Translations under genes and position numbers: made by a program | Part shown: positions 1 to 64,000 of the stretch, in pieces | Layout of the letters: the number at the start of each line of letters is the position of its first letter | How positions within the stretch are numbered: position 1 is the stretch's first letter | The notes under the pieces: generated by a model | The model's input: the letters and a program-made list of their open reading frames with translations, nothing else | The model's database searches: none | What the model was told of the DNA's origin: nothing | Assembly (NCBI GenBank): GCA_963828735.1 | Contig: CAWHFW010000002.1 | Location: forward strand, 96,001-160,000 | Source of the DNA: an uncultured Gemmatimonadales bacterium | GTDB taxonomy: Bacteria > Gemmatimonadota > Gemmatimonadetes > Gemmatimonadales > GWC2-71-9 | DNA length: 64,000 bases | Reading direction: 5' to 3'

Positions 1-2
1 TG

Positions 3-83
3 GTGGCAGCGGCCGATGCCGACATCGGCCCCCTGCTCTACGACTTGCGCCAGCATCGTTCGGCGCTCGTCCCGCTCCTCTGA
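3..83 (+). CDS. 3' end of upstream gene (possibly Roadblock/LC7-like), truncated by window edge
   Basis: Reads VAAADADIGPLLYDLRQHRSALVPLL*; TGA 81-83 overlaps the next ATG. Confidence 0.4.
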   Translation: MAAADADIGPLLYDLRQHRSALVPLL

Positions 84-1114
84 TGCGCTGGGCCGTACTT
101 CTCGCCGGGGGATCGGGCACCCGGTTCTGGCCGCTCAGCACCCCTCAGACTCCGAAGCAGCTTCTTCCCCTCTCCGGCGCCGGCTCCACGGCCGAGGAGG
201 CGGTCGAGCGTCTCACCGGGCTCATCCCGCGCGAGCGGATCCTCGTCGTCGCGGGAGAGGGCGTGGCCCCTCGGCTCCGCGCGCTGCTCAGCCTCCCCGC
301 GGAAAACTTCCTGATCGAGCCGCGCGCCGCGTCCACCGCGCCGGCGCTGATCTGGGCCACGTGGGAAGCCCGGCGCCGCGACCCGAACGCCGAGGTGCTC
401 TCGCTGCATGCCGACTGGGCGGTGGGGGATGCGGCCGCCTTTCGCCGCACGGCCGACGTCGCGCTGACCACGGCGCGGACGCACGAACGGCTGGTCACCG
501 TCGGGGTCGTTCCGTCGCGGCCGGAGACCGGTTACGGCTACATCGTGCCGGGTGCACCGCTCGACGGTGGGGCGCGAACCGTCGCCCGGTTCTCGGAGAA
601 GCCGGACGCCGCCACGGCTCTCGACCTGATGGCGGCGGGTGCGCTCTGGAATAGCGGCCTCTTCGCCTGGACCGCTCGGCGGCTCCTGAGCGAGGTCGCG
701 CGGCACACGCCCGAGGTGGCCTCCGCGCTCCCCCGCCTTGAGACCGGCGACGTGGCCGGCTTCTTCCGGGACGTCACGCCGATCTCGATCGACGTGGGCC
801 TGCTGGAGCGCAGCGATGCCGTCGCGGTGGTGAGCGGCGCCTTTGCCTGGGACGATGTGGGCACCTGGCAGGCGCTCGCCCGCGTGCGGCCGAAAGACCC
901 GAGTGGAAACGTCGCTGGTCGGCCGCGGCGTCCTGGAGGAGTCGCACGACTGCATCGTGTGGTCGGAGCGCGATCCCGTGGTCCTGTGCGGCGTTCAGGA
1001 TCTCGTCGTGGTCCAGGCGAACGGCCGCATTCTCGTCATGCCGACCGAGCGCGCGGCCCAGATGAAGCAGCTCCTCGATGCCCTGCCCGCCGACATTCGC
1101 GATATCGGGCATGA
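83..1114 (+). CDS. manC: Mannose-1-phosphate guanylyltransferase (two compensating indels near 913 and 1108)
   Basis: LAGGSGTRFWPLS..PKQ, PETGYGYI, F.EKPD, WNSG, SIDVG, WDDVGTW motifs; C-terminus (GVQDLVVV) lies in the 843.. frame. Confidence 0.9.
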   Translation: MRWAVLLAGGSGTRFWPLSTPQTPKQLLPLSGAGSTAEEAVERLTGLIPRERILVVAGEGVAPRLRALLSLPAENFLIEPRAASTAPALIWATWEARRRDPNAEVLSLHADWAVGDAAAFRRTADVALTTARTHERLVTVGVVPSRPETGYGYIVPGAPLDGGARTVARFSEKPDAATALDLMAAGALWNSGLFAWTARRLLSEVARHTPEVASALPRLETGDVAGFFRDVTPISIDVGLLERSDAVAVVSGAFAWDDVGTWQALARVRPKDPSGNVAGRPRRPGGVARLHRVVGARSRGPVRRSGSRRGPGERPHSRHADRARGPDEAAPRCPARRHSRYRA

Positions 1115-2292
1115 CCGCCCTCTACCTGCTCGAGCCGAGCGATCCGGGCGCCGCGTGGGCGCCGTTCGCCGGTGTACGGCCGATCGCCGAGCTCCGAGCG
1201 GGGGCCTGGCGAGTGCGGGAACGCTGGGAGGCGGCGTGCCAGATCGACGCCACCGCGATTCTGGGCGATCACGTGGAGCAATTCCACGAAGGCGACGAGC
1301 CTCCCGTCCGGCCGCTGGAGCCGGTGGACGGCCCGGCGATCGTCGGCGCCTCGTGGTTCGCGCCCTCGGGTGATCGGATCCCGGATCTGCACGCGTCCGG
1401 CGCCGTGCGCCGATTGCGCCATGGCGACCACACGGTCGGCTGGCTCGTTCCCGCAGGGGAGCGATGGGACGGGCCACACGAGCGCGGAGAGGCCCGCGAG
1501 GTGGACGGGCTCGTCCTGGGCGGCGCGTTCGATCTGGTCACCGCGCTGGAACGATTCCTCGGCGAAGATTGCGCCGACCTCAGGGCGGCGCCGGCTACCG
1601 GCGTCCCCGAGGGCAGTCTCGTGCTGGGCGACGCGGCCAACGTCGTGGTGATGGGATCGGCGGTCGAGCCGGGCGTGGTCTTCGACGTTCGCCTCGGCGC
1701 GGTCGTGCTCGAGCCAGGTGTGGAGGTGCGGCACGGCACTCGGCTCGAGGGCCCCGTCTTCGTCGGCGCGCGCTCGAAGGTGCTGGGGGGATTCATCCGC
1801 GCCTCGGTGTTCGGCCCGGAGTGTCGGGTCCACGGGGAGATCGCGGCGTCCGTCTTCCTCGGCTATGCCAACAAGAGTCACGACGGCTTCGTCGGACACA
1901 GTGTCGTGGGCCACTGGGTGAACCTCGGCGCCCTGACCACCACGTCCAATCTCAAGAACACCTACGGCGCGGTCCGGCTCGAGGTCGCGGGTCAGCGCAT
2001 CGAGACCGGCCGCCAGAACCTGGGCACGCTCTTCGGTGACCACGCCAAGACCGCGATCGGAACGATGCTCGCGACCGGCACCGTCGTGGGCGCGGGCGCG
2101 AACGTGTTCGGACCCGCAGCGCCGCCGAAGTACGTGCCGCCGTTCGCGTGGGGTGGCGAGGGGGCCGAACGGCTCACGCCGGACGGTTTCCTGCGCGTCG
2201 CCGAGCGCGTGATGACCCGTCGCAACGTGGACATGACCCCGGAGCGTCGGCGCTCGCTCGAGCGGACCTTCCACCGCGGGATCGGTGAATGA
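1111..2292 (+). CDS. GlmU-like sugar nucleotidyltransferase/hexapeptide-repeat protein
   Basis: RPIAELRAG N-terminus; NKSHDGFVGHSVVGHWVNLGA..TSNLKNTYG; ATGA overlap with manC. Confidence 0.8.
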   Translation: MTALYLLEPSDPGAAWAPFAGVRPIAELRAGAWRVRERWEAACQIDATAILGDHVEQFHEGDEPPVRPLEPVDGPAIVGASWFAPSGDRIPDLHASGAVRRLRHGDHTVGWLVPAGERWDGPHERGEAREVDGLVLGGAFDLVTALERFLGEDCADLRAAPATGVPEGSLVLGDAANVVVMGSAVEPGVVFDVRLGAVVLEPGVEVRHGTRLEGPVFVGARSKVLGGFIRASVFGPECRVHGEIAASVFLGYANKSHDGFVGHSVVGHWVNLGALTTTSNLKNTYGAVRLEVAGQRIETGRQNLGTLFGDHAKTAIGTMLATGTVVGAGANVFGPAAPPKYVPPFAWGGEGAERLTPDGFLRVAERVMTRRNVDMTPERRRSLERTFHRGIGE

Positions 2293-3098
2293 TGCGCCTG
2301 TTCGTGCTGGGCTCGGGGTCCCGCGGGAACTGCTTCGCAGTCGAGACGGAGGGTGTGGCCCTGCTGCTCGACGCGGGATTCAGCGCGCGCGAGATCGAGC
2401 GGCGGGCCGAGTCGTCGGGGCTCGAGCTCGGCCGGGTCGCCGCGATCGTCCTGACGCACGAGCACGGGGACCACGCGTCGGGCGCACCGAGGCTGGCCCG
2501 GCGCCTGCGAATTCCGGTCCTCACCGCGCCCGGAACCTGGGATCGACTCGCCCCACGGATGCGGGAGGCGACGCACCACGGCCTCGGCCTCCGGAACGCG
2601 ATCGAGGTGGGGCCGTTCCGCGTCCAGGGTTGTCCGACCAGCCACGATGCCGCCGAGCCCATGGCCCTCGCCGTACGGACGGCGGATGGCACGAGTCTCG
2701 GCGTCGCCTACGATCTCGGGCGCGCCACGTCCGCCGTGCGCTACCTGCTGCGCGAGCTCACGGCGCTGGTGCTCGAGGCGAACCATGACGAGGTGGCCCT
2801 GAGGACGAGCGGCTACCCGCCGGTGGTACAACGCCGGATCGCCGGCTCGGGCGGCCATCTGTCCAACCGTGCCGCCGCCGACCTGCTGGCCGAGCTGCAC
2901 CATCCGGGGCTCGCGGTGGTGGTGCTCGCCCACCTCAGCCAGCGGTGCAACACCGCGGAGGAAGCGCGCGCGACCGTCGCCCCGGCGCTCCGGCGCGCGG
3001 GCTTCGGCGGCGAGCTGCACGTGGCCGCGCAGGATGTACCGCTGCCGCCGATCGACGTGGCGATGCCGGAGCGCGCGCAGCTCCGATTGGCGCTGTAG
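2289..3098 (+). CDS. MBL-fold metallo-hydrolase (YycJ/WalJ-like)
   Basis: LGSGSRGN, THEHGDH, SHDA, EANHD, GHLSN, HLS motifs. Confidence 0.88.
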   Translation: MMRLFVLGSGSRGNCFAVETEGVALLLDAGFSAREIERRAESSGLELGRVAAIVLTHEHGDHASGAPRLARRLRIPVLTAPGTWDRLAPRMREATHHGLGLRNAIEVGPFRVQGCPTSHDAAEPMALAVRTADGTSLGVAYDLGRATSAVRYLLRELTALVLEANHDEVALRTSGYPPVVQRRIAGSGGHLSNRAAADLLAELHHPGLAVVVLAHLSQRCNTAEEARATVAPALRRAGFGGELHVAAQDVPLPPIDVAMPERAQLRLAL

Positions 3099-3153
3099 TC
3101 CTACCCCGCCGCGGCGAAATCCCGGCATCGGGGGCGGGATCGCCACAATGCCG

Positions 3154-3199
3154 CGAGGGATCCACTCGGACCGGGTTCGGCCGCCGAGTGGATCCCTCG
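3154..3199. terminator. Hairpin between convergent genes (terminator or REP-like)
   Basis: CGAGGGATCCACTCGG...CCGAGTGGATCCCTCG, 16-bp perfect stem. Confidence 0.6.
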
Positions 3200-3257
3200 T
3201 TGCGTTGCTGGCCCGACTGGTTCGGGCCTTCCCGATTTCGTGATGTCTGCCGAGTGG

Positions 3258-3638
3258 CTATGACGGCTGCGTGTTGGGATCGGGTGGCACCTGCACCGAA
3301 TCGGGCCGTGGCGTCGGCGGGCCGACCTTCTGGAAGTTCACGGGCTCGTTCAGATCTCCGCCGGACAGCTTCAGGCTCTTTCCCTTCAGCTTGAGGCCAT
3401 AGTTGACCCACTCGCCACCGAGCGCCAGGGCCAGGCTGTCCCCCACGATGCGCCAACGGACGGTCTGGGTGCCGTAGCTGGCGCTGCTGTCCGGCCGCAC
3501 GATCACGGTGCGCGGACCTTCCTTCTTCGGATCCTGCTTCAGGTCAAACTTCCACGTCCCCAGAATCGCGGGCTGTTGGGCGCTCGCGATGCGCGGCACC
3601 GCAAGCATCGCCACCAGCAGGATACAGCCGAGCCTCAC
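3258..3638 (-). CDS. Hypothetical secreted protein (small beta-rich domain)
   Basis: Signal peptide ending ASA-Q, ILGTWK motif, GGAGG RBS. Confidence 0.7.
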   Translation of the reverse strand: MRLGCILLVAMLAVPRIASAQQPAILGTWKFDLKQDPKKEGPRTVIVRPDSSASYGTQTVRWRIVGDSLALALGGEWVNYGLKLKGKSLKLSGGDLNEPVNFQKVGPPTPRPDSVQVPPDPNTQPS

Positions 3639-3719
3639 GATGTCCTCCGGGTGTGACGGAATCCGCGGTTAATCGAGTGCGGGTATAGTCTAACCGCGGA
3701 CTCCGTGCCAACCAACCGC

Positions 3720-4338
3720 TCAGCGGCCGCCGAGCGGGAAACCGAAGCCCACTGAGAGATGGACGTCGTTCTGGGTGGTCTTGTCGGTCTCGAGCGTGGT
3801 TTCGTCGATGCGCGTGCCGTAGATGTAATCGTCCGCGGACACGAAGAGGCTGAGCACGCTCCCGAGGTGGAAACCGACCGCCGCGCCTACCACCCCGCCG
3901 AAGTCGTCCTTGTCGGAGACGCCCTCGTAGGCAGGGCCGCTCCGGCGGATGTAGCTGCCGCCACCGCTCAGGTTGAGCCAGACGGGGGACGTCACCGGCA
4001 ACACGAAGAAGGTGGCACGGGCCGAGCCGAAGAGCAGGTTCGCCTTGTCCTTGACCTGCTCACCGGTCGCCAGGTCGAGCTTGAGGTCGCTCGGCACGTA
4101 GGTGACCGTCGTGGTGAGCCCGAACCGCGGGCCGAAGAGGAATCCGAGTCGTCCGCCAACCGCAAGGCCGACCTCCTGCTTGAACTCGTCACCATTGGCC
4201 GCCTTGATCAGCTCGGACGTTCGGGAAGTACACACCGATCGTGGGCGAGAGCGACACCTTCTGGGCGGTGGCGGAGGCCGCCGGCAGAAGCACGGCCGCC
4301 AGCGCGACGGCGAGGACGCGGGACGTGGGGCTGAACAT
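3720..4338 (-). CDS. Outer-membrane beta-barrel protein (frameshift near 4220)
   Basis: AGGAG RBS then MFSPTSRVLAVALAAVLLPAASATAQ signal peptide; removing one A joins it to SELIKAANG...; amphipathic strands ending VHLSVGFGFPL. Confidence 0.65.
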
Positions 4339-4451
4339 CGGGGGTCTCCTGTAGAGGTCGTTGATATCGTGGGCACCCGGGATCGAGCGACCGGGTCATC
4401 CATAGGACGAGTCAAGCCGCTCCACATTCTCACTCATGCCTGCTCGAGTCA

Positions 4452-6583
<2,132 letters not shown>

Positions 6584-6636
6584 CTCTGTCCTCCACAGCA
6601 CTATTGGGGTGATGTAAGATATGGTTCTACAACGTT

Positions 6637-6663
6637 TTAGCACTCTAGATTAACGAGTGCCAA
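6637..6663. promoter_or_regulatory. CIRCE element (HrcA operator) upstream of groESL
   Basis: TTAGCACTC-N9-GAGTGCCAA, one mismatch from the consensus TTAGCACTC-N9-GAGTGCTAA. Confidence 0.9.
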
Positions 6664-6673
6664 ACTGGTGGCA

Positions 6674-6701
6674 AAGATAAGGCGATCATCAGTACTGTCA
6701 A
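6674..6701 (-). promoter_or_regulatory. sigma70-type promoter of groESL
   Basis: Minus strand TTGACA-N16-TATCTT directly upstream of CIRCE. Confidence 0.65.
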
Positions 6702-7097
6702 GCGCTTCGCGCCCCCGCGCCGGGAGCAACCCAGGTGCCGGCGAAACTGGTCAAATCGGCAGAGAAACGTGGCGGGACCGATACCGCGAGGAGGAACTCA
6801 GGTCAGGGCGACAGGAGAGGCTGTCAAGGCGACGGGGAGCACCCCCGGGGCGGTCGGCGTCAAAGATCGAAGCGCCGCTCCCGCCGACGAATCGTCCCCC
6901 GCGACGGAAGAACCGTCGCTGGGTTGAGCCCGTCACCGGCGATGAGCACGATCCACGATCGGCTGCTTGACATTGCCCGGAGGCCCTCGGAATTTCCGCA
7001 CGCCTGCGCCGGTACCATTGTCATGATGGAGGGCGCATAACTTGACCGGCGGTGGACGATGGCGCAACGCCGCCGGCCTCCTCGTCACGGAGTAGGA

Positions 7098-8231
7098 ATG
7101 ATGCTGTGGAGCCTGATGCTGGCCGCTGCCGTTGTTGCAGCCGCACCTGGCCCCGTGTCGCCTTCCACCGTCACCATGGTGGTGGACTCGTCCAAGCACG
7201 AGCTCACGATCACGGCCGGCCCTTTCGACCTGCCGAACATGCCCCCGATGGACGACCACGCGATGATGACCCCCGGCATGTCTCACGATGTGCCGGTGCA
7301 GCGCTTCGCCTGGCCGGTCGACGGATGGTTCCGGGGCTTCCGGGTGGCGGTGACGGATGCCCAAGGACACGAGCTCCCTCGCCACGTCTTGCATCACCTC
7401 ATCATCGTCAACTTCAGCCGCCGCCAGCTCGTCTACAGCGCGTCCGAACGCCTGATGGGGGCGGGAACGGAAACCGATAAGGAAGTGACCGTCCCCAAGA
7501 CGATTGGCATCCCCATGAAGCCGGGGATGAAGCTCGGCATGTACGTGGCCTGGCACAACGATACCGGAAAGGATCTCGACGGAGTCTATCTCAGGCTGAC
7601 CATGCTGTGGACGCCCAAGAACCAGAATCCGCGCCCGGTGAACTCCATGCCGCTCTACATGGACGTCAACCTGACCGTCGGTGGGAGCAACACCTTCGAC
7701 GTGCCCCCGGGCAAGTCCACGAAGTCGTTCGAGTTCACCCTTCCGGTCAGCGGTCGGCTGCTTGCCGTCGGCGGGCACATGCACGACTACGGTGTCGCCG
7801 TGCGGCTCGAGGACGCCGAGACCGGCAAGGTGATCACCAGCGTCGTGGCCAGGCGGGATGCGCTGGGGAAGGTCACCGGAATCAGCCGACGGCTGTTCGG
7901 GGTGAGCGGTGAAGGGCTCAAGCTCGAGGCCAACCACAAGTACCGCGTGGTGGGCGAGTACGACAACCCGACCAACGAGATCAGAGTGAAGGGTGCGATG
8001 GCTCACATGGTCGGCCTGTTCGTCCCCGACGACATGAGCAGGTGGCCCAAGATCGACCCGAACGATCCCGACTACCGGCGTGATCTGGCGCAACTGCAGG
8101 TGGAGGGAGGCCAGGTGGGGGCGGAGCATGGCGGCCACGACGGCCAAGGCCGGATGCAGATGGATCACGGTCAGATGGACCATGGCCAGATGCAGCACGC
8201 GGGGCCGAGCGCCAAGGGGAGCGATCGGTAG
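7098..8231 (+). CDS. Secreted putative copper type II monooxygenase-like (PHM/DBH fold) protein with His/Met-rich tail
   Basis: Signal peptide; VLHHLII, VAWHN, GGHMHDYG, GAMAHM in PHM-like order; MDHGQ repeats. Confidence 0.6.
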   Translation: MMLWSLMLAAAVVAAAPGPVSPSTVTMVVDSSKHELTITAGPFDLPNMPPMDDHAMMTPGMSHDVPVQRFAWPVDGWFRGFRVAVTDAQGHELPRHVLHHLIIVNFSRRQLVYSASERLMGAGTETDKEVTVPKTIGIPMKPGMKLGMYVAWHNDTGKDLDGVYLRLTMLWTPKNQNPRPVNSMPLYMDVNLTVGGSNTFDVPPGKSTKSFEFTLPVSGRLLAVGGHMHDYGVAVRLEDAETGKVITSVVARRDALGKVTGISRRLFGVSGEGLKLEANHKYRVVGEYDNPTNEIRVKGAMAHMVGLFVPDDMSRWPKIDPNDPDYRRDLAQLQVEGGQVGAEHGGHDGQGRMQMDHGQMDHGQMQHAGPSAKGSDR

Positions 8232-8283
8232 GCGGACCCACGCCCGCTCTCCGTCGCCCTCATCCTGGCTGTCCTGAACGAAG

Positions 8284-8335
8284 CGAGGGATCTTGGCGGA
8301 GAATGGGTCGAGCCATTCCCCGCCTAGATCCCTCG
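8284..8335. repeat. REP-like inverted repeat between convergent genes
   Basis: CGAGGGATCT...AGATCCCTCG arms with nested stems, preceded by GTCCTGAACGAAG. Confidence 0.55.
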
Positions 8336-8364
8336 ACGGCACCGCCGCCTGAGCCGGTGCCCTG

Positions 8365-9357
8365 CTAGAGAATCCGCCGCACCCCGACCCACCGCTTGTA
8401 CCACCACCGCCCGTACGGATCGTCGTCGCTCAGCACGCTCTCCTGCACGCCGTGCGTCGCGCTGTGAATGAACCGGCCGCCTCCGACATAGAGGCCGATG
8501 TGGGTCACCGGGCCGCCGCGGTTCGAGAACGTGAGCAGATCTCCGGGGACGAGGTGCGCCGGATCCTTCTTCACGTCCCGACCCTCGCGAGCCTGCTCGG
8601 CGCTCGTGCGTGGCAACGTGACACCGCGCTGGCCGTAGGCATACTGGATGAGCCCCGAGCAGTCGAACCCACCGCCGTCCGCGCCGGTGCCTCCGTATAC
8701 GTATGGACGGCCCATGACGTGCCGCGCGGTCGCCACCACGGAGTCCGCCAGCACCGCGGCAGAGGTGAGCGGTGGCCTCGATGCCGGCGTGGTCGTGAGC
8801 GGCGGCAGCGCCGAGTCATTGGACGTGGTGACCGGCACCGGTGCCCGAGGCGAGGCCGGCGCCTTCCGACCGCCGCCGCCAAGGCTGATGGAGATTCCCG
8901 CGGCGAATTCGAAGCCCTCGCGCTGGTCGAGCGACACCTGCCGGTAACGTCCTTCCGCGCCTACGTGCAGGAAGGACGCGGGCACCAGCTCGTATCCCAC
9001 GCCGGCCGACCACGAGCTCCACGTGCTCGAAAACGACTGCGAGTGCGCCGAGCCGAGCCCGGCGAGGAGGCCGGCGACGAGATAGGGGCCGCTGGCGCCA
9101 CCCCGGAAGGCAGTCAGATCGAGGCCCAAGCCGCCGAGCGCGCCGTCTGCGCCCTTGACGCGGCGGAAATAGTCGCCGTGGACGCTGGCCCCGATCGTGC
9201 CGCTCAGCGGCCGACTCACTCCGAGCCGATAGACCGTCCAGCCATCCTCCTGATAGAACCGTCCCACCTGGCCCTCGATCCCCTGCTGGCCGGCGGCCGG
9301 TCCCGTGATGACGAGGCATGCAACGGCGACCGCACCGCCAACGGCGCCGGCCCTCAT
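8365..9357 (-). CDS. NlpC/P60 (C40) peptidase with N-terminal beta-barrel-like domain
   Basis: PYVYGG..GFDCSG, PGDLLTF, HIGLY, FIHS catalytic motifs; signal peptide; Pro-rich linker. Confidence 0.85.
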   Translation of the reverse strand: MRAGAVGGAVAVACLVITGPAAGQQGIEGQVGRFYQEDGWTVYRLGVSRPLSGTIGASVHGDYFRRVKGADGALGGLGLDLTAFRGGASGPYLVAGLLAGLGSAHSQSFSSTWSSWSAGVGYELVPASFLHVGAEGRYRQVSLDQREGFEFAAGISISLGGGGRKAPASPRAPVPVTTSNDSALPPLTTTPASRPPLTSAAVLADSVVATARHVMGRPYVYGGTGADGGGFDCSGLIQYAYGQRGVTLPRTSAEQAREGRDVKKDPAHLVPGDLLTFSNRGGPVTHIGLYVGGGRFIHSATHGVQESVLSDDDPYGRWWYKRWVGVRRIL

Positions 9358-9734
9358 GATCGCTCTCGCACGGGACGGCCGGTCCGGAGATCCACGAGAT
9401 AGCTGTCACCGGGGCGGCAGTGGTCGGAGAGTCGGGCCCGCATCACCGTATCGTTCACGATCTCGGGAGCGGCGGACGTGTAGAGCAAGGGCACGGGGGT
9501 TCGGACGGCGCCGTGGCGAATCTCGATCGCTCGCGCGGTACAGCGGCCCGTGTCGCCGCTGTCGGACCGGGCGAGCGTGAACCAGACCTCCGCCCCGCCG
9601 GGCACGGTGGCCACGAGCGAGTCGGCCGGGGCGGCGGGAGGCGTGGCGTCGGTCGGCTTGGGCGCGGGCGCGCGCTCGCCGCACGCGAGCGCGCCGACCA
9701 CCACGCCGCCGAGCAGCAGCTCGCGGCCGGTCAT
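9354..9734 (-). CDS. Hypothetical lipoprotein
   Basis: MTGRELLLGGVVVGALAC lipobox; ATGA overlaps on both sides. Confidence 0.65.
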   Translation of the reverse strand: MTGRELLLGGVVVGALACGERAPAPKPTDATPPAAPADSLVATVPGGAEVWFTLARSDSGDTGRCTARAIEIRHGAVRTPVPLLYTSAAPEIVNDTVMRARLSDHCRPGDSYLVDLRTGRPVRERS

Positions 9735-10033
9735 TCGGGCGGCTCTCCGGTGACCGGGAGGCCGAGGCTCACCGTGTCCGGCGTGCCGTCCACGGTGACG
9801 GCCAGGACCTCGCGGACCTCGGGACTCTGCCGGAGATAGCGAAGCCACAGGATGATCGTCGCGAACCCGGTGGCGGCCCCACACACCGCCGTGACCACAA
9901 GGCCGTCCACTGGATTCTCGATCCGCATCGCGATCAACGCGCCAGCGACCGCGCCAAAAAACGAAGCTGCCCACGCCAGGAATGGCGTGAGCAGCCAACC
10001 GAAGATCCGGAAGATCAGCCGCAGCCACCGCAT
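9731..10033 (-). CDS. Hypothetical membrane protein (2 TM)
   Basis: Hydrophobic helices; translationally coupled. Confidence 0.65.
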   Translation of the reverse strand: MRWLRLIFRIFGWLLTPFLAWAASFFGAVAGALIAMRIENPVDGLVVTAVCGAATGFATIILWLRYLRQSPEVREVLAVTVDGTPDTVSLGLPVTGEPPE

Positions 10034-10036
10034 CGG

Positions 10037-10669
10037 TCAGCCGCGTTTGGCGCCCAGCCCCGAGATGAAGGCGGCCAGGGCGACACCGGGGAGGAAGGCG
10101 ACGGCGAACGTGCCGAGGTCCCAGCCGGCGCCTGGGAAGTGGATCAGCACGGCGACGACGGCCAGGACCACCGCGCACGCCACCGTGAGTCCGAACGCGC
10201 CGACGGGCGACGGCGCCGCGCCTTTAACCAGCTGGTTCGCGAGGATCCAGGCGCCCATCCATGGCAGGAACGTGCCGGCCATCCACCAGACCGGATGGTA
10301 CCACCAGTTGCTGCCGCCGCCGAGGTCGTACCAGCGGTGGCCGTAGGTCCCGATGTTCTGGAGCAGCGTGACGTCGATCAGGAGGAAGACGATCGCGGCC
10401 GCGAGTCCGATGCCCGCCGCCCCGGCGATCCCCTCGATCGTTCGGGGTCGCGTCCACAAACCCGGGAGGAGGATGACCACCGCCAAGCCGACGAGGACGA
10501 TCGCGCCGATGAGCACGGTCTGGAGCCCGCCGTTCATCAGCAGTCGGGACACGAGAGAAACCAGCAGGACGAACACGGCCTCGAGCAGGCCGAGCTTGAC
10601 CCCGCCGCGCACGATCGAAGGGATGTCGGTCAGGTCGTGGTCCGCACGCAGGTCCACTGCGGAATGCAT
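10037..10669 (-). CDS. Hypothetical integral membrane protein (~6 TM)
   Basis: Multiple TM segments; WYDLGGGSNWWYHPVWWM loop; GGAG RBS. Confidence 0.75.
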   Translation of the reverse strand: MHSAVDLRADHDLTDIPSIVRGGVKLGLLEAVFVLLVSLVSRLLMNGGLQTVLIGAIVLVGLAVVILLPGLWTRPRTIEGIAGAAGIGLAAAIVFLLIDVTLLQNIGTYGHRWYDLGGGSNWWYHPVWWMAGTFLPWMGAWILANQLVKGAAPSPVGAFGLTVACAVVLAVVAVLIHFPGAGWDLGTFAVAFLPGVALAAFISGLGAKRG

Positions 10670-10736
10670 GCCGTCTCCGGGGCGAATGAGGGTGGCGAAG
10701 TATACGTAGCCGTCGACGCGGGGGCCAAGGGGAGCG

Positions 10737-11657
10737 TCACGTGCCCCAGGCGAGCACCACGACGAGGTCGGTGACCGCCCATGCCGCGAGCGCGCGATAC
10801 ATGCCTCGCTGGTGATCGGCCGGGGCCAGGCGCGACCAGCGTCTCCGCCACGGCAGCAGCACCGCGGCCCAGCAGACGAGCGCCACCAGCAGCCCGCCCC
10901 ACCGCAAGGCGTCCGGCCCGCTGGAACGCCATCCGGCCCGAAGGCCGGCCGCGACGAAGATCACGAACGCCGCGGCGGCCGCGGCGAGCGCCACGGAAAG
11001 GCTTCGGCGGACGCCGAGCACGCAGGCGAGCGTTCGGTCGCCGCGCCGGGTGTCCTCCTCGACCTGGTAGATCTGGGTAAGCGGGTAGAGCGCCGCGAAC
11101 AGCGGGCAGAAGGCCAGCAGCACGAGGCCGCGCGCCGCATCGATGGGAATGCCCGTCGCGGTCCATCCGGCGGCAGGTGTGAATGTCCCGAAGCCCCACA
11201 TGTTGATCAGCCAGTCCGCGCCGGCGACCGACTTGAGCCGGAGCGGCGGAACCGAATACGCGATCGACAACACGAAGCAGACGGCGTAGAGCATCGGATA
11301 GGGCGCCGGGAGGCCGAACGAAAGGATCTGGCCGAGCGCCATGAGGGCAAAGCTGACCGCGGCCAGCCGCCGGGGCGGCGCGGGCGGGTGTCGGAGGTAG
11401 GCGATGTCGCCCTCGTCCCGGTCGAACGCGCTGTTGAGCGCGAGCGTTCCACCATTGAGGCACACCACCCAGAGCACGAGCCCCAGCACGGCGGCGACCA
11501 ACCGCTCGCCTCGGGCGGCGCCGGCGAACCCGACGGCGAGCAGATACCCTACGGCCGTGTGAGCCGCCATGATCGGCCACTCGGCGGGCCGCAGATGGAG
11601 CAGGTAGTCGAGTCGCCGTCCGAGGAGGCGGTAGCCCGCCTCGCGGTCAAGGCTCAC
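10737..11657 (-). CDS. UbiA-family prenyltransferase
   Basis: LRPAEW, NSAFDRDEGD, YSVPPLRLK, QVEEDTRRGDRT; GTGA overlap with coaX. Confidence 0.8.
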   Translation of the reverse strand: MSLDREAGYRLLGRRLDYLLHLRPAEWPIMAAHTAVGYLLAVGFAGAARGERLVAAVLGLVLWVVCLNGGTLALNSAFDRDEGDIAYLRHPPAPPRRLAAVSFALMALGQILSFGLPAPYPMLYAVCFVLSIAYSVPPLRLKSVAGADWLINMWGFGTFTPAAGWTATGIPIDAARGLVLLAFCPLFAALYPLTQIYQVEEDTRRGDRTLACVLGVRRSLSVALAAAAAAFVIFVAAGLRAGWRSSGPDALRWGGLLVALVCWAAVLLPWRRRWSRLAPADHQRGMYRALAAWAVTDLVVVLAWGT

Positions 11658-12433
11658 CACTCGAGCCCGAGATGGCCGGCCGCGATCCGGAGCCCTCGGA
11701 GCGTGAGGTCCGGATCGGTGTCCTCGATGCTCGACGTGAGCGGCGCGACCACGGGGGCGAGACCGCCGGTCGCCACGACCCCCGGCCGGCGTCCCCCGGG
11801 CCACTCGGCGCGGATGCGCCGTACCAGGCCGTCCACGGCCTCCGCGGCACCGTAGAGCACGCCGGCCTGGATGCACTCCTCCGTGCGCCGTCCGATGACG
11901 CGCTCGGGCGCGCGGAGCTCGGTGGCCGGCAGCTTGGCGGTGCGCTGCGTGAGCTGGTCCGCCGCGGTGCGGAGACCCGGCATGATGACGCCGCCCAGGA
12001 ATCGTCCATCGGCTGTCACGCAGTCGAAGGTGGTGGCGGTGCCGAAGTCCACCACGATCGTGTCCTGATGGTAGAGCTCGACCGCGGCCAACGCGTTCAC
12101 GATGCGGTCGGCGCCGACGCTCAACGGCTCGTCCACGTCGAGCGTCACGGGCAGCGGCGAGCGCGCGTCCACCTGCACGCCGGTGCAGCCAGTGGTCCGC
12201 GCGATCCCGGCGACCACGGCCTGCGTCACCGACGGCGCGACCGACGCGAGGCACACCGCGCGCACCTCGTTCGGTGAGCGGCCGGCGGCGAGCAGGAAGC
12301 CGCTGATCGCGCTGCCCCACTCGTCCGGCGTGCGCCCCGGATTGGTCGTGAGCCGCCAGTGCGCGTCGAGCTCGGCGCCGCGGAACAGGCCGACGGTGAT
12401 CTCCGTGTTGCCGATGTCGAGCGTCAGAAGCAT
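11654..12433 (-). CDS. coaX: Type III pantothenate kinase
   Basis: LDIGNT, VGADR, VDFGTATT, GGVIMPG, VATGG, LTLRGL. Confidence 0.95.
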   Translation of the reverse strand: MLLTLDIGNTEITVGLFRGAELDAHWRLTTNPGRTPDEWGSAISGFLLAAGRSPNEVRAVCLASVAPSVTQAVVAGIARTTGCTGVQVDARSPLPVTLDVDEPLSVGADRIVNALAAVELYHQDTIVVDFGTATTFDCVTADGRFLGGVIMPGLRTAADQLTQRTAKLPATELRAPERVIGRRTEECIQAGVLYGAAEAVDGLVRRIRAEWPGGRRPGVVATGGLAPVVAPLTSSIEDTDPDLTLRGLRIAAGHLGLEW

Positions 12434-12502
12434 GGGAGCCCCGTGGATCGCGGGTCGTGGGTCATGAGGTGCGGCGAGCGCGAGGCCGGAGCCGGGCGTC
12501 GC

Positions 12503-13219
12503 TTACGAGTGGCGGGTCACCACGGTACCGGCCAGCACGCGCTCGACCACGCCGTCGGCGCGCCGCACCAGGAGCGCGCCGTCGGCCGCGAGTCCCAGGG
12601 CGGTGCCGGCCACGGGCGCGTCGAGCGTGCGACCGCGCAGCCAGTCCCGGGAGGCGAACCGCGCCTGCTCCACCTCGGTGAGGGGTCCGGCCGCCGCATC
12701 CACCGCCCGAAGTGCGGCGACCGCCGGCTCGACCAGGTCATCAGCCACGAGCGACGAGTGCACCGAGCCCAGGTGGGTCGCCGTCGCCTCGAGCTCACTG
12801 GGTGGCGGGTTGGCGACGTTGAGGCCGAGGCCGATCACCACCCATGCGAGTGCCGCACCCTGCCACCGCGCCTCGCACAGAATACCGCCCACCTTCCGCT
12901 CGCCGACCATCAGGTCGTTCGGCCACTTGAGTCGCACATATGTTTCCGCGCCCAGATCGTCGAGCCGCTCCGCGACGGTCAGGCCCGCCCGCAGGCTCAG
13001 CACCTCGAGGCCAGCGCTGGCCGGCCGCGCCAGCACACTGAGCCAGAGCCCGCCTCGGGGAGACGTCCACGTCCGTCCGCGGGATCCCCGCCCCGCCGTC
13101 TGCACCTGCGCGACGACGGCCGTCCCCGCGGGTGCGCCGCCCTGTGCCAGCTCGTGCACCGCATCCATGGTGGACGGCACCGCGGCGACGCGGACGATCT
13201 CGGGTGACGCGACCCTCAC
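12503..13219 (-). CDS. birA: Biotin protein ligase (no HTH domain)
   Basis: [34 protein letters not shown] overlap with uppP. Confidence 0.92.
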
Positions 13220-14013
13220 CGGAGCAGCAGCAGGAGCAGGAGACCGAGTGCGATCCGGTACCATGCGAACGCCGCGAAGCTGTGCCGGGACACATAGCCG
13301 AGAAACGCCTTCACCACGATCACGGCCGATACGAATGCCGTCACGAACCCCACGAGGAACGCGGGCCCATCGGCCGTGCTCAGGGCACCCCGGCTCTTGA
13401 GCAGGTCGTACAGCGTGGCGGCGAACATCACCGGGATCGACAGGAAGAACGAGAACTCGGTCGCCGCGCGCCGCGACAGGCCGAGCGCGTAGCCGCCCAT
13501 GATCGTGGCGCCCGAGCGCGACGTGCCCGGGATCAGCGACAGGACCTGGGCGAGCCCGATCCCGAGGGCCGTCGGAGGCCGGACATCGCGCACCTCTGCC
13601 ACGCGTTCGAGGGGCCGGAGCCGCTCGATAAGCAGGATGACCGCGCCACCCGCCACCAGCGCGACCGCCACGACCGTCGGGGTAAACAGGTGACCCTTGA
13701 TCCAGTCGTGGGCCAGAAACCCCACGATCGCCGCCGGCAGGAACGCGATCGTCAGGTTGAGCAGGAACCGCCGGCTGGGCTCGTCTCTCGTGGCCGCCAG
13801 GGTGGCCTGGATCAGCCGCTCCCGATAGAGCCAGACGATGGCGAGGATCGCGCCGAGCTGGATGAAGATGTCGAACGTCTTTGCCGCTTCACCCGTCTCG
13901 CCCAGCCAATGACTCGCGAGGATGAGGTGACCGGTCGAGGATACGGGAATGAATTCGGTCACGCCTTCCAGCAGGCCGAGGAGCGCGGCCTTGAGCAATG
14001 GCTCAACCCCCAT
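13216..14013 (-). CDS. uppP: Undecaprenyl-diphosphate phosphatase
   Basis: EGVTEFIPVSSTGH, IQLGAILA, PGTSRSGATI, AATEFSFFL. Confidence 0.95.
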   Translation of the reverse strand: MGVEPLLKAALLGLLEGVTEFIPVSSTGHLILASHWLGETGEAAKTFDIFIQLGAILAIVWLYRERLIQATLAATRDEPSRRFLLNLTIAFLPAAIVGFLAHDWIKGHLFTPTVVAVALVAGGAVILLIERLRPLERVAEVRDVRPPTALGIGLAQVLSLIPGTSRSGATIMGGYALGLSRRAATEFSFFLSIPVMFAATLYDLLKSRGALSTADGPAFLVGFVTAFVSAVIVVKAFLGYVSRHSFAAFAWYRIALGLLLLLLLR

Positions 14014-15160
14014 TGGCCCGGCTCGCCGCGCTCACGCCGCGCAGGGTCTCCTCGTACAGGGCCTCGTACATCGGGACGATCCGGTCGGCCGAGAATGTGT
14101 GGGCCTTGGCGATCGCGGCCTCGCGCATCGCGGCATGGCGGGCCGTGTCGCGCAGCAACTCGACCGCGCGGCGGCCCATCGCCTCGACCGAGCCCACCGG
14201 CTCGAGAATGCCGCTCACCCCGTCCTCCACCACCTCGGGCAAGCCGCCCGCCCGGCTCGCGACCACCGGTGATCCGCAGGCCATGGCTTCGAGCGCGGCC
14301 AGGCCGAACGACTCGGTCTGTGACGGCAGCAGGAACAGGTCGCTCGCCTGGAGCAGCGACGCGACCGGGTCGAGTCGGCCGAGGAACCGCACGTCCTGGC
14401 CCACGCCCAGCTCGCGCGACTCGTTCTCGGCGTCCACGCGCTCGGGCCCGTCGCCCACCATGACCAGCACGGCCGGCATCGCGCGACGGATGCGGGCGAA
14501 GACCCGGATAACATCCTTCACCCGTTTCACCTCGCGGAAATTCGAGACGTGCGTCACCACCTTTGTGCCCGGCGGCGCCAACGGCTTCGCCTCGCCCGGC
14601 GCCGCTGGGTGGTACTCGGCCAGGTTCACGAAGTTCGGGATGACCCGGAGGTCGCAGCTCACGCAGCCGAACGCCCGATAGGTCTCGTCGCGCAGATAGG
14701 CCGAGACCGCGGTCACCTCGTCGCTCTGCTCGATGGAGAACTTGGTGATCGCATAGAAGCTCGACTCCTGGCCCACGAGCGTGATGTCGGTCCCGTGCAG
14801 CGTCGTGATGACGCGGAGCTGCCGCTCGCCGTTCAGCATCTGGCGGGCGAGGTAGGCCGTCGTGGCATGCGGGATGGCGTAGTGGACGTGCAGGAGGTCG
14901 ATCCCTTCCTGCAGGACGACCTCGTGCTGCTTGGACGCCAGCGCGAGCGTGTAGGGGAAGTGGTCGAACAGCGGATAGCGGCCCATCCGCGTCTCGACTT
15001 GATGGAAGTAGATCCGCTCGGCGTATCCGTGGAGGCGGAACGGGGCGTCGTAGGTGATGAAATGCACCTCGTGGCCGCGTCGCGCGAGCTCGAGGCCCAG
15101 CTCGGTCGCGACCGCGCCCGAGCCGCCGTAGGTCGGATAGCAGGTGATCCCGATCTTCAT
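14003..15160 (-). CDS. bshA: N-acetyl-alpha-D-glucosaminyl L-malate synthase (bacillithiol synthesis)
   Basis: MKIGITCYPTYGGSG.VATELG, HVHYAIPHA, TTLHGTDIT, HVSNFREVKR, ESFGLAALEAM. Confidence 0.93.
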   Translation of the reverse strand: MKIGITCYPTYGGSGAVATELGLELARRGHEVHFITYDAPFRLHGYAERIYFHQVETRMGRYPLFDHFPYTLALASKQHEVVLQEGIDLLHVHYAIPHATTAYLARQMLNGERQLRVITTLHGTDITLVGQESSFYAITKFSIEQSDEVTAVSAYLRDETYRAFGCVSCDLRVIPNFVNLAEYHPAAPGEAKPLAPPGTKVVTHVSNFREVKRVKDVIRVFARIRRAMPAVLVMVGDGPERVDAENESRELGVGQDVRFLGRLDPVASLLQASDLFLLPSQTESFGLAALEAMACGSPVVASRAGGLPEVVEDGVSGILEPVGSVEAMGRRAVELLRDTARHAAMREAAIAKAHTFSADRIVPMYEALYEETLRGVSAASRANGG

Positions 15161-15380
15161 TGCCACCTAGCGAGTGGGAGCTTCTCCGAGGGAGACGCTA
15201 TCGGAAAGGCCCGTGAAAACCCGTGAATCTGCGTGGTCTATGGTGCAATGGATGGTGCAAATCTACTCCGGTCCACCTCGCCTCACGAGTAAGCTAACCG
15301 GCTTCTCGCCGATGCGTGCTGTAGGGCGGCGATCAGGACGCGTGACGGGCACCGTGGGCGGACGAGCGAGAAAGGAAGGA

Positions 15381-15533
15381 ATGGACGAATGTGGCGCGTA
15401 CCAGTTCTCATCTGCTTCCGAGATCGTGGAGGCCCTCGATAACGAGCAGACCAAGATCCGCGTGCGCATCGGCAGGCGGTCCGCGGTGTTCGCGGTCTAC
15501 AACGAAGTCGGGCAGCCTGTTCGTGAGACCTAG
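15381..15533 (+). CDS. Small hypothetical protein (50 aa)
   Basis: AAGGAAGGA RBS-like run before ATG; MDECGAYQFSSASEIVEALDNEQTKIRVRIG... Confidence 0.35.
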   Translation: MDECGAYQFSSASEIVEALDNEQTKIRVRIGRRSAVFAVYNEVGQPVRET

Positions 15534-15729
15534 GCGTAGCGCACCTAGGGGGGGATGTGCGGCACCGCTCCGAAGTCGTGGAGTATCGGGCGGTGCAACA
15601 ACAAAGGGTCGCTCCGGCTACGGGCCGGCGACGGTGGCAGGAACAAGTTCCGGTGATCATCCCGGTCACGTGCAAATCCGTCCTTGCCTCGCTCCCTACG
15701 TGCGCGACCCGGACACTACCATCGCTCTC

Positions 15730-16197
15730 TTAACTCATCGTCAATCCAGCAACGACTGCGGCGGGGATGCCTGTTCGGTGACTGCGCCCACAGGCGGGAT
15801 GGATTGGAATCCCATCCGCGCTCATCGCGAGCACGTTCGCGAGGATGGAGCGGAGCACTTTCAAGCTGAAAGGTTTCTCCAACAGCAGACCCGGCAGGAG
15901 CACGTCCTGATCGTGTCCTCCGGCCGACAGGAAGATCAAGGGAAGATCGGGTTGGCGCCGGCGCAGCTCGGCGGTCACCTCGTCTCCTGACACGACGGGG
16001 AAGTGCAAGTCGATCACCGCGGCGTTGAGCCGGAGCTTGAGCCGATCGAGCAGCCCGACGGCCTCCCCCTGAGTCGACGCCGCGAGGACCTGATACCCCG
16101 CGCGGAGGAGCGCCAGCGTTGTCAGGTCCCGAACGCTCTCGAGGTCGTCTACCACGAGAATCCACGGCCGGTCTGCGAGCCGATCATCGAGATGCAT
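15730..16197 (-). CDS. Single-domain response regulator (receiver)
   Basis: ILVVDD..VRDL..AGYQV, VIDLHFPVVSG, LPLIFLSA, LLEKPFS. Confidence 0.8.
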   Translation of the reverse strand: MHLDDRLADRPWILVVDDLESVRDLTTLALLRAGYQVLAASTQGEAVGLLDRLKLRLNAAVIDLHFPVVSGDEVTAELRRRQPDLPLIFLSAGGHDQDVLLPGLLLEKPFSLKVLRSILANVLAMSADGIPIHPACGRSHRTGIPAAVVAGLTMS

Positions 16198-16484
16198 TCG
16201 TCACCCTGGTGCAGTGGTGGGAGCGGCCAACCGCGAGGCGACCAAGGTTGGGTCCATCGCGCGACGGGCCCAAACCGCGACGGCTCGCCAACGTGATCGA
16301 CGCGATTGGCATGAATGCGAATACTGAGTGGACCTGGGTTCCTGGCGCTGACCTCAACAGCATCGCGTCCGATGCGCGATAGCCCGCGTCAATCAAGGCG
16401 CAGGCCACTATCGTGGCACACCCCGAGGTCGTCGTGCACAAGCAGCACGAGGTGTTCCCGAAGCACCTGGGCGAGGGAACTCAT
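16184..16484 (-). pseudogene. Degenerate receiver-domain gene
   Basis: MSSLAQVLREHLVLLVHDDLGVC then, after a frameshift, TIVACALIDAGYRASDA, resembling a receiver N-terminus; 3' boundary uncertain. Confidence 0.45.
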
Positions 16485-16944
16485 AGTGGCTAGGCTCCGT
16501 CAAACTGGGTCCAGTACCAGACCTATTTGTTGGGTGCCAGGACTGCCGGCAATAGGCAGAATCGCCCAAGACCGGGGTACCGGCAGGCCTCGGGTCACTC
16601 GAATTCTCGAGTCTCAGCGTTCATCCGGGGTTGGGGCACTATGGAAGGCATCATTTGGGGGCCAGGATGGGGACGTGACGAGGAGTGGCTCGCGGATTGG
16701 CGTTCGCCCCGCCCCGCTCCCGACGTCTTCGCCGCCTCCCGAGGGCGACGACCCAGTCTCAAAAGGACCGTGAACACTGGCGGGCGAAGGTAACGGAGGC
16801 GGCGCCGAAGCGGGCGGAATCGGCGGGGTCGTAGTGCAGCTGGCGGTGCAATCGGTAGGTGCGTCGATCCACCGAACAGGGGAGGTCGAAACGGTGAGTG
16901 GGTTAGCGAGAGTGATCTGGCAAGCCGCAGGAAAATCCCGATCT

Positions 16945-17868
16945 TCATGTGGGGTCCTTCTCCCAGGCCTCCGCGATCTCGGCCGCGAGGCGCTCCGGAG
17001 GCCGCGTCGCGTCGAGGGTCAGTACCACGCCGCCGAGCTGGTGCCGAAACCAGGTTTGCTGCCGCTTCGCGTACTGTCGCGTGCTGACGGCAATGGCGTC
17101 CGCGACCGCCCCGCGCTGCCGCCGCCCGTGGAGGTAATCGACGGCCTCGCGAACGCCGATCCCGTCGAGCCCCGGGCCCGCGGCGGCGTGTCCTTCGGCC
17201 AGCACCGAGGCGACTTCCTCGATCAACCCGCGCTGCATCATCTCCGCCGCCCGCCGGGCGATGCGCTGGTGCAGCACGGGCCTGGGGACCGTGAGGACGA
17301 TGTACCACGGATCGAGGGCGCCTCGCGCGCGCGCCACCTCCTGCCAATGGGAGAGCGGATGCCCCGTGAGCAACGCGACCTCGACGGCGCGCGCGGCGCG
17401 CTGGCGTCCCCCGCCGCGGAATCCCGGATCGAGCCGTCCGGCCCATCGCAGCAGCTCGAGTGGCTCGAGCCGAGCCGTGAAGGCATCGAGGGAGCGGCGG
17501 CGCGCCGTGTCGAGCGGGGGCTCGCGAAACAGGCCCTCGGCGAGCGCACGCACGTAGAGTCCGGTGCCGCCCACGACCACCGGCATCCGGCTGCGTCCGC
17601 GGATGTCGGCGAGCCAGCCTTCGGCGTCCCGTGCGAAGTGCCCGGCGCTGTAGCGCGCGCCCGGTTCGACCAGGTCGAGGCCGTGGTGGGGAACGCGCGC
17701 GCGCTCCTTGCGGGTCGGCTTGGCCGTGCCGATGTCGAGGCGCCGGTAGATCTGGCGCGAATCGGCGGAGATGATCTCGAGGGGCCAATGGGCCGCGAGC
17801 GCCAGCGCGACTGCGGTCTTGCCGACCGCCGTCGGGCCCACGAGGACGGGGACTCTACCGCCGACCAA
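16945..17868 (-). CDS. miaA: tRNA dimethylallyltransferase
   Basis: GPTAVGKT, ISADSRQIY..LDIGTAKP, VGGTGLY, TRQYAKRQQTWF; follows mutL; TTG start inferred. Confidence 0.95.
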   Translation of the reverse strand: MVGGRVPVLVGPTAVGKTAVALALAAHWPLEIISADSRQIYRRLDIGTAKPTRKERARVPHHGLDLVEPGARYSAGHFARDAEGWLADIRGRSRMPVVVGGTGLYVRALAEGLFREPPLDTARRRSLDAFTARLEPLELLRWAGRLDPGFRGGGRQRAARAVEVALLTGHPLSHWQEVARARGALDPWYIVLTVPRPVLHQRIARRAAEMMQRGLIEEVASVLAEGHAAAGPGLDGIGVREAVDYLHGRRQRGAVADAIAVSTRQYAKRQQTWFRHQLGGVVLTLDATRPPERLAAEIAEAWEKDPT

Positions 17869-19555
17869 ACCGCCGCTCCAGCTCCTCGCGGGGCAACTGC
17901 ACGATCGTCGAGCGCCCGTGCACGTCGTGCGGCGGAAGTTGCGTAGCAAACAGCCTGAGGAGCAGCTCCCGCATCTCGCGCTGGTCGAGCCGGTCTCCCG
18001 CTTTGACCGCCGCGCGGCACGCGTAGGTGGCCGCGAAGCGCTCGAGGCGGTTGGCCCAGCCGCCGAAGCGCCCGCGGGCGAGGTCGGCCACCAGCTCGCG
18101 GAAGCAGGCGCCCGCGTCGAACCGCGGGTGTGGCGACGGCACGGCGTGGAGGACGACCGCGCGGCCGCCGAACGAGTCGGCCTCGAACCCGATCTGTCGG
18201 AGCGGCTCGGCGTGGCGTTCGACCGCATCCAGCTCTTCGTCGGTGAGCTCCAGGGTAAGCGGCAGGAGCAGGCGCTGCGCGGGGGCGTCGGCGCCCGTGA
18301 GCTGCGCCAGGACGGCCTCGTAGAGCACGCGCTCGTGCGCCGAGTGCTGATCCACGATCACGATCCCTTCGGCCGCTTCGTAGACGATGTACGTGTCGAA
18401 CATCTGGAGCAGCGGCGCCTGGAAGCCCGCATCGGCGCCGCTATCGGTCTCCTCCCGCGTGTCGCCCGCTGTCGGCGCGAAAAGCTCGTGGACGAAGTCC
18501 GCGGACAGCTCGGCGCCGTGACCCGGCAATGACGGCGGCAGCGGGCGCCAGTCGCCGACGGGAGCCGCGGCCAGCAGCGCGCCCAGGGCGTGCCGCACCG
18601 CCTCCTCGACCACGCGCTCGATGCCGATGCGGTCACGAAAGCGAACCTCGAGCTTCGCCGGGTGCACGTTCACGTCGACGTCCTCGGGCGCGGCCTCCAG
18701 CTTGAGATACACCGAGGGGCGATCGCCCGGATGAATGGCCGACCGGTAGCCCGCCTCGGCGGCGCGGACCAGGAACGGATCCTTGAACGGGCGGCCGTTG
18801 ACGAACAGCTGCGCCCGTCGTCCCGTGGGCTGAGCATCGCCCGGACGCTGCACGAAGCCGGTGACGCGGAACGCACCCGCCGCGTAGCCCACCGGCACGA
18901 GGGTCCCGGCGAGCTCGCGTCCCCACACGGCTGCGAGCCGCTCTTCCGGCGCCTGCCCCGGCGGGACCGCGAGCCGCGCGACGCCGTCCACCTCGAGCTC
19001 GAAGCCGACGTCGGGGTGGGCGAGGGCGAGCGTAGCGACCGCCTCGTGCGCGGCGCGCGTCTCGCTCGCGGCGGAACGGAGGAATTTCCGGCGCGCCGGC
19101 GTGTTGAAGAAGAGGGCGCGGACCGTCACGGTCGTGCCGCGCTGGCGCACCGCGTCGGCAACGCGGTCGAGACGGCCGCCCGCCACCGTGAGCTCGGTCC
19201 CGGTCTCGTTGTCGCTCGTGAGGAGGGTGAATCGGGAGACGGACGCGATCGCGGGGAGGGCTTCGCCGCGGAAGCCGAACGTGGCGACCCCGATCAGGTC
19301 GGCGACGCTCCGGACCTTGCTCGTCGCATGGCGATCGAGGGCGAGCACCGCGTCCTCGCGGCCCATCCCGCTGCCGTCGTCGCCGATCTGGATGAGGGTC
19401 TTCCCGCCGTTCTCGAGCGCAATGCGCACGTGGCGTGCGCCCGCGTCGAGTGCATTCTCCACCAGCTCCTTCACCACCGAGGCCGGTCGCTCGACGACCT
19501 CGCCCGCGGCGATCTGATCGGCCACGGCGTCCGGCAAGATGGCGATGCGGCGCAT
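17855..19555 (-). CDS. mutL: DNA mismatch repair protein MutL
   Basis: IAAGEVVERPASVVKELVENALDA, FGFRGEAL, DVNVHPAK, DQHSAHERV endonuclease motif, ACRAAVK. Confidence 0.97.
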   Translation of the reverse strand: MRRIAILPDAVADQIAAGEVVERPASVVKELVENALDAGARHVRIALENGGKTLIQIGDDGSGMGREDAVLALDRHATSKVRSVADLIGVATFGFRGEALPAIASVSRFTLLTSDNETGTELTVAGGRLDRVADAVRQRGTTVTVRALFFNTPARRKFLRSAASETRAAHEAVATLALAHPDVGFELEVDGVARLAVPPGQAPEERLAAVWGRELAGTLVPVGYAAGAFRVTGFVQRPGDAQPTGRRAQLFVNGRPFKDPFLVRAAEAGYRSAIHPGDRPSVYLKLEAAPEDVDVNVHPAKLEVRFRDRIGIERVVEEAVRHALGALLAAAPVGDWRPLPPSLPGHGAELSADFVHELFAPTAGDTREETDSGADAGFQAPLLQMFDTYIVYEAAEGIVIVDQHSAHERVLYEAVLAQLTGADAPAQRLLLPLTLELTDEELDAVERHAEPLRQIGFEADSFGGRAVVLHAVPSPHPRFDAGACFRELVADLARGRFGGWANRLERFAATYACRAAVKAGDRLDQREMRELLLRLFATQLPPHDVHGRSTIVQLPREELERRFGRR

Positions 19556-19564
19556 GGCGAGAAT

Positions 19565-21907
19565 CTAGCCGCCGATGGCCGCGACCGCCGCGTCCGGCAC
19601 CCACCCTTCCCGACCGCCCGCGGCCCGGACGAGCAACCATCCGCCGCTGTGCGCCACGACCCGCACGGCGCTGCCTCCCTCGATCGGCGCCAATGCCGGC
19701 GCGCGACCGTGTGGGGAGAGGCGGAGGGTGGCATCGTCGAGCACGATGGCCAGCGGCCGCCGGTACCAGATCCGGAGGGCGAGCCCGCTGAGCACCGCGG
19801 TGCCCGCGAAGACGAGCAGAACCAGCCACCGTTCCCGGATCCGCGGCCGGACGATCCAGCCGAGCCAGCCGGCCATCCAGCCCACGGCTCCCCACAGCAG
19901 CAGCTCCTCCGGGGTCACCGGGGGCGACCAGGTCCAGCGGGCCGACGTGACGTCCGGTGGCGGCGTGAGGTCCAGGGCGCGACGGACCGACGGCTCGCGA
20001 GGATCGAGCCGCCGCGCACGAAGCCACGCGGCCTCCGCGCGCCCGGGTTGGCCCAGGCGATAGTAGGTCGCGCCGAGGTTGTACCAATGGCCGGCGACCG
20101 CGGGCTCGTCGGCAGCGCGAAGGGCGAACCCATCCGCTGCGGCATGCAGCGCGCCGCTCTGGTACAGCTGCTCGGGGGCCGGGTTCTGCGCACGCACGGC
20201 CGGCGCGAGCGCGGCGAGCAACAGGAGCGCGATCGCACCTCCGTGCCGCCGCACCGAGCCGCCGAGTCGGCGGACCACCTCCTGCGCCTCGGCGGCCAGT
20301 CCCTGGTCTTCGGCGGTCGTGCCGGTGGGTCCGTATCGCCGCGCCAGCAGGCGCTCGCGCACGGCGGCGACGCGCGCCGCGAGCTCGGCATCCGCGCCGG
20401 CGGCCCGGACCGCGGCGGCCAGGGCCGGACCGAAGCAGCGATCGGGGTCGGGCGCGAGCGTCACGAGGAGAGCGTCGAGGGCGGCTTCGACGGTTCCGAG
20501 GTCCCGGCCGGCCGGCGCGGCGACGCGTCGTGCGCGCGCAGGCCGCCAGCCGAGGCGCCCCCTGAGGGAGAACAGCAGCGGCGGGAGGCCCAACAGCGCG
20601 ACCCACACCCAATCCGGCACGCGATGCGCCACGGACCATGCGAGGGCCGGCCGCTCCTCGCCCACGAGATCCGGCGGGAGCGCGGTGGCGGCCGCGCTCT
20701 CGCCCCGCGGAGCCACCGGCACCGACGTCGGCGCCACCAGCAGCTCGCGGTATTGGGCGGCACCCAGGTCGAAATACGGATAGTGCACGCCCGGCAACGC
20801 GAGCGCGCCGACGGAATCCGGCACGACGAGATAGCGGAAGGTCTTGGTCCCGCCGACGCGCCCGTCGGTCGCCGTCACCTGTTCGTCGACGCGTTCGAGG
20901 TAGGCGCGTACGTCCGACGGCCAGGTCACCTCCGGGTTCGGCCACAGAGCGGTGTTGCCTAGGCCTGCGAGGCGCAGCTCGACCGCGAGCCCCTCGCCGA
21001 CGCTCGCGCTGGGCGGGGAGAGATGGCGCTCGAGGGTGAGCCCCGTGCCGATCGCGCCGGCGAAGCCCACGGGGCGGCCGGTCGAAGGGAGCGGGAGCAC
21101 GACCAGCGTGTCCGATCGGCTCGAGAGGGCGAACCGCTCTTCCTGGCTGAAGAACTGGAGTGCGACGGGTGTGCTGTACTTGAGCGTCGCGCGGGGGATG
21201 CCCACCGTGCCCGTCACCAGTGGAAAGACGACCTGGTGCGAGACGAAGAGGTCGTACCATCGACCGTGAATGTTCCGGGTTGCGGCGATGCCGCTGGGGG
21301 TCGTCTGGGGGAAGCTCCACACACCGTCGATGACCGGCGGTTGCAGGGTCGGCGGGCGGCGGAGCTGGAGCCGCAGGTCGCGCGGGAACCACGCGGCGGT
21401 GACGACGTCGACCTGCTCCCCGACTCGCACGGTGTCGGTCGACACGAGCAGGTCGACGGCCGGCTCGCCGGCGGGAGGCGCCGGCGCGCGCTCCAGGAGC
21501 TGCCGAAGCCGCGGCCCGAGGGCCGAGGCGGTGGCGGCCCGATTCGCGGCGACGTCCACCACGACCGGCTCCGCTTCCACGGTGTCCTGTCCCTGGACCG
21601 CACGCGCGGGGCCGATCTGCCAATGTCCGGGGCGCACCGCGCGGAGCCGGACCTCGAGGACGGTGGTCCGGATGGGCCCGGCACCGAAGCCGACCTCCGT
21701 CCGCTCGCTCCGGGCGACGACTTCGAGACCGGTGAACGCGGCGAGTGTGACCTGCATCGGGACGGGGGAATGGCTCACCGCCCGTAGCGTGTACGTCAGC
21801 TCCTCGCCGACCGAGAGCCGGTCCTCGTCAACCGAGGCTTCCAGTTGCGGCCGGGTTCCCTGAAGCGAGGCGAGCGCGATCGCCAGCACCGGCAGGAGCG
21901 GCCTCAC
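19565..21907 (-). CDS. BatD-family protein with C-terminal TPR and SH3-like (BatE-like) region
   Basis: Signal peptide, Ig-like repeats, WYNLGATYYRLG TPR, GREGWVP SH3-like end; in MoxR/VWA operon. Confidence 0.75.
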   Translation of the reverse strand: MRPLLPVLAIALASLQGTRPQLEASVDEDRLSVGEELTYTLRAVSHSPVPMQVTLAAFTGLEVVARSERTEVGFGAGPIRTTVLEVRLRAVRPGHWQIGPARAVQGQDTVEAEPVVVDVAANRAATASALGPRLRQLLERAPAPPAGEPAVDLLVSTDTVRVGEQVDVVTAAWFPRDLRLQLRRPPTLQPPVIDGVWSFPQTTPSGIAATRNIHGRWYDLFVSHQVVFPLVTGTVGIPRATLKYSTPVALQFFSQEERFALSSRSDTLVVLPLPSTGRPVGFAGAIGTGLTLERHLSPPSASVGEGLAVELRLAGLGNTALWPNPEVTWPSDVRAYLERVDEQVTATDGRVGGTKTFRYLVVPDSVGALALPGVHYPYFDLGAAQYRELLVAPTSVPVAPRGESAAATALPPDLVGEERPALAWSVAHRVPDWVWVALLGLPPLLFSLRGRLGWRPARARRVAAPAGRDLGTVEAALDALLVTLAPDPDRCFGPALAAAVRAAGADAELAARVAAVRERLLARRYGPTGTTAEDQGLAAEAQEVVRRLGGSVRRHGGAIALLLLAALAPAVRAQNPAPEQLYQSGALHAAADGFALRAADEPAVAGHWYNLGATYYRLGQPGRAEAAWLRARRLDPREPSVRRALDLTPPPDVTSARWTWSPPVTPEELLLWGAVGWMAGWLGWIVRPRIRERWLVLLVFAGTAVLSGLALRIWYRRPLAIVLDDATLRLSPHGRAPALAPIEGGSAVRVVAHSGGWLLVRAAGGREGWVPDAAVAAIGG

Positions 21908-23538
21908 CAGTCCTTGACCCCGCCGGAGCTGCCCTGCAGGCGACGCTGTTGCTCCTCACGCGTCTCGCGCTCGCGGCGCTCCATCGAGTTGAGAATCTGC
22001 TCGGCCTGACTCTGCGACAGATCCCTGGACTGCGGCTCGGGCGGCTTCTGCGGCTGGGGCGATTGCGGCCCGCCGCTGGGTGGCGGCGTGCCTCCTCCGC
22101 CTCCGCCGCCCTGTGGTGGCGGGGGCGGACGGCGCCGCTCGGCGAGCTCGAGATTCCATTTGGCGCGTGCGGACGAGGGTTGCAGCAGCAGCGCCTGCCG
22201 GAGGCGGTCCGTGGCGTCGTCGAGCATCTCGTCTCGTCGCGATGTGTCGCCCTGGGCGGTGAGCAGCGAAACGAGCCCCAGATTGTAGAGGGCGCGATAC
22301 CGCAGGCCGGGGTCGAGCGACTTGGCGGCTTCGGCCAGCGCGCCGCGGGCGACTTCGAGCCGCCCGGCCTCGAGCGCGGCCGTGCCCGCGTTGTAGAACG
22401 CCGTGTCCTTGGCGCGCCCGGTCCCCGCCTCCTTCAGAAACTCGGCGGCCGCACGGGAGGGATCGCCGGCCGCGAGGGCGCGCGCCCCCGCGGTGGGTCG
22501 CTGGGCCGCGGCGGGCCGGGCGAGCAGCAGCAGGCCCGCCAGGCCCACCAGGGCCGGCCCCGGACGGGCGATGGTGTAGGCGAGCAGGAGCAGCGCCGCG
22601 ACGAGGCCGGGAATCCAGGCGCGAGGCACCAGATCCGCCGTCCGCGTCGCCGACGTGGGACTTCGCTTGAACGCGGCGACGAGATCGCGCACGGCCCCGG
22701 CCTGATCGCGCGCCTCGCTCGGAATGAGCGTGCCCTCGGCGGCGTCGGCCATGGCGCGGAGAATGTCGTCGCGCCGCTGGGTCTCGATGACGGTGCCCTC
22801 GTCGTCACGCTTGTACTCGACCAGCGCTCCGGTCGAATCGCGGATCGGAATGCGGATCGGCGCGGCGCCGCCTTCGCCGACGACGATCAGACGGACACCC
22901 GCCTCCTTGAGCACCTCCGCCTGACGCACGATCTCGGGCAGCGTGTCGTGCGCCTCGCCGTCGGTGAACACGACCAGCACGCGGTCCGCCGCGTCGGAGG
23001 TCGCGGCGAGAAGCTGCGTCCCCTGCGCGATCACGCTCGAGAGCGTCGTGCCGCCTTCGCTCGCGAGATCGGGATCGAGCGCGTCGAGGTACATGCGGAT
23101 CGCGCCGCCATCGACCGTGAGCGGTGACAGGATGTAGCTCCGGCCCGCGAAAGCGATGAGCCCGAGGCGGTCGCCCTCGAGGTCCTGGATGAGACGGCGG
23201 GACTCGCGAATGGCGCGCTGGAGACGGTTCGGCTGCACGTCCTCCGCCAGCATCGAGCGGCTGATGTCCACGGCGAACACGAGACTCAGCGCGCGCGACT
23301 CGGTCCGGATCTCGGTCCGACCCCAGCGCGGGCCGGCCAGCGCGACGACGATCGCGAGGCCCACGAGGCCCAGCACCACCGGCGCCCACGCGCCCCGCGC
23401 CCTGGCGAGGCGTCCGAGCGCGGGCGACCAACGGCGCGCGAGCCGGATGCGTCGGCGGCGGCCGAGCCAGGCGGCAAAGCCGAGCGCCGCGCCGAAGAGC
23501 GGCGCCATGAGCAGCAGCAGCGGCGCATCGAAGATCAT
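21904..23538 (-). CDS. VWA + TPR protein (BatB/BatC-like fusion)
   Basis: DISRSMLAEDVQPNRL, DRLGLIAFAG, PLTVD, FTDGE; YNLG TPRs; C-terminal VKDW. Confidence 0.85.
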   Translation of the reverse strand: MIFDAPLLLLMAPLFGAALGFAAWLGRRRRIRLARRWSPALGRLARARGAWAPVVLGLVGLAIVVALAGPRWGRTEIRTESRALSLVFAVDISRSMLAEDVQPNRLQRAIRESRRLIQDLEGDRLGLIAFAGRSYILSPLTVDGGAIRMYLDALDPDLASEGGTTLSSVIAQGTQLLAATSDAADRVLVVFTDGEAHDTLPEIVRQAEVLKEAGVRLIVVGEGGAAPIRIPIRDSTGALVEYKRDDEGTVIETQRRDDILRAMADAAEGTLIPSEARDQAGAVRDLVAAFKRSPTSATRTADLVPRAWIPGLVAALLLLAYTIARPGPALVGLAGLLLLARPAAAQRPTAGARALAAGDPSRAAAEFLKEAGTGRAKDTAFYNAGTAALEAGRLEVARGALAEAAKSLDPGLRYRALYNLGLVSLLTAQGDTSRRDEMLDDATDRLRQALLLQPSSARAKWNLELAERRRPPPPPQGGGGGGGTPPPSGGPQSPQPQKPPEPQSRDLSQSQAEQILNSMERRERETREEQQRRLQGSSGGVKDW

Positions 23539-24509
23539 GGGACCCGCACCACCAGCGTGCTGCCGATGAGCAGCTCGAGCGCGAGCGCGGTCAGCCCGAG
23601 CAGAAGAAGCGGCCGCGTGGCCTCCTCGTACTTGGTGTAGCGCGTCACCTGGATCGGCGTCTTCTCGAGCTGGTCGATCTGGCGGAAGATCCGGCTCAGC
23701 GCCTCGCTGTCGCGCGCGCGGAAGTAGCGGCCGCCGGTCTTGTCGGCGATCTCGCGGAGCAGCGGCTCGTCGATGCGGACCGGAAGGAGCTCGTAGCGGA
23801 ACCCCCCGAGCCCACGGCCGGTCGGGATCGGCGCCTCGCCGATGGTGCCGACCCCGATCGTGTACACCCGGATCCCGTAGGCGGCGGCGGTGGCGGCGGC
23901 GGTCCGCGGATCGATCAGCCCCTTGTTGTTCTCCCCGTCCGTAAGGAGGAGCACGACCTTCGACTTGTCGGGCGCGCGCCGCAGCCGGTTCACCGCCGTC
24001 GCGAGGCCGCTCCCGATGGCCGTGCCGTCCTCGAGGCTGCCGATCTTGAGGTCCATCACCGCCTGCTCGACGACCGGGTAGTCGAGCGTGACCGGCACCT
24101 GCGTCAGGGCCTCCCCCGCGAAGGCGACCAGCCCGATGCGGTCGGCCGAGCGGCCCCGGATGAACGCGACCGCCTGGCGCTGGGCGACGGCGAGCCGGTT
24201 CGAGGGCGCGAAGTCCTCGGCCAGCATGCTGCTCGAGATGTCGATCGCGATGACGATGGCGATGCCCTCCTGCTTCACCTCGACCGTGTCGCCGCCGACC
24301 CGCGGCCCGGCCGCCGCGAGCACGAGGGCCGCGGCGCTCACCCCGCGCAGCATGGGCGGAATCGCGACCCACCAGCGGCGCGCGCTCACCGCGGCGGGAA
24401 TGGAGACGTCGCTGTAGGCCGCCGCCGGCACCTCGCCCCGCCGGCGGCGCCACCACCAGATGACCAGCCCGATCAGCAGCAGCAGGAGCCAGGGCCGGGC
24501 GAATGTCAC
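23535..24509 (-). CDS. VWA domain protein (BatA-like)
   Basis: DISSSMLAEDF..NRL, DRIGLVAFAG, GTAIGSGL, LTDGENN, IADKTGGRYFRA. Confidence 0.9.
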   Translation of the reverse strand: MTFARPWLLLLLIGLVIWWWRRRRGEVPAAAYSDVSIPAAVSARRWWVAIPPMLRGVSAAALVLAAAGPRVGGDTVEVKQEGIAIVIAIDISSSMLAEDFAPSNRLAVAQRQAVAFIRGRSADRIGLVAFAGEALTQVPVTLDYPVVEQAVMDLKIGSLEDGTAIGSGLATAVNRLRRAPDKSKVVLLLTDGENNKGLIDPRTAAATAAAYGIRVYTIGVGTIGEAPIPTGRGLGGFRYELLPVRIDEPLLREIADKTGGRYFRARDSEALSRIFRQIDQLEKTPIQVTRYTKYEEATRPLLLLGLTALALELLIGSTLVVRVP

Positions 24510-25303
24510 GCGGCCTCCGGGACCAGGCGCGGCGCCAGCTCGTCGGCCCACCGGGCGAGCCCGACCGCGTCGGGGAACGCCGTCTGGCCGAAGCGCGCCT
24601 CGTCCAACGAGCGAAGCAGGTCGGCGAGCTCGCCGAGCGGCCAATCGGTGCGCGGGGCGACCACGCGGAGCACGTCCTCGGTGTCGAGGCCGGGGTGCGC
24701 CGACGGCATGCGAGCGGCGATGAGCGAGCGCAGCCGCTGGGCGGCGACGGACGCCACGGCCCGGGTCTCGCCGGCGTCGGCCCATCGGTCGAGCGGAGGC
24801 CCGGCCTCGCCGAGGAGCGCCAGCGCCGGCCGCGGACGCGGCTTCCCGCGCCGCCGCCACCACCAGTGCAGCGGCGCGAGCAGGAGCGCGGCCAACGCGA
24901 GCAGCAGGAGAAGGGGGAGCACGCTCAGGCTCGTGCGCGGCACGAAGTCGGCGCGCGGCTGCGGCGCGAGCGACTCGGGGGGCACCGGCGGCAGCACGCT
25001 CGCGATGCGGAGGTCCATCGGTCGCGGCGGGACCGAATCGATGCGTCCGCCCTCCGTGAGCAGGAGGGGGCCGGGGACGTCGAGCGTGATCGGCCCCGCG
25101 CGCCACACGACGATGGGATACGCGATGTCGGCCGAGTCGCCGTGCGGGGTGACGCGCGGCGGACCGAGACGCTCCACGGGGTCGGCGGGGTCCCAGTCGG
25201 CCGGGCGGAGCGTCGCGCCGGGAGGAACGGCCACGGTGCGCGCGACCCAGATCGTGTCGCCGACGGTCGGCGCGGGGGCCGGCACCTGCACGAGCACGAT
25301 CAT
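24506..25303 (-). CDS. Hypothetical membrane protein of the Bat operon
   Basis: Single TM; coupled on both sides. Confidence 0.7.
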   Translation of the reverse strand: MIVLVQVPAPAPTVGDTIWVARTVAVPPGATLRPADWDPADPVERLGPPRVTPHGDSADIAYPIVVWRAGPITLDVPGPLLLTEGGRIDSVPPRPMDLRIASVLPPVPPESLAPQPRADFVPRTSLSVLPLLLLLALAALLLAPLHWWWRRRGKPRPRPALALLGEAGPPLDRWADAGETRAVASVAAQRLRSLIAARMPSAHPGLDTEDVLRVVAPRTDWPLGELADLLRSLDEARFGQTAFPDAVGLARWADELAPRLVPEAA

Positions 25304-26181
25304 GCGCGGCGGATCCGCCGGGCCCGCTGCGCAAACGCGCGGCGGAGCGGCAATGCGTACGGCACGCCCGTCTCGAGGTGCACCTGGTCGGCCCCGGAGG
25401 CCTTGAGGGTTCGGCTCCGCTCCTCGCGGCGCGCGCGCGTGAGGGTGCCGACGCGGGTGCGCACTTCCCGGCTGCCCGTGTCCACCAGCACCCGGCGTCC
25501 GGTTTCCGCGTCCAGCATCTCGATCCAGCCCGATTCGGGGAGCTCGTGCTCGCGGGGATCATCCACCGTGATGGCGACCACCTCGTGTCGCGCCGCGAGG
25601 CGCCGAAGGGGCCGCTCCCATCCCTCGGCGATGAAGTCGGAGAGGATGACGACAATGCTCCGGTGCCGGAGCAGGCGGCTCGCGTAGGACAGGCTGGCGG
25701 CCAGATTGGTGCGGCGGCCGGTCGGCTCGAACGCGACGAGATCGCGGATGACCCGGAGCGCGTGGCGGCGGCCCTTCCGCGGCGGGATCACGCTCTCGAC
25801 CTCGTCGGCGAAGAGCAGAGCGCCCACCCGATCGTTCTGCCGCGCCGCCGCCAGCGCGAGCACGGCGGCGACTTCCACCGCCAGCGACGCCTTCGTCAGC
25901 GGCTCGCCGAACCGGGTGGATCCCGACTGGTCCACCAGCAGCATCAAGGTGAGCTCACGCTCCTCGGTGAACGTCTTGACGTAGGGGCTGGCCAGGCGGG
26001 CGGAGACGTTCCAGTCGATCGACCGGAAGTCGTCGCCCGCCTCGTACGCGCGGACCTCCGCGAACTCCATCCCCTGCCCCCGGAACACGGAGCGGTACTC
26101 GCCCGCGAAGAGCGACCCCACCAGGCCGCGCGTGCGCAGCTCGATGCCTTTGACCTGCTTGAGGATGTCGGGGGAGATCAT
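25300..26181 (-). CDS. DUF58 domain protein
   Basis: GEYRSVFRGQGMEFAEVRAY..GDD.R.IDWNVSAR, EERE, SDF. Confidence 0.92.
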   Translation of the reverse strand: MISPDILKQVKGIELRTRGLVGSLFAGEYRSVFRGQGMEFAEVRAYEAGDDFRSIDWNVSARLASPYVKTFTEERELTLMLLVDQSGSTRFGEPLTKASLAVEVAAVLALAAARQNDRVGALLFADEVESVIPPRKGRRHALRVIRDLVAFEPTGRRTNLAASLSYASRLLRHRSIVVILSDFIAEGWERPLRRLAARHEVVAITVDDPREHELPESGWIEMLDAETGRRVLVDTGSREVRTRVGTLTRARREERSRTLKASGADQVHLETGVPYALPLRRAFAQRARRIRRA

Positions 26182-26211
26182 GCGATCGGGTCGTCGGTGG
26201 TGCGCTGATCC

Positions 26212-27192
26212 TCACGGCACTCGGAGCGCACCGAGCACCTTGGTCACGACGCTATCGCTGTCCACATCCTCGGCCTCGGCCTCGAACGTGAGAACGATCC
26301 GGTGGCGCAGCACGTCGGGAGCGAGGGCGCGGACGTCCTCGGGCACGACGTAGGCGCGGCCCCGGAGAAAGGCGTGGGCCCGGGCCGCCTGGGCTAGCGC
26401 GATCGAGGCGCGCGGCGATGCGCCGAAGGCGATGAGCGGCTTGAGCTCGCCGAGCCCCACGCCGCCCGGGTCGCGCGTCGCGCGTACGAGGTCCACGATG
26501 TAGTCCACCACCTTCTGGTCCATGTAGAGATCGGCGATGGCCGCGCGCGCCGCGAGGATCGCGCCCGGCTCGAGCAGCCGCTCGACGGGAATCTCGTGGC
26601 CGCCGCTCATGCGCAGCAGCACTTCCTTCTCTTCATCCCGGCTGGGATAGCTCACCCGCACCTTGAGCATGAAGCGATCGAGCTGCGCTTCCGGGAGCGG
26701 ATAGGTGCCCTCGTTCTCGATCGGATTCTGGGTGGCGAGCACGAGGAAGGGCTCGTCGAGCCGATAGGTGGTGCCGCCGATGGTGACCTGGTGCTCCTGC
26801 ATCCCCTCGAGCAGCGCCGCCTGCACCTTGGCCGGCGCGCGGTTGATCTCGTCGGCCAGGATGATCTGCGCGAACAGCGGCCCTTTCTTGACGAAGAAGT
26901 CCTGGGTCTTCTGGTCGAAGACCATGGTGCCGATTACGTCGGCGGGCAGGAGATCGGGCGTGAACTGGATGCGGGAGAACGAGGCGTTGATGATCTCGGC
27001 GAGCGTCCGCACCGCGAGGGTCTTCGCGAGGCCGGGCACGCCCTCCAGCAGGATGTGGCCGCCGGTGAGCATGCCCACGAGCAGCCGCTCGATCATCGCG
27101 TCCTGGCCCACGATCCGGCGGGACACCTCCTTGAGAATCCGCTGCACGGGCAGCGTCTCCGCCGGTTTGTCGGTCAGCTTCGGCGCGCTCAC
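26212..27192 (-). CDS. moxR: MoxR-family AAA+ ATPase
   Basis: EGVPGLAKT, RIQFTPDLLPAD, ADEINRAPAKVQ, ATQNPIE.EGTYPLPEAQLDRF. Confidence 0.95.
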   Translation of the reverse strand: MSAPKLTDKPAETLPVQRILKEVSRRIVGQDAMIERLLVGMLTGGHILLEGVPGLAKTLAVRTLAEIINASFSRIQFTPDLLPADVIGTMVFDQKTQDFFVKKGPLFAQIILADEINRAPAKVQAALLEGMQEHQVTIGGTTYRLDEPFLVLATQNPIENEGTYPLPEAQLDRFMLKVRVSYPSRDEEKEVLLRMSGGHEIPVERLLEPGAILAARAAIADLYMDQKVVDYIVDLVRATRDPGGVGLGELKPLIAFGASPRASIALAQAARAHAFLRGRAYVVPEDVRALAPDVLRHRIVLTFEAEAEDVDSDSVVTKVLGALRVP

Positions 27193-27352
27193 GCTCGCTG
27201 GCTCCTAAGGATGAGTGGGGGAAAGATAGCCGGGGCCGGATCGTTGTTCAGATGCGCGACCGGCGGCATGGGACGCAGGGTCGGGCACCGTCGGCTGCGG
27301 ACGTGCCCAGTTGCTGGACGGTCGTCCGGAAGCGGTGGTTTCACAGGCCCGG

Positions 27353-28084
27353 TCACTCCGGGTCCGCGTCCATCCGCACCGCCTTGTACAGCGCCGCTTC
27401 CTCCTTCGGCGCCAAGGGGCGGTAGCGTCCGGACGGCAGGTCCCCGAGGCGCACGGGACCGTACGAGAGGCGGGCGAGCCGGTCCACCTTGAGGCCCATC
27501 GCCTCCACCCACCTTCGCACGATCCGGTTGCGACCCTCCACCAGGGTGACGTCGAGGATGCTCCGTCCTTCCGTCCCTGGCCGCACGCGGACCTCGCTCG
27601 GCGCGACCGGCCGGCCGTCGATGACCGTCTTGCGCTTGACCGCTTCCCCGACCTCGGCGGTGGACAGCCCGTGCACCAGTGCGGTGTAGCGGCGCGGAAT
27701 ATGGTAGCGCGGGTGGGTCAGCCGATGGACCGCCTCACCGTCCGTGGTGAGCAGCAGGAGACCGGTGGTCATCACGTCGAGGCGGCCCACGTACGTCAGG
27801 CCGGCCGGATCGGGGATGTAGTCGAGGACGGTGCGGCGGCCTTCCTCGTCGCTCGCAGTCGTGACCACGCCGAGCGGCTTGTGGAAGGCGAGCCAGCGCC
27901 GGGCCTGCAGTTTCACCGCGCGTCCGCCCACCGTGATCTTTTGCCGGTCCGGATCCACCTTCGAGCCGAGCGACGCCACCGCCCCGTCGACCCGGACCTT
28001 GCCGTCCCGGATCAGCGTTTCGGCGGCCCGCCGCGACGCGATCCCCGCCCGCGCCAGCGCGCGCTGGAGCCGCATCTCACTCAC
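27353..28084 (-). CDS. rluB: 23S rRNA pseudouridine synthase (RluB-like)
   Basis: RLQRALARAGIASRR S4 domain, HKPLG, VGRLD, EGRNRIVRR; follows scpB. Confidence 0.85.
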   Translation of the reverse strand: MSEMRLQRALARAGIASRRAAETLIRDGKVRVDGAVASLGSKVDPDRQKITVGGRAVKLQARRWLAFHKPLGVVTTASDEEGRRTVLDYIPDPAGLTYVGRLDVMTTGLLLLTTDGEAVHRLTHPRYHIPRRYTALVHGLSTAEVGEAVKRKTVIDGRPVAPSEVRVRPGTEGRSILDVTLVEGRNRIVRRWVEAMGLKVDRLARLSYGPVRLGDLPSGRYRPLAPKEEAALYKAVRMDADPE

Positions 28085-28665
28085 GACTCGGCCTCGACGT
28101 ACGCGGCGGCATCGTCACCGCCTTCCGGCTCCGGCCGGTGCGGCTGCAGCGCGATGGTGAGCTCCTCGGCCCGCGGCAGGTCGGCGAGGTCCCTGAGGCC
28201 GAGCAGCTCGAGGAACATCGCCGCCGTGCCGTAGAGCAGCGGACGGCCGAGGGCCTCGCTGCGCCCCACCACCTCGATGAGGCCACGCTCCTGGAGCGAG
28301 CGGAGCACGCCGCCTGCCGAGACGCCGCGGATCTCCTCGATCTCCGCCCGCCCAACCGGCTGGCGGTAGGCGATGACGGCCAACGTTTCAAGGGCCGCGG
28401 CGGTGAGCTTGGGCGTCCGCACCGAGAACTGGGCCCGCTCGATGGCGGCCGCGTGGACGGCGCGGGTCAGGATCTGGTAGCCGCCCGCGATCTCCGTCAG
28501 CTCCACGCCGTGCTGCTCGAAATCGTAGTGCTCGCGGACCTGCTCGAGCGCGACGCGCACGTCCGCGAGCGTCGCATCCTGGTCCAGGGTGGCGAGCTCC
28601 TCGACGGTGAGCGGGCGGGCGGCGCTGAACAGCGCCGCTTCAAGCAGCTGGGCGAGCGGGGTCAC
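28081..28665 (-). CDS. scpB: SMC-Scp complex subunit ScpB
   Basis: LEAALF, AALETLAVIAYRQPV, IEEIRGV, GRPLLYGT. Confidence 0.95.
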   Translation of the reverse strand: MTPLAQLLEAALFSAARPLTVEELATLDQDATLADVRVALEQVREHYDFEQHGVELTEIAGGYQILTRAVHAAAIERAQFSVRTPKLTAAALETLAVIAYRQPVGRAEIEEIRGVSAGGVLRSLQERGLIEVVGRSEALGRPLLYGTAAMFLELLGLRDLADLPRAEELTIALQPHRPEPEGGDDAAAYVEAES

Positions 28666-29386
28666 GGGCGATCACCATCGGCGCAAAGGCGGCCGGTTGC
28701 ATGATTCGGAGAGCGCCCCGCTTGGCGAGCTCGAGCAGGGCCAGCAGGGTCGAGAGCACGTCCACGATGGTCGGGCGAGGACCGAGGGCGTCGAGCCAGC
28801 CGAACTGCTCGCGCTCCTCGAGCAGCTGCTCGAGACGCCGCGTGGCCGACTCGACGTCGAGCGGCCGGGCCACCACCCGATGGAGCACGGGCGACGGAAT
28901 GGCGGCGATCACCCGCTCGACCGCCTGCAGCATCTCGAGGAGATCGAGCGTGAGCGGTGGCGGCGGGAGCTCGGGCGGTGGCGGGAGGTAGCCGCGGGCG
29001 AACTGGCCCGCGCGCCGCTCGGCGGCTCGGCCCATCCACACGGCGATCTCGCGGATCTGCTGGTACTCGAGGAGCCGCCGCACCAGCTCCGCGCGCGGAT
29101 CCTCCCAGCCGTCCTCCTCCGAGTGGCGCGGCAGCAGCATCTGCGCCTTGAGGCGCACCAGCCGGCTCGCCATGTCGAGGTAATCGGCGGCCTGGTTGAG
29201 GCCGAGCTCGTGGATGGCCTGAAGGAACTGGTCGGCGATCCGCGCGATCGGAATGTCCGCGATCTCGAGCTGCTCCTCGCGGAGCAGGTGCAGGAGCAGG
29301 TCCAGCGGGCCGTTGAACGCATCCAGCTGAACGACGAAGCCTGGCCCCGCGCCGAGCGCGGTGGTGGGCGCCTCAGGCGCCGTCAC
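28640..29386 (-). CDS. scpA: Segregation/condensation protein ScpA
   Basis: FNGPLDLLLHL, ADYLDMAS.L..LKAQMLLP, DPRAELVRRLLEY, LALLEL. Confidence 0.93.
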   Translation of the reverse strand: MTAPEAPTTALGAGPGFVVQLDAFNGPLDLLLHLLREEQLEIADIPIARIADQFLQAIHELGLNQAADYLDMASRLVRLKAQMLLPRHSEEDGWEDPRAELVRRLLEYQQIREIAVWMGRAAERRAGQFARGYLPPPPELPPPPLTLDLLEMLQAVERVIAAIPSPVLHRVVARPLDVESATRRLEQLLEEREQFGWLDALGPRPTIVDVLSTLLALLELAKRGALRIMQPAAFAPMVIARDPARPAA

Positions 29387-30081
29387 GAGAAGATGTCCCA
29401 TCCGTCACCGACCCGGAATGGCAGAATGAGTCGCAGCAGGAGGTCTCGCAGGTGATACGCCGGCGTCAGGAGGAACGAGACCACCGGGGGAAAAAAGAAT
29501 AGGAGCGCGAACAGCGGCAAATACCCGAACCGGCCCAGGCCACGGTACCACGTGCCCGCGCGGGGCGGCAGCGCGTGATACAGGAGGTGCGAGCCATCGA
29601 GCGGGGGAACCGGAATGAGGTTGAAGAAGCAGAGCACCAGGTTCAGCCAGATCCCGTACACCATCATGCGCTGCGCGGTGTCCAGGGCCGCCATCGCGCC
29701 GGGCACGCCGCGAGCGGCCATACCCAGGAGCACGAACAACACGGAAAAGACCAGCGAAAGCACCAGGTTGGTCGTGACGCCGGCCGCCGACACGATGATG
29801 TCGCCCCGACGAAATTTCCGGAACTTGCGCGAATTGACCGGCACCGGCTTGGCGCCGCCGAAGGTCCAGCTTCCGCCCGAGCCGAACCAGAGCAGCGCCG
29901 GCAGCAGCAGACTCATCCAGGGATCGATATGCGGCAGCGGATTGAGCGTGACCCGACCGAGCGTGTATGCGGTATCGTCGCCCTCGTGGAGCGCGGTCAC
30001 CGCGTGCGCGTACTCGTGCGCCACCATCGCGAAGACCAACATCGGGAACGCGAGGATGAAGTCGCTGATCTGGGCTTCCAG
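29383..30081 (-). CDS. Site-2 protease family (M50) metalloprotease
   Basis: HEYAH, GRVTLNPLPHID, AKPVPVN, FNLIPVPPLDG; start CTG 30081 or ATG 30042. Confidence 0.9.
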   Translation of the reverse strand: MEAQISDFILAFPMLVFAMVAHEYAHAVTALHEGDDTAYTLGRVTLNPLPHIDPWMSLLLPALLWFGSGGSWTFGGAKPVPVNSRKFRKFRRGDIIVSAAGVTTNLVLSLVFSVLFVLLGMAARGVPGAMAALDTAQRMMVYGIWLNLVLCFFNLIPVPPLDGSHLLYHALPPRAGTWYRGLGRFGYLPLFALLFFFPPVVSFLLTPAYHLRDLLLRLILPFRVGDGWDIFS

Positions 30082-30110
30082 GGTTCTGTCCTGTCGGTGG
30101 GGACGGCGGA

Positions 30111-30181
30111 AGGTTAAGCACCCGCCCGAGCCAAGTCAAAGCGCGTTGCCGCTTGACCTTGCATGGGTCGGTCTCTATGTT
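30111..30181. promoter_or_regulatory. Back-to-back sigma70 promoters for the M50-scp operon and rpsT
   Basis: Minus TTGACT-N17-TAACCT (30139-30111); plus TTGACC-N17-TATGTT (30153-30181). Confidence 0.6.
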
Positions 30182-30243
30182 TCCGCCCTCGTACGCCGGG
30201 GCGCCGGTCCCGGAGTCGTCATTCGCACCTACTCGAGGTCGTC

Positions 30244-30501
30244 GTGCCGAGAATCAAGTCCGCGAAGAAGCGCATGCGGCAGGGGAAGACCCATGCGTCG
30301 CTCAACCGCACCCAGCGCAGCCAGCTGCGCACGGCCATCAAGAAGGTGCGGAGCTCTGCGGGTGCGCAGGCCGAGGCCGCCTACGAGGACGCGGTGCGAC
30401 TGCTCGATCGCGCGGGGCGGAAGCGCCTGATCCACCCCAATGCCGCGGCGCGGAACAAGAGCCGGTTGGCGAAGCTGGTGAAGAGCTCCGGCAAGAAATA
30501 G
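30244..30501 (+). CDS. rpsT: 30S ribosomal protein S20
   Basis: PRIKSAKKRMRQ..RSQLRTAIKK..LDRAGRKRLIHPNAAARNKSRL. Confidence 0.96.
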   Translation: MPRIKSAKKRMRQGKTHASLNRTQRSQLRTAIKKVRSSAGAQAEAAYEDAVRLLDRAGRKRLIHPNAAARNKSRLAKLVKSSGKK

Positions 30502-30524
30502 CCGGCTCGAGCAGACCGAAAAAC

Positions 30525-30551
30525 ACAGGGCCTCGCAATGCGAGGCCCTGT
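30525..30551. terminator. Intrinsic terminator, probably bidirectional
   Basis: ACAGGGCCTCGC-AAT-GCGAGGCCCTGT flanked by A and T runs, between convergent genes. Confidence 0.75.
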
Positions 30552-30633
30552 CCATTTTCACCAACACGACCTCAGAATCAAGATGAACTCGCCAGCCTAA
30601 CTCGTTGGAGCACAGGCAGCTATCGAGAACTGA

Positions 30634-31509
30634 TCAGATGCCGGCGAGCTCAGCCCCGCAGCGCTCGCAATACCATTCCGTGGGACGATTGAGCGTTCCG
30701 CACTCGCCGCACTTGAGCGTCTTGGCGACGCCAGCGGCCCCACCCTTCCCCGACCCCGCCTGAGCCACCGCTGCCTCGCCACTGCGACCGCCAGAGCCCG
30801 AACCGGGGTTGCTTCGCCGGCCCGAGGCCGCGGGAGCCGGTGCCGGGGGCGCCTTCTTTTCCCCCTCGGGTGCAACCGACTTGAGGAACGCCATCTCGTC
30901 ATCCTGCGAGGGCGTACCGTGGGTGATCTCGGGCTCGCGCGTCGGCGCCTTGGCGCCCGACCGCGCGGCCGCTGGCGTTGCCGGCATCGGCTCGGGTGGC
31001 GGCGGCTCCGGCACGGGTTCCGGCGTAACCGCCACCGGCGGAGGCGATGGCGGCTCGGCCCGCTTCGGCGCACCGCTGATCAGACCCTGCACCTCGGCCA
31101 GCCTCGCGATCTCGTGCCCCACCCCGCTCAGCTCTCCCCGCAGCCGCCCGAGGCGGTCGTTGCTTTCCTGGCTGACGCGACTCCACTCCTCAGCCGAGTA
31201 TTCGCCGACCGCGTGCCGGACCTCCGCTTCCGAGAGCTCCTCCTCCACCGTGCGCTTCTCGCGGTCCAGACCCGACTGGGTCTTGCGATGGCGCTCGAGC
31301 TCATCGCTGATCGTCGACGCATGTCCGCGCAACTGTTCGATCACGCCTTTGAGTCGCGCCTCGTAGTCACCGCGAACTCGCTCGCGCACCGCGGCAGGGG
31401 CTTTGTCGCCGGCCGAGTCCAGGCGGGCGAGCCATTGCTCGTACTGGCTGCGCTGCTGCAACAGCCCTTCGATCGTCGTCTCAGGATCCGGTGGGGTCGC
31501 TTTGGCCAT
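30634..31509 (-). CDS. Coiled-coil protein with C-terminal Cys4 zinc ribbon
   Basis: Long helical N-terminus, Pro-rich linker, CGECGTLNRPTEWYCERCG. Confidence 0.75.
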   Translation of the reverse strand: MAKATPPDPETTIEGLLQQRSQYEQWLARLDSAGDKAPAAVRERVRGDYEARLKGVIEQLRGHASTISDELERHRKTQSGLDREKRTVEEELSEAEVRHAVGEYSAEEWSRVSQESNDRLGRLRGELSGVGHEIARLAEVQGLISGAPKRAEPPSPPPVAVTPEPVPEPPPPEPMPATPAAARSGAKAPTREPEITHGTPSQDDEMAFLKSVAPEGEKKAPPAPAPAASGRRSNPGSGSGGRSGEAAVAQAGSGKGGAAGVAKTLKCGECGTLNRPTEWYCERCGAELAGI

Positions 31510-32143
31510 GACGGGACATTCCTCTCAGCCGCTCGAGGTCGTGCATCTGGTCAGGGGTCAGTTGAATGACCCGGCCGAGGCTGCGGGCGGCCAGGAGGAT
31601 CCGGGCCGCGTGCTCCAGGCTTTCCATGCGGATACGTGCCGCCGCGAGCGTCCCACCCCAGGCAACCGCGCCGTGATTGGCCAGCAGCACGGCCTCATGC
31701 GCCTCGAGGAACGGCTCGACGGCGTCACCCAGGGCGGGCGTGCCGGTCGTGGCGTAGGGTACCACGGGCACGTCGCCCATCAACACCGCCACCTCCGGGA
31801 GCACATTCGCCGGAATGCCCTCGCCCGCCACCGCGAAGGCAGTGGCCGTCGGCGGATGGGCATGGACCACCGCGCCGCAGTCGGGCCGGCGCCGATACAC
31901 CCGGAGATGCAAATCTAATTCGGTCGAGGCCTGTCGGGAGCCACCAAGGTGCCGGCCGTCGAGGTCCACGTCGACCAGGTCCTCTGGGGCGAGGTCGGAC
32001 TTGGCCAGCCCGCGGGGCGTGACGAGGAGGCGGCCCGGCTCGTACCGCACCGTCACGTTGCCGTCCTGCCCCGCGATGAGCCCCGCCTGCCACAGTCGGC
32101 GGCAGCACAACACGATCTCGCGGGCGGCCTCGGAACGGTGCAT
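31481..32143 (-). CDS. Class II aldolase/adducin family protein
   Basis: GQDGNV, TPRG, STELDLH, VVHAHP, LLANHG. Confidence 0.9.
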   Translation of the reverse strand: MHRSEAAREIVLCCRRLWQAGLIAGQDGNVTVRYEPGRLLVTPRGLAKSDLAPEDLVDVDLDGRHLGGSRQASTELDLHLRVYRRRPDCGAVVHAHPPTATAFAVAGEGIPANVLPEVAVLMGDVPVVPYATTGTPALGDAVEPFLEAHEAVLLANHGAVAWGGTLAAARIRMESLEHAARILLAARSLGRVIQLTPDQMHDLERLRGMSRHGQSDPTGS

Positions 32144-32216
32144 CGGATGCTCTGATCGGAAGGAAAGGTCACGAATGGGAGATGGTACCGCCTCCCACAC
32201 GCCTGGCTCGGTCGCG

Positions 32217-33506
32217 CTAACCCGGGCGCCGGAACACCACCTGCCCCCGCACGATCGTGACGTCGGCGCGGCCACGCAAACGCCGGCCGCCGAAGGGCGT
32301 GTTGCGACTCTTCGAGTAGAACTCGTCGGGCGTCACCGTCCATTGCGCGGTCGGGTCGAGCACGACCACGTCGGCGGCCGCGCCGGGAGCGAGGGTGCCG
32401 CCCGGCAGGTTGAAGATGCGCGCCGGCCTCGTGCTCATTCGGAGGACGAGCGTCGGCCAGGTCCAGCAACCCGCCATCCACTAGCTCGGTGATCGCGAGC
32501 CCGAAGCGCGGTCTCCAGTCCGATGATGCCGTTGGGCGCGTCGTCGAACTCCCGCTCCTTCGCGTCGTAGTGGTGCGGCGCGTGGTCGGTGCAGATCACG
32601 TCGATGGTGCCGTCGCGCAGGGCCTGCCGGATCGCCTCGCGATCCTCTGGCTCCTCGGAGCGGCGGATTCATCTTCGCGTTGGTGTTGTATCCCTCGCAC
32701 GCCTCGTGGGTGAGCGTGAAGTGGTGCGGGCACGCCTCGGCGGTCACCCGCAGCCCCTTGTCCTTCGCCCGCCGGATGAGCTCCACCGAGCCGCGCGTGG
32801 ACATGTGGCACAGGTGGACGTGGCCTCCGGTGAGCTCGGCGAGGAGGATGTCGCGGGCGACCATGATCTCCTCCGCGGCCGCGGGCACCCCCTTGAGGCC
32901 GAGGCGCGTGGAGACGAGACCCTCGTGCATCGCGCCGCCGGCGGCGAGGGTCGGATCCTCGCAATGATCCGCCACCGGGATGCCGAACGTCCGCGCGTAC
33001 TCGAGCGCGGTGCGCATCAGGTGACTCGACACCACCGGCTTGCCGTCGTCGCTCACCGCTACCGCGCCCGCGCCCACCAGCTCGCCGAACTCGGCCAGCT
33101 GCTGCCCATTCTGCCCGAGCGAGATCGCGCCGATCGGGTAGACCCGCGCCTTCCCCGCCCGTTGGGCCTGGCTCACGATGAAGCCGACGGCCGCCTGGTT
33201 GTCGGTGACCGGATCCGTGTTGGGCATGGCGCACACCGCGGAGAAGCCGCCGGCCGCCGCCGCCATCGCGCCCGTCGCGACGGTTTCCACATCCTCCTGA
33301 CCCGGCTCGCGCAGGTGCACGTGCAGATCGATCAGTCCCGGCGCGACGACCCGCCCCGCCGCCTCCAGCACCTCGGCGCCGTCCGGACCGCCCAGGTTCT
33401 GGCCCATCGCCTCGACCTTGCCGCCCTGCAGCAGCAGGTCGGCGGTCTGGTCGATGTTGCGGGAGGGATCGAGGACCCGTCCGCCGCGGATCAGGATCGG
33501 CCGCAT
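32217..33506 (-). CDS. pyrC: Dihydroorotase (three single-base insertions near 32655, 32504, 32457)
   Basis: [40 protein letters not shown] across frames. Confidence 0.92.
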
Positions 33507-33508
33507 CG

Positions 33509-34463
33509 TCAATCTCCGGGCTGATGCGCCCAGTCGGGCGAACCGCCGGCCAGCAGATAGAGGACGGCCATGCGCACCGCCACGCCGTTCGTCACCTGCG
33601 GGAGGATCACGCTGTGCGGTCCGTCGGCCACGTCGCTGTCGATCTCGACGCCGCGGTTCATGGGGCCCGGGTGCAGGATGAGGAGGTCCTTGGGCGCCCG
33701 GGCCAGTCGCTCGCTGGTCACGCCGAAGACCCGGTTGTACTCGCGCAGCGACGGCAGGAACGCCCGCCTGCATGCGCTCGAGCTGGAGGCGCAGGATGTT
33801 GAGCGCGTCGGCCCACTGGATCGCGTCCTCGATCCGCGGCAGGATCGTGACGCCGAGCTCCTGGACGTTGCGCGGGAGCAGCGTCGCCGGTCCGCACACG
33901 CCGACCTCCGCACCCAGCTTGGTGAGCCCCCAGATGTTGCTTCGGGCCACGCGGCTGTGGAGGATGTCGCCACAGATCGCGACCTTGAGCCCCTCGATGC
34001 GCCCGAAGCGGTCGCGCAGGGTGAGGATGTCGAGGAGTCCCTGTGTCGGGTGCTCGTGCTTGCCGTCGCCGGCGTTGATCACGTTGCTGCGGATCCGCTG
34101 TCCCAGGAACTGGGCCGCACCCGACGCGCCATGGCGGATCACGACCATGTCGATCCGCATCGCCTCGAGATTGCGCGCCGTGTCCACCAGGGTCTCGCCC
34201 TTGGAGACCGACGAGCCTGCCGTCGCCACGTTGACGGTGTCGGCGCTCAGTCGCTTCTCGGCGAACTCGAAGGAGATGCGCGTCCGGGTGGACGCTTCGA
34301 AGAACAGATTGACGATCGTCTTGCCGCGGAGCGCCGGGACCTTCTTGATCGGCCGCTCGCTCACTTCCTTGAACGGTTCCGCGGTGTCGAGGATCAGGCG
34401 GAGCTGGTCGGCGCTCAGCGACTCGAGGCCCACCAGGTCCTTGCCCAGGGAGAGCGCGCTCAC
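33509..34463 (-). CDS. pyrB: Aspartate carbamoyltransferase catalytic subunit (frameshift near 33761)
   Basis: [52 protein letters not shown]. Confidence 0.95.
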
Positions 34464-34999
34464 GTCAGCCTCCGCACCAGCTCGACGGCATCGCGCCCGT
34501 CGAGCTCCGACACGAGCACGTCCACCCGGTCGCCCGGGCCGGTGCTCACGGTGGTGCCGACGATGTCGGCCTGGATCGGGAGCTCCCGACCACCGCGGTC
34601 GATGAGCACGCAGAGCAGGATGCGACGCGGCCGCCCGAAGTCGGCGCATTCGTCGAGCGCGGCGCGAACGGTGCGGCCGGTGTAGAGGACGTCGTCGACG
34701 ATCACGACGGTGCGGCCGTCGAGGTTGGGGAGGCTGGTCTCGCCGACCACGGGCCTGGCGCCTACGGTCTGCAGGTCGTCGCGGTAGAGAGTGATGTCCA
34801 GCTTGCCGCCCGCGATGGTGGACCCTTCGGCCTGGTCGATGAGCCGCTTGAGTCGCGCGGCCAGCTCGACGCCGCGACGCTGAATTCCTACCAGCACCAG
34901 GGCGTCGGTTCCTCCGCCGCGCTCGACGATTTCAGTGGCCATCCGCACCAGGGTGCGGCCGAGCGCGCGGTCATCGAGGAGGAGGGTCCGGGAGGCCAT
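34460..34999 (-). CDS. pyrR: Pyrimidine regulator/UPRTase PyrR
   Basis: [37 protein letters not shown]. Confidence 0.95.
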
Positions 35000-35333
35000 C
35001 GGGGCGGGAAGCTAGTGGTCGGCCTCCGGGGGCGCAACTCGGGGCCGGAGGCACGGTTCGAGTGTCGCGGACACGAAAACGCCGGTGGCCCCAGGCATCG
35101 TTGGCGCCTTCTTCTGTCGCGCAGCCTAACCGTGCCATAACCCCGGGATAAACACTGACAGGGGGAAGGGATCCGCGGCCCCTCTGGCAAGGGTGGGTGA
35201 AGGCTCGCCGGGCTGCGGGCCGCAAGAGCCCGGCGAGCTCTAGGGTCATGCTGTCGGCTCTCGACTGACTCGCAACCTGCCCGCATCATCAATGTCACAC
35301 GGTGTTAGATGCTTGGCTCACTTCGGAGGGGTT

Positions 35334-35516
35334 ATGCATTCGATGTGGAACTCATGGGGCCCGATGGGCGGGTTGTTCTTGGTTTACGGGCTGCTGTGGA
35401 TCGCCGTGGTCGCGGTGGTGCTCATTTCCTTGTGGAGGGGGATGCAGGCGCAGGAACGGATAGCGCGTCATCTCGAAGGCATCGAGCGGGCGCTGAGTCA
35501 GCGGCCACTCTCCTAG
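35334..35516 (+). CDS. Small single-TM hypothetical protein
   Basis: GGAGG RBS; hydrophobic helix followed by QERIARHLEGIER. Confidence 0.6.
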   Translation: MHSMWNSWGPMGGLFLVYGLLWIAVVAVVLISLWRGMQAQERIARHLEGIERALSQRPLS

Positions 35517-35656
35517 CGCACAGAAGCGTTCTGGCCCAGGGGTTCGCTGCCTGCGCCAGCAGCCTGGGTCACCGAAGCCATATCCCCGACCATAACCCAC
35601 CACGTTCGGGGGGCCATGCCGGGGTTAGGGCGGCTCACGCAGGTTGTTGATTCATG

Positions 35657-35743
35657 CGGACAGGGCGGGATTCGAACCCGCGATACCCTTGCAGGTATGC
35701 CACCTTTCCAGGGTGGTGCCTTCAACCGCTCGGCCACCTGTCC
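35657..35743 (-). tRNA. tRNA-Ser(GGA)
   Basis: GGACAGG acceptor, CCACC-CTGGAAA-GGTGG anticodon arm, long variable arm, GGTTCGAATCC; no encoded CCA. Confidence 0.96.
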
Positions 35744-35762
35744 CGAGGTGATGCGAGGGCGC

Positions 35763-35791
35763 AACCTAGCGAAGCTGTCTGGGAGCGTCAA
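35763..35791 (-). promoter_or_regulatory. sigma70 promoter of tRNA-Ser(GGA)
   Basis: Minus strand TTGACG-N17-TAGGTT. Confidence 0.55.
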
Positions 35792-35863
35792 CGCGTCGAC
35801 GCTCGGCGAGGGAAGAGGGCATGCCGTCCGGCATGCCCTCCTCCCTGGGCCGGTACCGACGAC

Positions 35864-37793
35864 TTACTCGACCACCCTCCCGGCCACGGGCGTTGCGCCC
35901 GTCAGGGTCCGCGCCGTCTCGACCAGGCCGATGAACTCGCCGCGATAGCCCTGCTCGTCGGCGCCCCGGGCGCCGCGGGCGAGACTCAACGTCTGCTCCC
36001 AGCTCGCCTGCCCCTTGTTCTCCGAATCGCGCAACAGCATCGCGAATTCCGCCACCGCCGAGGCGAACCGCATGTCCTCCGTCGCGGCGCCGGTTTGGTC
36101 GGCCACTGGCGTCTCCAGCAGCCTGCTGGTGGAACCCTTCGGGTCCTTGTACCGGAGCCGGACGGTCAGCAGCTCCGAGCTGTGCTTCGCTCCCGGCCGG
36201 AGAGAGGTCTCCTGATACGTAAGGCTGTCCTCCGACAGCGTGACCGACTGCGCCCCCACGGGCACCACCTCGTACAGGGCCGTGACCGAGTGGCCTGAAC
36301 CCAGCTCGCCGGCGTCCTTCCGGTCGTCCTTGAAGTCCTCCTTCTGGAGCAGCCGGTTCTCGTAGCCGAGCAGCCGGTACGACTGCACGCGGGCCGGGTT
36401 GAACTCCACCTGGATCTTCACGTCCTTCGCGACCGTAAACAGCGTCCCGCCGAACTCCTGCACGAACACCTTCTGCGCCTCGCGGAAGCTGTCGATGTAG
36501 GCATAGTGGCCATTACCTTTGTCGGCCATCTGTTCCATCTTCGAGTCCTTGAGGTTGCCCGGTGCCGAAGCCGAGCACGGTCAGGAATGTGCCCTCCTCG
36601 CGGCGCTGCTCGATCAGACGCACCATCTCCGCATCGCTGCTCACGCCGATGTTGAAGTCACCGTCCGTCGCCAGGATGACCCGGTTGTTGCCCTCCGAGT
36701 TGAAGTGCTCCTTGGCGACGTCGTAAGCGAGCCGGATCCCCGCCCCGCCAGCGGTCGAGCCGCCCGCCTGCAGCCGATCGATCGCCTGCAGGATCGCGGT
36801 CTTGTCATCGCCCCCCGTGGGCGGCAGCACGAGGCCCGCCGCGCCCGCGTAGACCACGATGGCGACCCGGTCCTCTGGTCGAAGCTCTCGGACCAGCGCG
36901 CGAAAGGCTTGCTGGACCAGCGGCAGCTTGTCCGGCATGTCCATCGAGCCCGACACGTCGATCAGAAATACGAGGTTGCTGGGCGGCAGGTCTCGGGTCG
37001 GGATGCGACGCGCCTGGAGCCCGATCCGGACCAGTCGGTGATCCGGTGCCCAGGGGCACGACGCCACCTCCGTTGACACGGCGAACGGGTGCGATCCGCT
37101 GCGGTCCGGATACCGATACGGGAAATAGTTCACCAGCTCTTCGAGCCTGACCGCGTCCACCGGTGGCAGCGCGCCCTGGCTCAGGAACCGGCGCACGTTG
37201 CTGTATGAGGCCGCATCCACATCGATCGAAAAGGTCGACAAGGGGTTCGATGATGCGCCCAGGAACCGGTTCTCGTTCACGACATTGTACGCCTCGGTGT
37301 TGAACTCTCCGGATGGGGATGCCCCGGCGATCATGGCGGCGTTGCCGACGAAGCCGAGCGCGTCCTTACGCATCGCCCGCTCGGCGCTCTTCATCGCGGG
37401 AACGGGAGAGGCCTGCGGCCGCTCTTCGTCCTTGGCCTCGACGAGTTGCTTCGCATCGTGGGCGCTCGCCAGGGTGAAGTTGAGGGTCAGCGTTGCCCCC
37501 GCCCGCACCGTTCCGCCGCCCTCGGCGAACGCGTAGCCGGTCCGCGCGGCTCGCACGGTGACTGTGCCTGCCGGGACCGCGGGCAGGAGAAAGGCGCCGG
37601 AGGTATCGGTGATCGCCGAAAGCGCCGTTCCGACAACAAACACCTGGGCGTGCGCGATCGGCGCCCCTTGCCCATCTCGCACGTGGCCGGCGATGCGTCC
37701 GGTTGCCGGGCCGGTTCGGACCGGGGCCGCGGCGGTGGTCGCCAGCGTGACGAAGAGAACGGCAACGAGCCACGGCATGCGTGCGGCGTGCAT
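35864..37793 (-). CDS. YfbK-like VWA protein with N-terminal carboxypeptidase-regulatory-like domain (frameshift near 36559)
   Basis: STFSIDVDAASYSNVRR, NLVFLIDVSGSM, ATDGDFNIG, AKDVKIQVEFNP, DAGELG. Confidence 0.88.
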
Positions 37794-37894
37794 CGGGACC
37801 TCCAGCGACAGGGTGATGGCTTTGGACGGCGCTGCCCATGACCGACTGGGCGCTGGCGGGAGATGCATGAAGCGCCCGGCTTGCACACGGGCGG

Positions 37895-38020
37895 GTGAGC
37901 GGGGCCCGGATTCTCACGACGCTCGCGCACGCGCTGCGGCGCACCGGCGGCCGGTACGGCCTGGCTACCATGTGCATCGGCGTGGGACCGGGGATTGCGA
38001 TGGTGATTGAACGGCAGTAG
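37895..38020 (+). pseudogene. Orphan C-terminal fragment of a thiolase
   Basis: [41 protein letters not shown]; in-frame stop at 37868 upstream. Confidence 0.8.
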
Positions 38021-38041
38021 TCGGCCATACGAGGCCGGCGT

Positions 38042-40639
38042 TTATTTCCTTCGCTCGAGCTCCTCTCGCGCCCTCCCGATCTGCGCCAGCACCCCTTCCC
38101 TTTCCGAATCCGTGTTCCAGTCCTTGCTGGCCTTGGCGAACGCCTCGACCCGATCGATCCAACGCAGGAAATAGTCCGCGTCTTCCGCCGACCGCACGGG
38201 CGCCCCACCGACCGTGACGTAGACCGGACTCGTCGTTCCATAGGGATAGAGGTCGAGCACGGGATAGATGGCCCGGTCAGTCCGGGCGCGCAGCAGGAAC
38301 CAGCCGCTCCCGCGGACGACCAGTCGTACCGTGGTGTCGGCGCGCGTGCGGTCGCCGCGAAGTGGAATCTCCGCGACGATCTGCCCCTGGCCCACGATCT
38401 CGAGGTGATCGACGGCCACGTTCGAGCGAAGCGAGACGTGGGCACGCACCTCGTGCTCGCCCGGGCCGAGACGAAGCTCCTGGCCAGGGCCGCGCCCGTC
38501 GACCGTCAGCTCGAGAAGCGGGCCGTTCGTCGCGAACGTGCGTCCCGCGCGAAGGGAGTCGAGCATGATGCGTTGGTCGACCGCGCCTCCCGTCTGCACG
38601 TACACCCGGTTCATCCCCACGGGTCCCCGGAGCGAGGCGAAGTTCGTCATCGCGTCGGTGCCCGCGCCGGCGGGGAGCCGGAATCCGCAGTTGAGCGCGC
38701 GATACCACACGTGCGCCGTGGCCATCGGGTCGTCCACGAAGCCGAGCGCCTCGTAGTAGTCGATCTTGCCGAGCGCGAGATCCACCGGGAACTCGGCGCT
38801 CAGCGGGTGCGTGGTGTCCGCCGGGTCGGGATCGCTGTCGAAGGGGTGGACGTAGCCGATAACCCCGCCCTGCGCCCGCGCCAGGTCGGCCACGTCCGCG
38901 TTGGTCGGCGCCAGACTCGCCGCCGGCGTCCCCTGATAGCCCGCGTACCCCGGCAGCAACAGGTGATCCCGCAGGCCCAGCAATCCGATGTGGCCCCACA
39001 CGCTGGTGTGATACTCCTGGTCGTGCATGATCACGGTGCTCGCGGTCGAGACCGGGTCGCGACCCACATGGTACGCGACGTCCGGGATCCGGCCCTCCTT
39101 GTTCACGATGAGGTTCTCGACCAGGGCGAGGCCCTCCGCGCGCGCCTGAAACACGAGGCGACGGGGCGTGGCGCGGTAGGCGCCCCCGTAGTTCATGTGC
39201 ACATGGAGATCGGCGCTGCGCCACCCGCGGGCCTCGAGGTCGCTCAAGGGTCGGAGCGCGACCTCGAGCGCCGAGGTGCGGCCCTTCCGGATCTCGATCG
39301 TCCGGCGTTCCGCTCGGAAGGCGGGGCCGCGCGTCACTTCGATGTCGTACCGGCCCGTGGGCAGCGTGAGCGTGGCGGCGCCCGATGTGTGGAAATAGCC
39401 GTACTCGAAACGGCGCTCGCCGCGATCGAAGCCGTCATCCGCGTGCCGCCAGGCGTCGTCGGGAGCGAAGCTCCTGCCGTCCGGCCCCGTCACCGAAACT
39501 CGGGCGGGCGACGTGACCGCCAGCCGAAGCGTGCCGACTGGATGCCGGTAGATTCTGCGCTCGGCGCGGAGCGACGTGCGGCGTCCGCCTGGCACCTCGA
39601 CGATCCAGAGCGACGTGTTGCCGCTCTCATTCGACACGTAGGCGATCCGCCGGCCGTCGGGGGACCAGCGCGGCGCCGTCGCGTCCCAGTCGCCGTAGGT
39701 GAGCTGAAGCGGGTTCGCGCCGTCGGCGGTCATCAGCCAGAGCTGATTCCACTGCCGGCCGAGATAGGAGCTGTAGACGACCCTCCGTCCGTCGCGGCTC
39801 CAATCCGGCCGGCCCTTCCAAGTGGTTTCCTCGTCGCGAATCTCGCGCGCAGTCCCTCCGGGCCGCGCGGGCAACCTCCAGAAGCTCCCTGCCCCCCAGA
39901 TGTGGCCGCGATTCGAGACGGCGATCACCTCGGTTCCGTCCGGCGACCAGGTCGGCGAGATCCAGTGGTCCACCGTGTTGTAGTAGTACCGCGGAAGCCC
40001 GCTCTCCTTGTCCTCGGTGATCCGCTCGATCCGCTCGGCTCGGCCATCGGCGGTGACGGCGGCCGTGAACACGTGCCACCGGCCCTGGTAAAGGCTCGAA
40101 GTGAACGCGATGCGGTTGCCGTCGGGTGACCACCGCGGCTCGAGGTTCACGGCGCCGTTGGCGATGAGCTGGGTGGACTCGCCGCTCGATGGATCGAGCA
40201 GGCGAAGCTCGATCGCATCATCGCGGTAGGAGGCGTAAACGATCCGGCGGCCGTCGGGTGACCAGTCGGGCTGGTAGTCGTAGCCCGGACCGTCGGTGAG
40301 CTGGCGTGCCTCGGTGCTTCCGACGTGCTGGCGCCAGAGGCAGCCCTGCATCGAGTAGACCACCTCGGTCCCATCGGGCGACCAGGCCACCGCGCTGGGT
40401 CCGCTGGTGACCTGGGGGATGAACATCTCTCGGTAGTAGTAGGGGTGGCGGACCTTGACCTGTTGCAGGACAGGCGCGCGCTGCGCCGAGGCGGGAGTGC
40501 TGATAAGCGAAGCGAGGGCGAGGAGGGCGGCCATCATCCGAAGCGGCGCGAAGGCTCTCCGTCGCCCGACTATCCGCCCGCAGGGTCCGCCGAACTGCCC
40601 GGGAGAGTTGACAGCCCTCGCTGGTCCTTCCGTTCTCAC
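38042..40639 (-). CDS. Secreted PD40/TolB beta-propeller + CehA/McbA-like (PHP-type) metallohydrolase
   Basis: Many PxWSPDG repeats; ADLHVHMNY, YVHP, AGTD, FATNGP; start may be ATG 40537. Confidence 0.8.
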   Translation of the reverse strand: MRTEGPARAVNSPGQFGGPCGRIVGRRRAFAPLRMMAALLALASLISTPASAQRAPVLQQVKVRHPYYYREMFIPQVTSGPSAVAWSPDGTEVVYSMQGCLWRQHVGSTEARQLTDGPGYDYQPDWSPDGRRIVYASYRDDAIELRLLDPSSGESTQLIANGAVNLEPRWSPDGNRIAFTSSLYQGRWHVFTAAVTADGRAERIERITEDKESGLPRYYYNTVDHWISPTWSPDGTEVIAVSNRGHIWGAGSFWRLPARPGGTAREIRDEETTWKGRPDWSRDGRRVVYSSYLGRQWNQLWLMTADGANPLQLTYGDWDATAPRWSPDGRRIAYVSNESGNTSLWIVEVPGGRRTSLRAERRIYRHPVGTLRLAVTSPARVSVTGPDGRSFAPDDAWRHADDGFDRGERRFEYGYFHTSGAATLTLPTGRYDIEVTRGPAFRAERRTIEIRKGRTSALEVALRPLSDLEARGWRSADLHVHMNYGGAYRATPRRLVFQARAEGLALVENLIVNKEGRIPDVAYHVGRDPVSTASTVIMHDQEYHTSVWGHIGLLGLRDHLLLPGYAGYQGTPAASLAPTNADVADLARAQGGVIGYVHPFDSDPDPADTTHPLSAEFPVDLALGKIDYYEALGFVDDPMATAHVWYRALNCGFRLPAGAGTDAMTNFASLRGPVGMNRVYVQTGGAVDQRIMLDSLRAGRTFATNGPLLELTVDGRGPGQELRLGPGEHEVRAHVSLRSNVAVDHLEIVGQGQIVAEIPLRGDRTRADTTVRLVVRGSGWFLLRARTDRAIYPVLDLYPYGTTSPVYVTVGGAPVRSAEDADYFLRWIDRVEAFAKASKDWNTDSEREGVLAQIGRAREELERRK

Positions 40640-42071
40640 GCCACAACCCGGCCTGCCCGCCGTCCTTTCCAGTAGATGAGCCCGCCGAGCGCCACACAGA
40701 ACGCCGCGCCGCCCACGACCTTGAGCAGGAACAGGCCGGCCTCGTCATGCTCAGGCGGAATCATCGCCATTCCCATCGCGAACAACGTGAAGACGAACCC
40801 AGCCAGTCCGATCATGAGCGCCGCGGGCCGGCCGGCCAGGAAGGACGACCCTGCCGGCGCGCGCTCCTTCAGGCGCACGACCAGGAAGCAGACATAGAGG
40901 TAGAGGTAGGGGATGAAATAGACGAGCAGCATCGTATCCAGAATCACGAGATACGCGCGCTCCACCGTCGTCCCCTTCCCGAGGACGGAGAGGAGGAGGA
41001 ACACCGTCGCGAGCACGGCCTGGGTAAGGATGGCGACGTACGGCGTTTCCCACTTGGGATGGATCTTTCCGAAGGCCGGCGGGAAGTAGCGGTCGAGCCC
41101 GATCACGAACGCCACGCGCGCCGGGCCCGTAAGCCACGCGCCGACGCCTCCGACGTTACCCACCACGTACAGCGCCGCCATCGCCGCCGGGATCCAGGCG
41201 GCGCCGAAGCCGATGTCCTGCGCTCCGGCGTGCAGCGCCTGCAGGAACCCCGAGACGATGTTCACCTGGCCGGGCGGCACCAGCCACAGCACCGACGCCG
41301 TGCCCGCGATATAGATGAAGGCGATGAGCGGGCCGGAGACCAGGATCGATCGGGAAGCGTGCGCCCGGGATCCTTCACCTCGCCCCCCATCACCGCGCAC
41401 AGCTCGAGGCCGGCGAACGCGAATGCGATCGACGCCCACAGGTTGAGCTTGGTGCGGCTGGCGAGGTCGGGCAGCAGCGCGGCGGCGTCCATCGGCGTGG
41501 CCGACGGCCGGGTGAGCGCGGCATAGAGTCCGAGCCCCACGAGGACGATGCCCGGGATGTAGGTGCCCAGCGCGCCCACATTCTGCAGCCAGCGGCCGGT
41601 ACGAACGCCCACGATGTTGAGCAGGACCGCAAGCCAGAGCGCCACGAGCGTCGCGGGCAGGACGTAGAGCCAGCTCCCCTCGAGGGTCGTGCCACCGCGG
41701 CCGATCACGTACGTGCCCACCACCGCGGTGGACATGAGGAGATTCGGGTAGTACAGAATGTTGTTGACCCAGTAGCACCATCCGCACAGGAAACCATGAC
41801 CTTCGCCGAAGGAGCGCTTGGTCCAGGCGTAGATCCCTCCCTCGTCGGGATAGCGGGCCGCCAGATCGCTCACGGCGAGTCCCTGCGGCACGAAGAAGAA
41901 GATCGCCGCCAGCACCCACAGCGTGATCGAGCTCGGGCCGGCGGCCGCCGCCGTCGCGAACCATCGTAGGCTGACCACGGCGACGACGTTGAAGAGCACC
42001 ATGTCACGCAGGCCGAGCGCGCGCGGAAGCGTGGGATGATCGGTGGCGGGTGCGGCGGCCGTGGCGGTCAT
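40636..42071 (-). CDS. APC-family amino acid/polyamine permease (frameshift near 41352)
   Basis: EGGIYAW, FAFAGLE..GEVKDP, FGKIHPKWETP; ~12 TM. Confidence 0.88.
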
Positions 42072-42078
42072 GGAGGGG

Positions 42079-42843
42079 TCAGCCCTTGAGGTAGAGACGA
42101 TGCGGGTCGAGCACATCCCGCAGAAGGCGGAGCTCCCGCTCGGTGGGCGGGTCGACGGACGCGAGACTGGCCTGGGCGCGGAGGGACCACCCCACCCCGG
42201 CGCGCACGTCATCCGCCTGGACTCCCGGATACAGGGCCGTCAGCACCAGCTCGCCCGTCGTGGCGTCGGCCTCGAGAATGCCCTTGTCCGTCACGACCTT
42301 CACCGGGCCCGCGCCCGGCATGCCGAGCTCGCGGCGCGTGTGTCCGTGCGCACGGTGCCCGGGGCTGGTGATGAAGTCGACGGTTTCGGGAAAGGCGCGG
42401 GGACTCAGGCGGCTGATGACGACGGTGCGGCGGGCGTGAATGGCGATCTCCGCGGCCCCCCCGCTGCCGGGAAGTCGGACGTCCGGATGCCGATACGATC
42501 CCACGACGGTCGTGTTGATGTTGCCGTAGCGGTCGATTTGCGCCCCCCCGAGGAACCCCACCTCAATGCGCCCGTTCTGCAGCAGCGACTGGAAGACGTC
42601 GACCATGCCGCACACCATGAGCGAGCCCGTGACGAGGGACGGGTCACCGATGCTCACCGGCAACCGTTCGGGCGCCGCTCCGATCGCGCCGGACTCGTAG
42701 ATCAGCACGAGGTTCGGAGCATGGGTCGCGCGGGCGAGGTTGCAGGCGAGGTTCGGGAGGCCGATGCCGACGAAGACGACCTCGCTATCGCGCAGCTCGC
42801 GCGCCGCGACGGCGGCCATCAGCTCGGACGGCGTGTAACTCAT
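42079..42843 (-). CDS. CoA-transferase beta subunit (GctB/CatJ-like)
   Basis: FVGIGLP, LIYESG, GFLGGAQIDRYGNINTT, LPGSGGA. Confidence 0.9.
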   Translation of the reverse strand: MSYTPSELMAAVAARELRDSEVVFVGIGLPNLACNLARATHAPNLVLIYESGAIGAAPERLPVSIGDPSLVTGSLMVCGMVDVFQSLLQNGRIEVGFLGGAQIDRYGNINTTVVGSYRHPDVRLPGSGGAAEIAIHARRTVVISRLSPRAFPETVDFITSPGHRAHGHTRRELGMPGAGPVKVVTDKGILEADATTGELVLTALYPGVQADDVRAGVGWSLRAQASLASVDPPTERELRLLRDVLDPHRLYLKG

Positions 42844-42867
42844 GCGCGGGCGGCGGCGTGGAGGGCG

Positions 42868-43779
42868 TCAAAACCCATAGTTCACCCCTTCGCACACCCG
42901 CGCATCCGCCCGGAGGCGCTCCAGCCCACCGCACCGCGCGACGTATCCCGCGCGGTCCTCGACGCCGTAAACGAATTCGTCTAGATACTGTGCCAGCGCT
43001 GCCGGATCGCGCGAGATTTTCTCCCACGCGACATAGAACTCGTTGTCGCGATCATAGTAGCCCTGCGCGTACGACGGGTGCGCGCCCCACGGCTCGACGA
43101 CCACCGCGTCCACGGCCAGCCCCGGGATGAGCGTCCGATTGGGATCGGCCCGGATCACGCGCTCGTCTACCAGCTCCTCCACGACGACGATCACTCGCCG
43201 GGACGCGAAGGCGGCCTCCTTCTGCACGCCGAGCAGCCCCCAGATCTGGGTATTGCCCTGTGCGTCCGCGCGCTGGGCGTGCACGATGGTGACGTCCGGG
43301 TTGAGCGCCGGGACCGTCGCCAGGCGCTCGCCTGTGTACGGGCACTGGATCTGGGCGATCCTCGGATTGACGGCCGGGAGGTCCGTGCCCATGTAGTTCC
43401 GCATGGGCCAGAATGGGAGCCGGGCGGCCCCCGCGCTGAGGCGCCCCACCATCCCGAAATGCGAATACTCCTCGAGCTCGAGCAGCGGTCCACTCTTCGC
43501 TTCGACCGCGCGGCGGAAGGCATGCAGGGACCCCGCTCCGGGGTTTCCTGCCCAGGAAAAGACGAGCTTCCGGGCACAGCCGGCCGCGATCATCTGGTCG
43601 TAGATGAGGTCGGGCGTGAGGCGGCAGATGGTGAGGTCGCGCCGCCGCTGGCGAATGATCTCGTGCCCGGCGGCGAAGCAGATGAGATGGGTGAATCCCT
43701 CGATGACCACCGTGTCGCCGTCCCTGACCAGGGTGGCGACGGCCTCCCGCATGGTGGTGACCTTGGAATCGGCGCTCAA
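42868..43779 (-). CDS. CoA-transferase alpha subunit (GctA/CatI-like)
   Basis: EGFTHLI..AGHEIIRQ, FSWAGNPG.GSLH, HAQRADAQGN, HPSYAQGYYDRDN. Confidence 0.9.
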   Translation of the reverse strand: MSADSKVTTMREAVATLVRDGDTVVIEGFTHLICFAAGHEIIRQRRRDLTICRLTPDLIYDQMIAAGCARKLVFSWAGNPGAGSLHAFRRAVEAKSGPLLELEEYSHFGMVGRLSAGAARLPFWPMRNYMGTDLPAVNPRIAQIQCPYTGERLATVPALNPDVTIVHAQRADAQGNTQIWGLLGVQKEAAFASRRVIVVVEELVDERVIRADPNRTLIPGLAVDAVVVEPWGAHPSYAQGYYDRDNEFYVAWEKISRDPAALAQYLDEFVYGVEDRAGYVARCGGLERLRADARVCEGVNYGF

Positions 43780-45101
43780 GCGATCTCGCTCAGCCCGGCG
43801 TCGATCATGGCGAGCGCGGTGTCGATGTCGCCCGCCCCTACCACGAGCGGCGGCGCGAGCCGCAGTGTGCTCTTTCCGGCGCCGAGCAGCAGGAGCCCGC
43901 GCTGGAAGGCGCCTTGCACGAGGCGGTCGACGATGTCGGGTGCGGGCTCGCGGGTGGCTCGGTCCTTCACGAACTCGACGCCGACCATGAGCCCGACCCC
44001 GCGCACGTCGCCGATGCAGCGATGCTTCTCGGCCAGCCGGCGGACGCCTGCCTGCAGGCGCTCGCCCATGCTGATCGCGTTCGCCATGAGTCCACCTTCG
44101 ACCAGATCGAGCGTCGCGAGGGCGGCGGCACAGCAGACCGGGTTGCCGCCGAAGGTCGAGCCATGGGAGCCGCTCTCCCAGGTGCTGATCGATTCCTTCG
44201 CGATGATGGCGCCGATGGGCATCCCGGAGCCGAGGCCCTTCGCCGTGAGCAGGATGTCCGGCTCGACGCCCTCGTGATCGCAGGCCCACATCTTTCCGGT
44301 CCGGCCGACGCCCGACTGCACCTCGTCGGCCACCAGGAGGATGCCGTACTTGTCGCAGACGGCGCGCAGGTCCCGAAGCCAGCCGGCGGGCGGGACCACG
44401 TAGCCCCCTTCTCCCTGAATCGGCTCCACGAAGATGGCCGCGACGTCGTGCGGGTCGAGATGACGGGCGAACAAGTCCTGTTCCAGGACGTCGATGCACC
44501 CGCGCGTGCACGCAGGTTTGTCGGCACACCACTGGCAGCGGTACCGGTACGCGAACGGAATGTGGTGGACGTCCGGCAGCAGCGGGCCGAATCCCGCGTG
44601 CTGCCGCGCCTTGCTGCTGGTGAGACTCACCGCCCCGGTGGATCGTCCGTGAAACGCGCCGCGGAAGGCGATGATGGCGGTCCGGCGTGTCGCATAGCGG
44701 GCAAGCTTGATGGCACCCTCGGTGGCCTCGGTGCCCGAGTTCGTCAGGAACACCCGCTTCTTGCTCGGTCCCGGCGCGATCCTGGCGAGCCGCTCGCACA
44801 GCGCCGCCATCCCCTCGTAGTAGAAGTCGGACCCGCAGATGTGGAGGAACCGGTCGGCAGCATCCTTGACCGCGGCCACGACCTTGGGGTGACCGTACCC
44901 CGTAGAGCACACCGCGATCCCGGCCATGAAGTCCAGATAGCGGTTGCCGTCCACGTCTTCCACCATCACGCCCTGACCTCGGGCGACGACGAGCGGGTAT
45001 TCCTTGATGTAGCACGAGGCCGTCCATGCCTCGTCGCGCTCGACAATCGCGCGGGCCTTGGGGCCCGGTGGAGGCACGAGGATCTTCGGGTAGTCAGGCA
45101 C
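43776..45101 (-). CDS. Class III PLP aminotransferase (GabT/ornithine AT-like)
   Basis: DVDGNRYLDF, FHGRS, EPIQGEGG, DEVQSGVGRTG, AKGLGSG, STFGGNP. Confidence 0.9.
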   Translation of the reverse strand: MPDYPKILVPPPGPKARAIVERDEAWTASCYIKEYPLVVARGQGVMVEDVDGNRYLDFMAGIAVCSTGYGHPKVVAAVKDAADRFLHICGSDFYYEGMAALCERLARIAPGPSKKRVFLTNSGTEATEGAIKLARYATRRTAIIAFRGAFHGRSTGAVSLTSSKARQHAGFGPLLPDVHHIPFAYRYRCQWCADKPACTRGCIDVLEQDLFARHLDPHDVAAIFVEPIQGEGGYVVPPAGWLRDLRAVCDKYGILLVADEVQSGVGRTGKMWACDHEGVEPDILLTAKGLGSGMPIGAIIAKESISTWESGSHGSTFGGNPVCCAAALATLDLVEGGLMANAISMGERLQAGVRRLAEKHRCIGDVRGVGLMVGVEFVKDRATREPAPDIVDRLVQGAFQRGLLLLGAGKSTLRLAPPLVVGAGDIDTALAMIDAGLSEIA

Positions 45102-45113
45102 GGCTGGCTCCGT

Positions 45114-46694
45114 TCATGGATACGACTCCTGCTCGATCACCGTTCTGCTCTGCTCGCGGGTGAACTGCGCGACGTAGTACGGTCCGCATCCGCCCTTCCC
45201 GGTCGACCCGGAACCCTTCCAGCCGCAGAACGGCTGGGCCCCGGGCCATGCGCCCGTCGTGGCGCCCGTGCGCTTGTTCGCGTAGCACACGCCGGCCTCG
45301 ATCTCGTCAAAGAACCGGGCGACCTCGGCGGCGTCGCCGGAGAAGATACCGGCGGTCAGGCCGTATTCGACGCGGTTCGCCTGCTCCAGTGCCTCGTCGA
45401 GGCTCTCGACCTCGCCGACGGCCAGGAAGGGCACGAACAGCTCTTCCCGGAAGAGCGCGCTGTCGAGTGGCAGTCGCGCGACGGTGGGCGCCACGAAGTG
45501 CCCGCGCTCGAACACCCCGCCCGTGAGCCGTGTTCCGCCGTGCAGCACTTGGCCCTCCTTCCGCGCCTGAGCGACTGCGCGCTGGTATCGCTCCACCGAC
45601 CGTTCGTTGATCACGGGCCCGAAAAACACGTCGCGTTCCGAGGGATCGCCCATGCGCATCGCCCGGGTCCGCTCGAGGAGACGCTCCAGGAACGGCCCCG
45701 CCACGGCGCGCTGAACGTATACCCGGCTCGTCGCGCTGCACTTCTGATTCTGCAGGCTGAACGCCGAGCGCATCACCCCTTCGGCGGCGGCGTCGAGATC
45801 CGCCGATTCCATCACGATCGCGGCGTTCTTCCCGCCGAGCTCGAGGAGGCAGGGCTTCACGAAGCCCGCGCTCAATCCGGCGTGAATCCGGAGGCCCACG
45901 GCCTTGGAGCCGGTGAATACCACTCCATCGACCCCGGGGTGCTGCCACAGCGGGTCGCCGATGGCGTCGCGGTCGCCGACGAGCAGGTTGAACACGCCCG
46001 CCGGGAGACCCGCGTCGCGGTAGATCTCGTACAGACGGAGACCGGTGAGCGGTGTGTCCTCGGCCGGCTTGTAGACCACCGCGTTCCCCGCGGCGAGCGC
46101 GGCGGACGACATCCCGGCGGACAGGGCGAGCGGGAAGTTGAATGGGGCGATACAGGCGAACACGCCGTACGGGCGGAGCACGTCGGTGTTGCGCTCGATC
46201 GGCGTAATACGCTCCATCGGCCGTACGAAGCCGTCCGCGTCCTCGACCTGGCCGCAGTAGTACTCGATCAGATCGGCCGACTCCTCGGCATCTCCCATCG
46301 CCTCGAGCCGGCTCTTCCCGACCTCAAGGCACATGAGGGCCGCCAGGTCGTACTTCCGCTCGCGAATGAGCGCGGCCGCGCGCCGGAGGATCTCGAGGCG
46401 CTCGCGCCACGGCCGGCGAGCCCAGCCGAGCTGCGCCCCGCGCGCTGCCGCGACGGCACGATCGACGTCGGCCACGGTGGCGCGGGCGAAGCGGCCCAGG
46501 ACCATCGAGGTGTCGATCGGCGAACGGTCCACCAGCGGGTCGCCGCCGTGGTCCACCGCTTCGCCGCCGACGTAGAACGGATAGCGCGCGCCGGCCGCCG
46601 CGCGGACGGCCGTGAGCGCCGAGTCGAAGCGGCGGTGGAACTCGTCGAGGTCGCCCGACGCGGAGGTGTAGGTAATCTTCGCGGGGGCGGTCAC
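45114..46694 (-). CDS. Aldehyde dehydrogenase (P5C-dehydrogenase-like)
   Basis: PFNFP, FTGS, ELGGKN, QKCSATSR, EELFVP, YGLTAG, QPFCGWKGSGSTGK. Confidence 0.9.
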   Translation of the reverse strand: MTAPAKITYTSASGDLDEFHRRFDSALTAVRAAAGARYPFYVGGEAVDHGGDPLVDRSPIDTSMVLGRFARATVADVDRAVAAARGAQLGWARRPWRERLEILRRAAALIRERKYDLAALMCLEVGKSRLEAMGDAEESADLIEYYCGQVEDADGFVRPMERITPIERNTDVLRPYGVFACIAPFNFPLALSAGMSSAALAAGNAVVYKPAEDTPLTGLRLYEIYRDAGLPAGVFNLLVGDRDAIGDPLWQHPGVDGVVFTGSKAVGLRIHAGLSAGFVKPCLLELGGKNAAIVMESADLDAAAEGVMRSAFSLQNQKCSATSRVYVQRAVAGPFLERLLERTRAMRMGDPSERDVFFGPVINERSVERYQRAVAQARKEGQVLHGGTRLTGGVFERGHFVAPTVARLPLDSALFREELFVPFLAVGEVESLDEALEQANRVEYGLTAGIFSGDAAEVARFFDEIEAGVCYANKRTGATTGAWPGAQPFCGWKGSGSTGKGGCGPYYVAQFTREQSRTVIEQESYP

Positions 46695-48046
46695 ACGATG
46701 GCTCCGATCCGCTCGACCGTGGCGCGGAGCGCCTTGCCGAATCGCTGAACGATGAGGTCGATCTCCTCGTGGCTCACCACGAATGGCGGCGCCAGCATGG
46801 CGAGATCACCGTTGATGCCGTCGGCCTGACCGACATTGGGCCACACCACGAGTCCTGCATCGAGCGCGGCGTCGGTGAAGGACTCGGCGAATCGGGCCGA
46901 ACGCGGGAAAGGCGCTCGCGTCGCCGGATCGGCCACGAATTCCACCCCGGCCAGGAGTCCCCTGCCCCGCACGTCTCCGACGCACGGCAGCTCGCGCAGC
47001 GACTCGAGCCGTGCATGAAAGGCCGGAGCGATCGTGGCGCACCGCTCGACCAGGGCGTGCTGGCGGAGGTACCGGAGCGTGGCCACGCCCCCGGCGCACA
47101 GTGTCGCGTGATGCGAGAACGTCTGGGCATGCAGCAAGGCGCCCGAGCCGCCAGCCAGCACGTCGGCTATCCGTCGAGGGGCCACCACCGCGGACAGCGG
47201 CACGTAGCCGCCGCCGATCCCTTTTCCCAGCGTCATGATGTCCGGTACCACACCGTACGGCTCCAGGGCGGACCAGGTGCCGGTCCGTCCGGCGCCGGTC
47301 AGCACCTCGTCGGCCACCAGCAGGACCCGGTGCTGGTCGCAGGCCGCGCGAACGCGTCGCCAGAACTCCGGCGAAGGCACCGAGGCGCCACTCGAGGAGC
47401 CGCCGATCGGTTCCGCGATCACGGCGGCGACGGTCTCGACGCCCTCGCGCACGATGGCGGCCTCGACCGCTTCGCCGCTGCAGCTCGGGCAGAGCCGCGG
47501 TACGCCTCGACATTCGCAACGATACGCGTAGGGTGCGGGAACCCGCACGATCTCGACGAGCCAGTCGCTGAAATAAGTCTTGTAGTGCTCGCGGGCGGAC
47601 GCCGACAGCGCGAGCAGGGTGTTGCCGTGGTAGGCGGGTGTGAGGGCGATGATCTTGCGCCGGGACGACTCGCCGGACTCGACCCAGTATTGCCGGGCCA
47701 GCTTGAGCGCGGCTTCGACCGCCTCGGACCCGCTCGTGAGCGGATACACCAGCTCGAGATCCCCGGGCGAGCGCCGGGCGATCTCCGCCGCGAACTCCTC
47801 TACGGGATCGTTGGTGAACGCGGTGCCGTTCACATAGGCCACTCGCTCCGCCTGGCGAGCGATGGCGTCCGCGATCTCCCGCACGCCGTGCCCCACGTTC
47901 GCGACGAAGGCCCCGCCGACGGCGTCCAGGTAGCTCCGCCCCTCCGCATCATGCAGCCAGCACCCTTCCGCCCGGACGACGCGGGGATACCGCCGCGTCA
48001 GCTTCCGGTAGAACACGTGGGAACGGCTGAGGTCGTCGCTGGGCAT
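46691..48046 (-). CDS. Class III PLP aminotransferase (omega-amine type)
   Basis: SGSEAVEAALKLARQYW, YHGNT, DEVLTGAGRTG, GKGIGGGYVP. Confidence 0.88.
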   Translation of the reverse strand: MPSDDLSRSHVFYRKLTRRYPRVVRAEGCWLHDAEGRSYLDAVGGAFVANVGHGVREIADAIARQAERVAYVNGTAFTNDPVEEFAAEIARRSPGDLELVYPLTSGSEAVEAALKLARQYWVESGESSRRKIIALTPAYHGNTLLALSASAREHYKTYFSDWLVEIVRVPAPYAYRCECRGVPRLCPSCSGEAVEAAIVREGVETVAAVIAEPIGGSSSGASVPSPEFWRRVRAACDQHRVLLVADEVLTGAGRTGTWSALEPYGVVPDIMTLGKGIGGGYVPLSAVVAPRRIADVLAGGSGALLHAQTFSHHATLCAGGVATLRYLRQHALVERCATIAPAFHARLESLRELPCVGDVRGRGLLAGVEFVADPATRAPFPRSARFAESFTDAALDAGLVVWPNVGQADGINGDLAMLAPPFVVSHEEIDLIVQRFGKALRATVERIGAIV

Positions 48047-48237
48047 GGTGATCGGTATGGCCAACCGGAGGGGACCGTCGGCCGAGCGCGGAATGTGGCC
48101 GGGTCCCGAGACGGGCGCCAGGGGCGGAAGGGCCCGAGCCGCGGGAACTCAGGCGGTCTGGCCCGCATTCTGCAGGGTAAGAACCCGGCGCCTCCCCTCT
48201 AGGCGTAACCGGCAACCTCATCCGCTGGTGGCCGACC

Positions 48238-48696
48238 ATGCAATCACATCTCGTCGTCGACGCCCTACGGGATCAGCTCCTCCAGATCCTCGACTGGTAT
48301 CACCACGGCGTGCGCCGGTTCCAATGGGGCACCGTCATTCACCGGCGCAATGAGCGTGGCAAACTGCGGTTCGGCGCCATCACCCCGCAAGGCGAAAGCC
48401 TCCTGCTGAGCGAGCCTCTCCTGGAGGAGCTGGGAGCCGGGACCTGCTGGCTGGATGGCGCCGTCCGGGTGCGGCTCGAGAACCGCCGTATCTCCGATCC
48501 GCATCCGTGGCTGGACGCGCTGGCGCGCCCCAATCGGGCGCCGCTGGTCGAGGCGGTGGCCGTGTACTTCGATCCCGGTACGTCGCCCCAGGAGGCGATG
48601 ACGTTCCAGGCGATGGCCGGAGTGTTGACCCCGGCCAAGTGCCCGTCCGAGCTGTTTCTGCTGACCAAGGAGCGGCCCGCCGGCTGGCCCACCTAG
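48238..48696 (+). CDS. Hypothetical protein
   Basis: Protein-like composition, divergent from the operon, followed by a strong hairpin. Confidence 0.65.
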   Translation: MQSHLVVDALRDQLLQILDWYHHGVRRFQWGTVIHRRNERGKLRFGAITPQGESLLLSEPLLEELGAGTCWLDGAVRVRLENRRISDPHPWLDALARPNRAPLVEAVAVYFDPGTSPQEAMTFQAMAGVLTPAKCPSELFLLTKERPAGWPT

Positions 48697-48738
48697 ACGC
48701 ATGTGACCCGGCTGAGCCGGTCCAGATGGCCTGCACGA

Positions 48739-48772
48739 CGAAGGGGGCATGCTCTCGAGCATGCCCCCTTCG
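48739..48772. terminator. Hairpin terminator between convergent genes
   Basis: CGAAGGGGGCATGCTC-TC-GAGCATGCCCCCTTCG. Confidence 0.75.
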
Positions 48773-48808
48773 CTTCGTTCAGGCGAGTCGGCGGTTTACG
48801 CCGCCGAG

Positions 48809-50965
48809 TCATTTCAGGAACAGCAGCGTCCGGTAGTTCGGCAGCGGCCACAGATCCGCCGCGACCACCGCCTCGAGCGCGTCACCCGTTTCCCGCAATC
48901 GCTGCATCGCCGGCTTCAGCTCCCGCGCAATCTGCGCGGCGTGTCGTGCGGGGTCCGCCTCCTGGTGGCCGGCAAGCCGCTCCACCTCGGCGGTCCGGGC
49001 ACGGAACTGCGTGACGAGCTCGACCAGCTCGCGCAGGGCCTGCGTGCTGTCGCTGGCGTCCACGCCGGCCGCTTTGGTCGCGGCAACCGCGTCGGCCACC
49101 CGGCGCTGATGCTCCAGCGCGGCGGGCAGGAGCTGCGACTTCGCGATCAGGACCATCGTTTCCGCCTCGATACCGAGCTGCTTGACGAACTTCTCGATGG
49201 CGATGTGGATCCGCGAGTCGTACTCCGACCTGGTGAGCACACCGTACTTCCGGAACAGGTCCGAGTTCTTCTTGGCCCGCAGCACCTGGAACGCCGCCAC
49301 CGAGTCCTTGAGATTCGGCAGTCCGCGGCGATCGGCCTCGGCGTGCCACTCCTCGGAGTAGTTGTCCCCGTCGAAGATGACCCGCTTGTGCTCCTTGATG
49401 AGGCGCTTGAGCACGCTCAGCACGCCCTGCTGCAGGCGCGCGGGCGACGGCTTGGCGCCGACGGCCTTCTCGAGCTGCGTGGCCACGTAGTCGAGCGATT
49501 CGGCCACCATCGTGTTGAGCACGGTGTTGGGCCAGGCTATGCTTGCGCTCGAGCCCACCGCCCGGAACTCGAACTTGTTCCCCGTGAAGGCGAACGGCGA
49601 GGTCCGGTTCCGGTCGCCCGAGTGCCGCGGGAGCTGGGGGAGCGTCCTCGCGCCGAGGTCGAGGGTGCCGCCACGGATGGTCCGCTTGGGCAATCCCTTC
49701 TCCACCTGCTCCAGGATGTCGCCCAGCATCTTGCCGAGGAAGATCGAGATGATGGCCGGCGGCGCTTCGTTGGCGCCCAGGCGGTGGTCGTTCGCCGCCG
49801 AGGCAATCGACGCCCGCAGGAGGTCGGCGTGGAGGTCCACGGCCCGGATCGTCGCCACGAGGAACACCAGGAACTGCATGTTGGTGTGCGTGTCGTCCCG
49901 CGGATCGAGCAGGTTGACGCCGGTGTCCGTGCTCATGGACCAGTTGTTGTGCTTCCCGGATCCGTTGACGCCGGCGAACGGCTTCTCGTGGAGCAGCGCC
50001 TGGAGCCCGTACCGCGGGGCCACCCGCTTCAGGGTCTCCATGATGAGCATCTGGTGGTCGCTCGCGATGTGGCTCGGCTCGAACAGGGGCGCGATCTCGT
50101 ACTGGCCGGGCGCGACCTCGTTGTGCCGGGTCTTCACCGGGACGCCAAGCCGATAGAGCTCGCGCTCCGATTCGGACATGAACGCGAGAACACGCGGCGG
50201 GATCGTCCCGAAATAGTGATCCTCGAGCTGCTGACCCTTGGGTGGCTTGGCGCCGAACAGGGTGCGCTCGGATGTGATCAGGTCGGGCCGCTTGTAGTAC
50301 AGGTCGCGGTCGATCAGGAAGTACTCCTGCTCGGGGCCGACCGTGGTGTAGACCCGGTTCACACCCGCGTCGGTGCCGAAGATCCGGAGCACGCGCAGCG
50401 CCTGGTGCGAGAGCGCCTCGACGGATCGAAGCAGCGGGATCTTGGTGTCGAGCGCCTCGCCGGTCCAGGACACGAAGGCCGTCGGAATGCAGAGGGTGAC
50501 ATTATTGTCGCCCCGCATGAGGAACGCCGGACTGGTGGCGTCCCAGGCGGTGTAGCCGCGGGCCTCGAAGGTGGCGCGGATGCCGCCCGACGGAAAGCTC
50601 GATGCATCCGGCTCGCCCTGCACCAAGTCGCTTCCCGAGAAGTTGAACACCACCCCGCCGTTCCCGTCCGGCGCGGCGAGCGAGTCGTGCTTCTCGGCGG
50701 TCAGGCCGGTGAGGGGCTGGAACCAGTGGGTATAGTGGGTGGCGCCGTTCTCGATCGCCCAATCCTTCATCGTGGCCGCGACGACGTCGGCCACGGCCGG
50801 GTCGAGCGGTTCGCCGTGGTCGATGGTGCGGAGGAGGCTCCGATAGACCTCCTTCGGGAGACGCTTCTGCATGATGCTGCGCGAGAAGATGTCGCTGCCG
50901 AAGATCGAGTCGATCCGGTCGGCCGGCGTCGGCGCGCCGTCGAGCGTGCGTGCGGGTGTGGTCAC
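48809..50965 (-). CDS. glnA: Glutamine synthetase type III
   Basis: [82 protein letters not shown]. Confidence 0.95.
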
Positions 50966-51125
50966 GAGCGGGTGGACCTCGGGGCGAAGGGTGGACGGGA
51001 AAGGAGACAAGATAATCGAGCAGGCGGAAAACAGTCACGGCGGAGACTGCCGTCTCCGCCGCGTCCGCTGGCTCGACCCGAACCACGCGGGCTCTAGGCG
51101 ACCCATCCCTCCAGGCCATCCCGCG

Positions 51126-52121
51126 TCACGCGACCGCCGCCGGCTCGGTCAGCGCATCATCGACGTCGGAAAAATCGGGCTCGGCCAGCTCGACGTAGAC
51201 CGGATTCGACAAGTACCGCTCCCCGAAATCGCACACGACCGACACGATGAGCTTGCCGGCGCTCTCCGGTCGGGCCGCGATCTGGAGAGCGGCCCACGTG
51301 ATCGACCCGCTCGAAATGCCCGCGAAGATCGCCTCCTCCCGCACCAGGCGCCGCGCCGTCGCGATCGCGTCCTCGTTGCTCACGCGCACGACCTCGTCGT
51401 AGATCTTGGTGTCGAGCAGGCTCGGAATGAACCCCGCCCCGATCCCCTGCTGTCGGTGGGGCGAGGGCTGGCCGCCCGAGAGCACCGGGCTCTCGGCCGG
51501 CTCGACGGCGACGATATGGATGCCGGGCTTCCGCTCACGCAGGTAGCGCCCGGCCCCGGTGATCGTTCCGCCCGTGCCGACGCCCGAGACGAACACGTCC
51601 ACCTTGCCTTCCGTGTCGTCCCAGATCTCCGGGCCGGTCGCGCGATAGTGAATGGCCGGATTGGCCGGATTGTCGAACTGGCGCGGCATCCAGGCGCGAT
51701 CACCCAGACGAGCCAGGATGCCCTCGGCTCGCGCGATCGCTCCCTTCATGCCCTTGGGCCCCTCGGTGAGGACGACCTTGCACCCCAGCGCCCGCAGCAG
51801 GTTCCGCCGCTCGAGCGTCATGGTCTCCGGCATCGTGAAGATGCAGCGATAGCCCCGCGCGGCGGCGACGTAGGCGAGGCCGATGCCGGTGTTCCCCGAC
51901 GTGGGCTCGACGATGAACATGCCCGGGCGCAGCCGGCCCTTCTCGACCGCGTCGTTGATCATCGCGGCGCCGATCCGATCCTTCACTGACTCGTACGGGT
52001 TGTAGCCCTCGTGCTTGACGACGATCCGGCCCGGCAGGCCCTGGCCGAGCCGGTTGAGGCGGATGAGCGGGGTGTTGCCGACGGTCTCCGTGACGTCCTG
52101 ATAAATCCTTCCGTGGGGCAT
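51126..52121 (-). CDS. cysK: Cysteine synthase A
   Basis: [47 protein letters not shown]. Confidence 0.93.
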
Positions 52122-52182
52122 AGCGACCTCGTGGAACGGCGGGACACGCGCGGTGGCCGATGGCCCAAGATATAGTGCCCGC

Positions 52183-53202
52183 TTAGGAGGGTGGGAAGAG
52201 ATCGCGCCGCGCGCAGTCCCGGGCCAGGGCTTCGAGCGCATCGGCCCGCCACTGCCCCCGATCGGTCAGCCGGTCGAGCAGGGCTCCCGGAAGCGCGGGC
52301 CGGCCCACACGGCCGCCCACGATGCCCCCCGTCATCGCCGCCATGGTGTCGGTGTCCCCCCCGACCTCGATCGCAGTGCAGACCGCGGTCCAGTAGTCGT
52401 CCGGCGTCCGGAGGGCGGCGTACAGGCTCCACGCCACGCTCGGCACCACATGGCTCGAGATGCCGCGCCAGGCCCCGACCTCGCCGGGGTCCAGCCTGGC
52501 TTCGCGCAGGCGTTCCTTGGCGGAGTCCGGGGGCAGGTCGAGCCAGTCTCCCAGTGCGTGCACGACGTCCGCCATCTCCGCATCGGCCCCTGCCACGACG
52601 CGGGCGACCTCTCGGAGCACCCGCGCGCGGTCGATCGGACCTGGCTGCGCGATCAAGCCCGCCGCGACCGCCACCGCCACGGCCCCACCAACACAGCGGG
52701 AATCGAGATGCGTCACGCGGCATTGCTCGGCGGCCACGGACGCCAGTCGCTCGGGATCGTGGGCGAGGAGAACGCCGAGCGGCGCCACGCGCATGGCGCC
52801 GCCATTCCCCGCGTAGGGTGCCGGCGCGCCGGCCTCCGCCCAGGTCGCGCCGGCGATGAGCCGCGCCGCGGCGCCATGGGTGCCAGGGCCCGCCCCGACC
52901 GGCTTGCCGATGCGAAACAGCTCCGCCACGCCGGCGGCAAACGCAGCCGGCTCCCAGCGACCCGCGTCGCGCACCGAGCGAAGGAGTACGCGGGCGAGCT
53001 GGGTATCGTCACTGTATTGGCCGAAGGGAAAGTTGTGGTGGGCTCGCGTGCCCACCGTTCGGGGGCCGAGCTCGGTTCGGACATACGCTTCGGCGAGAGC
53101 GCAGGGAGCCGCCTCCACGACGAATCCCAGGGCGTCACCGAGCGCGAGCCCGAGGAGGGAGCCCGCAACCCGATCTGGGACCGCCAGGGGCGCCACGCTC
53201 AT
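52183..53202 (-). CDS. ADP-ribosylglycohydrolase family protein
   Basis: [31 protein letters not shown]. Confidence 0.9.
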
Positions 53203-53358
53203 CGCGGAACGAATGCCGGTACAGGGCCACCGGCCCGCGCCGTGTCGGGACCCGATCGGTCAGTGGCCGGGCGCGGTGTCACGTGCCGGTCATGTCGGTG
53301 ATGACAGGACCAGTGTTCAGGTGGAACATGGAAGGTAAGAAACGGATGGTGGAAGAGC

Positions 53359-53385
53359 CGGACAAGGAGGGACTCGAATGCTCGA
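53359..53385 (-). repeat. Degenerate copy of the tRNA-Ser(CGA) 3' end (older att site)
   Basis: CGGACAAGGAGGGACTCGAATGCTCGA vs CGGACAGGGAGGGATTCGAACCCTCGA (57153-57179), 23/27 identical. Confidence 0.65.
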
Positions 53386-53469
53386 TGCTTTTCGGGACGT
53401 CGGCGTTCGAGATTGATCCATCGCTGGCCGGGCGGCAGCGAGCTGCCGCCCGGCCGAGCGGGGTATGAA

Positions 53470-53772
53470 CTAGGATCCTACTTGCTCACCCAGGAAAGTC
53501 TTGGCCTTGGTCACTTCCGCATCCCATTTCGTCAACTGCTCGGGGGTCAGGAATTTCACGACCCGCTCGCGCATGGTGCCGCGAACTTCCTGGATCTTGG
53601 ACACGGCCTCGGCTTTGGTGATGTTCGGATTCTTCTGGCGGACTTCGTCGATCTTGTCGTGCGCATTCTCGAGTGCGGTCTTGAGCTGGGTCTTCTGGGC
53701 GTCGGACAGATTGAGATCGGCGGCGAAACGCTTGAGCTCTGTCTCGACGACTTCGATAAGTTCGGCTCTCAT
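53470..53772 (-). CDS. Small helical protein with LTxxQ-like motifs (Spy/CpxP-like), no signal peptide
   Basis: GAGGAG RBS; LNLSDAQK and FLTPEQ. Confidence 0.65.
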   Translation of the reverse strand: MRAELIEVVETELKRFAADLNLSDAQKTQLKTALENAHDKIDEVRQKNPNITKAEAVSKIQEVRGTMRERVVKFLTPEQLTKWDAEVTKAKTFLGEQVGS

Positions 53773-54203
53773 GAATGTACTCCTCATTATAGTGTGACGG
53801 GTCAGCTCAGCTTTCGACGGCCGGCTGATTGGTCCCTGAAAATGCCGGGGCTCTTGCTCCGGTTGCGACTCGGGAACCTCCCGAATGGTCCCCTGTGTGC
53901 GGAGCGTCCTCGTTGCCGACGCTCGGATCTCCGGGCTCGTCCGCTGGGCACGAGCGACGGCTGAAAGAGCGCCCCGCGTACCCCTACCAGGCCATTGAAC
54001 TTTGGTGCAACGGGGCCGACACGGTCACGGCGTCTGCTCGCCTTGTCGGGGTTACGGTTGTGGCGGGGTGGTCACTTCGCGGCGACCGAGGTCGCACGCG
54101 ACGGCGAGGCCGCCGCACTGGTGTGGCGAGCAAGGGTGTGGATAGCCGTCGCGTCCGCCGGAAGATCGCGGACGCGGGGAGGCGGGCTGGTTCGTGGGAG
54201 TTT

Positions 54204-54265
54204 GGTGCGACGGACAGGGAGGGATTCGAACCCTCGAAGGGATTGCTCCCTTACCGGTTTTCGAG
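54204..54265 (-). repeat. tRNA-Ser(CGA) 3'-half duplicate (att site)
   Basis: 62-bp direct repeat of 57146-57207 with 3 mismatches, ending at the anticodon loop. Confidence 0.92.
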
Positions 54266-54413
54266 GCAAACACCGCGAACGCATGAACTTTCGTCCGGAG
54301 CGGAAATAACTCGAATCCCACCCTGCCCTGTCGATCTGCGAGAGGATATGCGGCCACAGATTTCGCGCAACTCTAACCCAAGCCTAACCCGACGGCGTGT
54401 CTAGGCGTGGCCC

Positions 54414-57053
54414 CTACTGCCCGTTCACCAGCCGTTCGAAGCGCGGGTTGCCCCGGAGCGGGGCGAAGTTGGGGTCGATCTTGAGCCAGCCGGGCGACAG
54501 GTAATAGGGAATCTTGAGCAGCGACTCGAGTCGGTCGAGGGCCGGTTCGGACTCACCCACGATGAGATGGGTCAAGGCAAGCATACGCAGGAGGTCCGCC
54601 CCCTGCGCCGCGTTCCTGCTGACTGGTAATAGCTCCACGCCGCGCTCTCCTTCGTGGACCGCCTCGGCGCGACGGCCCAGGAATGCGAGCGCCAGGCCCA
54701 GGTACGCGTGGGTTGGAGCGTCCTCAGGTACGTCGCGGAGTCGAGCCTCAAAAGCGACGCGGGCGGAATCGGCATAGGCGCGCGCCAGTGCCTGAGCCCC
54801 TCGCAGCGCGTTGGTTTGGGCGAGCGCGAGGCCCCACGCAGCCCGGTCGCCGCCAAACGCCTCGGGCGAGAGTCGCAGAAGCTGCTGCTGCTGCTCATCG
54901 TCGAGCACCCAGTACAGGTCGGCCATGGCGACTTGTGCCACAAGGGCGGCGGTGTCTACATCTACCGGCACGGCTCGGAGCACCGACCGCGCCCCGGCCA
55001 AGTCACCCTGGGCTAGGTGGACGGAGGTCACTGTAACAATCGCCCAGAGGTTGCTCGGCGCGAGTGCCCGCGCGCGCTCAGCCGTGGACAGTGCCTCTGC
55101 GTAGCGACGGCGGGTGAGCAGTGGCCAGGTGAGTGAATGCGCAATTTCGACGCGTCGCGGATCGAGCACTTCCGCCTCTCGCATGTGCGCAATTCCCTCG
55201 TCAACCCGCCTGAGGAGGAACTCAGCCCACCCGGCCCAGGCCAGCAGCCTTGCGTCCTTCGGCGCAAGCTGCCGCCCCTTCGTGTACTGCTCGAGCGCGC
55301 GCGGCGCGTCGTACCGCACCATTTCGTAGTAGTTGCCAAGCGCCAGATACCCGTCGGCACCCTTGGGCGCGAGCGTTAGCGACCGCTCAGCCGCGCGCTG
55401 AGCGGCCATTGCCGCTGCTGAGTGGTCTGGGGCGTTCCAATAGAGGAACGAGTAGGCCCTCGAAAGCTGAGCCCAGGCTAGGGCGAAGCTCGAATCGAGG
55501 GTCACCGCCCGCTCGTAATAGTCTCGCGCGCGCCGAAGCGCCGCCTGATCCAGGCCAGGGAGACCGTCGGCGGCCTCCTCGCCACGGAGGAACGCATCGT
55601 ACGCGGCCAGGTTTTGAGTCGGGCGTTCGCGGATTCGCTCCTGCTCGCCCGCGCCGAGGGCTACACCGAGCGCCTCGGCCACTCGGCCGGCGATTTGCCC
55701 CTGCACCTGGAACACGTCGGTAAGCGGGGCCTCGAAGGGTGCTTGCCACTTGGTCGAAGCCGTCGTGACCTGGATCAGTTCGGGACTGACGCGCACGCGA
55801 CTCGTTCCGCCTGATGGCTTTGCCTTTTCCCAGCGGACGGTGCCGGTCAGAAGAAACTGCACCCCCAGCTCGCGCCCGATCTGCTGCGGGCTCTTAGTGG
55901 TCTGCTTGTATTGGACTGAGCTGGTGCGGGCGATCACTTCGAGGCCAGGTAGCGCGGCAAGCTTCCCGCGCACCTCATCCGTAACACCATCGGCGAAGTA
56001 ATCATCGTCGCGCTGGCCGAGGTTCTCGAACGGGAGCACGGCCAGCCGTTTCGGGCCAGCGGCCCCGGGTTCTGGCCGGGCGCGTAACCAAGCGAGCAGC
56101 ACCCCCGCCCCCACCAGGATGCCCAGCGCAAGCGTGGCCAAAGCGCGCGGCACCCGCCGATGGCCCCCTGCTGCCATCGGTTGCGAAGCCGCAGGGGTAG
56201 TAGTCGTGTCGGAGGTAACGTGCGGTCGAGCGAGCGCACGGGCGAAGTCTGCAGCGGTGGTAAACCGGTCGGCCGGGGTCACGGCGAGGGCCTGGCTGAT
56301 CGCCTGCTCGATGGCCTCCGGCACGCTGGCGCGCAGCGTCCGCACGTGCGGCAGCGGCTCGAGCACCCGTTTGGCGATCACGACCTGCGGCGTCCGGCCG
56401 GTGTACGGGACCTCGCCGGTCAGCATCTCGTACAGGACGCAGCCGAGACTGTAGAGGTCCGACCGCCCATCCACATTCGACGTGCCGTCCGCCTGCTCTG
56501 GGCTCATATAGGCGGGCGTGCCGACTGCCACACCCGTGGCCGTCAGGTGCTCGGCGTCAGCGACCTGCACTGCTCGGGCGATGCCGAAGTCAGCGACCAA
56601 CGCGTGGCCCTGGCCGAGCAGGATGTTCTCGGGCTTGATGTCGCGGTGCACGATGCTCTGGCTGTGCGCGTAGCCCAGCGCGTCGGCCACCTCGCGGGTG
56701 ATTTGCAGCGCATCGTCGAGCGGCAATTGAGCCTCGCGCCGCAGGCGATCCCGAAGGGAGTCGCCCTCGACGTAGGGCATGGTGTACCAGAGCTGGCCAG
56801 CCGCTTCGCCGGAATCGAGCACGGGCAGGATGTGTGGGTGCTGCAGGCGGGCGGTGGTCCGGATTTCCCGCTGGAAGCGCTCAGGGCCGAGGGTGGCGGC
56901 GAGGTCGGGATGCAAGACCTTGAACGCGACCGGGCGGTCATGCCGGAGATCGTGGGCCAGGAACACCGTGGCCATGCCACCCCGCCCCAGCTCGCGCTCG
57001 AGTCGGTAGCGGTCAGCCAAGCCGCTCTGGAGCTGTTCGCGGAGGTCTGGCAC
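54414..57053 (-). CDS. Hanks-type Ser/Thr kinase with TolB-like and TPR domains
   Basis: LGRGGMATV, HRDIKPEN, DFG, GTPAYMSPEQ; LAVLPFENL; TPRs; LRGNPRF C-terminus. Confidence 0.95.
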   Translation of the reverse strand: MPDLREQLQSGLADRYRLERELGRGGMATVFLAHDLRHDRPVAFKVLHPDLAATLGPERFQREIRTTARLQHPHILPVLDSGEAAGQLWYTMPYVEGDSLRDRLRREAQLPLDDALQITREVADALGYAHSQSIVHRDIKPENILLGQGHALVADFGIARAVQVADAEHLTATGVAVGTPAYMSPEQADGTSNVDGRSDLYSLGCVLYEMLTGEVPYTGRTPQVVIAKRVLEPLPHVRTLRASVPEAIEQAISQALAVTPADRFTTAADFARALARPHVTSDTTTTPAASQPMAAGGHRRVPRALATLALGILVGAGVLLAWLRARPEPGAAGPKRLAVLPFENLGQRDDDYFADGVTDEVRGKLAALPGLEVIARTSSVQYKQTTKSPQQIGRELGVQFLLTGTVRWEKAKPSGGTSRVRVSPELIQVTTASTKWQAPFEAPLTDVFQVQGQIAGRVAEALGVALGAGEQERIRERPTQNLAAYDAFLRGEEAADGLPGLDQAALRRARDYYERAVTLDSSFALAWAQLSRAYSFLYWNAPDHSAAAMAAQRAAERSLTLAPKGADGYLALGNYYEMVRYDAPRALEQYTKGRQLAPKDARLLAWAGWAEFLLRRVDEGIAHMREAEVLDPRRVEIAHSLTWPLLTRRRYAEALSTAERARALAPSNLWAIVTVTSVHLAQGDLAGARSVLRAVPVDVDTAALVAQVAMADLYWVLDDEQQQQLLRLSPEAFGGDRAAWGLALAQTNALRGAQALARAYADSARVAFEARLRDVPEDAPTHAYLGLALAFLGRRAEAVHEGERGVELLPVSRNAAQGADLLRMLALTHLIVGESEPALDRLESLLKIPYYLSPGWLKIDPNFAPLRGNPRFERLVNGQ

Positions 57054-57152
57054 CTATGACCTGCCTAGAAGGCTGCGCACACCAAGCATACCGCGTGGCT
57101 AAGGAGGAGGATAGGGACCAGCGAAAGAGGCCGGGATGAAGCGGAGGTGCAA

Positions 57153-57239
57153 CGGACAGGGAGGGATTCGAACCCTCGAAGGGGTTGCCCCCTTACCGGT
57201 TTTCGAGACCGGCTCCTTCAGCCACTCGGACACCTGTCC
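57153..57239 (-). tRNA. tRNA-Ser(CGA)
   Basis: GGACAGG acceptor, CCGGT-CTCGAAA-ACCGG anticodon arm, variable arm with GCAA loop, GGTTCGAATCC. Confidence 0.96.
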
Positions 57240-57377
57240 TGAGCGATCCAACCTCGCTCGGGCGCGAAGATTACAACCCCCGAGGCCGCTTTGCCAGTCA
57301 GTTTCGGGGCCGCACCCAAACGCGCCGCGTTCGGGCGCGCCACGGCGGTTACGTGCGTCGAACCGCCGTGCGCCCTG

Positions 57378-57854
57378 CTACAGCACGGAGCGGCGGTCCT
57401 TGAAGAATCGCTTGAGCAGTTCGGCGCAATCCTCGGCGAAGAGCCCGCTCACGACCTCCGGCCGATGATTGAGACGAGGATGGCGCAAGAGGTCATAGAC
57501 CGAACCGGACATGCCCGCGCGCAGGTCCTGCGCGCCGTACACCACTCGGCCCACCTTCGCGAGGACGATCGCGCCGGCGCACTGGGCGCACGGTTCCAGG
57601 GTCACGTAGAGCGTGGCGAACGGAAGCCGGTCTTCGCCAGCGCGGTGGAGCGCCCGGTGGATCGCCAGGAGCTCCGCATGTGCGGTCGGGTCGCGGCGCT
57701 GGATGGTCTCGTTGTGCGCCTCGGCCAGCACTTCGCCATCGGCGACGATCACCGCTCCGATCGGCACCTCTTCGCGCACGGAGGCGGCGCGCGCCAGGCG
57801 CAACGCCGCCTGCATACCCTGCAGGTCGCTCGGTGACGGTGTCCCCCTACGCAC
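57378..57854 (-). CDS. tadA: tRNA adenosine(34) deaminase
   Basis: [29 protein letters not shown]; start GTG 57854 or ATG 57815. Confidence 0.93.
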
Positions 57855-60474
57855 TGGCGCGCTCGGGGGCCGTCGCCACCCGGGCAAAGCGCAGATGCTC
57901 GTCCGCTCGCTCGGCACGGATGGTGTCGCCCTCGTGGAAGTTTCCCTCGAGAATCTCGAGCGCGATCGGGTTCTGGAGCTCGCGCTGGATCACGCGCTTG
58001 AGCGGTCGAGCCCCGTAGACCGGATCGTACCCCTGCGCGGCCAGGAGCTCCTTGGCCTCCGGCGCGACCTCGAGCCGGATGTGCCGGGCCGCCAGCAGAT
58101 CGTCCAAATGACGCAGCTGGATGTCCACGATGTGCACCAGGTCCTCGCGGCTGAGCGGACGGAAGACGATGATCTCGTCCACCCGATTGAGGAACTCGGG
58201 ACGGAAGAAATTCCGGAGCTCGTCCCGGACCCGCTGTTCCACCCGCTCCCACGCCTTGTCGTCCACCTGCGCGCCGGCGTCCACGATGATCTGGCTCCCG
58301 ATGTTGCTGGTCATGATGATCACCGCGTTGCGGAAATCCACGAGCCGACCCTGGCTGTCCGTGAGTCGGCCGTCATCGAGAATCTGGAGCAGCACGTTGA
58401 ACACGTCCGGGTGCGCTTTCTCGATCTCGTCGAAGAGAATGACGCTGTACGGCCGGCGGCGGACCGCCTCGGTGAGCTGGCCGCCCTCCTCGTATCCGAC
58501 GTACCCCGGCGGCGCGCCGATGAGCCGGGCCACCGAATGCTTCTCCATGTACTCCGACATGTCGATCCGGATCATGGCCCGCTCGTCGTCGAACAGGAAC
58601 TCGGCCAGGGCCCGTGCCGTCTCGGTCTTTCCCACCCCCGTGGGGCCCAGGAAAATGAACGAGCCCGTGGGCCGGTTGGGGTCGCCCAGTCCGGCTCGGC
58701 TGCGTCGAACGGCGTTCGCCACGCTCGTGATCGGGGCTCGCTGGCCGATGACACGGCGGCCGAGCTCGTCCTCGAGCTTCACCAGGCGCTCGCGCTCGCT
58801 CTCGAGCATCTTGCTCACCGGGATCCCGGTCCATTTGCTCACGATCTCGGCGATGTCCTCCGCGTCGACCTCTTCCCGCAGGTAGCGCGCGCGCGACTGC
58901 GTTCCCTGGAGCCGCTTCTCGTCCTCCTGCAGCTTCCGCTCGAGCTCCGGCAAGCGCCCATAACGGAGCTCGGCGGCGCGCTGCAGATCCCCGCGGCGCG
59001 TGGCCTGCTCGATCTCGGCGCGGACGGTCTCGGTCTCCGCCCTGATCTGCTGGATCTCGCCGATAGCCCCTTTCTCTGCCTGCCACTGCGCCTTCATGGC
59101 GTCCGCGCGCTCGCGCAGCTCGGCGATCTCCGCCTCGAGCGTCTGCCGGCGCTCGACAGCCGCTTTGTCCTTCTCCTTGAGCAGCGCCTGGCGCTCGATC
59201 TGGAGCTGCACGATGCGCCGCTCGACCTCGTCGATCTCCTGGGGCAGACTGTCGATCTCGATCCGAAGCCGGCTCGCGGCCTCGTCGACCAGGTCGATCG
59301 CCTTGTCCGGCAGGAACCGGTCGCCGATGTACCGGTCGGAGAGCGTGGCGGCCGCCACCAGAGCGTTGTCCGTGATCCGGACACCGTGGTGCACCTCGTA
59401 CTTCTCCTTGAGCCCGCGCAGGATCGCGATCGTGTCGGCCACGCTCGGCTCGCCCACGAGCACCGGCTGGAAGCGGCGCTCGAGCGCGGGGTCCTTCTCG
59501 ACGTGCTTGCGGTATTCGTCGAGCGTCGTGGCGCCGATCACGTGGAGCTCGCCGCGAGCCAGCGGCGGCTTGAGCATGTTGCTGGCGTCCACGGCCCCCT
59601 CGGCAGCACCGGCGCCGACGATCGTGTGCAGCTCGTCGATGAAAGTGATGAACTTCCCCTCGCTCTCGGTGAGCTCCTTCACGACCGCCTTGAGCCGTTC
59701 CTCGAACTCGCCTCGGAACTTGGCGCCCGCCAGCAGCTGACCGATATCGAGGCCGACGAGCTCCCGGTTCCGAAGCGACTCCGGCACGTCGCCGTTCACG
59801 ATGCGCTGCGCCAGACCTTCGACGATGGCCGTCTTCCCCACGCCGGGCTCGCCGATGAGGACGGGGTTGTTCTTGGTGCGCCGCGAGAGCACCTGGACGA
59901 CGCGGCGGATCTCCTCGTCGCGGCCGATCACCGGATCGAGCTTTCCGCGACGGGCCTGCTCGGTCAGGTTCCGGGTGTACCGCTCCAGCGCCTGGTACTT
60001 CTCCTCGGGCGACTGGTCGGTGACCCGATGCGAGCCGCGCACCTCGTCGAGGGCGCGCCGCAGGTCGTCGGCCGAGACCTTCTGGGCGCTCAACAGGCCC
60101 CGCAGGGCCGTGCCCTTCTCCTCGGCCATGGCGATCAACAGATGCTCGGTGGAGACATAGGTGTCACCGAGCTTGGAGGCATCCGCGTCGGCCCGGTCGA
60201 AGATGCGGTGCATCTCGCGACTGAATGACGGCTCCGCGGTTCCACCCTCCTGAGTGGGGAACCGGTCCAGCTCGCGCTCCACCGCCTGCCCCAGGCCGGT
60301 CACATTGAGACCCGCCTTCTGCAGGAGCGGCTGGACCACACCTTCGGGTTGCGCGAGAAGCGCCGCCAGCAGGTGGGCGTCGTTGACGACGGGGTTGCCG
60401 CGCCGACGGGCGAGCTCACCGGCGTCGCGGAAGGCCTCCTGGCCCTTGATGGTCAATCGCTCGGGTCGAATCAT
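57847..60474 (-). CDS. clpB: Chaperone ClpB
   Basis: [24 protein letters not shown]-domain coiled coil, [18 protein letters not shown]. Confidence 0.96.
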
Positions 60475-60610
60475 CGTCGTAGGTCGTAGGTCGTGGGTTC
60501 GCAGCCTTGCGGTGGGACACACCTCCGCAAGGCGATGGGCATCGGTCGAGGCCTTGGCCTGGGCAACGGCCGTACCGCAAATCCCTGCCACATTGACAGC
60601 CAAAGCAAGC

Positions 60611-60636
60611 GAGGGACGGCCCGCGGGCCGTCCCTC
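60611..60636 (-). terminator. Perfect palindrome right after the 60637-61089 gene
   Basis: GAGGGACGGCCCGCGGGCCGTCCCTC. Confidence 0.6.
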
Positions 60637-61089
60637 TCATTGCTGGCTGGTCACCTTCTTCTGCGCGATCATCTTGCGGGTGAACCGCTCTCCATCCACG
60701 GTGAGCTGGTAGTAGTACACACCCGAAGTTGCCTCGCTCTGACCATCCAGATACTTCCCGTCCCAGAACGCGTGGTACTCGCCGCATCGCAGTCGGAGAC
60801 TGTCCAGGCGCTCCGCGCCAGGGCGGGGTCCCGAGCCCGTGGCGAGCACGGGGATGGCGACCACCTGGACGAGCACGTTGTAGATCTTCAGACTGACGAC
60901 CGGTTGGTGTCCTCTGGCGCACACCTCCTGGGAAATCAAGAACGGAATCGTCGTCGTCGGAAAGAACGGATTGGGGTAGTTCTCCTTCAGCTCGATTCGA
61001 GGCGGGGAGACGTTCGCCTGCGCAGCCACCGGGTTTCCGACGCCCACCAGCAGCCCGAGCCACCACCCCGCCCACGCCCAGCGGACCAT
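60637..61089 (-). CDS. Secreted stand-alone FlgD-Ig/T9SS type-A CTD-like protein
   Basis: Signal peptide; NYPNPF, LKIYNV, WDGK, SGVYYYQL, RKMI; GAGGAG RBS. Confidence 0.7.
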   Translation of the reverse strand: MVRWAWAGWWLGLLVGVGNPVAAQANVSPPRIELKENYPNPFFPTTTIPFLISQEVCARGHQPVVSLKIYNVLVQVVAIPVLATGSGPRPGAERLDSLRLRCGEYHAFWDGKYLDGQSEATSGVYYYQLTVDGERFTRKMIAQKKVTSQQ

Positions 61090-61196
61090 GGGTGCTCCTC
61101 ATCAGACGGATGGAAGTACGGCGGGCACCTCCAGGAGGCGAAAGTCAAAGGCAACCGGACTACTGAGTGTAAGATTCCAGCCCAACCGGCGGTGTG

Positions 61197-63039
61197 TCAA
61201 GCGTTTCGGAGCTTCCTTGCATCTCCGACCCGCTCGGTGATTCCCTTGGCGTCGGCCCACTCGAGGAGCGGGATCATGTACTTCCTGCTGATCCCGAGGC
61301 GGTCTCGTAGGGCGGCCGGTGCGATCAGGCTCTCGCGACCGATGTCCGCCAGCGCGGCCGTGAAGCGGTCCAGAGCGGGAAGGGCGTAGTAGCGGTCCCG
61401 CTCCACTGCTTCGATCCTGCCCGCTTGAGCCGCGAGCCTGAGGATCGCACCCACATCGCGTCGGCCGGTCTCCCGCTCCAGCTCAGCCAGGGTTGGCGGG
61501 CTCAGGCCCGCCTCCTCCAGAATGCGAACGAACCGATCGATCTCCGCGTCACCGCCTTCGACCCGGGGTACGAACCCGGACAACATCGCCAGCCCGTCGC
61601 CTGCGCGAATGCGTCCCGCCGAGACGAGGTCCGTCAACGCCTGCTCGGCCAAGGCGGGCGGCGCACGAAGTCCGTGGCGAAGCGTCTCGAGCGAGAGCCC
61701 GCGGTCGCTTGGCCTGGCGCGGTGATGTGCCTTGAGCTGGCTCAGCGCCTGTGCGCCGAGCGCGGAGAGGGTCGCCTCGCGGACCCAGAGCTCGCCGACC
61801 TGGCGAAGGCCAGGGGTGGAGCGCGCCACCGCCGCCGCTTCGGCCGGCGGGAGGCCAAGGAGAATCGGCACCTCGGCGGTAGGCACGCCGGAGGGGCGAC
61901 GCTCGAGCAGTGCGGCGAATCGCGCCTCCGGGTTCTCCTCCACCAATCCGCTCGGCCAGAGGCTGCGGCGTCTCGGCGGTGAAGGATCGAGGATCCGGCC
62001 TCCGCCGATCGTGGTCACCGGACTGAAGCTTCGAAGCACGATCCGATCGCCGCCGCGAGCCACGATCGGTCCCTCGAGGGCCAGTCTGGCCAGCCCCTTC
62101 CCGCCTGGCTCGAATCGGGGCCCGCGGGTGCACCCGCGCCATCACCTCTGTGGTCCCGAGGTGGACGCGAACGCGGGCCCGCGGGGTCAGCGCGCGTGGG
62201 GCGTCTGCCCCGAGCGCCAGCTCCACATCCACCGCCCTCACCGGCGCCCATGGCGCATCGGCGGCCACGAGCCACGCCCCTCGCTGGGCCTCCTCGCGCT
62301 GCACCCCGGCCAGTCCGACGGCGGTGCGGGCGCCGGGCTGACTCTGCTGGAGCGTGGCGCCGTAGCTCTCGATGGAGCGCACGCGGGCCGGCGTGTCGGA
62401 TGGCAGCAGCCGTACCGCGTCGCCCACGGAGAGGCGCCCCGACCAGGCCGTCCCCGTGACGACCGTTCCCACACCCGCGAGCGAGAACGCGCGGTCGACC
62501 GGGAGCCGGAACAGATCAGCGCCGAGCCGCGGGCTCAGTCCGGCGGCCCGGGCGGCGAGGCGTGCGCGCAAGCCGTCGAGACCCAGGCCCGACTTGGCCG
62601 ACACCGCGATCGGCGCCTCGAATCCGACCGAAGAGCGCGCGAGACGGTCGCCCACTTCGGCCAGCACCAGCTCGAGCCAGTCGGGATCGACCAGATCCGC
62701 CTTCGTGACGACCGGAATCCCCGCGCGGACGCCGAGATGCTCGAGCACCGCCAGGTGCTCCAGGGTTTGCGGCATGATCCCTTCGTCGGCGGCGACCACC
62801 AACAACGCGAGGTCGATGCCGGATGCCCCCGCCACCATCGTGCGCACGAAATCTTCGTGGCCCGGCACGTCCACGACGCCGGCCGTGGTGCCGTTGCCGA
62901 GCGAGAGCGGAGCGAAGTTGAGGTCGATCGTGATGCCGCGCCGCCGTTCCTCGGCCAGGCGATCCATGGGGCGGCCCGTGAGTGCGGCCACCAGCGCGGA
63001 CTTGCCGTGGTCGATGTGTCCAGCCGTTCCGATGATCAC
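61197..63039 (-). CDS. selB: Selenocysteine-specific elongation factor (frameshift near 62113)
   Basis: IIGTAGHIDHGKS, EERRRGITIDL, DVPGHEDF, MPQTLEH; C-terminal winged helix LGISRKYMIPLLE. Confidence 0.93.
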
Positions 63040-63800
63040 ACGGACACCACCCAGGGACGACGCTGCCAGAAGTCGAGCGCCGGAAGCTCGGCCCCCTCGC
63101 CGAGGTGGTAGCGCACGTAGCGGGCAAGGAGCCGGCGGTGGGCGGTACCGTGCCGCTCGTCGAGACGCGGGAGGGCGGCGTCGGGATTCAGCAGCGCCAC
63201 GAGGTCCGCCCGGGCGTCGGCCGGGAGCCGCGTGGCCCCCTGCTCCGCGGCGCACGCGGCACACAGGGCGCCACCCTCGCTGGTGCTGAACGGGAGTCCG
63301 CCATCCTCGGGCAACGCACCGCCGTCGCGCGCGCACGCATCGAGCGATGGCGCGAAGCCCAGCACGCTCACCAGGTGCCACAGCAGGCGGTAGCCCAGCG
63401 CCTCTACGTCTGCGCCCGCCGCGTCCTCCAAGGCGCCCAGCGCGTCGCGGAAAACGTCGTAGCTCTGGGGGTGGGGATCGGGCGGGGCGAAGCGCACCAT
63501 GACCTCCGCGAGAGCGGAGGCGGTCGCGTAGCGCGAAACGTCGGCCGCCAGCGCCAGGTGCAGGTGCTGCAGGTCGAACGCGGTGAGCACGTGCAGCTCC
63601 CGGTGCTCCTTGGCCAGGTACTGTGCCTGGCCCTCGCTCAGCAGCTGAAGCGCGGCGCCGTAGCGACTCTTCGGCCGCAAGGCTCCCTTCGCGATCGCGC
63701 TCTGCACGCCGTGGTCGCGCGTGGCGAGCCGAACGATCTTCGAGGTTTCACTGTAGCGGAGCGCGGACAGGACGATCGCCGGCGTGGTCACCAGAGGCAT
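63036..63800 (-). CDS. recO: DNA repair protein RecO
   Basis: AIVL..YSETSKIV, AKGALRPKSRYGAAL, LGFAPSLDAC..CAAC. Confidence 0.92.
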   Translation of the reverse strand: MPLVTTPAIVLSALRYSETSKIVRLATRDHGVQSAIAKGALRPKSRYGAALQLLSEGQAQYLAKEHRELHVLTAFDLQHLHLALAADVSRYATASALAEVMVRFAPPDPHPQSYDVFRDALGALEDAAGADVEALGYRLLWHLVSVLGFAPSLDACARDGGALPEDGGLPFSTSEGGALCAACAAEQGATRLPADARADLVALLNPDAALPRLDERHGTAHRRLLARYVRYHLGEGAELPALDFWQRRPWVVSV

Positions 63801-63872
63801 GGCGAAATATACGGCCGGCCGGTGGGAGGACGGACGATTGCGCCACCCGTTCGTCCTCCCGCCGCCCTCCGC

Positions 63873-64000
63873 TCACTCGGGCGGGATCTGCGTCACCGCC
63901 GCGCCCGAGGGGCATTCGCCGAGGGTGATGGTCCGAATTTCGGTCAGCGAGGCGTCGAACACATGCGCGATTCCCGGTGCGCCACCCGAGCATGGCCCGC
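63873..64000 (-). CDS. 3' end of an upstream gene, truncated by window edge
   Basis: ...GPCSGGAPGIAHVFDASLTEIRTITLGECPSGAAVTQIPPE*. Confidence 0.4.
   Translation of the reverse strand, partial: GPCSGGAPGIAHVFDASLTEIRTITLGECPSGAAVTQIPPE

Follow-up and report, generated by a model that had tools for sequence, protein, structure and literature searches.

A single-kinase islet in tRNA-Ser(CGA) of a Gemmatimonadales bacterium is probably an integrase-less, one-armed cargo unit

A 2.9-kb islet in the tRNA-Ser(CGA) gene of an uncultured Gemmatimonadales bacterium is probably an integrase-less cargo unit with a single arm, likely inserted by a tyrosine integrase and likely moved only with a helper. 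On arrival, the unit likely rebuilt the tRNA gene with its own 3′ half. We are highly confident that insertion was site specific at tRNA-Ser(CGA). The window, that is, the whole 64,000-nucleotide stretch analyzed, corresponds to C2:96001-160000 of the source genome (4.78 Mb, seven contigs, 97.5% complete, 5.2% contaminated). Below, G-numbers denote genomes of one Gemmatimonadales genus, and G000 is the source genome of the window.

The islet lies between two copies of a direct repeat (54204-54265 and 57146-57207; 62 nt, 95% identical), the longest direct repeat in 50000-62000, where the next ones are approximately 70-80% alike and at most 35 nt long. Since tRNA-Ser(CGA) occupies 57153-57239 on the minus strand, the repeat spans the region from the anticodon loop to 7 nt beyond the gene end. 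The copies differ at three positions, namely, 54209 (outside the tRNA), 54242, and 54247. The fold placed the latter two at the pair closing the GCAA loop of the 6-bp variable arm, which is G-C in the tRNA and A-U in the copy. The preliminary description of this DNA had reported this repeat, its extent, and its three differences, two of them in the loop-closing pair; all coordinates hold, and the pair was upheld by the fold. An intact tDNA and a co-oriented displaced fragment therefore bound the islet, which is the arrangement by which Islander marks an island. The features are as follows.

57153..57239, minus strand: intact tRNA-Ser(CGA), assessed by tRNA call, fold, allele survey, and host tree.
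57208-57239, minus strand: host 5′ part of tRNA-Ser(CGA).
57153-57207, minus strand: 3′ half of the intact tRNA with the G-C variable arm, which probably arrived with the unit.
57201..57207, minus strand: anticodon loop, the putative 7-bp crossover region, where the repeat copies begin in all units (site class A as described in PMC4383910).
57054..57152, minus strand: leader from the tRNA end to the kinase start; tandem arm site absent, best matrix score −5 bits.
57082-57094, minus strand: conserved leader motif, read as a likely −10 promoter box.
54414..57053, minus strand: gene for a Ser/Thr kinase with a predicted membrane helix, a FlgO/TolB_N-like part, and TPRs (879 aa), the only cargo.
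54266..54413, minus strand: P arm of the right-hand att site; conservation in other species, 71-89%.
54372..54391, minus strand: tandem arm-type site GGTTAG-N5-GGTTAG, 107 nt ahead of the core; the G107 element, which bears an integrase, has the motif on each of its two arms.
54204..54265, minus strand: tRNA 3′ half displaced from the gene, in which 54242 and 54247 form the A-T closing pair, and a further 7 nt.
53470..53787, minus strand: small ORF with weak Spy/LTXXQ likeness, patchy in the genus, beyond the att copy and outside the kinase unit; possibly the remainder of an earlier unit.

Consistent with the preliminary description, the DNA between the repeats holds one Ser/Thr kinase-TPR gene only; its TolB part was matched only by Atlas features for a FlgO/TolB_N-like domain (0.93-0.95, a lead only), which had no Pfam match. 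The Pkinase domain covers residues 16-266 (Pfam PF00069, 167 bits), and its catalytic motifs are intact (Gly loop, VAxK lysine, HRDxKxxN, DFG, and APE-type). It is followed by a hydrophobic helix at about residues 303-323, and TPRs are present. The PknB/Stk1-like NF033483 match was below its cut-off, and no named family attained its own. Judged by its motifs, the protein is a Hanks-type Ser/Thr kinase with predicted phosphotransfer activity, and we predict a receptor that crosses the membrane once and has a variable outer domain. No recombination or transfer gene was found among the ORFs of the islet, and no PF00589 match was found inside the islet or on contig C2.

The far end of the unit carries the CTAACCC tandem (at 54373 and at 54384) that had been likened to arm sites at the outset, and this likeness was borne out. 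In a search of the 4.78-Mb genome with a tandem-motif matrix, which was trained on 13 sites including the G000 site, the single strong match was this site. The motif lies 105-110 nt ahead of the core in 13/13 arms retaining the core, and these arms are just 71-89% alike. In the G107 element, which bears an integrase, it stands on each of the two arms, and thus behaves as arm-type sites do. The core is found at both islet ends and the arm sites on the far side only, which differs from the attL plus attR of a CIME. A sigma-70 promoter scan of the leader returned no sites.

The tRNA 3′-half pattern matched 89 of the 103 genus genomes, G000 included. Two of these (G075 and G076) were excluded as their contigs stop at the tRNA, leaving 87 genomes and 90 loci, with two tRNA-Ser(CGA) loci each in G057, G094, and G102. 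The results showed a recurring unit at this site, composed of a tRNA 3′ half, a short leader, a kinase, an arm of approximately 150 bp, and a displaced 3′ half. The kinase, a homologous arm, and an att copy occurred together in 9 of the 87 genomes (G000, G018, G042, G064, G068, G083, G088, G093, and G094), with both the arm and the displaced half decayed in G042, and the same kinase unit was found on two metagenome contigs. Tandem arrangements were observed in G018, G088, G093, and G063, including three kinases in G018 and, in both G088 and G093, a pair of units with an att for each; G000 itself is single. Altogether, a kinase lay behind the tRNA at 16 loci in 15 genomes. Among these, the contigs of G012, G057, and G112 stop short of a possible arm or att copy, and in G049, G067, and G113 an arm or att copy was undetected, which counts against a strict kinase-arm link. 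A class-wide arm pattern missed G000 itself, and its result is therefore uninformative.

Empty sites were common. Of the 85 intact tRNAs with at least 600 nt of downstream sequence, 69 had no kinase within 400 nt, and synteny was kept, the usual order at the site being tadA, tRNA, small gene, ADP-ribosylglycohydrolase, cysK, and glnA. These results support the earlier proposal of an integrated islet with empty sites in relatives; the opposite pattern, a kinase syntenic in relatives without the repeat, was seen in G049, G067, and G113.

Movement of the kinase between species, as first suggested, was supported by kinase identity above that of core genes. Parts of the kinase were 94-99% identical in hosts that were 79-84% identical elsewhere. 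Between G000 and G112, the outer-domain DNA differed at 8 of 1491 sites (99.4% identical), compared with 83.7% identity for clpB and 78.7% for tadA; between G000 and G068, it was 94.5% identical, compared with 81.0% for glnA. The G112 genome is 7% contaminated and its contig stops inside the kinase, making G068 the safer witness of transfer, and G000 and G068 were rejected as a host clade (p-AU 2e-5). In the nearest host, G083, glnA was 88.7% identical and the kinase merely 68-71%. The genes flanking the unit were 65-85% identical between hosts. The kinases are also mosaic, in that the kinase-domain and outer-domain trees disagree; in G018 and G088, the kinase domains were 87-89% identical and the outer parts 56-65%. 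The kinases at tRNA-Ser(CGA) interleave with G000 paralogues from other tRNA islands and from a tandem cluster. Leaders were unlike between close units (G068 and G112 vs G000), indicating that the link between the 3′ half and a particular kinase is not strict.

We then considered which tRNA half is foreign. An AAGGG-type variable arm was present in 11 of the 89 genomes and preceded a kinase at 8/10 intact tRNAs, compared with 8/75 for other arms (Fisher p 1e-5, a value overstated because kin are not independent). On a host tree of glnA and cysK from 28 chosen loci, the nine AAGGG carriers needed 8 changes (mean of 7.8 with shuffled labels), and they were rejected as a host clade (p-AU 6e-33). 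Furthermore, the last displaced half in G064, G068, G083, and G088 had the arm type of nearby empty-site hosts on the tree. The kinase association, the scattered carriers, and the displaced host-type halves together suggest that the G-C half of the intact tRNA was imported; on this sequence evidence, it is the incoming half, a direction that the preliminary description had left unassigned. The variable arm is a main contact of seryl-tRNA synthetase and is read by shape more than by sequence, which would explain the tolerance of arm swaps.

The displaced half of G000 is also AAGGG-type, and ATACC or AAACC arms are carried by G083 (displaced half), G085, G073, G086, and G052. An AAGGG arm native to the G000 lineage was rejected, given that the nearest hosts have ATACC or AAACC arms, unlike both G000 halves. 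The AAGGG arm also occurs without a unit in G045 and G106, so it may be native somewhere, and in light of these two genomes, an earlier arrival that left its arm is the simplest reading of G000. The A-T half is thus most likely an imported-type arm left by an earlier round, not the ancestral arm of the lineage. The preliminary description had attributed both halves to functional tRNA alleles. The foreign half of that proposal stands, but no support was found for an A-T half that is native or works in a tRNA: the closing pair in 89 intact genus tRNAs was C-G in 58, G-C in 30, T-G in 1, and A-T in 0.

It is possible, although doubtful, that the A-T pair never worked in a tRNA and instead arose in the displaced copy by one mutation plus hairpin-templated repair, a mutation mechanism acting at short inverted repeats, or is an assembly error. 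The zero count among the intact genus tRNAs is consistent with this, and outside G000, searches of GTDB representatives, 400 order genomes, and viral contigs did not detect the pair. Both substitutions rest on one assembly. Although 20 public runs contain the stretch, their contigs cover the kinase, arm, and flanks in pieces, and read support for the two substitutions was not confirmed: among the contig pieces listed for four runs, no zero-difference piece spanned both sites. Nor was an excision joint or excised circle seen in the public contigs, which cover the region in pieces only. In contrast, two random changes in 55 nt would form a compensated pair with a chance of 0.0025 (0.007 for transitions only; both computed post hoc), and the other att copies (G068, G088, and G042) decay without compensation. 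A methylation-type read error was thought unlikely, as a sequence-driven error should also affect the intact tRNA, which has the identical context.

A candidate source of the missing integrase was found at the same tRNA in G107, a genome 62% complete. Here, the tandem motif lies 51 nt behind the gene (21.8 bits) and is followed by an integrase gene that has a frameshift and is oriented toward the tRNA, and then by unrelated cargo, a kinase-tail remnant, an arm, and an att copy; none of the 5 scanned ORFs was a Pfam-named transfer gene. This two-armed element with a broken tyrosine integrase likely represents the helper type. A short piece of G107-type integrase lies behind tRNA-Ser(CGA) in G050, and in G063, a small remnant with two arms precedes a truncated att and a kinase. 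The G107 integrase belongs to a family of divergent tyrosine recombinases of approximately 430 aa (178 proteins, many with PF00589), which was matched in 12 of 401 order genomes. Near-complete copies beside a tRNA were located at tRNA-Ile(GAT) or behind tRNA-Ser(GGA). An alignment scan placed the family on 11 viral contigs, with a tRNA-Ile or tRNA-Ala 3′ fragment near five; a single-protein scan of viral contigs with the integrase gave no matches. The tandem motif or arm was absent at 25/25 integrase loci inspected. A DNA search with the G107 integrase region returned G107 alone (1/103 genomes), and in G000, the family profile matched only a broken integrase remnant at tRNA-Ile. At tRNA-Ser(CGA), the surveyed genomes yielded no intact member of this integrase family, and no helper-plus-kinase composite with a working integrase was found in the genomes and public contigs examined.

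We propose the following route for a one-armed unit. A two-armed helper would integrate at the tRNA ahead of a resident unit, its tyrosine integrase acting at the anticodon loop of tRNA-Ser(CGA). The helper and unit would then excise together, using the tRNA-side arm of the helper and the far arm of the unit, and the composite would integrate in a new host, pushing the 3′ half of that host to the far end. If the helper later left or decayed, the 3′ half ahead of the kinase would become that of the host tRNA. Phage, conjugation, or transformation could serve as the vehicle between cells, and resident units may swap kinase parts by homologous recombination.

Recombination might also account for the entire spread. 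The islet would then descend from a two-armed element in which a single deletion removed both the integrase and the tRNA-side arm; the inactive remnant would now spread solely by homologous recombination through the tRNA and the kinase ends, via transformation or transduction. The identity of G000 to G112 and G068 is patchy and peaks inside the gene, with unlike leaders; the kinase start and tail are conserved at the DNA level; G000 has a ComEC gene; and G107 retains a kinase-tail remnant ahead of its arm. All of these observations fit such a history. Nevertheless, we consider it unlikely, since the junction between arm and 3′ half falls on the same base in unrelated hosts although the halves are of different host types, the stacks in G088 and G093 have an att at every joint, the motif and its spacing are kept in arms of such limited likeness, and the flanking genes stay at the divergence given above. 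It is quite unlikely that a lone unit is mobilized in trans, with the leader serving as a degenerate arm and a visiting integrase excising and re-inserting the cassette as a circle. The leader does contain a conserved motif at a similar distance from the tRNA, scoring up to 9.9 bits in G093/G094, but the G000 leader scored −5 bits compared with 21.8 for the true arm of G107, and the motif resembles TAnnnT boxes before other genes and tRNAs. In runs X2, X4, and X6, short contigs carry 7-14 nt of the arm fused to a 3′ half and, with 1-2 differences at arm sites, match a circle junction with the G-C half; the same junction also fits an ordinary right-hand att with the G-C half, as in G018.

A non-mobile origin, in which the tRNA 3′ end was locally duplicated around an ancestral chromosomal kinase, was largely refuted by the empty sites (69/85 loci) and by the cross-species kinase identity above core genes, and is highly improbable. 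The G+C content of the islet (0.67, near the ~0.69 of the genome) and the three relatives with a kinase there without the repeat would agree with it, and composition analysis of the islet gave no signal. However, the unit shares conserved arm sites with an integrase-bearing element. The one-armed cargo unit is our preferred reading.

The preliminary description had also suggested a mobile route for expansion of this kinase family. By tblastn, G000 has 92 kinase loci, including 72 close paralogues. We defined 15 tRNA-att intervals in G000 (232 kb in total, or 4.9% of the genome, with two based on fragments of only 25-26 nt) and surveyed the paralogues lying between tRNA repeats. The results showed that 13 of the 72 close kinases lie in 7 of the 15 intervals, compared with 4.3 and 2.3 under random placement (p 0.01 and 0.001); this test includes the studied interval and takes random placement, not accessory DNA, as its background. 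A kinase is also the only cargo of units at tRNA-Leu(TAG) and, in two cases, in a tRNA-Gln array. The other 59 close paralogues lie outside tRNA-att intervals, and 30 of the 62 gene-called close kinases lie within 5 kb of a further kinase, in some cases in a head-to-tail arrangement. The mobile route is thus real but minor, not the main one.

These results provide a concrete and testable route for the exchange of a large kinase family between species of an abundant soil phylum. They also suggest that an island can do more than restore its tRNA, exchanging the entire variable arm, and that tRNA 3′ halves at such sites are unreliable lineage markers. Accretion and cis-mobilization are already known, and the tRNA route covers less than one-fifth of the close paralogues. 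As a tentative extension, which we hold with low confidence, the genus may run a standing exchange of receptor-kinase cassettes, in which one-armed units hitch-hike, stack, swap sensors, and overwrite the variable arm. If so, the units would ride phage-type integrative elements, each arrival would overwrite the host's only tRNA-Ser(CGA) arm, sometimes for good (G045 and G106), the arm alleles would preserve a dated history of cassette movements, and the kinases would be a traded sensor repertoire, perhaps for defense or neighbor sensing. Our literature search found no work on mobility or expansion of this kinase family and none on whole variable-arm exchange; the 2002 survey by Williams may well cover how the tRNA halves of islands and hosts differ in sequence, and so bear on the latter.

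The cargo resembles Hanks-type receptor kinases (PknB/Stk1-like) in its intact catalytic motifs, one predicted membrane helix, and outer sensor region. It differs in that the outer part is FlgO/TolB_N-like plus TPR, not PASTA, and in the approximately 70-90 paralogues in the genome. Integron cassettes, like the kinase units, hold one gene and no integrase and accumulate in stacks behind a fixed site. Unlike in integrons, the joints are a double-stranded tRNA half with arm sites, the unit ending in the 150-bp arm and tRNA 3′ half, not in an attC hairpin. In addition, the units appear to carry their own promoter, and there is no resident integrase: the unit is preceded by tadA and the tRNA, not by the IntI/attI head of an array, and contig C2 has no PF00589 match.

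CIMEs of the ICESt1/ICESt3 type are closer. In published accounts, decay to integrase-less elements, accretion, and cis-mobilization are described, and CIMEs keep attL and attR and derive from conjugative or mobilizable elements (PMC5704250, PMC7563491). Like those described CIMEs, the unit is integrase-less cargo between att sites at a gene end, forms tandem stacks, and would be expected to transfer only with an incoming element. Unlike them, it is missing the tRNA-side arm, no relaxase was seen, viral contigs carry the helper-type integrase family, and the cargo comes repeatedly from one receptor-kinase family. As Islander is described, an island fragment restores the tRNA, and the regenerated tRNA and displaced fragment mark the island ends (PMC4383910). 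The anticodon-loop site (A), the island-supplied restoring fragment, and the empty site in relatives agree with this description (PMC4383910). With no integrase aboard, the unit would be rejected by the Islander filter as described, and such units escape island finders requiring an integrase. Unlike the islands in that account, where the restoring fragment is a near-identical copy, the fragment here replaces the whole variable arm (up to ~10 bases in relatives).

Besides the kinase islet at tRNA-Ser(CGA), the source genome has other copies of the kinase gene. A second kinase-only islet was found at tRNA-Leu(TAG) (contig C5:851077-854299), and its kinase tail DNA was nearly the same as that of the tRNA-Ser(CGA) islet; no clear tandem arm site was seen in this second islet. 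Another paralogue, at C5:1069209-1071878, was flanked by a 58-bp direct repeat unrelated to tRNA and may represent a different type of cassette. Approximately eight close paralogues, three of them head to tail, were clustered at C5:1999502-2022779, outside any tRNA interval of the genome, and their outer domains shared 53-57% identity with that of the tRNA-Ser(CGA)-islet kinase. Among the relatives, a distant paralogue was located behind tRNA-Ser(GGA) in G004 (locus L034).

Copies of tRNA 3' halves were numerous in the source genome, occurring at C5:2457709-2520650, at C5:1638442-1657696, and at approximately 12 further tRNAs. tRNA-Gln(CTG) carried an array of approximately 16-20 units and tRNA-Phe carried five, and a 5'-half island was present at tRNA-Lys(TTT). 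Tandem repeats with an 11-bp period were present approximately 110 nt before the core in several of the tRNA-half copies.

With regard to the surroundings of the tRNA-Ser(CGA) att site, a small ORF (window 53470-53787) lies beyond the att copy and takes the place of the small gene that is usual there. Homologues of this ORF beside tRNA-Ser(CGA) were found only in G081, G087, and G105 (L145, L150, and L165; 58-69%). In G054 (L095) and G087 (L150), tadA followed tRNA-Ser(CGA) or its att copy in reverse orientation, suggestive of an inversion at the locus. The gene pair at window 35864-37793 is upstream of tRNA-Ser(GGA) in the source genome, and this pair was found upstream of tRNA-Ser(CGA) in G017, G093, G094, and G112 (L044, L085, L086, L088, and L091). 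Because the 5' parts of these two tRNA genes are alike, DNA lying upstream may move between the two.

In G109 (L103), tRNA-Ser-like sequences occurred in repeated copies at tRNA-Ser(GGA), together with a broken member of the ~430-aa tyrosine integrase family. Members of this family (proteins P0001-P0120; loci L192-L202) were carried by viral contigs and, in Gemmatimonadales, lay at tRNA-Ile, -Ser, -Gly, and -Val. They often scored under the PF00589 cut-off, and island finders that depend on integrase detection could overlook them.
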